Source of the DNA: a virus
UHGV virus genome: UHGV-0143126
DNA: 19,594 nt
Reading direction: 5' to 3' (one strand)
Part shown: in pieces, positions 1 to 19,594 of the stretch
Position numbering within the stretch: the stretch's first letter is position 1
How the letters are laid out: each line of letters starts with the position of its first letter
Made by a program: the position numbers and the translations under genes
Notes under the pieces: model-generated
Told to the model about the DNA's origin: nothing
The model's input: the letters and a program-made list of their open reading frames with translations, nothing else
The model's database searches: none

Positions 1-7623: not shown

Positions 7624-7914
7624 ATGGAAGGAAATGATTACGACAAACTTCGTGCATTAATTGCGCAAAATGCCATAGCGCGAAATCTTGGTGTGACGCC
7701 GCAAGCGGTGAATCAGTGGTTTTCAAAAAGCACAATTCCTGCTCGTTTCGTTTTACGAGTATGTGAAGTAGTTGCATGGAAGGTTACGCCTCATGGCTTA
7801 AGGCCAGATCTTTATCCTCACCCTGAAGATGGAATTCCTAACTTGTTACGCAAAAGCCTAAATCCAAGTTCACCACACAGAGCGGATGGAATACACGCAG
7901 GAGATAAACAATGA
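7624..7914 (+). CDS. Cro-like repressor of the YdaS/Cro type, 96 aa
   Basis: ...AIARNLGVTPQAVNQWFSKSTIPARFVLRVCEV... resembles Rac YdaS as recalled; divergent from cI; stop overlaps the next start (ATGA). Confidence 0.65.
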   Translation: MEGNDYDKLRALIAQNAIARNLGVTPQAVNQWFSKSTIPARFVLRVCEVVAWKVTPHGLRPDLYPHPEDGIPNLLRKSLNPSSPHRADGIHAGDKQ

Positions 7915-8618
7915 ACACCGCAATTTTTAACGGCAAAGCATCCATGACCAGCGTTGAGATCGCAGAGCTGGTGGGAAGCCGACCAGATAGTGTTAAGAGA
8001 ACTATTGAAACACTGGCTAAAAAGGGAATCATCCAATTTCCACAGACTGTGGAAATTGAGAATAAACAATCACTTGGGCCTCGCCGATTTTCTAGCGCGT
8101 ATGTATTCGAAGGTGAACGAGGTAAGCGCGACAGCATCATTGTCGTCGCACAGCTCTGTCCTGAATTCACAGCTCGCCTGGTAGATCGCTGGCGCGAACT
8201 GGAAGAACAGATCCGTAAGCCAATGAGCGAAATCGAAATGGTTGCCGCGATGGCTCTTGAAGCCGTTCGCCAACAGAAACGGATCACTCAGGTGGAAGAA
8301 AAAGTCAGCCACGTTGCTGAAACAGTCGAGCAAATTAAAAAGGGCACTATTCGTGAGGGCTATGCCGGATATCGCCAACTGAAAGCAAAAACCGGTTTGT
8401 CAGATGATAAATGCCGCAATCTGGTGAACGCCTATCAGATTCCTACAGACACCCATGAGTTCATGACGCCGGACGGATTGTTGTCACGTCGCGCAATTGT
8501 TGCTGTGGAACCGTTTATGGCTACTTTTTATCGGGTTATGGAGGAAGCAGAACCGCGAGGGACTCGCTGGTATCACCCGAAAATGGGGTTATTTCAGGTT
8601 ATTGGTTGGCAGCGGTGA
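7911..8618 (+). CDS. Rha-family phage regulatory protein (antirepressor-like N-terminal domain), 235 aa
   Basis: N-terminal ...SMTSVEIAELVGSRPDSVKRTIETLAKKGII... typical of the phage Rha domain; GGAGA RBS. Confidence 0.6.
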   Translation: MNTAIFNGKASMTSVEIAELVGSRPDSVKRTIETLAKKGIIQFPQTVEIENKQSLGPRRFSSAYVFEGERGKRDSIIVVAQLCPEFTARLVDRWRELEEQIRKPMSEIEMVAAMALEAVRQQKRITQVEEKVSHVAETVEQIKKGTIREGYAGYRQLKAKTGLSDDKCRNLVNAYQIPTDTHEFMTPDGLLSRRAIVAVEPFMATFYRVMEEAEPRGTRWYHPKMGLFQVIGWQR

Positions 8619-8642
8619 AAAAAAAGCCGGGAGTAACCCGGC
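8618..8642 (-). terminator. Strong intrinsic terminator oriented for leftward (minus-strand) transcription
   Basis: Hairpin GCCGGG-AGUAA-CCCGGC (8626-8642) followed on the minus strand by U8 (A8 at 8618-8625 on plus). No U-run on the plus side. Confidence 0.55.
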
Positions 8643-8841
8643 TCACTCAACATCAATAACGGGGAGCTGTTTCGCATAAAACGGTTCCGAAACATCCAAG
8701 AACAGTTCTAAAGATATCAGCAGCTATATGATCATTTCAAGACCAAATATTGATTCTGCAATTTCGGGACGTTACACTGTCTCCGCACCTTATAAAGCGG
8801 GTGCCGGGGGTCGCAGCCCGGAATTGCATACGGCGATATAC

Positions 8842-8861
8842 GACGCGCCAGCGTCTTTTTT
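8842..8861 (+). terminator. Weak terminator-like element (5-bp stem GACGC/GCGTC then TTTTTTA)
   Basis: Short stem, 4-nt loop, T6 run. Could be an attenuator ahead of the replication-gene block. Confidence 0.3.
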
Positions 8862-9027
8862 ATCGTCCGCGCTCACGCACGCCAGAATTATGGTGGGCTG
8901 GGCAGGGGAGCCGAAAGGCTCGCCGGTTTCCGTATGCGCCGGTACTGCGAACCCTGTTCAGTCTGCCACCAGTGAGTTTCGCAGCTCCGGTGGTGGAAGT
9001 TATCCATTGCATACGGAGGCTGCCATC

Positions 9028-9390
9028 ATGGCTACAGTCCCAACTTCCCCATACCTGAAAATTGAAGTTGTCAACGGCAAGGCCGTTATTTTCTCCCTGC
9101 ATGTTGCCTGCCACTTCAAGCGCATGCATCAGAATATCGTCGACAAAATCGAGTATCTGAACTGCTCGCGTGAATTCTTCTCCCGTAATTTCATACCGGG
9201 TACTTACCACGTGTATGGCGATTCCCTGCGTGGTTATTACATCACCCTTGATGGCCTGATGATGCTTCAGCTTGGGTTAAGTCTGCGCACAATGCGGTAC
9301 TACGAGAGCTGCATTGAAGCATTCCATGAGGCAGAGAACAGCCTGAATCTTACCGCTTTCTGCTGTAATCAATGGGAGGTTCGCCCATGA
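9028..9390 (+). CDS. Hypothetical protein, 120 aa (start moved to ATG with GGAGG RBS)
   Basis: ORF-track frame 8728..9390; the 5' 300 nt has no RBS and a Ser/Ala/Gly/Pro-rich translation, so ATG 9028 is preferred. Confidence 0.55.
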   Translation: MATVPTSPYLKIEVVNGKAVIFSLHVACHFKRMHQNIVDKIEYLNCSREFFSRNFIPGTYHVYGDSLRGYYITLDGLMMLQLGLSLRTMRYYESCIEAFHEAENSLNLTAFCCNQWEVRP

Positions 9391-9581
9391 TTAGTTACGA
9401 AATCATCATCTCCACTACGGAATACAGAAACGATGTATCAGTTCGCACGGATGTATCTGTCTGGCACCGTCGCTATAAATCCAGAAAAACAGCGGAACTG
9501 AAAGCGGCAGAGATGTGTGAAACCATCTCAATGAAAGGTAGCCCGGTTAAATACGTAACTACGGCGGAGGTGCGTCCATGA
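9387..9581 (+). CDS. Hypothetical protein, 64 aa
   Basis: ATG overlaps the upstream stop (ATGA); part of an overlapping gene chain. Confidence 0.45.
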   Translation: MISYEIIISTTEYRNDVSVRTDVSVWHRRYKSRKTAELKAAEMCETISMKGSPVKYVTTAEVRP

Positions 9582-9802
9582 TCCGCCACATCGTTAATTC
9601 CCTGTATCACCGATACAACCGTTGCCCCCGTGTGGGGCAGTGGTTCGCCACCAGCAACGGTCACGTTCTGCGGGTTTGCCTAGTCAACGCTGAAAGCCAG
9701 AAAGTCGTGTGCGAACTACAGGGGCGTAGCTACACCATCAGTTACCCTCTGGCGGTATTTCTGTCTGGAAAAATGTTTAAGCGTCTGGGAGGTGTGGCGT
9801 GA
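9578..9802 (+). CDS. Hypothetical protein, 74 aa
   Basis: ATGA overlap with the upstream gene. Confidence 0.45.
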   Translation: MIRHIVNSLYHRYNRCPRVGQWFATSNGHVLRVCLVNAESQKVVCELQGRSYTISYPLAVFLSGKMFKRLGGVA

Positions 9803-10098
9803 ACTGTTTTCAGTTTGTGTGCGGATGTGCTTTCGATAACCCGATTCAGCGCCTGATTATGTTGCGTGTTTTGATGTCGGGTTCTTCAGACGGTGAAGGC
9901 GAGAGAGTTATTGATCATCAGGTGCTTGCTGATTTCTGCTGTTGTTCTAAGCAAGCGATATTCAGGGAAACCCTGGCACTGGAAAGAGCTGGTTATCTTC
10001 ATATCCGAAAAATTGCAACGCTTACTATTGATGCAAAAGCCAGACTACAACCTGCGCGTGGCTACACAATTCTCATGCCGCGGAAGGAGGTTGTATGA
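9799..10098 (+). CDS. Hypothetical protein, 99 aa (GTG start uncertain)
   Basis: ORF with a GGAGG nearby; stop overlaps the start of the replication initiator gene. Confidence 0.4.
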   Translation: MNCFQFVCGCAFDNPIQRLIMLRVLMSGSSDGEGERVIDHQVLADFCCCSKQAIFRETLALERAGYLHIRKIATLTIDAKARLQPARGYTILMPRKEVV

Positions 10099-11087
10099 GC
10101 CGTTACGCCCCCACACCGGAAGTTATGGCTATTGGTCAAATTAATATTTCCGGCAATGTTACACCTGCGAACTGGTGGAAATATATTCGACTACCCAGTG
10201 GGCGTCCGGATGCGACGGCTATCGCTCTGCTTTCAGAGATCGTTTACTGGTACCGCCCGACAGAGGTCAGGGATGAGCACACCGGAGCGTTGCTGGGATA
10301 TCGCAAGCGTTTTCAGGGCGACAAACTGCAAAGAAGCTACCAGGCGTTTGCTGAGCAGTTTGGTTTCGGGAAAAGGGAAACCGCAGATGCGCTGAAGCGT
10401 CTGCGCGATGCAGGGTTTATTACTCTGGATTTACGCACGGTGGAAATGCTCGATGGGGTGAAATGCAGCAATATTTTGTTTGTCGGAATCAACCCACAGG
10501 CAATTGCGGCCATCACCACACCTTCTTCTGTTTCGCCAGAAAGTAACAGCAATAATGCAATCAGCGATACAGCTATTACGTTAAAACGGAACACCCCCCG
10601 ACGTCATAACGGAACAGGGGATACGCCGAATGTTGATACAAATACAGAGATTACTACAGAGATTACAACGGAGACTAAAAACACTATTGATGCATCCGCT
10701 GACGCGTCTGCGCCAGCGCGTTCTGCCCGACAGGAATATTCACCGGAATTTGAACAGGCCTGGCAGGAATATCCCAAACGTGCTGGTGGCAATTCCAAGT
10801 CAGCAGCCTTCAAAGCCTGGAAAGCCCGTATCAGGGAGGGAATAAAACCGGAGACCATGCTTGATGGCGTGAAGCGGTATGCCGCCTGGGTACGTGCTAC
10901 AGGAAATACCGGCACACAGTTCGTGAAGCAGGCTGCGACGTTCTTTGGACCCGATCGTCACTTCGAAGATTACTGGCAACAGCCAGCCGCTCACGGAGGT
11001 GGGCGACAGCGACAGGTCGATGTCCTGGCTGGCCTGGGAGCCATGTCTGACAAATACGGTAAATCCAGTAACAAATTGACATTCTGA
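10095..11087 (+). CDS. Putative replication initiator / replisome organizer, 330 aa, with low-complexity linker
   Basis: Sits directly upstream of the DnaC-like and DnaB-like genes; GGAGG RBS; internal Thr/Glu/Ile repeat linker encoded by tandem DNA repeats. Confidence 0.55.
   Translation: MSRYAPTPEVMAIGQINISGNVTPANWWKYIRLPSGRPDATAIALLSEIVYWYRPTEVRDEHTGALLGYRKRFQGDKLQRSYQAFAEQFGFGKRETADALKRLRDAGFITLDLRTVEMLDGVKCSNILFVGINPQAIAAITTPSSVSPESNSNNAISDTAITLKRNTPRRHNGTGDTPNVDTNTEITTEITTETKNTIDASADASAPARSARQEYSPEFEQAWQEYPKRAGGNSKSAAFKAWKARIREGIKPETMLDGVKRYAAWVRATGNTGTQFVKQAATFFGPDRHFEDYWQQPAAHGGGRQRQVDVLAGLGAMSDKYGKSSNKLTF
10645..10680. repeat. Tandem ~12-bp repeats (acagagattact / acagagattaca / acggagactaaa) inside the initiator gene
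   Basis: Direct reading of the sequence; preceded by an AT-richer stretch at 10535-10600. Confidence 0.5.
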
Positions 11088-11097
11088 GGTGACAGCG

Positions 11098-11976
11098 ATG
11101 ATGACGATTGACCAACGTGAGAAACAAACAAGACTACAGGCACGAATGGATGAGTTACGGGCAGAGATTGCATTTGCTCAGAATGGCGAAAAGCCATGGC
11201 CTTACCGTGCCTGTCGGGAATCTGAAGGAGTTGGATGCTGCGAAAAACACGGTAAATATCGTACGCATATACTGGTGTGGGATGATCGGCAGGGAGGCGC
11301 TGCCTCAAAAATTTCCCGCTGTCCGGAGTGTCTGGTGGATGAAATGGATGTGACACATCGGACTCTGGTTGCAATGAAAGCTGATGTGCTGATTGAGAAT
11401 GCTGGTGTTGCCTGTAGGTTTCGCGACTGTGAGTTTGAAAACTATCAGGAGATTAACTCTGATGCAGCCAGAAATCTTGCTGCCTGCCGCCGCTATGCGG
11501 AGAGCTGGGAGGATGTTCTGGCTAACGGTACCAGTCTTGTTCTGACAGGCAGTTGTGGTACTGGAAAAAATCATCTGGCTGTGGCTATGGCAAAACACAT
11601 CATCCGTAACCATCTGGCTAGTGTGGAGATTACTGATGTGATGCGCCTTACCCGTGCTGTGAAAAACTGCTGGCGAAATGACAGCGAAAAAACAGCGGAT
11701 GAAGTTATTGAGCATTATGCGTCAATGGATTTGCTGATCATCGACGAAGTCGGCGTTCAGTTTGGCAGCGCGGCTGAAATGGCTATTTTGCAGGAAATTA
11801 TCAATGCCCGGTACGAAAGCATCCTGCCCACCATCCTGATCAGCAACCTTTCACCGGAAGAGTTGTGGGCATTCATCAGCCCCCGCATTGCCGACAGGAT
11901 CACAGACGGGGGACGCAACTGGTTGTCGTTTAACTGGCCCAGCTATCGTTCTCGTATCAGAGGTGTGGCTGCATGA
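11098..11976 (+). CDS. DnaC/IstB-like AAA+ helicase loader with N-terminal Cys cluster, ~293 aa
   Basis: Walker A-like GSCGTGKNHLA (Asn where Thr/Ser is expected), Walker B LLIIDEVG; N-terminal CxxC-rich segment; GAGGTGA RBS before ATG 11098. Confidence 0.7.
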   Translation: MMTIDQREKQTRLQARMDELRAEIAFAQNGEKPWPYRACRESEGVGCCEKHGKYRTHILVWDDRQGGAASKISRCPECLVDEMDVTHRTLVAMKADVLIENAGVACRFRDCEFENYQEINSDAARNLAACRRYAESWEDVLANGTSLVLTGSCGTGKNHLAVAMAKHIIRNHLASVEITDVMRLTRAVKNCWRNDSEKTADEVIEHYASMDLLIIDEVGVQFGSAAEMAILQEIINARYESILPTILISNLSPEELWAFISPRIADRITDGGRNWLSFNWPSYRSRIRGVAA

Positions 11977-13364
11977 CTTCTCCTGTCTGGCGTAACGATG
12001 ACCTGGAAGGCGCTGTCATTGGCGCGTTTTTTCTGCGAGGGGCAGATCATGAAGTGATGGATATTCTGGCCACACTACCGGCGGACGTTTTTTCTGTACG
12101 AGCGTATCGGGATATCTACACAGGCATCTGCAGACAGGCCCGTGTTTCAGGTGCGATTGATCCTGTGCTGCTGTGCAATGATATGCCGGAACTTGCCCCG
12201 GTGATTACTGATACCGGGCGCAAAACCTGGGTGAAATCGTCACTGGAGCACTATGTTGCAGCGCTGCGGCGCAATGCCGCATTGCGTGATGCAGAAAAAA
12301 CACTGAATGAGGCGCTGCAGAAATTACGTGATGCGCATACCTGTGAAGCAGCTGAAGATGCTCTGAAGGATGCTCAAAACATGATGGCCTCATTGTCGAC
12401 GGAAAAGGGCGTTATTCAGCCGGTACATATTGATGATGTGCTTCCGGAAGTGGTTGAACGTGTTGAATGCCGGAATCAGGGACTGGAGAAATCCAGGACG
12501 TTGATGACCGGTATTGATGAACTGGACGCAAAAACAGGCGGCATGGAGCCCGGCGACCTGGTATTTATTGCGGCTCGTCCGTCAATGGGCAAAACCGAAC
12601 TGGCGCTGGACATCATCGACAAGGTGACTGAGCAGGGGCATGGCGTGCTTCTGTTCACCATGGAGATGGCGAACATCCAGATTGGTGAACGTATGGTGTC
12701 TGCTGCCGGTGGAATGCCGGTATCCCGTCTTAAGTCTGTTGCCCGTTTTGAAGACGAAGACTGGGCACGCTTCTCACAGGGTGTGGGACGAATGACGGGG
12801 CGTAATATCTGGATGGTGGACCAGGCAAACCTGACCATTGATGAGATATGTGCAACCACGAAGCACCACCGGATGAAACATCCGGAAACGGCGCTGGTGG
12901 TGGTCGATTACCTCGGCCTGATTAAAACCCGCAGCACGGGGCGTCACGACCTTGCGGTGGGGGAAATCTCAAAGGGACTTAAAAGCCTGGCAAAATCCGG
13001 CGGTTTTCCGCTGATTGCTCTGAGCCAGCTCTCCCGCGGCGTGGAATCCAGACCCAATAAACGCCCCATGAACTCGGACCTGAAAAACTCCGGGGAAATC
13101 GAGGCGGATGCCGACATCATTCTGATGCTTTACAGGGATGAGGTATACAACCCGGAAACGCAGGCCGGAGGCATAGCAGAAATCAACATCACGAAACAGC
13201 GTAATGGCACGCTCGGGACCATTTACCGGCGTTTTCATAACGGACATTTTCTGCCAGTGGACCAGGAGAGTGCCCGGGTTCTTTCCACACCCATGACGCC
13301 GGGCAATCCGCGCAGATACAGCAATAACCGCATGTCGGGCAGTAAAACGGAGCGTTTATTTTGA
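11973..13364 (+). CDS. DnaB-family replicative helicase, 463 aa
   Basis: Walker A ARPSMGKTELALD, Walker B VVVDYLGL, and ...LSQLSRGVESRPNKRPMNSDLKNSGEIEADADIILMLYRDEVYN...; ATGA overlap with the loader gene. Confidence 0.85.
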   Translation: MTSPVWRNDDLEGAVIGAFFLRGADHEVMDILATLPADVFSVRAYRDIYTGICRQARVSGAIDPVLLCNDMPELAPVITDTGRKTWVKSSLEHYVAALRRNAALRDAEKTLNEALQKLRDAHTCEAAEDALKDAQNMMASLSTEKGVIQPVHIDDVLPEVVERVECRNQGLEKSRTLMTGIDELDAKTGGMEPGDLVFIAARPSMGKTELALDIIDKVTEQGHGVLLFTMEMANIQIGERMVSAAGGMPVSRLKSVARFEDEDWARFSQGVGRMTGRNIWMVDQANLTIDEICATTKHHRMKHPETALVVVDYLGLIKTRSTGRHDLAVGEISKGLKSLAKSGGFPLIALSQLSRGVESRPNKRPMNSDLKNSGEIEADADIILMLYRDEVYNPETQAGGIAEINITKQRNGTLGTIYRRFHNGHFLPVDQESARVLSTPMTPGNPRRYSNNRMSGSKTERLF

Positions 13365-13618
13365 ATAACAGAACAACCACTGTTTCACCGGAACAACTTC
13401 GTCGGCAGGCGCAGGAGATGCTTCGTTGTGCTGAACAGATGGAAAAAACGAGCGTGGCAAAGGATACGCTCCGCAAGCAGCTTACTCCGGCGCTGCGTGA
13501 TCTGCTGCTGGCAAAACACCGCACACAAAAGGCGGTGGATGAGCTGGTGGATTGCGTGGCGGAACTGGAAGGCCAGGTAAGCCAGTTTGAAATACTGGTG
13601 AAGGAGTTTACTGCGTGA
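13361..13618 (+). CDS. Hypothetical protein, 85 aa (TTG start overlapping the helicase stop; ATG at 13418 is an alternative)
   Basis: ORF track; start uncertain. Confidence 0.4.
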   Translation: MNNRTTTVSPEQLRRQAQEMLRCAEQMEKTSVAKDTLRKQLTPALRDLLLAKHRTQKAVDELVDCVAELEGQVSQFEILVKEFTA

Positions 13619-13663
13619 TGGCTGAATTTTTTCTTCTGCGTTCATGCAATACCGTTCGCTGAG

Positions 13664-14659
13664 GTGACCGTGAGAGCACTACTGACCCCTGAAATTGCCC
13701 CGCGTATGGGGATCGTATTGTTCAGGCCTGGTTCAGAGCTGATGCCCCTGTTTATGCAGGGGCGTGTCCTGCTGGAGCCTGAGCCGGAACGTTATTCATC
13801 TTTCGCCAGTGGTGCCGTTCCGGCGGCATTACAACCGCTGGCGGATGATCCTGCCGTTCGGGCCGTGTTCCGCAATGAGGCAGTGATCCGTCGTGCTGGT
13901 GGCGTGGAATGTCTTGAAAGCTGGTTACTTCGTGAAAAGGGCTGTCAGTGGCCTCATTCCAACTGGCACAGCGAGAACATGACCACAATGCGACACGCTC
14001 CGGGCGCAATCCGTCTGTGCTGGCACTGCGATAACCAGCTGCGTGATCAGTTCACGGAACGGCTGGAATCAATGGCAACGGATAACTGTGCCCGCTGGGT
14101 GTTGTCTGTTGTGCGTCGGGAGCTCGGTTTTGACGACAGTCACGTTGTGACAATGCCTGAACTGTGCTGGTGGCTGATTCGTAATGATCTGGCGGATGCC
14201 TTATCGGAAAGTGCAGCCCGTAAGGCACTGAGATTACCGAAGCCTGTTGTGCCGTCTGTTACCCGGGAAAGTGACCTTGTGCCTTCGGTTACTGCCACCA
14301 GCATCATCCAGGATAAGGCGAAAAAGGTGCTGGCGCTGAAAGTGGATCCGGAGTCGCCGGAGTCTTTTATGTTACGCCCAAAACGTCGCCGCTGGGTTAA
14401 TGAAAAGTACACGCGCTGGGTTAAGACGCAGCCGTGCGCATGTTGCGGAAAGCCTGCTGATGATGCCCACCACCTGATTGGTCATGGTCAGGGTGGAATG
14501 GGTACAAAAGCGCATGACCTTTTTGTGTTGCCTTTGTGCAGAAAACACCATGACGAACTGCATGCGGATACCGTGGCATTTGAAGAGAAGTATGGTTCCC
14601 AACTGGAGCTGATATTTCGTTTTATCGATCGCGCGCTGGCGATTGGTGTGCTGTCCTGA
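13664..14659 (+). CDS. DUF968-like protein with C-terminal HNH-type Cys/His motif, 331 aa (start uncertain)
   Basis: C-terminal ...[43 protein letters not shown]...; occupies the nin-region position between replication genes and Q. Confidence 0.5.
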
Positions 14660-14676
14660 TTTTGTGGAGAAAGTTG

Positions 14677-15060
14677 ATGCGTGATATTCAGATGGTTCTT
14701 GAACGCTGGGGTGCATGGGCGGCAAATAATCATGAGGATGTGACCTGGTCGTCCATTGCTGCCGGTTTTAAGGGATTAATTCCTTCAAAAGTAAAATCTC
14801 GCCTGCAATGTTGTGACGATGACGCGATGATCATTTGCGGGTGCATGGCCCGTCTGAAAAAGAACAACAGCGATTTACACGATTTATTAGTAGATTATTA
14901 TGTATGTGGTATGACATTCATGTCACTGGCAAGTAAGCATTGCTGCTCGGATGGTTATATCGGGAAAAGGTTACAGAAGGCTGAGGGCATAATTGAAGGG
15001 ATGTTAATGACATTAGATATCCGGTTAGATATGGATATCGTTGCTAATAATTCTAATTGA
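14677..15060 (+). CDS. Q: Late-gene antiterminator Q (QuuD / phage-82-21 type), 127 aa
   Basis: [34 protein letters not shown]... matches QuuD-type Q as recalled; GGAGAAAG RBS before ATG 14677. Confidence 0.75.
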
Positions 15061-15082
15061 TATGCAATTGTTTACTAAAAGT

Positions 15083-15111
15083 TATTAAAAATGGGGCGTG
15101 GAAACGCCCCC
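15083..15111 (-). terminator. Intrinsic terminator for minus-strand transcripts (porin 3' region)
   Basis: Hairpin GGGGCG-UGGAAA-CGCCCC followed on the minus strand by AUUUUUAAU. Confidence 0.5.
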
Positions 15112-15248
15112 AAAATAAAGGGTAATATATAACAGAAGGTTTATATAGTAAGAAGTAAGGTAGTGCTTCTAAAGGAAGTGGCTTGAGGGCTCCACTTATA
15201 TGTTGCGGAGGCAAAGCCTCCCGCAACATATCTTTTTCGTAAGTCAGA
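15086..15248 (-). ncRNA. Candidate IpeX-like small RNA from the porin 3' UTR
   Basis: ~160-nt structured segment between the porin stop (15249) and the minus-strand terminator. Placement is by analogy with my recollection of ipeX next to nmpC in DLP12; not verified. Confidence 0.3.
15197..15238 (+). terminator. Strong plus-strand intrinsic terminator downstream of Q (candidate tR')
   Basis: 14-bp stem with one bulge (ATATGTTGCGGAGG / CCTCCCGCAACATAT), 5-nt loop, then CTTTTTC. Confidence 0.6.
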
Positions 15249-16331
15249 TTAGAACTGATAAACCAGACCTACAGCGGCGATGTCGTCGGTATCAATACCA
15301 GCTGTTTTGGTAAACTTACTATCGTCAATTAAGTTGATTTTGTAATCAACAAAAGTGGACATGTTTTTATTAAAGTAGTAAGTAGCACCGACATCGACAT
15401 ACTTGACTAAGTCTCGGTCACCATGAACACCAAGGTCTTTACCTTTTGACTGAAGGTAAGCAACAGATGGGCGCAGACCGAAGTCAAACTGATATTGTGC
15501 TACTGCTTCAAAGTTTTGTGCTTTGTTTGCAATATGGTTATTACCAAAAACGGTCATATTCTGAGTTTCAGAATATGTGGTAGCCAGATAGATATTGTTC
15601 GCATCATATTTCAGGCCTGCAGCCCATACTTCCGCATTTTTGCCGGAGGCATTGAATTTGCTCTTACCATAGGCGACCTGACCGTCAGTGCGATCTGATT
15701 TAGCATAGGTTGCACCCACGCCGAATCCTTCATACTCATAAGTAGTGGAGAAACCGAAACCATCACCATTGGCTTCAGTTACGTCAGTGCGGTCATTTTT
15801 ACCCTGATACTGAGCAGCAAAGTTCAGGCCATCGACCAGACCAAAGAAGTCGTTGTTACGATAAGTTGCAACACCAGTTGCACGTTGAGTCATGAACACG
15901 TCGGTTTGAGTCCAAGTGTCACCACCGAATTCTGGCAGGACGTCAGTCCACGCACCGATGTCGTATGCTACACCGTAGTTACGGCCGTAATCGATGGAGC
16001 CGTAGTCACCGAATTTCAGGCCAGCGAAGGCAAGACGGGTTTTATCTTTGGAGGAACCTTGAGATTCAGCGCGGTTGCCTTTGAATTCATATTCCCACTG
16101 ACCGAAACCAGTCAGTTGATCGTTGATTTGGGTTTCACCTTTGAAGCCAAGACGGGCATAAGTAGTATCACCATCATCTGCATCATTAGAGGAGAAGTAG
16201 TGCTTAGCATTAACTTTCCCGTACAGATCCAACTTGTTACTGTCTTTATTATAAATTTCAGCTGCCTGAGCAGACATCGCCATCAGTACTGATGCAGCTA
16301 CAGCAGAAATTGCCACTGTTAATTTTTTCAT
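15249..16331 (-). CDS. nmpC: OmpC/NmpC-family outer-membrane porin, intact, 360 aa
   Basis: Signal peptide [23 protein letters not shown], mature start AEIYNKD, porin repeats, C-terminal ...VGLVYQF. Start set at ATG 16331 rather than the upstream in-frame ATG at 16391. Confidence 0.8.
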
Positions 16332-16757
16332 CGTGAGCCCTTTTTTTGAACTATTATTAAAAAATGATGTCACTGCGCGATAAATATTCATCTAATCAAT
16401 GTGATTATTTCAAGATGTAAGTTTTGGTTTCTCGTTTGATTTGTGAAGTAGATCTCTATTTTTATCTGAACTTTTTTCTATCGAATCCTATTCATGGCTC
16501 TTGGCTGAATAAAAATAAATCTATTAGCCAATTTATATTAATGTCTGTTATTTATAAGCGCTCTATAATTTGAAGGTTCAATTTAAACAGGCTAAAAATA
16601 ACACTGGAAATTATTTGTTGGTTATTTGTTGAGATTTGCTTATGTATTTGTAGTGGTGTTTTCAATACTCGGTAGCATTCTCGCAAATATCATTTAGTGG
16701 TTTACGTACGTAAAAAATTGGTTATGCTATTAAGAGTGGTCACTTCGTCACACAGCT

Positions 16758-16791
16758 TAAACCCGCCGTCGAGCGGGTTTTTCCATTTTTT
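16758..16791 (+). terminator. Plus-strand intrinsic terminator ~110 nt upstream of the holin gene
   Basis: AAACCCGC-CGUCGA-GCGGGUUU followed by TTCCATTTTTT. Confidence 0.6.
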
Positions 16792-16903
16792 GAGTCTCGA
16801 TATTAGCTGATAACCCAATACCTGAGTTATTCACTGACTCCGAGTCTGTTACGTTTCGTAGTATTCCCTCAATTTACACCCGCTTTGTCTGCGAGGTGGG
16901 GTT

Positions 16904-17119
16904 ATGAAATCCATGGATAAGTTAACAACGGGTGTCGCCTATGGCACCTCAGCAGGTAGTGCCGGATACTGGTTTTTACAGCTGCTAGATAAAGTCACGC
17001 CCTCACAGTGGGCGGCAATTGGAGTGCTGGGTAGCCTGGTATTTGGCCTGCTGACGTACCTGACAAACCTTTATTTCAAGATTAAAGAAGATAAGCGCAA
17101 GGCTGCGAGAGGTGGATAA
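16904..17119 (+). CDS. S: Class II pinholin of S21 type with dual-start motif (M1/M4: antiholin/holin), 71 aa
   Basis: [28 protein letters not shown]...; two TM segments; GAGGTGGGG RBS; stop overlaps the endolysin start (TAATG). Confidence 0.85.
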
Positions 17120-17616
17120 TGCCTCCATCATTACGAAAAGCTGTTGCTGCTGCTATTGGTGGCGGGGCTATTGCTATAGCATCTGTGTTAATCACTGGCC
17201 CAAGTGGTAACGATGGTCTGGAAGGTGTGAGACATAATCCTTACAAAGACATAGTTGGTGTATGGACTGTATGTTACGGGCATACAGGAAAAGACATCAT
17301 TCCCGGTAAAACGTATACCGAAGCAGAGTGCAAAGCCCTCCTGAATAAAGACCTTGCCACTGTCGCCAGACAAATTAACCCGTACATCAAAGTCGATATA
17401 CCGGAAACAACGCGCGGCGCTCTTTACTCGTTCGTCTACAACGTGGGTGCTGGCAATTTCAGAACATCGACGCTTCTTCGCAAAATCAACCAGGGCGATA
17501 TCAAAGGCGCATGTGACCAGCTACGTCGCTGGACATACGCTGGCGGTAAGCAATGGAAAGGGCTGATGACTCGCCGTGAGATTGAGCGTGAAGTCTGTTT
17601 GTGGGGGCAGCAATGA
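17119..17616 (+). CDS. R: SAR endolysin (T4-lysozyme-like, R21 type), 165 aa
   Basis: N-terminal Gly/Ala-rich signal-anchor-release segment [16 protein letters not shown]; catalytic E-x8-D-x5-T ([16 protein letters not shown]). Confidence 0.9.
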
Positions 17617-18050
17617 GCAGGTTAACCACGATTATCTCCGCTCTGGTTATCTGCATCATCGTCTGTCTGTCATGGGCTGTTAATCATTACCGTGATAACG
17701 CCATTACCTATAAAGAACAGCGCGATAAAGCCACGTACATCATCGCTGACATGCAGAAGCGTCAACGTGACGTAGCAGAACTCGATGCCAGATATACAAA
17801 GGAGCTTGCTGATGCTAACGCGACTATCGAAAGTCTCCGTGCTGATGTTTCTGCTGGGCGTAAGCGCCTGCAAGTCGCCGCCACCTGTGCAAAGTCAACG
17901 ACCGGAGCCAGCGGCATGGGCGATGGAGAAAGCCCAGGACTTACAGCAGATGCTGAACTCAATTATTACCGTCTCCGAAGTGGAATCGACAAGATAACCG
18001 CGCAGGTTAACTACCTGCAGGAATACATCAGGACGCAATGCCTTCGATGA
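17613..18050 (+). CDS. Rz: Rz i-spanin, 146 aa
   Basis: N-terminal TM ([21 protein letters not shown]), coiled-coil body; ATGA overlap with the endolysin stop. Confidence 0.8.
17812..17997 (+). CDS. Rz1: Rz1 o-spanin lipoprotein embedded in the +1 frame of Rz, 61 aa
   Basis: AGGAG RBS 6 nt before ATG 17812; lipobox (LLGVSAC) followed by a Pro-rich stretch [13 protein letters not shown]; wholly inside Rz. Confidence 0.7.
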
Positions 18051-18223
18051 TAGCGATAATTTTACTCATCATCCTTCACATCTGGCTCTGTAGACAGGGT
18101 GGCGATCACTTCTGGAGAGAATCCAGATTAAACATCTCATTGCTGATGCTTGATATTGAGCATCTGGCGCGCGGTAAGGGGCAGCGTTGAGATAAGAGCC
18201 AGTCATTACAAATGCCAGGATTT

Positions 18224-18250
18224 AGCCCCGCATTTGCGGGGCTTTTTATT
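18224..18250 (+). terminator. Intrinsic terminator after the lysis cassette
   Basis: AGCCCCGC-AUUU-GCGGGGCU followed by TTTTATT. Confidence 0.6.
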
Positions 18251-18268
18251 GCAACAAAGGTAAAGACG

Positions 18269-18556
18269 ATGGATGAAGAATATCGTAAAGACCTGCAACT
18301 GTGGTTTGGTCTTACGCATGCGCCGTTCTGCGTGATGCCGCGAGTATTCATGGAGGCTATGCCGCCAGAATGGCAAGAGAAGATGGCTCAGTTGCTTTTT
18401 GAGTATAGCGACACAATCAAAACGGATGTCTGCGGAGTTCACAGCTGTTTTGTTACTGCCAAAGACGGCAACAACCGCTTTATGAGGATGCCAGAAGATA
18501 TTCTGAACTATCGTCATCCCCGGCGTGAATTCATCGAATCAGTTCTGAAGAAGTAG
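18269..18556 (+). CDS. Hypothetical protein, 95 aa
   Basis: ATG with AAGG RBS 19 nt after the terminator; the ORF-track N-terminal extension covers the terminator and is rejected. Confidence 0.5.
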   Translation: MDEEYRKDLQLWFGLTHAPFCVMPRVFMEAMPPEWQEKMAQLLFEYSDTIKTDVCGVHSCFVTAKDGNNRFMRMPEDILNYRHPRREFIESVLKK

Positions 18557-18842
18557 CCATTACAAAGCCTATCTACGGGTGGGCTTGATAATGGCTTATA
18601 CCCTACACGGGATAACTTAACTGATATCCCTTTTAAAGGATAAAGGTATTCAAGCCTGACACATCATGCGCTGTATCGTCGCCGTATTCCCGTATTAACA
18701 GAGACCGTAGCCCGACGGGGAACTCCTTCTGCGCGAGTGTGCGGGAATAATCAAAAACGATGCACACCGGGGTTACCGGGTACACATATTTCATCATGCC
18801 AGCGAGTCCGGTTCTGGCACGGAAGAAACCGGACGTTATGAT

Positions 18843-19253
18843 TTAGTGCGGAAATATTTGTGTAGTGTTCTGAATGTTCTCAGTAAAGAGTAATGAATTA
18901 TCAAAGGTATAGTAATACCTTTTGTTTTCGTGGATATTTGTAATCCATCTGAAAACCCCTGCTGTAGCAAGATTTTTCCTGTATTCGTAAAATGATAACT
19001 CTCCTGATTTGAATCCTTTTAAGGTGGCTTCTATAAGGCATTTATTTTTTGAAAATCTTACATTTACAACCTTACCCTGTCCTTTTATTAAAACCGTATT
19101 ATCGTTTTCAAGAACAAGATGAATATTCTCTGTGGCTAAATAGTAAATGTAATGTGAGACATTTTGACGTTTTAGTTCAGAATAAAACCAGTGATAGTTT
19201 AAATTATTTCGCACTTTATCGAATATTTGTTTAAAAATGGCAACCTGAGCCAT
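18843..19253 (-). CDS. Hypothetical protein, 136 aa, markedly AT-rich (cargo/moron)
   Basis: GGAAGG RBS 8 nt before ATG 19253; GC content visibly below neighbouring phage genes; Tyr/Asn/Lys-rich. Confidence 0.5.
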
Positions 19254-19310
19254 TGTAGTACCTTCCATGTGATATGAGGGGGCGTAGTCTGCACGATTAT
19301 CTAAATTGCT

Positions 19311-19544
19311 TCAATCTGGTCTAACCTGTTTTCTGAGCAATTCAGTAATGTCACTCTTTTCTTTGTTTGCTTCAGGCGAAACTCTTTTTTCTGAGCACAG
19401 TCTCCGGCGGCAGGCTTCAATGACCCAGGCTGAGAAATTCCCGGACCCTTTTTGAACAAGAGCGATGTTAATTTGTTCAATCATTTGGTTAGGAAAGCGG
19501 ATGTTGCGGGTTGTTGTTCTGCGGGTTTTGTTCTTCGTTGACAT
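19311..19544 (-). CDS. Small putative ribbon-helix-helix-like DNA-binding protein, 77 aa
   Basis: Basic N-terminus then ...TRNIRFPNQMIEQINIALVQKGSGNFSAWVIEACRRRL..., compatible with a beta-strand/helix/helix fold; 57 nt upstream of the AT-rich gene, same strand. Confidence 0.45.
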   Translation of the reverse strand: MSTKNKTRRTTTRNIRFPNQMIEQINIALVQKGSGNFSAWVIEACRRRLCSEKRVSPEANKEKSDITELLRKQVRPD

Positions 19545-19594
19545 GAGGTTGCCCCGTATTCAGTGTCGCTGATTTGTATTGTCTGAAGTTGTTT

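Follow-up and report, generated by a model that had tools for sequence, protein, structure and literature searches.

The window analysed here is a 19,594-nucleotide stretch of viral DNA (UHGV-0143126), in which a gap separates rha, whose stop codon ends at position 8618, from the replication operon of a lambdoid prophage. A scan of this gap against Rfam returned two families, isrK (8785–8861) and C4 (8886–8973), both on the plus strand and both over their curated thresholds, so that what a preliminary description of the sequence had treated as an anonymous non-coding gap in fact contains two recognizable RNA genes. RefSeq lists an 'ash family protein' alone at the locus, and no RNA gene. E. 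coli ATCC 43886 carries a prophage with 100% identity to the segment from 8560 to 9100, and the stretch from rha to the RNA genes is approximately 96% identical in Stx2a- and Stx2d-converting phages. We propose, with a probability of roughly 85% on the evidence of sequence comparison, that the gap is an RNA immunity cassette of the P4/P1 type, placed between rha and the replication operon. Such cassettes are of a known kind, with representatives in P4, P1 and Gifsy-1, in which two small RNA genes gate an adjoining gene. Direct support comes from family membership, RNA structure, three-way covariation of the target sites, overlap of a target with a ribosome-binding site (RBS) and a conserved open frame. 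These results bear out the earlier view that the gap looks like structured RNA and not like a normal coding gene.

The first RNA gene, IsrK (the equivalent of P4 seqA and of P1 a1–b1), matches RF01394 with 57 bits against a threshold of 50. It consists of two 5′ hairpins, the decoy sites a1 (8811–8816) and b1 (8826–8833), and a terminator made up of a hairpin at 8842–8855 followed by U6 at 8856–8861. The rightward hairpin with a T-run that had been noticed at 8842–8861 is therefore real and is the terminator of IsrK. Its assignment as a leaky rightward terminator is supported; in Gifsy-1, the IsrK terminator is read through (PMC4825925). The helices of IsrK covary among relatives, and IsrK by itself folds no better than its shuffles (z = −1.3). 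Directly 5′ of the RNA lies its own plus-strand promoter (TTGATT at 8750–8755, a 17-nt spacer and TACACT at 8773–8778, with a predicted start at G8785), which ends 6 nt from the IsrK 5′ end at 8785. This promoter showed no variation among relatives, and BLAST matches without rha begin at approximately 8747. The same succession of promoter, IsrK, intrinsic terminator and C4 is found in Gifsy-1 and P4, where the promoters (TTGACA-17-TATATT in Gifsy-1 and PLE in P4) lie at an equal distance from their IsrK 5′ ends. The Rfam c4-a1b1 motif (RF03163) scored 18.5 bits at 8772–8824, below its threshold of 46.7, compared with 48.1 bits for Gifsy-1; despite this sub-threshold score, the a1 and b1 sites are present here and covary. 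Operator-like repeats linking the cassette promoter to the cI/cro region were looked for and not found.

The second RNA gene is a full-length match to the C4 antisense RNA family (RF01695; 80.4 bits against a threshold of 45). It is built from a 17-bp closing stem (8891–8907 with 8952–8968), a GAAA hairpin (8908–8921), a second hairpin (8922–8943) whose loop holds the b′ segment (8929–8937), and a single-stranded a′ segment (8945–8951). The GAAA-tetraloop hairpin singled out previously is accordingly an arm of C4. The minimum free energy (MFE) fold of C4 is identical to the family model (−45.7 kcal mol−1, z = −3.9). Covariation, put forward earlier as a check on conserved structure, bears out both folds. 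For C4 alone, the 27 pairs were 99.8% paired among relatives, with 11 pairs changed on both sides, against at most 49% pairing in slid controls. For the IsrK and C4 folds together, 99.8% of cells were paired and 19 pairs were compensatory among 31 distinct modules, phage P4 included, and slid controls reached at most 46%; helix 3 was unable to vary in this set because the relatives were gathered by pattern scans in which parts of C4 were fixed. In the MFE fold of the read-through RNA, the a1 and b1 sites of IsrK are paired in cis with a′ and b′ of C4 (z = −4.8), a predicted arrangement that resembles the inactive 'structure A' of Gifsy-1 (PMC4825925).

The a′ and b′ segments of C4 have counterparts on both sides. 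Pairing with the upstream sites a1 and b1 in IsrK was preserved in 97.0% of cases, with a covariation of 0.653 compared with 0.145 in shuffles, and pairing with the downstream sites a2 and b2 in 94.9%, with a covariation of 0.489 compared with 0.127. Among the relatives, a′ occurs in 4 variants and the b′ hexamer in 11, each of the 11 being matched by changes in b1 and b2; b2 is the exact complement of the hexamer in eight, departs by a G–U difference in two and has a mismatch in one. If the locus is an IsrK/C4 cassette, the b′ and a′ variants would offer a simple sequence rule for immunity types.

Downstream target b2 (9009–9017) overlaps the Shine–Dalgarno sequence GGAGG (9015–9019) just 5′ of an ATG at 9028; this position, and not 9029, is the start of the open reading frame (ORF) after the gap. 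The junction GGAGGCTGCCATCATGGCTACA at the Shine–Dalgarno sequence and start codon is identical at the start of P4 kil. The other downstream target, a2 (8978–8984), is displayed in the loop of an alternative hairpin formed by 8963–8970 with 8989–8996. The CCACC/GGTGG pair that had been picked out earlier is this hairpin, and it holds up as a conserved alternative fold in which the downstream half of the C4 closing stem takes part. It was 97.6% paired in relatives, with four pairs changed on both sides, against at most 75% in slid controls, and P4 has the compensating sequences GCUAUCGCC/GGCGAUAGC. It is also possible that 8981–8988 pairs with 9015–9023 in a helix that would sequester the Shine–Dalgarno sequence (93% paired, with weak covariation). 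The gated gene itself (9028–9390, plus strand) encodes a 120-amino-acid Rha-domain regulator, which matches Pfam Phage_pRha with 31 bits (cut-off 29.9) and PHROGs 995, 518 and 373, described as Rha-like or anti-repressor. It heads a gapless run of plus-strand ORFs that leads to the O-like, DnaC-like and DnaB genes and extends to 13364.

A longer plus-strand frame, 8728–9390, begins at an ATG 22 nt 5′ of the −35 element of the IsrK promoter, spans the two RNA genes and joins the Rha-domain ORF without a change of register; this is the 220-amino-acid 'ash family protein' of RefSeq/PGAP. Two stop-free reading frames in the gap, of which this is one, had been written off as junk-like and lacking an RBS, a judgement that is not supported. 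In 40 of 42 relatives no stop codon interrupts the frame over the two RNA genes, with three different registers over IsrK, and an ATG at the position of 8728 recurs within unrelated upstream contexts. It is the equivalent of the long P4 frame into kil (8812–8168 in P4 numbering), which likewise starts 5′ of the PLE promoter and has the same layout. ATG 8728 has no clear Shine–Dalgarno sequence in the window. Further along, an AUG in C4 shares its frame with the downstream ATG in 41 of 42 relatives. Read-through translation is not universal, because two relatives (L022 and L032) break the frame and the leader ORF of Gifsy-1 is out of the anrP frame. In P4, translation of eta from an upstream promoter reportedly prevents Rho-dependent termination and bypasses immunity.

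For the cassette we infer processing, repression, polarity and translational bypass along the following lines. Transcription would start at approximately 8785 from the sigma-70 promoter at 8750–8778, and the majority of transcripts would end at 8842–8861, yielding a 77-nt IsrK RNA. The remaining transcripts would pass the terminator and be processed to a C4 RNA of approximately 8891–8968, in which b′ (UCCGUAUGC) and a′ (CUGCGAA), both exposed, would pair with b2 and a2 just 3′. We propose that the ORF at 9028 would go untranslated because b2 covers its Shine–Dalgarno sequence. Polarity would keep the closely packed downstream genes off, the replication genes included, and a superinfecting phage with the same specificity would also be blocked. 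If the locus is indeed an IsrK/C4 cassette, a second, RNA-based layer of immunity is predicted ahead of the replication operon. IsrK carries copies of the targets, a1 and b1, and we therefore propose that C4 may be held in cis or titrated in trans; in Gifsy-1, short IsrK turns the read-through mRNA on (PMC4825925). Transcripts from the early promoter that run through cro and rha would carry ATG 8728 and could be translated through both RNA genes and on into the ORF at 9028. This would parallel P4, in which such translation is said to make transcripts from the upstream promoter insensitive to the RNA immunity.

The immI loci of P1 and P7 (c4 RNA – icd – ant) are the founding members of the Rfam C4 family. 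In these loci the antisense RNA pairs through a′ and b′ with targets on either side, a1/b1 before it and a2/b2 after it; b2 coincides with the RBS of the leading ORF, and the short segments set specificity. The target layout of the cassette is similar to this known scheme; the P1 cargo consists of icd and the antirepressor gene ant, and the element is a plasmid prophage. Satellite P4 (PLE – seqA – CI RNA – seqC – kil, with nested eta) has the Rfam isrK and C4 matches in the same order, the same three-way complementarity, a long frame that begins 5′ of the promoter, crosses the RNAs and joins the first gene in the same register, and replication genes downstream. It differs in having approximately 83 nt more between IsrK/seqA and C4/CI, and its gated gene is a 65-amino-acid kil instead of a Rha-domain protein. 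P4 also lacks an upstream leftward terminator, the stop codon of ORF88 overlapping the start of the long frame, and it is a satellite whereas the present cassette belongs to a lambdoid phage with its own cI and cro.

Correspondence of IsrK with seqA and of C4 with CI has been described, and both RNAs are found in lambdoid prophages (PMC3632133). In the Gifsy-1 locus of Salmonella the order is isrK, orf45 (STnc1160) and anrP (Hershko-Shalev et al. 2016, PMC4825925). Gifsy-1 has both Rfam matches at equal spacing, its short and read-through forms arise from a single promoter, and a regulator gene is gated, as proposed for the cassette here. Its orf45 starts at an AUG at +106/107 inside C4 (8890 in the window), is not in the frame of anrP, with 134 nt between the two ATGs, and ends at a UGA that overlaps the anrP AUG; here, by contrast, the frame is fused. 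The Gifsy-1 cassette belongs to the late region, where it follows the gene for the Q antiterminator, whereas the present one lies between rha and the replication operon. Comparison of AnrP with the 9028 protein gave no detectable similarity.

The left part of the gap contains, as a unit apart from the cassette, a strong intrinsic terminator on the minus strand (8618–8644), with the sequence GAGCCGGG-UUACU-CCCGGCUU followed by U8. Its core stem, GCCGGG/CCCGGC, occupies 8626–8642 and is preceded on the plus strand by A8 at 8618–8625, so that the final base of the rha stop codon is also the end of the U-run. The hairpin has eight pairs, six of them G–C (−15.3 kcal mol−1, z = −3.4), and ranks second among the terminator-like sites of the 19.6-kb window. 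No other site in the window combines T7 with a mismatch-free, GC-rich stem of 6 bp or more, and the number of such sites averaged 0.003 in 300 dinucleotide shuffles. The preliminary description of a strong leftward terminator that abuts the rha stop is upheld, and this terminator does imply a leftward transcript. It is present in each of the three spacer types, within a block that is nearly identical along with the 3′ end of rha, and its conservation is for this reason not independent evidence. The rest of the spacer is approximately 73% identical, with conserved islands. A pre-existing suggestion that a PRE-like establishment transcript starts in the gap can be set aside, because the transcript would stop at once at 8618–8644 and would not reach cro or cI.

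We consider it nearly an even bet, if slightly less, that a small RNA of approximately 85 nt is encoded on the minus strand in the leftmost 110 nt of the gap, running from about 8704 to 8618 and expressed from a promoter placed back-to-back with that of IsrK. The candidate RNA (8618–8704), drawn from the conserved islands in the spacer, would have a conserved block GUUCUUGGAUGU at its 5′ end (plus-strand 8692–8703), followed by a variable hairpin in the middle, a linker rich in U and A and, last, the terminator. The terminator, which is far beyond chance expectation and has no leftward gene to its right, counts in favour of such an RNA. The block ATCCAAGAAC, which would be the 5′ end of the RNA, is conserved. 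A leftward promoter-like site consists of TTGAAA (8740–8735), an 18-nt spacer and TG-n-TATCTT (8719–8711), and TTGAAA-18-TGnTATTTT is the sole promoter-like match at the homologous place in the other two spacer types, giving TTGAAA-18-TGnTATYTT in all three. TTTCAAG is retained in types 1–3 though the flanking codons differ, and is missing where the spacer and terminator are missing. Among complete E. coli genomes, 237 have the rha-linked spacer, and its context is the same in all of them. Against this, the promoter-like score is 9 of 12, and about one such match per 700 nt is expected by chance; the fold of the candidate RNA has a z-score of only −1.6, and variants within types do not back the middle stem. 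The minus strand of the gap contains no Rfam family at threshold, and a full-text literature search with sequence strings of the RNA returned no paper. A match to the spacer pattern in a Chthoniobacterales metagenome-assembled genome was discarded as chance, with no similarity beyond the pattern. Two minus-strand ORFs in the region (8594–8695 and 8737–8829) are likewise not supported as genes, and the first crosses the terminator.

Such an RNA would be placed like λ oop, which overlaps the 3′ coding part of cII. Like oop, the candidate would be short and leftward, would end at an intrinsic terminator and would lie between an early regulator gene and the replication genes; it would differ from oop in that the coding part of the upstream gene is not overlapped, only the U-run touching the rha stop. 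The leftward RNA would add to the cassette and does not exclude it. Its complementarity to the 3′ untranslated region of rha and to the leader of the frame starting at 8728 could allow it to cleave or silence early transcripts that enter the cassette. Alternatively, it might work in trans by means of the conserved 5′ block; a search of the window for targets of ATCCAAGAAC returned the block itself alone. It is a tentative and rather unlikely extension of this idea that the RNA with the GUUCUUGGAUGU 5′ end, lying between the rha stop and ATG 8728 and antisense to the leader of the bypass frame, forms a third RNA layer, one that bears on the early-promoter override of the RNA immunity that would turn the replication operon on.

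There is also a substantial chance, though short of even, that the terminator serves no dedicated RNA and either insulates rha, cro and the immunity region against stray antisense transcription or is left over from an older arrangement. The lack of any supported leftward gene or Rfam family and the weak promoter evidence favour this explanation, as does an rha-linked variant of the Stx2_14040 type that has an ORF in place of the terminator. It leaves unexplained the conserved islands of the spacer, namely the −10-like and −35-like elements and ATCCAAGAAC.

Taking the region as the N-terminal half of a 220-amino-acid 'ash family' protein without RNA function has the PGAP annotation on its side, together with a Pfam Phage_ASH match of 60 bits to amino acids 16–108 of the long frame (nucleotides 8773–9051), matches to PHROGs 3960 and 995, and a frame that is open in most relatives. 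We nevertheless regard it as very improbable. The long frame has no codon-position bias, its substitutions being spread evenly over the codon positions (entropy 0.61, 0.60 and 0.56), and the peptide is not conserved, with amino-acid identity lower than nucleotide identity. The 19 compensatory pairs and the three-way antisense covariation also speak against it, and the 'gene' would contain a promoter and an intrinsic terminator. Moreover, the repressor from the equivalent region of P4 and P1 is an RNA (also PMC3632133). If the locus is an IsrK/C4 cassette, the Pfam and PHROG 'Ash' families are flagged as mostly translations of RNA genes.

Finally, it is scarcely credible that the structures form a cis-acting antitermination site of the HK022 put or nutR/tR1 type, as had been speculated. 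In its favour are the position downstream of early genes, a hairpin followed by a C/A-rich, G-poor stretch (8645–8663), and a window in which no N gene was recognized. Against it, a search of 8619–9027 found no boxA-like sequence, the hairpins belong to IsrK and C4, RNAs that are bounded by their own promoter and terminator and have covarying trans targets, and the hairpin next to the rha stop has A8 on its 5′ side, as is typical of a terminator on the other strand.

The window is the early region of a lambdoid prophage, with a cI-like repressor gene (6801–7496, − strand), a cro-like gene (7624–7914, + strand) and rha (7911–8618, + strand), which lies directly before the gap (8618–9027); beyond the gap, + strand ORFs follow one another without interruption, starting at 9028 and reaching the O-like, DnaC-like and DnaB genes. 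In BLAST searches, 8560–9100 matched a prophage of E. coli ATCC 43886 at 100% identity and several Stx2a- and Stx2d-converting phages at about 96%. Rfam gave full-length matches on the + strand to isrK at 8785–8861 (57 bits; threshold 50) and to C4 antisense RNA at 8886–8973 (80.4 bits; threshold 45), and a promoter, TTGATT-17-TACACT (8750–8778, + strand), ends 6 bases before the IsrK 5′ end. Those BLAST matches in which rha is missing start at about 8747, immediately before the −35 hexamer. We conclude that the gap feature is real and belongs to the IsrK/C4 (P4 seqA/CI, P1 c4) antisense immunity cassettes; in this lambdoid E. coli prophage it separates rha from the replication operon. This kind of cassette is already known, since Barquist et al. 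(PMC3632133) treated IsrK as the equivalent of seqA, and C4 as that of CI, and reported cassettes of this type from lambdoid prophages of Salmonella. In one E. coli relative (ETEC4090, L060 1651–2900), the IsrK promoter is naturally disrupted: an IS-like insertion with an ‘integrase core domain’ gene lies exactly at its −35 (window ~8749), between the rha spacer and the cassette.

All structural elements listed in the preliminary description are present in the gap, although the Rfam placements give two of them another identity: the supposed weak attenuator, a rightward hairpin with a T-run (8842–8861), is the terminator of IsrK, and the first internal arm of C4 is formed by the GAAA hairpin (8908–8921). 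Relatives were gathered by pattern scans of viral contigs, and 31 distinct modules, the window and P4 included, were aligned. The IsrK and C4 helices were 99.8% paired, with 19 pairs changed on both sides, whereas slid controls reached at most 46%. C4 exposes two segments with targets on either side: b′ (8929–8937, in a loop) is complementary to b1 within IsrK (8826–8833) and to b2 downstream (9009–9017), and a′ (8945–8951, at the junction) to a1 within IsrK (8811–8816) and to a2 downstream (8978–8984). Covariation was three-way, with a′/b′ 94.9% paired to a2/b2 (score 0.489 versus 0.127 in shuffles) and 97.0% paired to a1/b1 (0.653 versus 0.145). Among the relatives (alignment including L006–L057), 11 different b′ hexamers, each accompanied by changes in b1 and b2, and 4 a′ variants occurred in 14 combinations. 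A given b′ could occur with more than one a′ (GTATGC, for instance, with CTGCGAA or GTGCAAA), pointing to reshuffling of the two specificity segments.

The CCACC/GGTGG pairing (8963–8970 with 8989–8996) is likewise conserved (97.6% paired, 4 pairs changed on both sides); it borrows the closing stem's 3′ strand from C4 and displays a2 in its loop, and is thus an alternative fold of the unprocessed transcript. In the minimum free energy fold of the whole read-through RNA, IsrK a1/b1 pairs with C4 a′/b′ in cis (z = −4.8), resembling the translationally silent ‘structure A’ of Gifsy-1 (PMC4825925). Downstream, b2 overlaps the Shine–Dalgarno GGAGG (9015–9019) of the ORF with ATG 9028, and the Shine–Dalgarno/start junction, GGAGGCTGCCATCATGGCTACA, is identical to the P4 kil start. 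Pfam and PHROG profile matches identify the 9028 product as a 120-aa Rha-domain regulator; comparison with Gifsy-1 AnrP gave no similarity. The cassette is flanked by two different Rha/antirepressor-type genes (7911–8618 and 9028–9390), whose products showed no mutual similarity when compared.

According to Rfam, satellite phage P4 and Gifsy-1 both carry the isrK and C4 families in the window's order, and P4 PLE and the Gifsy-1 isrK promoter lie at the same distance from the IsrK 5′ end as the window promoter. By analogy with P1, P4 and Gifsy-1, C4 would be cut out of read-through transcripts and would block translation of the 9028 ORF, polarity would silence the tightly packed downstream replication genes, and IsrK could serve as a cis partner or a trans decoy of C4. 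In Gifsy-1 (L134 33400–34350) the cassette is a late-region element, 3′ of the gene for the Q antiterminator, whereas that of the window is in the early region; the cassette thus moves as a unit between phage contexts with different cargo genes (kil-like ORFs of 63–64 aa, Rha-like ORFs of 120–122 aa and longer ORFs of 183–265 aa). In the related sequence L021, a copy of the 120-aa Rha-domain gene, which in the window stands 3′ of the cassette, lies about 290 nt 5′ of it, and the long frame begins with a strong GGGAGG Shine–Dalgarno; L021 could hold a tandem or shuffled cassette.

Public records mis-annotate the cassette as protein. The RefSeq/PGAP ‘ash family protein’ (220 aa; 8728–9390, + strand; 3669–4331 in the related sequence L001) spans the promoter, an intrinsic terminator and both Rfam RNA genes, with no ncRNA annotated. 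Its Pfam Phage_ASH (PF10554) match coincides exactly with the portion over both RNAs and their targets. The translated RNA region is also hit by PHROGs 3960, 995 and 821, and all of these protein families thus seem to derive in large part from translated RNA genes. The long-frame peptide evolves without protein-like selection: variability is equal at the three codon positions (0.61/0.60/0.56), and in every comparison identity is lower for amino acids than for nucleotides. A lack of protein-like selection is also attributed to orf45 of Gifsy-1 (PMC4825925) in the summary given by PMC12197685. A plain protein gene is ruled out by the covariation and codon-position data.

Nevertheless, 40 of 42 distinct relatives keep the frame open from a point 5′ of the promoter through to the downstream gene; owing to spacer differences of 38 and 83 nt, it crosses IsrK in three different registers. 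Even where the upstream sequence is unrelated, an ATG stands at this position, 7 codons ahead of the −35 hexamer, in one case with a GGGAGG Shine–Dalgarno. P4 has the same layout, its frame being open from ATGs overlapping the ORF88 stop, 5′ of PLE, through seqA, CI and seqC into kil. This P4 frame is eta, which is reportedly translated solely from the upstream promoter PLL, its translation preventing Rho-dependent termination so that PLL transcripts escape immunity. By analogy with eta, early-promoter transcripts through cro and rha, which contain ATG 8728, could bypass the C4 block; for cassette-promoter transcripts such a bypass would be impossible. The AUG at 8890, in AAUUAUGGUGG at the C4 5′ end, is invariant in all relatives and in frame with ATG 9028, 138 nt further 3′. 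The first AUG of Gifsy-1 orf45 corresponds to it, but orf45 is out of frame with anrP (ATGs 134 nt apart and a UGA overlapping the anrP AUG, by our alignment count), whereas the window frame is continuous.

The leftward terminator (8618–8644) is unexplained by the cassette, and the leftward unit at 8618–8740 is the only possibly new element. GCCGGG/CCCGGC (8626–8642) is present as described, with A8 on the + strand (8618–8625); the rha stop ends on the first A of this run. Only one terminator-like site in the window ranks above the terminator, and no other combines T7 with a perfect, GC-rich stem of 6 bp or more (mean 0.003 in 300 shuffles). In 237 complete E. coli genomes, the 110-nt spacer from the rha stop to ATG 8728 always lies between rha and the cassette, in three sequence types about 73% identical. 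Conserved islands comprise the A-run and hairpin, GCTCRCTCAAC, ATCCAAGAAC (8694–8703) and, on the − strand, TGnTATYTT and TTGAAA with an 18-nt spacer. TTTCAAG is kept despite differing long-frame codons around it and is missing from relatives without the spacer.

We put a real leftward small RNA at slightly under even odds. The promoter-like site is the sole call at the homologous position in each spacer type and predicts an RNA of 80–92 nt whose 5′ end is the conserved block; however, a 9-of-12 promoter match would arise by chance roughly every 700 nt, the fold is unexceptional (z = −1.6), and neither an Rfam family nor a literature match for the sequence was found. The terminator also lies inside a block nearly identical together with the rha 3′ end. 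That the terminator is an insulator or relic we rate as only slightly less likely. The PRE-like transcript proposed in the preliminary description is excluded, because the leftward terminator would stop it, and a nut or put element fails because the gap holds no boxA-like sequence and its stem-loops are parts of RNAs that have a promoter, a terminator and trans targets of their own. An rha-linked variant (Stx2_14040 type; L061 1554–1800 and L017) lacks the leftward terminator, and an ORF from an ATG overlapping its rha stop runs in the same frame through the cassette. The single match to the spacer pattern among genome contigs, in a Chthoniobacterales MAG (L132 7838–7898), has flanks with no similarity outside the pattern and is probably due to chance. 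Elsewhere in the window, a strong terminator (6773–6789, − strand) directly follows the cI-like gene. The interval from there to the HTH gene that comes next leftward also holds, beside the terminator, a cluster of promoter-like sites (6670–6758) containing TCAAGnnAnAATTGAT, a 16-nt direct repeat.

Follow-up and report, generated by a model that had tools for sequence, protein, structure and literature searches.

An IpeX-type porin tail behind the Q gene of a lambdoid prophage, and a probable late promoter and terminator beyond the porin

Does the intergenic DNA behind a Q antiterminator gene hold the late promoter and terminator on which Q acts, or does it belong to the gene that faces Q from the other side? 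The question is raised by a stretch of 19,594 nt from the virus genome UHGV-0143126 (hereafter the window), the right-hand part of which is a lambdoid prophage. Here Q on the plus strand and a porin gene on the minus strand are convergent, with a spacer of 188 bp (15061-15248) between their stops. A first-pass annotation had read this spacer in two ways, as the site of a late promoter PR' and its terminator tR' on the plus strand and as the source of an IpeX-like small RNA on the minus strand. We argue below for the second reading and against the first: overall, we consider it probable that the spacer is the IpeX-type tail of a porin cassette and that PR' and tR' lie beyond the porin gene.

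The porin tail on the minus strand

The elements that frame the spacer are the following.

14677-15060, plus strand: Q antiterminator of the QuuD type, 127 aa (Pfam PF06530, E=2.6e-53)
15083-15248, minus strand: very probable IpeX-type 3' untranslated tail of the porin transcript, 166 nt, five stem-loops (homology and fold)
15249-16331, minus strand: phage porin of the NmpC/Lc type, 360 aa (Pfam Porin_1, E=1.5e-151)
16904-17119, plus strand: holin S, the first late gene 3' of PR' (Pfam PF04971, E=2e-35)

The window Q is a distant relative of the Q21 structures 6p18 and 6jnx (E=1.4e-6). Over residues 1-120, it is 94% identical to QuuD of E. coli K-12 and 80-83% identical to the Q proteins of Stx phages of the VT2-Sakai/933W type (80% for VT2-Sakai); likeness to relatives stops at codon 120, near position 15037. 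The stop codon of the porin gene occupies 15249-15251, and matching records annotate this gene as porin, OmpC or OmpD. Holin S, named essD in the annotation of matching genomes, is followed by R and Rz. Further upstream in the window, we observed adjoining matches to isrK (57 bits) and to the C4 antisense RNA (80.4 bits), at 8785-8861 and 8886-8973 on the plus strand, both above the Rfam gathering score. Both fall within an ORF at 8728-9390 (phrog_995, 'transcriptional regulator') that has an Ant-like anti-repressor gene just 5' of it (7911-8618). This region looks like a P1/P7/Gifsy-type immunity (immI-like) module, and the ORF may in reality begin 3' of the two RNAs.

Directly 3' of the nmpC/lc-type porin ORF and on the same strand, the element 15248-15083 has close counterparts at the same place in other phages and prophages. 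The spacer is 92.4-93.3% identical, over 218-221 nt, to sequences of K-12, BLR(DE3), phage PA-2 and the hybrid 434B. The K-12 match (92.7-93.3%) sits between quuD and nmpC in prophage DLP12; the spacers of PA-2, where it is the region after lc, and of 434B, which carries the DLP12 region, are each 92.4% identical to that of the window. DLP12 and PA-2 are the homes of IpeX given in published accounts; their spacers have one and the same sequence, from which that of the window departs at 13 positions (substitutions or indels). IpeX is described as an RNA of 167 nt from DLP12 that is made as part of the porin transcript (PMC12197685), and is reported in the literature to lower the host porins OmpC and OmpF. 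In the window, the terminator tail ends 166 nt beyond the porin stop. The suggested correspondence between the minus-strand 3' extension and IpeX is thus borne out by an identity of 92-93% to the DLP12 quuD-nmpC spacer along its full length, and we have little doubt that the minus-strand RNA of the spacer is of the IpeX type. Such an element is of an already-known kind, and ordinary in this position.

Two database observations bear on how this element is found. Rfam 15 gave no IpeX match in the window, nor did it give one on K-12's own ipeX region; it therefore holds no IpeX model, and the blank in the window says nothing either way. In the NC_000913.3 annotation that we examined, the ipeX feature is absent, though small RNAs such as micF are annotated there. 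We also computed duplex energies between IpeX and the ompC and ompF leaders, and discarded them because full-length folding without intramolecular structure yielded meaningless long duplexes.

Folding of the spacer gives the following elements.

15083-15110, minus strand: predicted intrinsic terminator of the porin/IpeX transcript (listed by the pattern scanner)
15126-15147, minus strand: stem-loop with the hexamer TAATAT in one arm, folding on both strands
15151-15170, minus strand: small stem-loop of the IpeX-type RNA (predicted fold)
15176-15197, minus strand: small stem-loop of the IpeX-type RNA (predicted fold)
15198-15231, both strands: bulged hairpin of 14 bp with one bulged C and loop AAA
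15233-15237, plus strand: T5 run after this hairpin (C-TTTTT; in RNA, C-UUUUU-CG), read from the sequence

The minus-strand terminator consists of a stem at 15110-15093 (GGGGCGT-TTCC-ACGCCCC) and a U-rich tail, ATTTTTAATA, at 15092-15083. Its hairpin has a folding energy of -13.8 kcal/mol (z -3.1) and differs from the K-12 allele within the loop only. On the plus strand, stem 15093-15110 is followed by CAAAATAAAG, so that this terminator works on the minus strand only. Both its location, previously given as 15083-15111, and the proposed end of the porin transcript about 160 nt past the stop hold up, the computed distance being 160-166 nt. The hairpin at 15198-15231, at the other end of the spacer, is the more stable of the two: on the plus strand it reaches -21.9 kcal/mol, against -7.7 +/- 2.4 for shuffled sequences (z -5.8; 0 of 200 shuffles as stable), and on the minus strand -22.5 kcal/mol (z -5.6). 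A strong plus-strand terminator had been placed at 15197-15238, and the hairpin is indeed there. Only the plus strand has the T5 run; read in the other direction, the stem leads into AAGUGGAGCC (tail AAGUGGAG) and a U run is lacking. Stem and T5 together are predicted to form an intrinsic terminator on the plus strand alone. The hairpin is missing from the terminator list of the pattern scanner, most likely because of the bulge that breaks its stem. Three further hairpins (15176-15197, 15151-15170 and 15126-15147) stand between the two terminators, and the whole minus-strand RNA of 174 nt folds with a z-score of -5.2. In the interval 14600-17000, terminator-like sites number 3, for 2.1 +/- 1.5 expected. 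This count is within chance; what carries the case is stability, conservation and homology. Inside the porin coding sequence, the porin strand also shows a terminator-like hairpin, CATATTCTGAAACTCAGAATATG, with a T-rich tail (15577-15555, minus strand), which is probably a chance match.

The interval 15040-15260 is matched in 2,501 of 5,426 complete E. coli genomes (about 46%), and in 678 of these 2,501 the spacer is at least 99% identical. Relatives of the window Q occur in 401 phage records. Only 36 of these, PA-2 and 434B among them, have the spacer, and in each case it continues into the 3' end of a porin gene, which argues that the spacer belongs with the porin and not with Q. When 185,579 species genomes were scanned for exact 20-mers, only E. 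coli matched, apart from two Streptomyces-labelled contigs and one Bacilli MAG that are probable contaminants. One partial match (H30), considered as a porin-less context, was rejected: it corresponds to an IS1 insertion. Mobile DNA often hits the ipeX/porin cassette. An insertion splits the ipeX leader at one locus (L030, from about 3597 onward), IS1 lies inside ipeX in strain GF54 (L089, 2604-3400), and IS5 lies in nmpC in K-12 (L001, 3419-4399). In the soil isolate E. coli SC434 (L088), a porin with an IpeX-type tail (87% identical) is found beside ybcM and yedK, at a locus without Q, S or the PR' module; this is a remnant that keeps the cassette only.

Sequence variation was analyzed in 84 loci, which reduce to 16 variants with two main alleles. 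No true compensatory change is observed among the 16 variants, whose diversity is too low for covariation analysis to have power, and we therefore turned to the distribution of polymorphisms. Variable sites amount to 4 of 94 paired positions versus 13 of 72 unpaired positions (one-sided Fisher p=0.004). Hairpin 15198-15231 is kept, and its T5 run unchanged, in 16 of 16 variants. In the two small stem-loops at 15176-15197 and 15151-15170, the alleles differ in the loops. The one substitution seen in a stem (A to G at 15168) leaves a G-U pair in the minus-strand RNA but would put C opposite A in the plus-strand RNA; this single G-U-compatible variant is what variation says about the strand of action.

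Proposed roles of the hairpin at 15198-15231

In the IpeX-type RNA on the minus strand, hairpin 15198-15231 comes first among the stem-loops and starts 17 nt beyond the porin stop. Directly 5' of the stem on this strand lies an unpaired A-rich stretch, ACGAAAAAG, and the position of the hairpin suits the protection of a processed end. For the plus strand, we tentatively favor a working terminator that would insulate the porin from transcription leaving Q. The combination of stem and T5 fits the standard intrinsic-terminator pattern, although the U tract is short (5 U). In two related phages, PhiR40_1 and 1H12, a clear plus-strand terminator likewise separates Q from a cargo gene on the minus strand, at the same position. 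In K-12, an rrnB terminator added in the quuD-nmpC spacer is reported to have changed nothing, from which the authors infer that intrinsic terminators are already present (PMC11677980). This result is equally explained by a lack of transcription from quuD. In SfII, cdtI and a Klebsiella phage, the spacers between Q and minus-strand cargo measure 3-28 bp and contain no terminator; these phages have no room for one, and insulation is therefore not obligatory.

The same hairpin might act as a minus-strand RNA only, either as a 3' stabilizer of the porin message or as a 5' stem or processing site of IpeX, in which case the T run on the plus strand would be the mere complement of an A-rich single-stranded cleavage site and the terminator role would vanish. 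We regard this as somewhat unlikely. It would agree with the reported processing of IpeX from a longer porin transcript (PMC12197685), with the A-rich stretch just before the stem, with the lone stem variant, which pairs on the minus strand only, and with the several relatives that lack a terminator between Q and their minus-strand cargo. Against it stand the fit of stem and T5 to the terminator pattern and the plus-strand terminators of PhiR40_1 and 1H12. The two roles can coexist.

The probable late promoter and its candidate terminator

A candidate late-control module is found on the far side of the porin gene.

16701-16728, plus strand: PR' late promoter, with -35 TTTACG at 16701-16706, a 16-bp spacer and -10 TATGCT at 16723-16728 (alignment to VT2-Sakai)
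16729-16758, plus strand: conserved initial transcribed block TTAAGAGTGGTCACTTCGTCACACAGCTTA, probable Q-utilization region (conservation)
16759-16785, plus strand: best tR' candidate, hairpin AAACCCGCCGTCGAGCGGGTTT (16759-16780) followed by a T run (listed by the pattern scanner)

The late promoter (TTTACG, 16 bp, TATCAT), qut and terminator annotated in VT2-Sakai align base for base to window positions 16699-16790, and the hairpin of the tR' candidate is homologous to the terminator annotated at 2983-3005 in that phage. Transcription from PR' is predicted to start near 16735. The block at 16729-16758 overlaps the feature annotated as 'putative Q-utilization' in VT2-Sakai and hardly varies among 8 phages with Q proteins 41-100% identical to that of the window; judging from such sequence comparison, it is probably the Q-utilization region. 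About 30 nt after the PR' -10 (TTAAGAGTGGTTACTTCGCCACACAGCTTAAAC) are near-invariant even in phages with a Q only 41-49% identical and with differing -35 regions. The same block is seen in VT2-Sakai (L005, 2951-2982) and in other loci (L006 and L093-L096). This Q family probably uses it for Q loading and pausing; we know of no mapping of such a site.

A profile of the module, built from six porin-less phages, has a single match in the window, at 16723-16782 (E=1.4e-19). It matches 90 of 96 loci; four of the six loci that do not match were examined and either end before the region or are remnants. The module is also present in K-12 DLP12, PA-2, PhiR40_1, SfII, phiP27, cdtI and a Klebsiella phage, whose Q proteins are 41-94% identical to that of the window, and the homologous PR' of PhiR40_1 is listed by the pattern scanner. 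In the window, the module lies 119 bp upstream of S. By pattern scan, the interval from PR' to S contains no plus-strand terminator-like site other than 16759-16785, which makes this hairpin the best tR' candidate.

In VT2-Sakai, the annotated promoter, qut and terminator lie directly at the end of Q, and a further terminator follows some 260 nt after the start. Differential RNA-seq and Term-seq data for Sakai are reported to place the PR' start close to Q and a stable 3' end 258 nt downstream (PMC7547250); the mapped start and the distance fit the annotation (2957 + 257 = 3214). Since this stable 3' end is at +258, the Sakai hairpin homologous to 16759-16780 must be read through at least partly. 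In the window, the hairpin at 16759 may be efficient enough to serve as tR'. For K-12, Rueggeberg et al. (2015) reportedly described essDp, a promoter that depends on Q(DLP12) and lies immediately upstream of essD. Their study is cited in PMC7918800. We are confident that PR' and tR' are located at 16701-16785 and not within the spacer.

What, then, of the PR' and tR' that had been proposed for the spacer itself? There, PR' would lie in 15061-15196 with TAATAT as its -10, a short plus-strand RNA would end at 15198-15237 acting as tR', and Q would carry polymerase antisense through the porin gene to the lysis genes. This arrangement has some appeal: hairpin 15198-15231 is a plausible plus-strand terminator, it stands just after Q, where lambda has its PR' and tR', and the TAATAT hexamer is present at 15123-15128, exactly where it had been described. 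In phage 1H12, whose Q is a close relative, a terminator directly follows Q and a recognizable module is absent elsewhere. However, the pattern scan finds no promoter-like site in 15061-15248 and no acceptable sigma-70 promoter could be assembled there. The best -35 available to TAATAT is TGGAAA (4/6, at 18-bp spacing, for 8/12 matches overall), which is not usable, and the hexamer itself is part of one arm of the inverted repeat 15126-15147. Comparison of the spacer with the post-Q DNA of related phages reveals no similarity (best pairwise E 0.5), and the module profile of the six relatives is silent in 15061-15248. Furthermore, the spacer travels with the porin rather than with Q. The module of this Q family lies 1.6 kb further on; because late transcription begins after the porin, a Q-loaded polymerase never crosses 15197-15238. 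A PR'-tR' unit within the spacer is thus highly improbable. Two related candidates were rejected. The combination of TAATAT and a downstream TATAGT, taken as a promoter with a sigma-dependent pause element, belongs to the inverted repeat 15126-15147. A 9-mer common to the spacer and 1H12, ATATAACAG, is at chance level (E 6.3).

Phage 1H12 deserves a separate comment. Its Q is 87% identical to that of the window, and no copy of the PR' module was found between Q and the end of its genome. Directly after Q it carries a hairpin, AGCCAGCCTCCCCAAAGGCTGG, followed by T8 (L007, 2940-3010; also L097), which resembles the StxS terminator of VT2-Sakai (L005, 3186-3214). Given this phage without the module, the Q family may use more than one site.

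That the spacer hairpins are functionless chance inverted repeats in AT-rich intergenic DNA would agree with the unremarkable number of terminator-like sites in 14600-17000, but is extremely unlikely in view of z-scores from -3 to -5.8, a spacer conserved in about 2,500 genomes with substitutions that avoid stems, and homology to an experimentally characterized element, IpeX.

A porin cassette between Q and its probable target

Similarity to relatives ends at codon 120 of Q (about 15037) and returns at the -35 of PR' (about 16699). The 1.66 kb in between are therefore a porin cassette, inserted between Q and its PR' and made up of the last seven Q codons, the IpeX-type tail, the porin gene and the porin 5' control region. 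The order Q, cargo, PR' module, lysis genes recurs in SfII, cdtI, the Klebsiella phage, PhiR40_1 and phiP27, with cargo on the minus strand in the first four and on the plus strand in phiP27. The interval from about codon 120 of Q to the PR' -35 is a recurrent cargo slot (loci L006, L093, L095 and L096): it holds a porin in the window, DLP12 and PA-2 and unrelated minus-strand genes in SfII, cdtI, PhiR40_1 and the Klebsiella phage; in VT2-Sakai it is empty.

We propose the following model. The porin promoter would drive a minus-strand transcript beyond the stop of the porin gene. After the 15231-15198 hairpin, which lacks a U run on this strand, and three smaller stem-loops, the transcript would end at the intrinsic terminator at 15110-15083. 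The last 166 nt of this transcript would be the window's IpeX allele, which may lower OmpC and OmpF, such that a lysogen would replace its host porin by that of the phage. On the plus strand, 15198-15231 and its TTTTT would most likely form a one-way stop for polymerases leaving Q without antitermination factor, and would shield the convergent porin gene, expressed in the lysogen, from antisense transcription. Q itself would load at PR' (16701-16728, start near 16735) and override the hairpin at 16759-16785 before holin S.

The two one-way terminators of the spacer are crossed, that is, each transcript passes the hairpin of the other strand before reaching its own stop. As a consequence, an RNA from the Q side, ending near 15238, and the porin/IpeX RNA, ending near 15083, would be complementary over about 150 nt. 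We may speculate that the 3' end of the early/Q transcript is a built-in anti-IpeX, which we consider very unlikely. If this were so, it would pair with IpeX on induction, leading to double-strand-specific cleavage and to the end of host-porin repression, or else the 3' end of the Q transcript would help to process IpeX; the lytic switch would then be linked to outer-membrane composition.

These results matter mainly for annotation. In widespread lambdoid prophages of E. coli, the DNA after Q should be read as a porin cassette with an IpeX-type RNA, and the late-control map corrected in that the Q-controlled late promoter would sit after the cassette, directly before the holin gene. Mapping of Q targets, late-gene reporters and searches for StxS-type small RNAs from PR' should thus look at 16701-16785. 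More generally, cargo can split Q from its site of action, and this split recurs in several relatives.

Among known systems, the IpeX elements of DLP12 and PA-2 match the window element in position, strand, number of stem-loops (five) and length (167 versus 166 nt). The window allele is distinct from that of K-12, with 13 substitutions or indels almost all in loops, and the window porin gene is intact, whereas in K-12 an IS5 element splits nmpC. The late cassette of Stx phages 933W and VT2-Sakai, the source of StxS, matches 16699-16790 in its -35, 16-bp spacer, -10, initial block and first hairpin with T run. Two features set it apart: in VT2-Sakai, PR' overlaps the end of Q, whereas in the window the 1.66-kb porin cassette separates them, and the second Sakai terminator at +258, which yields StxS, has no counterpart before S in the window.

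The lambda PR'-6S RNA-tR' unit follows the same logic as the window module, with a constitutive late promoter, an early stop and Q-dependent read-through (10.1101/651190 and established knowledge). Lambda Q belongs to another family than the window Q (PF06530, Q21-like fold), there is no sequence similarity, and the plus-strand hairpin at 15198-15231 is not part of a lambda-type PR'-tR' unit. Finally, lambdoid phages carry morons, self-contained cargo cassettes each with its own promoter and terminator. The porin cassette is moron-like in that a promoter region, a minus-strand terminator and a putative terminator facing incoming transcription all belong to it, and in that it sits between phage genes that are adjacent in relatives. 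It is unlike morons in that its 3' tail would also work as a regulatory RNA and in that the final seven codons of Q come from its left end.

Follow-up and report, generated by a model that had tools for sequence, protein, structure and literature searches.

Among described late switches, that of phage 21 is one of the closest to the locus considered here. In the phage 21 record, which draws on published experiments, the -35 hexamer lies 7 nt past the Q stop codon and a 16-bp Q-binding element (QBE) sits between the -35 and -10 hexamers, followed by the transcription start, a pause element at +2 to +8 and a terminator ending near +50. In phage lambda, the stretch from +1 to +18 of PR' carries a sigma-dependent pause element and pause site. 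The Q21/Q933W proteins form the family PF06530 (bioRxiv 10.1101/651190). The lysis cassette of the E. coli K-12 prophage DLP12 is reported to be controlled by Q and RpoE, as cited in PMC7918800 (Rueggeberg 2013 for Q). In phage 434B, a DLP12 segment has taken the place of Q, the late promoter and the lysis region, and since this phage is viable (PMC9119081), the segment is functional as a whole. The comparative paper on the Stx pR' promoter (PMC6266700) contains no description of the promoter of a QuuD-type Q. No PR', QBE or tR' is marked at the locus in the annotations of K-12 (NC_000913.3) and phage 434B (OL657227).

The window, which is the whole analysed stretch of 19,594 nt from the virus genome UHGV-0143126, comprises the early-right and late-left part of a lambdoid prophage. 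Its Q antiterminator gene, of the QuuD/DLP12 type, lies on the plus strand at 14677-15060 and encodes 127 aa (PF06530, E 2.9e-53). The protein matches K-12 quuD, more than 30 phage records name its homologues Q, and it is distantly related to phage 21 Q (PDB 6p18, E 1.4e-6). The gene is upstream of, and on the same strand as, the promoter-terminator element described below. Between the two, on the minus strand (15249-16331), is a porin gene of the NmpC/Lc/OmpD type, which aligns to K-12 nmpC and for which both the phage hits and the PA-2 lc record give the annotation porin; in relatives, this position holds other cargo or nothing. The lysis module begins with a 5' untranslated leader (16792-16903, plus strand), and its first late gene is an S21-type pinholin with a dual start (16904-17119), followed by a SAR endolysin (17119-17616), both on the plus strand. 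The holin, the endolysin and the spanins are all 3' of the terminator.

The porin and the holin are separated by a spacer. The first-pass annotation had recognized this spacer but placed its left edge at 16392, and that edge has to be moved. The porin ATG is at 16331 (MKKLTVAIS..., as in K-12 nmpC), and not at 16391, a start suggested by the longest ORF and disfavored by the alignment to K-12 nmpC. The spacer is therefore 16332-16903 (572 bp). It had also been described as free of ORFs, which holds apart from two short mechanical ORFs of 49 and 44 aa in the ORF list. A 38-aa minus-strand ORF across the promoter-terminator element, annotated in some phage records, is probably spurious. Aligned with the nmpC-essD spacer of DLP12 in E. 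coli K-12, the spacer shows 98.6% identity and no indels, and it is found in 2661 of the 5426 complete E. coli genomes, K-12 with its DLP12 included. In all of the hits listed from these genomes it carries no annotation.

The left 370 bp of the spacer are very AT-rich, as had been claimed, with a GC fraction of 0.275-0.305 over 16300-16700, and the repeated motifs reported there are present as a tandem direct repeat, with TTATTTGTTG at 16611-16620 and again at 16622-16631. It is plausible that this tract (16332-16700) houses the presumed promoter and regulator sites of the porin, together with plus-strand promoters directed towards the terminator, and it would then be the control region on the cargo side. 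The nmpC/essD promoter island is bound by H-NS (PMC3661553), and nmpC is repressed by OmpR (PMC5438342). A putative CRP site, mapped from the annotation of the PA-2 record, is located near 16440-16460.

We consider it probable that the remaining part of the spacer, 16701-16791, is the late control cassette of the Q gene at 14677-15060, consisting of PR', a candidate Q dyad, a leader and tR', and that it has been displaced by 1.67 kb through the porin cargo. This reading rests on the anatomy of the element, its linkage to Q, a start site carried over from K-12 by homology, and the parallel with phage 21.

The plus-strand terminator noted at first pass is found by the scan as an 8-pair stem at 16759-16780, and RNA folding gives the identical hairpin. 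Its stem, AAACCCGC/GCGGGTTT, contains five G-C pairs and encloses a 6-nt loop, and the tail TTCCATTTTTT extends to 16791. The intrinsic terminator (16759-16791, plus strand) would be tR' and close a leader RNA of about 48-57 nt. Upstream of it, the weak promoter that had been suggested is present, with TTTACG at 16701-16706, a spacer of 16 nt and TATGCT at 16723-16728. It matches 8 of 12 consensus positions, under the scan cut-off of 9, so that "weak" is a fair description. Conservation singles out TATGCT as the -10 hexamer of the late promoter: among 90 distinct variants drawn from many genera, 87 keep T-12, 89 keep A-11 and 89 keep T-7. A poor -35 region precedes the hexamer at a spacing of 16 to 19 nt, depending on the clade. 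A 32-nt core (16730-16761) occurs once in the window and in 0 of 200 shuffles, and recurs in more than 120 viral contigs.

The transcription start can be placed by homology to Cappable-seq data from K-12 (supplementary GTF of PMC4782308, in U00096.2 coordinates, which were converted via NC_000913.3 and the gap-free alignment). The plus-strand starts listed nearby are 573406, 575093, 575453, 576081, 576452 and 576907. Start 576452 corresponds to A16735 of the window, 7 nt past TATGCT, and the promoter is identical in K-12; the relative read score of 1.7 is weak. A plus-strand start within 16600-16750, as anticipated at first pass, is thus indicated by homology and by a weak signal. The curated K-12 Term-seq tables contain no plus-strand 3' end at the terminator, and the only ends there are minus-strand ones downstream of nmpC. 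The short RNA is therefore not abundant in the silenced cryptic prophage of K-12. Taken together with the weak start, this indicates that the promoter is not a strong constitutive PR' of the lambda kind, at least in an H-NS-silenced cryptic prophage. Two other -10 candidates were rejected for the window; in other clades either may be used. One is the hexamer AAAAAT of the A-tract (16713-16718), which would give a start near 16725 and has a poor -35 and no matching K-12 start. The other lies five nt upstream of TATGCT (TTGGTT here, TATTGT in other clades), with a start at 16730; this hexamer is poor in the window and poorly conserved, A-11 being retained in 46 of the 90 variants, and no K-12 start is listed at this position.

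Further plus-strand promoters are found at the porin end of the spacer. K-12 start 576081, with a relative read score of 90, corresponds to 16364, 7 nt past a TATTAT -10 hexamer (16352-16357), and represents a strong sigma-70 start that is antisense to the porin 5' UTR. A site resembling an RpoE-type promoter, GAACTA-16-TCACT, can be read at 16348-16374 (plus strand), with a start expected near 16380. PMC7918800 describes primers that reach from -121 to +650 around the RpoE-regulated start reported for the lysis cassette in Rueggeberg 2015, and their positions would put this +1 near 16380 as well. Given the local promoter and these upstream plus-strand promoters, the terminator takes in transcripts from both. 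Such an arrangement is also what would be expected if the terminator were an insulator against Q-independent transcription from the porin 5' end and the real PR' lay directly after Q, at 15061-15248. Transcripts from the strong start at 16364 would indeed run into the terminator, and so would those from the RpoE-regulated promoter, as placed by the PMC7918800 primers. The gap between Q and the porin, however, offers no sign of such a promoter. From the quuD stop to the 3' end of nmpC, K-12 Cappable-seq lists no plus-strand start, and nothing in the gap resembles the conserved element. What the gap does contain is a minus-strand terminator and a hairpin, both of which match minus-strand RNA 3' ends.

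The element was also followed across phages. In a BLAST search with 16690-16903, porin-less phages share only about 16705-16782, a stretch that comprises the promoter, the stem of the terminator and the short leader between them. In Stx2_95, the element begins about 40 nt past the stop of a 126-aa Q. In phiP27, SfII, cdtI and Stx2a_WGPS2, one or two unrelated genes are located between Q and the element. The Q proteins of these five porin-less phages belong to PF06530 and are about 46-49% identical to that of the window.

The 32-nt core was then compared with IMG/VR, giving 120 loci. Every core locus with enough upstream DNA (n = 104, including the window and L001-L007) has a PF06530 Q upstream on the same strand. 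In 8 loci, 28-39 nt separate the Q stop from the core. In the remainder the distance is 526-2921 nt, and 27 distinct cargo clusters, mostly on the opposite strand, fill the interval. Since a scan based on the core is biased towards the core sequence, the reverse, Q-first test was also run. For this purpose, 80 loci with Q homologues from species-representative genomes, collected independently of the element, were searched with a 72-nt profile on both strands (686 kb). All of the 75 profile hits are downstream of Q and on the same strand, and they cover 74 of the 80 loci; in four of the six Q loci that are left, the DNA downstream of Q is shorter than 1.7 kb. The hits that abut the Q stop (within about 30 nt) number about 30 and come from Xenorhabdus, Photorhabdus, Providencia, Trabulsiella and Pantoea; the non-abutting ones are 131-3569 nt away. 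Outside this profile search, a hit in which only the stretch from the terminator to S was matched (H58) represents an IS-mediated deletion and is uninformative.

An element that tracks Q downstream, with or without cargo in between, is what a late promoter-terminator cognate to Q, with a cargo slot in front of it, should look like. In the window the promoter is not adjacent to Q, as the core begins 1669 nt past the Q stop with the porin in between; we read this as displacement by insertion rather than as absence. A PR' located directly after Q is difficult to reconcile with an element that directly adjoins Q where relatives lack cargo and lies downstream of Q in so many independently collected loci, and we therefore regard that explanation as distinctly unlikely. 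An insulating role of the terminator is nevertheless compatible with the displaced late control cassette; only the location of PR' elsewhere conflicts with it.

An intrinsic terminator is found within a few tens of nucleotides after the leader in at least 55 of the 74 loci, often with a quite different sequence, so that unrelated terminators stand in for each other at a single position, as also in the variants L043 and L121. In relatives, late-gene modules are exchanged just past the terminator, where at least four different downstream sequences begin.

On the other side of the element, the interval between Q and PR' most likely serves as a recombination slot for cargo, judging from the sequences found in it. 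Several cargo proteins have PADLOC matches, namely KwaB of Kiwa (E 1e-143), PD-Lambda-1 (E 2e-89; the L22 gene of phiP27) and PDC-S20 (E 3e-177), as well as PDC-M53A, an HNH effector similar to PDC-M68A, and an OLD/Gabija-like ATPase. Four of the ten representative cargo proteins have no PADLOC match. The ORF beside the OLD/Gabija-like ATPase looks by eye like a cytosine methylase. As a general slot, it would carry dozens of different modules, among them porins, Kiwa, PD-Lambda-1, PDC-S20, HNH effectors, many unknowns, and the OLD-like ATPase with a cytosine methylase. The window cargo consists of the porin together with its own AT-rich control region. Being upstream of PR' and mostly on the opposite strand, the cargo is insulated from late transcription.

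The sequence upstream of the -10 hexamer varies between phages. In the window, a perfect 14-bp dyad, TTTACGTACGTAAA, occupies 16701-16714 (-34 to -21), overlapping the -35-like TTTACG, and is a candidate Q-binding element. In other phages the sequence here differs, yet each version consists of a dyad followed by an A-tract. The dyad classes are TTTACGTACGTAAA (and TTTACGATCGTAAA), GCGTACGC, GCGGTCCGC, TGTAATTACA, GGAATTCC and TTCGTAACGAA, and in the variants of each class that were inspected by eye the dyad center is 15 nt upstream of the -10 hexamer. When the Q proteins were clustered at about 60% identity, the dyad class matched the Q cluster almost perfectly, with one exception among about 170 loci, whatever the leader type or host genus. 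Over the same loci, the leader type goes with the host genus and is mixed within Q clusters. Xenorhabdus stockiae provides a direct comparison, as two of its loci have identical 32-nt leader cores but different dyads, TTTACGTACGTAAA (L141) versus GCGTACGC (L163). Because the dyad, unlike the leader type, covaries with the Q cluster, we propose it as a candidate Q-recognition element. Each cargo type is restricted to a single Q clade as well, so part of the association between Q and dyad could be due to inheritance as a block rather than to function.

From past the -10 hexamer to the terminator, the leader is far better conserved than either Q or the upstream promoter, with Q clades being only about 45-55% identical. 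Its core, AAGAGTGGTCACTTCG (16732-16747, plus strand), is marked by conservation as a candidate sigma-dependent pause element (AAGAGT) with a pause site (TTCG). A4 and T8 of the core motif, which belong to the AAGAGT element, are near-invariant and are followed by GGTnACTTCG. The majority leader, AAGAGTGGTTACTTCGCC, resembles the lambda PR' stretch +1 to +18, AACGATGGGTTAATTCGC. AAGAGT (16732-16737) is the best -10-like hexamer of the window leader. It straddles the mapped start at -3 to +3, which is 3-4 nt tighter than in lambda and phage 21, and no canonical pause element was found clearly downstream of +1 in this leader. A register starting at 16730 would set AAGAGT at +3 to +8, the phage 21 geometry. 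As to RNA structure, the dyad symmetries of the leader are nested and show limited covariation. One pair of a small 5' hairpin, GUGG/CCAC, covaries to some extent, but 21% of the variants are mismatched there, and with a fold z-score of only -1.2 no structure is claimed.

The strong conservation of a transcribed leader that ends in a terminator with a U-tail could also be explained if the RNA of about 50 nt acted mainly or additionally in trans, as an sRNA similar to StxS, with its sequence held constant by target pairing. There is a precedent, since in Stx phages the transcript of PR'-tR' gives rise to StxS (PMC7547250). Several observations speak against a role of this kind. No Rfam family covers the element, either at gathering thresholds or at E values up to 1, and the RNA lacks a 3' end in the curated Term-seq tables of K-12, as described above. 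The leader has no known target, and its pairing to hha, which the prophage sRNA HnrS targets, does not exceed that of shuffled sequences (-12.1 versus -11.1 +/- 2.7 kcal/mol). In addition, the likeness to the lambda PR' pause module accounts for part of the conservation. We therefore consider a trans-acting sRNA unlikely.

The conserved core has yet another possible meaning, that of a CRP site regulating the porin, as the PA-2 lc record would suggest. J02580 annotates such a site at 1067-1087, which corresponds to about 16735-16755, and its right half, TCACA, fits the consensus. The left half is poor, with TGGTC in place of TGTGA. Compared with TGTGA-N6-TCACA, the window has TGGTC-N6-TCACA and most variants have TGGTT-N6-CCACA, neither of which conforms. 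Moreover, some 400 bp separate the site from the porin ATG, and phages without a porin conserve the sequence too. The poor half-site and the conservation in porin-less phages lead us to reject this explanation, which we find scarcely credible.

The first-pass annotation had offered two readings of the terminator. According to one, it is the true tR', PR' lies in the interval before it, and the porin was inserted between Q and its promoter; this is supported by the linkage to Q, by the cargo-free relatives in which the element abuts Q, and by the phage 21 layout. According to the other, TTTACG-16-TATGCT drives a short RNA that ends at the terminator, which agrees with the K-12 start 7 nt past TATGCT and with the conservation of the -10 hexamer. 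The two readings describe one object, and both are supported.

We propose the following mechanism for the displaced cassette. In the lysogen, the weak promoter would initiate at A16735, and polymerase would halt at the hairpin 16759-16780, releasing an RNA of about 50 nt. The terminator would also block the plus-strand transcripts that start at 16364 and at the reported RpoE promoter. With both local and upstream transcripts stopped at this point, the lysis genes would remain silent in the lysogen. After induction, Q would bind the dyad at -34 to -21 and load onto polymerase paused in the leader. The Q-loaded polymerase would then become resistant to the terminator and proceed into S, R, Rz and the remaining late genes. 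We infer that read-through of 16759-16791 is Q-dependent, for which the viability of phage 434B with the DLP12 segment and the Q control cited for the cassette give indirect support; the binding of Q at the dyad and the pause are likewise inferred.

If correct, this assignment locates the late-gene switch for a very common type of prophage, at a position where the accessible genome annotations mark nothing, and it explains the "lone" terminator ahead of the lysis genes. For the control of lysis, it singles out the 90 bp that have to stay or that can be engineered. The dyad would provide a candidate recognition site for an uncharacterized branch of the Q21 family, and the clade-specific dyads would form natural sets for specificity swaps. 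Accessory genes, known defense systems among them, would be loaded upstream of PR' and expressed in the lysogen from their own promoters, which makes the slot a practical hunting ground for new defense or lysogenic-conversion genes. In the accessible literature, the primary DLP12 papers aside, neither a systematic placement of cargo between Q and PR' nor a clade-specific palindromic site is described. A broader proposal is that the Q-PR' junction is a general cargo slot of lambdoid prophages across Enterobacterales, that a clade-specific palindrome ties the promoter to its own Q, and that the leader of about 50 nt has a role beyond pausing, as a small RNA or as a recombination linker. We regard this as possible, while leaning slightly against it in its full form.

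Compared with other accessory loci, the slot resembles the cargo and defense hotspots of prophages, as it is fixed in place and highly variable in its content (Kiwa, PD-Lambda-1, PDC-S20). It differs from morons of the stx type, where stx is downstream of PR'-tR' and is expressed with the late genes, whereas the window cargo is upstream of PR'. The proposed short RNA is comparable to StxS in being a by-product of late-promoter termination in lysogens. Judged by the reported sizes and context, StxS is nevertheless distinct, being processed from a 258-nt transcript to 74 nt and belonging with a different Q allele. The DLP12 nmpC-essD region, with its 98.6% identity, is the same locus in a different strain.

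The layout shares with the PR'/6S RNA/tR' system of lambda that the transcript ends shortly downstream unless Q modifies polymerase. In contrast, the lambda Q belongs to an unrelated family (PF03589), its leader is 194 nt long instead of about 50 nt, and its promoter is strong and constitutive, whereas that of the window is weak. The correspondence with phage 21 is closer. Both have a Q of the PF06530 family, an S21-type holin with a SAR endolysin downstream, and the same order of parts, which in the window runs from the dyad (16701-16714) through the A-tract, the -10 hexamer (16723-16728), the start and the leader to a terminator ending 48-57 nt past the start. The differences lie in the details. 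The window Q has 127 aa rather than 162 aa and is only distantly related; its candidate site is palindromic over 14 bp, as against two directly repeated 8-bp subsites in the Q21 QBE; the -35 hexamer is weak, and the pause candidate straddles the start; and the cassette lies 1.67 kb from Q instead of 7 nt. In most testable respects, therefore, the element belongs to the late switches of the Q21 family, and its kind is a textbook one.

Inside the Q gene (QuuD-type antiterminator, 14677-15060, plus strand), the promoter-like sequence TTTACA-16-TATTAT at 14874-14908 on the plus strand matches at 10 of 12 positions. The plus-strand start at 573406 (U00096.2), detected by Cappable-seq in the DLP12 prophage of E. 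coli K-12 with a score of 9.3, coincides with this site. Together, the promoter match and the mapped start suggest that the 3' half of Q contains an internal promoter reading in the sense direction.

Just past the stop codon of the NmpC-type porin, on its downstream side, lie an intrinsic terminator on the minus strand (15083-15110) and a second hairpin (15203-15232). Both match strong minus-strand RNA 3' ends in the K-12 Term-seq data (574367 and 574476 in NC_000913.3). On the plus strand, the hairpin at 15203-15232 is in addition accompanied by a T-run, and it may therefore stop read-out from Q. The IpeX sRNA has been reported to be encoded in the region of these two structures.

At the other end of the porin, a strong K-12 plus-strand start, equivalent to 16364, is located 33 nt past the ATG of the gene and runs antisense to its 5' UTR. 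It adjoins an RpoE-like motif, GAACTA-16-TCACT, within 16348-16380 on the plus strand. Transcripts from this interval run toward tR', and expression of the porin could suffer interference from them.

Known or candidate anti-phage systems occupy the slot that separates Q from the late promoter in related loci such as L043, L014, L005, L113, L004, L036 and L105. These include Kiwa, PD-Lambda-1, PDC-S20, PDC-M53A, an HNH effector and an OLD-like ATPase, the last adjoining a methylase-like ORF; several two-gene modules in the slot of relatives matched no PADLOC system. Elsewhere in the window, Rfam gives matches above the gathering score to isrK (8785-8861, 57 bits) and to C4 antisense RNA (8886-8973, 80 bits), both on the plus strand, a pairing known from P1/P7-type antirepressor immunity modules.

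In some phage records, the promoter-terminator element is overlaid by an annotated minus-strand "hypothetical protein" of 38 aa (713-829 in PV340555.1, approximately 16702-16818 in the window); this gene was probably called in error by automatic annotation. The conserved core of this element, 16730-16760, shows nested dyad symmetry in the window and in related loci L132-L211, with outer arms TTAAG...CTTAA and inner arms GTGG...CCAC. Across this set, the outer arms show some compensatory changes (ATAAG/CTTAT and TTAGG/CCTAA), and one inner pair varies in a compensatory manner among G-C, G-U and A-U. The outer 5' arm is excluded from the PR' RNA because it lies upstream of the mapped start.

The leader 11-mer TGGTCACTTCG (16737-16747) is identical to positions +73 to +83 of lambda 6S RNA (lambda 44659-44669; 260-270 in L212, the lambda locus), for which we roughly estimate a chance expectation of ~0.003. 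This match to lambda could be a remnant of common ancestry of late leaders, or a coincidence.

What the first reader, a model, noticed from the sequence alone, without database searches (positions are those of the whole stretch)
18843..19594. AT-rich reverse-strand cargo pair after the lysis genes: RHH-like small protein plus 136-aa protein
Downstream of the lysis cassette, where lambdoid phages commonly carry morons such as bor, two minus-strand genes lie head-to-tail 57 nt apart. The upstream one is small and basic with a ribbon-helix-helix-like pattern. The downstream one is conspicuously AT-rich compared with the rest of the prophage, which points to separate acquisition. A small DNA-binding protein followed by a larger protein is the layout of many toxin-antitoxin and abortive-infection modules, though I found no known toxin motif. 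The window ends 50 nt beyond the first gene, so the promoter region is cut off.
Basis: partly seen in the sequence, partly recalled or inferred. Interest (0 to 1): 0.5.

Follow-up and report, generated by a model that had tools for sequence, protein, structure and literature searches.

The report
Known lambdoid ynfO–ydfO accessory genes
The two reverse-strand genes are this prophage's copies of ynfO and ydfO, two long-known but uncharacterised genes that sit at the right end of phage lambda and in most E. coli genomes; they behave as independent accessory genes, not as a toxin-antitoxin or defence pair.

Summary
A 77-aa basic ORF (19311-19544, minus) lies 57 nt upstream of a 136-aa ORF (18843-19253, minus) with 31% GC, and the window ends 50 nt past the first gene.

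- **Identity.** The genes are DUF3950 (YlcI/YnfO family) and DUF1398 (YdfO/YbcV family; PDB 2HH8). Their anatomy matches ynfO-ydfO of the E. coli K-12 Qin prophage exactly. The same genes occur in DLP12 and in phage lambda itself.
- **Prevalence.** The 752-bp region matches 70% of complete E. coli genomes.
- **Location.** The pair lies about 200 nt left of cosN, opposite the late operon.
- **Independence.** 154 phage records carry the DUF3950 gene but only 43 carry DUF1398. Twenty chromosomal DUF1398 genes in other enterobacteria have no DUF3950 neighbour. A mosaic joint separates the two genes, and DUF1398 carries its own conserved leader.
- **No defence or toxin signal.** PADLOC gives no significant hit and Pfam finds no toxin family. 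Lambda's copy is dispensable.
- **RHH fold.** A ribbon-helix-helix fold for the small protein is plausible but unproven.

Most likely these are host-regulated, moron-like prophage genes: one is a small DNA-binding protein, the other a non-enzymatic protein of unknown role. This is already known and of low interest.

The parts
19311..19544 (-). 77-aa YlcI/YnfO-family (DUF3950) gene. The conserved N-terminal 50 residues form a probable ribbon-helix-helix-like DNA-binding core. Residues 51-77 are a variable tail created by a mosaic junction. The stop codon is TGA.
   Evidence: Pfam PF13132, 72.9 bits against a cutoff of 25; NCBIfam NF041551, 35.3 against 30. 96% identical to K-12 YnfO. Core invariant and tail variable. 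dN/dS 0.07-0.27. AF2 helices at 19-32 and 34-52.
19254..19310 (-). 57-nt spacer forming most of a roughly 75-nt leader that travels with the DUF1398 gene. It holds the -10-like GATAAT (19296-19301) and the Shine-Dalgarno GGAAGG. The -35-like TAGACC and the palindrome GGTtAGACC overlap the last codons of the upstream gene (up to 19323).
   Evidence: Promoter-like site TAGACC-16-GATAAT at 19323..19296 (not more frequent than in shuffles). The leader is conserved between window/Qin and lambda/DLP12 although the upstream gene differs. PdhR gSELEX sites are reported at the equivalent K-12 positions (PMC7660256).
18843..19253 (-). 136-aa DUF1398 (YdfO/YbcV family) gene. The protein is AT-rich-encoded, soluble and basic, with no transmembrane segment and no conserved catalytic-type residues.
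   Evidence: Pfam PF07166, 145 bits. PDB 2HH8 YdfO, E 4e-66. 74-76% identical to YdfO, YbcV and lambda's copy. Maximum Kyte-Doolittle 19-residue window 0.39. Invariant columns are L, T and G only. dN/dS 0.12-0.38.
19545..19594 (-). First 50 nt of the roughly 200-nt cos-proximal upstream region of the small gene. The rest, including cosQ, cosN and a Fur-box palindrome, lies beyond the window end.
   Evidence: Extension in an identical genome (L001). cosN GGGCGGCGACCT lies at L001 5745-5756, which is window coordinate 19744-19755.

Best explanation
These are this prophage's alleles of ynfO (DUF3950) and ydfO (DUF1398). They are the last two genes at the right end of a lambda-type phage chromosome and are transcribed leftward, against the late operon, from the region just inside cos.

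They are two separately mobile accessory genes that happen to be neighbours, not a two-component system.

- **The small protein.** It is most likely a dimeric ribbon-helix-helix-type DNA-binding protein (inferred). Its invariant 50-residue core recognises a target common to lambdoid phages or their host. Its tail is whatever the local recombination junction supplies.
- **The DUF1398 protein.** It has the YdfO fold, lacks any enzyme-like conserved residues, and is made from its own short conserved leader and promoter.
- **Role.** Both are dispensable for lytic growth. Both are expressed at low level from the prophage under host regulators: Fur binds next to cos, and PdhR sites have been reported. 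They therefore act, if at all, in the lysogen as lysogenic-conversion ('moron') genes.

Shown: identity, position, separability, purifying selection, and the non-essentiality of lambda's copy. Inferred: the RHH fold, DNA binding, promoter use, and a role in the lysogen. The physiological role is unknown.
For: - **Family membership.**
- **Same anatomy as Qin.** ynfO (77 aa), 57 nt, ydfO (136 aa), next to nohA. The same genes occur in DLP12 and lambda, with ybcW/lambdap79 inserted between them.
- **Prevalence.** Matches in 3798 of 5426 complete E. coli genomes; 2359 carry the region contiguously.
- **Position.** cosN lies 200 nt upstream, followed by Nu1-type terminase genes.
- **Separability.** 154 phage records have the small gene against 43 with DUF1398. 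In an Stx phage the DUF3950 gene stands alone beside HNH-TerS-TerL. Twenty chromosomal DUF1398 loci in Kluyvera, Klebsiella, Salmonella, Raoultella and Pseudocitrobacter have no YlcI-like ORF within 4 kb. Those examined sit among housekeeping genes or, in Salmonella, a SopE effector gene.
- **Different histories within the locus.** The small gene and the spacer are at least 95% identical to Qin. Identity then drops to 62-92% inside DUF1398.
- **Own leader.** The DUF1398 leader is conserved across different upstream contexts.
- **Non-essentiality.** Lambda's lambdap78 has EOP 1.9 under CRISPRi (PMC10695390), and a viable ybcV::Kan strain exists (PMC3945230).
- **Host regulation.** Fur bound the nohA-upstream site in a gel shift, and that site was selected in vivo (PMC2189734). 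In W3110, Δfur lowers ynfO, ydfO and ybcV by 2-5 log2 units (PMC10164565 supplement). ybcV mRNA falls 10-fold in ΔpdhR (PMC7660256). ydfO is induced 12- to 116-fold by an ionic-liquid shock (PMC4077768).
Against: - **No function demonstrated.** No experiment has shown a function for either protein.
- **Weak promoter calls.** The promoter is a weak consensus match, no more frequent than in shuffled sequence. No intrinsic terminator follows the DUF1398 gene.
- **Inconsistent Fur effect.** W3110 shows it; MG1655 does not, and expression there is near zero. The direction, down in Δfur, is not simple repression.
- **No shared operator.** Upstream DNA of the small gene is unrelated between lambda-type and Stx-type phages.
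- **Close linkage persists.** Among near-identical relatives the two genes are almost always adjacent (79 of 80 IMG/VR loci), so a functional link in this lineage is not excluded.
Confidence: 0.6

Rival explanations
1. Type II toxin-antitoxin or abortive-infection module. The small RHH protein would be the antitoxin and autorepressor, and the DUF1398 protein the toxin or effector.
For: - The layout fits: a small basic putative DNA-binding gene lies 57 nt upstream of a larger gene on the same strand.
- The two genes are adjacent in 79 of 80 close relatives.
Against: - DUF1398 occurs alone in 20 chromosomal loci of five genera, with no conserved upstream partner, and in K-12 as ycgX (PMC3509220).
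- The small gene occurs alone in about 110 phage records.
- In lambda and DLP12 an opposite-strand gene and about 650 nt separate the two genes.
- The small protein's C-terminal tail, where RHH antitoxins bind their toxin, is hypervariable, while DUF1398 is conserved.
- A 96%-identical small protein is paired here with a DUF1398 only 74% identical to Qin's.
- PADLOC gives no significant hit (best E 0.033, to Csx23).
- There are no conserved catalytic residues.
- YdfO was produced in quantity for an NMR structure (2HH8; the implication for toxicity is an inference).
Confidence: 0.05
2. Virion or packaging accessory genes. DUF1398 would be a 'head protein' as labelled by PHROGs and RefSeq, or the small DNA-binding protein would assist terminase at cos.
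For: - phrog_413 is labelled 'head protein', and the RefSeq lambda record NC_001416 uses the same label.
- The small gene always lies directly beside the packaging module, next to Nu1/cos in lambda-type phages and next to HNH-TerS in Stx phages.
Against: - Both genes are transcribed opposite to the late operon, which encodes the virion and packaging proteins of lambda.
- Lambda's DUF1398 copy is non-essential under CRISPRi.
- DUF1398 homologues sit among housekeeping genes in non-phage contexts.
- The defective prophages Qin and DLP12 keep both genes intact under purifying selection.
- The older label 'putative envelope protein' is equally unsupported, because there is no hydrophobic segment.
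- No evidence exists that the small protein binds cos.
Confidence: 0.07
3. Phage-phage or phage-host conflict genes acting singly, for example as an anti-defence factor, a superinfection-exclusion factor, or a protein sensed by host immunity, like the neighbouring lambda gene lambdap79.
For: - The same intergenic slot in lambda holds lambdap79, which activates the Vulcan NADase defence. Escape phages lose it by recombination with Qin, which produces exactly the adjacent arrangement seen here (bioRxiv 10.64898/2026.09.04.749371).
- YlcI/YnfO genes are listed among the accessory genes of capsid-forming PICI satellites (PMC13612085).
- The locus is highly mosaic.
Against: - No phenotype has been reported.
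- There are no significant PADLOC hits.
- Chromosomal stand-alone DUF1398 genes in housekeeping neighbourhoods suggest a cellular role rather than a conflict role.
Confidence: 0.12

Closest known systems
ynfO-ydfO of the Qin cryptic prophage, E. coli K-12 (b4533, b1549; YdfO structure PDB 2HH8)
   Same: The anatomy is identical: 77 aa, a 57-nt spacer, then 136 aa, divergent from a Nu1-type terminase gene across cos. The small protein is 96% identical, and the DNA is at least 95% identical through the spacer.
   Different: The DUF1398 allele is only 74% identical to YdfO, with a strongly divergent central part (62-65% DNA identity). The DNA downstream of the stop codon is unrelated.
ylcI-ybcW-ybcV of DLP12, and the right end of phage lambda (64-aa ORF, lambdap79, lambdap78)
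   Same: Both gene families are present in the same orientation and at the same position between the lysis genes and cos. The 75-nt leader of the DUF1398 gene is the same.
   Different: In those loci a plus-strand gene (ybcW/lambdap79) and about 650 nt separate the two genes, the small protein is 64 aa with a different tail, and bor follows. Here there is no ybcW and no bor; a truncated KilA-N-type ORF follows instead.
Arc/Mnt/CopG-type ribbon-helix-helix repressors and RHH antitoxins
   Different: No comparison is statistically significant. DNA binding, dimerisation and target are untested. No cognate toxin exists.
Lambda morons such as bor and lom
   Same: The genes lie in a non-essential region, opposite or independent of late transcription. 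Their base composition is atypical, and they are expressed from the prophage under host control.
   Different: There is no membrane or secretion signal, no known phenotype, and no clear terminator.

Membership tests
DUF1398 / YdfO-like (Pfam PF07166) | Full-length match to the family profile above the curated cutoff. | tested here: met
   145 bits against a cutoff of 22, covering profile positions 1-119 of 119.
DUF1398 / YdfO-like (Pfam PF07166) | Sequence relationship to the solved YdfO structure (2HH8). | tested here: met
   phmmer E 3.8e-66 over residues 1-135. The AF2 model was poor (pLDDT 47) but retrieved only 2HH8.
YlcI/YnfO family (Pfam DUF3950 PF13132; NCBIfam NF041551) | Match above the curated cutoffs, with the conserved core including the NFS motif. 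| tested here: met
   Pfam 72.9 bits against 25; NCBIfam 35.3 against 30. The core MIEQIN...GSGNFSAW is invariant.
Ribbon-helix-helix superfamily | A beta-alpha-alpha fold detectable by structure or profile comparison. | tested here: inconclusive
Ribbon-helix-helix superfamily | Homodimer that inserts a two-stranded sheet into the DNA major groove. | not testable with these tools
   No multimer prediction or binding assay was available.
Type II toxin-antitoxin module | Obligate co-occurrence and co-evolution of the two genes. | tested here: not met
   Each gene occurs widely without the other. A mosaic joint lies between them. The tail of the small protein is variable.
Type II toxin-antitoxin module | The larger protein belongs to, or resembles, a toxin family. 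| tested here: not met
   Pfam finds only DUF1398. PADLOC finds nothing significant. There is no structural neighbour other than 2HH8. No catalytic-type residues are conserved.
Type II toxin-antitoxin module | Toxicity neutralised by the partner. | not testable with these tools
   Only indirect evidence exists: the viable ybcV::Kan strain and stand-alone chromosomal copies.
Known anti-phage defence systems (PADLOC-DB 2.0) | Match to a defence-protein model. | tested here: not met
   The best hit is E 0.033, to Csx23 over 50 residues. There are no hits for the small protein.
Phage moron / lysogenic-conversion gene | Non-essential for lytic growth. | tested here: met
   From the literature: lambdap78 has EOP 1.9 under CRISPRi (PMC10695390). 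The small gene itself was not tested.
Phage moron / lysogenic-conversion gene | Own promoter and terminator, with atypical base composition. | tested here: inconclusive
   Composition is clearly atypical for DUF1398 (GC 0.31). A conserved leader carries a weak promoter-like site. No terminator was found.
Phage moron / lysogenic-conversion gene | Expressed from the repressed prophage. | tested here: inconclusive
   Published RNA-seq counts from K-12 cryptic prophages: in W3110 ydfO is about 21-27 and ynfO about 2-7, while in MG1655 values are about 0-2 (PMC10164565 supplement). There are no data for this prophage.

The most novel reading that the evidence does not exclude
The invariant 50-residue YnfO/YlcI core would be a ribbon-helix-helix regulator placed at the lysis-packaging boundary of many lambdoid phages and some satellites. 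It would read a host signal, iron via the adjacent Fur box, and control DUF1398 or other targets to influence prophage-host or phage-phage conflict, for example exclusion of incoming cos phages. This would be a new, very widespread prophage-encoded regulatory or defence function hidden in phage lambda itself.
Probability: 0.05. Interest if true: 0.6.

Novelty: already known. Interest (0 to 1): 0.15.

Why it matters
The finding matters little as a discovery. The genes are annotated in E. coli K-12 (ynfO, ydfO, ylcI, ybcV). One has a solved structure. Both are present in phage lambda and in most E. coli genomes.

The residual interest is that two of the most common prophage genes in E. coli, including genes of lambda itself, still have no known function. 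The analysis narrows the options:
- They are not a toxin-antitoxin pair.
- DUF1398 is not a head or envelope protein.
- The two genes should be studied separately.
- The small protein is a candidate DNA-binding regulator sitting beside a validated Fur site at cos.

Tried and rejected
1. **Natural fusion proteins.** Two catalogue entries join both domains: P0015 (233 aa, a cluster of 761 sequences) and P0010. I rejected them as real fusions. The DNA carries TGA at the junction and does not translate to the catalogued protein with table 11, so TGA was read as Trp by the gene caller.
2. **Structure prediction of DUF1398.** The model has pLDDT 47, too poor for fold comparison, and retrieved only 2HH8.
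3. **Foldseek, PDB profile search and relaxed Pfam search for the small protein.** None gave a hit.
4. **hhalign of the YlcI alignment against Arc, CopG and Mnt.** The Arc and Mnt alignments were in register but not significant; CopG gave nothing.
5. **A shared operator upstream of the small gene.** The upstream DNA of lambda-type and Stx-type phages is unrelated. The 8-bp inverted repeat seen in this lineage is imperfect in lambda.
6. **A terminator after DUF1398.** The hairpin at 18808-18835 folds no better than shuffled sequence (z -0.19), and no T-run follows it on the minus strand.
7. **Rfam.** Only sub-threshold hits appeared, all on the plus-strand terminator at 18224-18243.
8. **The published claim that YdfO raises oxidative-stress resistance.** PMC4077768 makes this claim, but the cited paper reports YfdO of CPS-53 and never mentions ydfO (PMC3105296).
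9. **A divergent family alignment for locus searching.** A narrower alignment worked.
10. **The lambda ribosome-profiling paper.** It is not held in the library.

Full report
**Observation**

The ORF list and sequence show a 77-aa ORF at 19311-19544 and a 136-aa ORF at 18843-19253, both on the minus strand. The 136-aa start is the ATG preceded by GGAAGG; the mechanical ORF extends to 141 aa from an ATG at 19268. The two ORFs are 57 nt apart, and the window ends 50 nt beyond the first start codon.

The small protein is basic (pI 10.6, net charge +8.5). The larger gene has GC 0.311 and GC3 0.299, against 0.469 for the window. It falls in the lowest 1% of 411-nt windows. The small gene (GC 0.44) is not AT-rich.

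Holin, endolysin and Rz lie just upstream at 16904-18050. The rest of the window is the integrase-to-lysis half of a lambdoid prophage: integrase, CI-like repressor, DnaC/DnaB-type replication genes, DUF968, Q and a porin gene. The description is therefore confirmed.

**Identity**

The larger protein matches Pfam DUF1398 over its whole length (145 bits). It also matches the solved NMR structure of E. coli YdfO (2HH8, E 4e-66). The small protein matches Pfam DUF3950 and the NCBIfam YlcI/YnfO model above their cutoffs.

RefSeq annotates an essentially identical locus in E. coli AST217 as 'YlcI/YnfO family protein' and 'DUF1398 domain-containing protein'. About 390 nt further on come a Nu1-type small terminase, the large terminase, a head-tail joining protein and portal genes. 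The exact lambda cosN 12-mer lies 200 nt upstream of the small gene's start codon, 150 nt beyond the window end.

In E. coli K-12 the Qin prophage has exactly the same anatomy: nohA, 388 nt, ynfO (77 aa), 57 nt, ydfO (136 aa). DLP12 and phage lambda carry the same two genes with a plus-strand gene (ybcW/lambdap79) between them and bor downstream. The window's small protein is 96% identical to YnfO. Its DUF1398 protein is 74-76% identical to YdfO, YbcV and lambda's copy.

The 752-bp region matches 3798 of 5426 complete E. coli genomes. In 2359 of them at least 80% of the region is contiguous, and some genomes hold up to 12 places. These are well-known genes of unknown function.

**Are the two genes a unit?**

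Several independent lines say no.

1. *Phage records.* tblastn finds the small gene in 154 phage records but DUF1398 in only 43. In Stx-converting phages the DUF3950 gene stands alone. It is divergent from an HNH endonuclease-TerS-TerL packaging module that is unrelated to lambda's, and no same-strand gene follows it.
2. *Chromosomal DUF1398 genes.* Twenty loci with divergent DUF1398 genes were found in Kluyvera, Klebsiella, Salmonella diarizonae, Raoultella and Pseudocitrobacter. None contains a YlcI-like ORF within 4 kb, and no upstream ORF is conserved across genera. The neighbours examined in five of these loci are housekeeping genes such as sulfur transport, GAPDH, aldehyde dehydrogenase, a PP-loop protein, DbpA, a POT transporter and a cold-shock-domain protein. 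In Salmonella the neighbour is a SopE effector gene. K-12 also has a stand-alone paralogue, ycgX (PMC3509220).
3. *Different histories within this locus.* DNA identity to Qin is at least 95% through the small gene and the spacer. It falls to 62-92% inside DUF1398 and vanishes after its stop codon. Synonymous divergence is 0.015 for the small gene's core but 0.67 for DUF1398.
4. *Own leader.* The roughly 75 nt upstream of the DUF1398 start codon contain the palindrome GGTnAGACC, GATAAT and GGAAGG. They are conserved between the Qin-type and lambda-type arrangements although the DNA further upstream is unrelated. The DUF1398 gene therefore carries its own leader.
5. *Junction-derived tail.* In the Qin-type arrangement this leader supplies the last codons (…VRPD, then TGA) of the small protein. 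Its C-terminal tail is thus a by-product of a recombination junction. This fits the alignment, in which residues 1-50 are nearly invariant and everything after residue 52 varies freely.

A toxin-binding antitoxin tail would not behave this way. No toxin or defence model matches either protein, and no catalytic-type residue is conserved in DUF1398.

Among near-identical relatives the genes are adjacent in 79 of 80 IMG/VR loci. This reflects shared ancestry of one mosaic block.

**An artefact worth recording**

The two ORFs are in the same frame, separated only by TGA. Protein catalogues contain 'fusions' of both domains: P0015, a cluster of 761 sequences, and P0010. The underlying DNA has TGA at the junction and does not translate to those proteins with table 11. 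The fusions come from gene callers that read TGA as Trp.

**What the proteins are like**

None of this is statistically significant. The ribbon-helix-helix assignment is a reasonable inference, not a result.

The core is equally conserved in lambda-type and Stx-type phages, whose upstream DNA is unrelated. If it binds DNA, its target is probably not simply its own upstream region.

*DUF1398.* The protein is soluble; the maximum Kyte-Doolittle 19-residue window is 0.39. The old label 'putative envelope protein' therefore has no basis.

The 'head protein' label (PHROG 413 and RefSeq lambda) is contradicted on four counts:
- The gene is transcribed against the late operon.
- Lambda's copy is non-essential under CRISPRi (EOP 1.9; PMC10695390).
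- Homologues sit in housekeeping chromosomal contexts.
- The gene persists under purifying selection in defective prophages.

**Regulation (from the literature, plus the sequence)**

A perfect 7-1-7 palindrome, TGATAATgATTATCA, lies between cosN and the small gene, just outside the window. From my own knowledge, it matches the Fur-box consensus. It is conserved, with a different central base, in DLP12 and phage 2H10.

This is the known 'nohA' and 'nohB' Fur site. It was predicted at 22-25 bits. For nohA it was selected in vivo and confirmed by gel shift (PMC2189734). It was assigned to nohA, 233 nt away. It lies about 155 nt from the ynfO start codon.

In W3110, deleting fur lowers ynfO, ydfO, ybcV and ybcW by 2-5 log2 units. 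In MG1655 expression is near zero and unchanged (PMC10164565 supplement).

PdhR gSELEX sites map to the palindrome in the DUF1398 leader in both K-12 copies, and ybcV mRNA drops 10-fold in ΔpdhR (PMC7660256). ydfO is strongly induced by an ionic-liquid cation shock (PMC4077768).

That same paper claims that YdfO raises oxidative-stress resistance. The claim confuses it with YfdO of CPS-53 (PMC3105296).

**Most likely explanation**

These are two independent, host-regulated accessory genes of the lambda-type right end. They are expressed weakly from the prophage and are dispensable for lytic growth. One is a probable small DNA-binding protein. The other is a non-enzymatic YdfO-fold protein of unknown role.

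The toxin-antitoxin/abortive-infection reading is unlikely (about 5%). A virion or packaging role is also unlikely (about 7%). A single-gene role in phage-host conflict remains possible (about 12%). The neighbouring slot in lambda holds lambdap79, the trigger of the Vulcan defence, and escape phages acquire the Qin-type arrangement seen here (bioRxiv 10.64898/2026.09.04.749371).

**Verdict**

The genes are already known, and the interest is low.

Noticed in passing
L001 5692-5706 (about window coordinate 19691-19705, beyond the window end); cosN at L001 5745-5756: A perfect Fur-box-type palindrome, TGATAATgATTATCA, lies just inside cos, between cosN/cosQ and the ynfO-like gene. It is conserved in lambda and Qin, and DLP12 and phage 2H10 keep a perfect palindrome with a different central base. 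It corresponds to the published nohA/nohB Fur site, which was assigned to the terminase gene. It is closer to ynfO (about 155 nt) than to nohA (about 233 nt).
   Followed up: partly
window 19311-19313 (TGA) and 19254-19310: The two ORFs share a reading frame and are separated by a single TGA. Public protein catalogues therefore contain spurious 233-aa and 177-aa 'fusion' proteins (P0015, a cluster of 761 sequences, and P0010), produced by reading TGA as Trp.
   Followed up: yes
window 19310-19326 (minus strand: AACAGGTTAGACCAGAT): A PdhR-box-like palindrome, GGTtAGACC, overlaps the stop region of the small gene and the -35-like element of the DUF1398 leader. It is equivalent to the gSELEX sites reported in K-12 upstream of ybcV and at the ynfO/ydfO junction.
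   Followed up: partly
window 18212-18556 (+) and 18224-18243 (+): A 114-aa ORF matches only the C-terminal part (positions 128-230 of 233) of a PHROG (phrog_3527). The homologous phage region is annotated as a KilA-N-type gene (173 aa in ev099). So the ORF is a truncated remnant occupying the place of bor. A strong intrinsic terminator (AGCCCCGCATTTGCGGGGCT followed by TTTTATT) lies at its 5' end, just after Rz. It also explains the weak Rfam sRNA hits there.
   Followed up: partly
window 18633-18797 (-): A 54-aa ORF lies 45 nt downstream of DUF1398 on the same strand. It is annotated as hypothetical in phage ev099 but not in RefSeq E. coli, and it has no Pfam, PHROG or PADLOC match. Whether it is a gene is unclear.
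   Followed up: no
window 15249-16391 (-) and 16200-16800: A full-length OmpC/NmpC-type porin gene sits on the reverse strand between Q and the holin, as in DLP12. The most AT-rich stretch of the window (GC about 0.29-0.32) follows it.
   Followed up: no
window 3190-4017 (-): An SPFH/Band-7 family protein (275 aa) is encoded in the early-left region near the integrase. It is another reverse-strand accessory gene that may deserve its own look.
   Followed up: no
protein hits: Many error-ridden homologues (about 70-76% identical) come from ENA contigs of about 3.5 kb and from 3.3-3.5-kb 'Escherichia phage Lambda' records. Identical YlcI proteins are also filed under Staphylococcus, Bacillus, Campylobacter phage CJLB-4 and a spider. 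These look like lambda control or spike-in DNA and contamination rather than biology (my inference).
   Followed up: no
literature (PMC4077768 versus PMC3105296): The statement that YdfO overexpression increases oxidative-stress resistance is a citation error. The cited study reports YfdK, YfdO and YfdS of prophage CPS-53 and does not mention ydfO.
   Followed up: yes
L016 4463-4939 and the homologous Kluyvera loci; L024 4662-4964: In Kluyvera and a related enterobacterium, the stand-alone DUF1398 gene is convergent with a cold-shock-domain protein gene. In Qin, ydfO also lies close to cspI. The recurrence may be coincidental.
   Followed up: no
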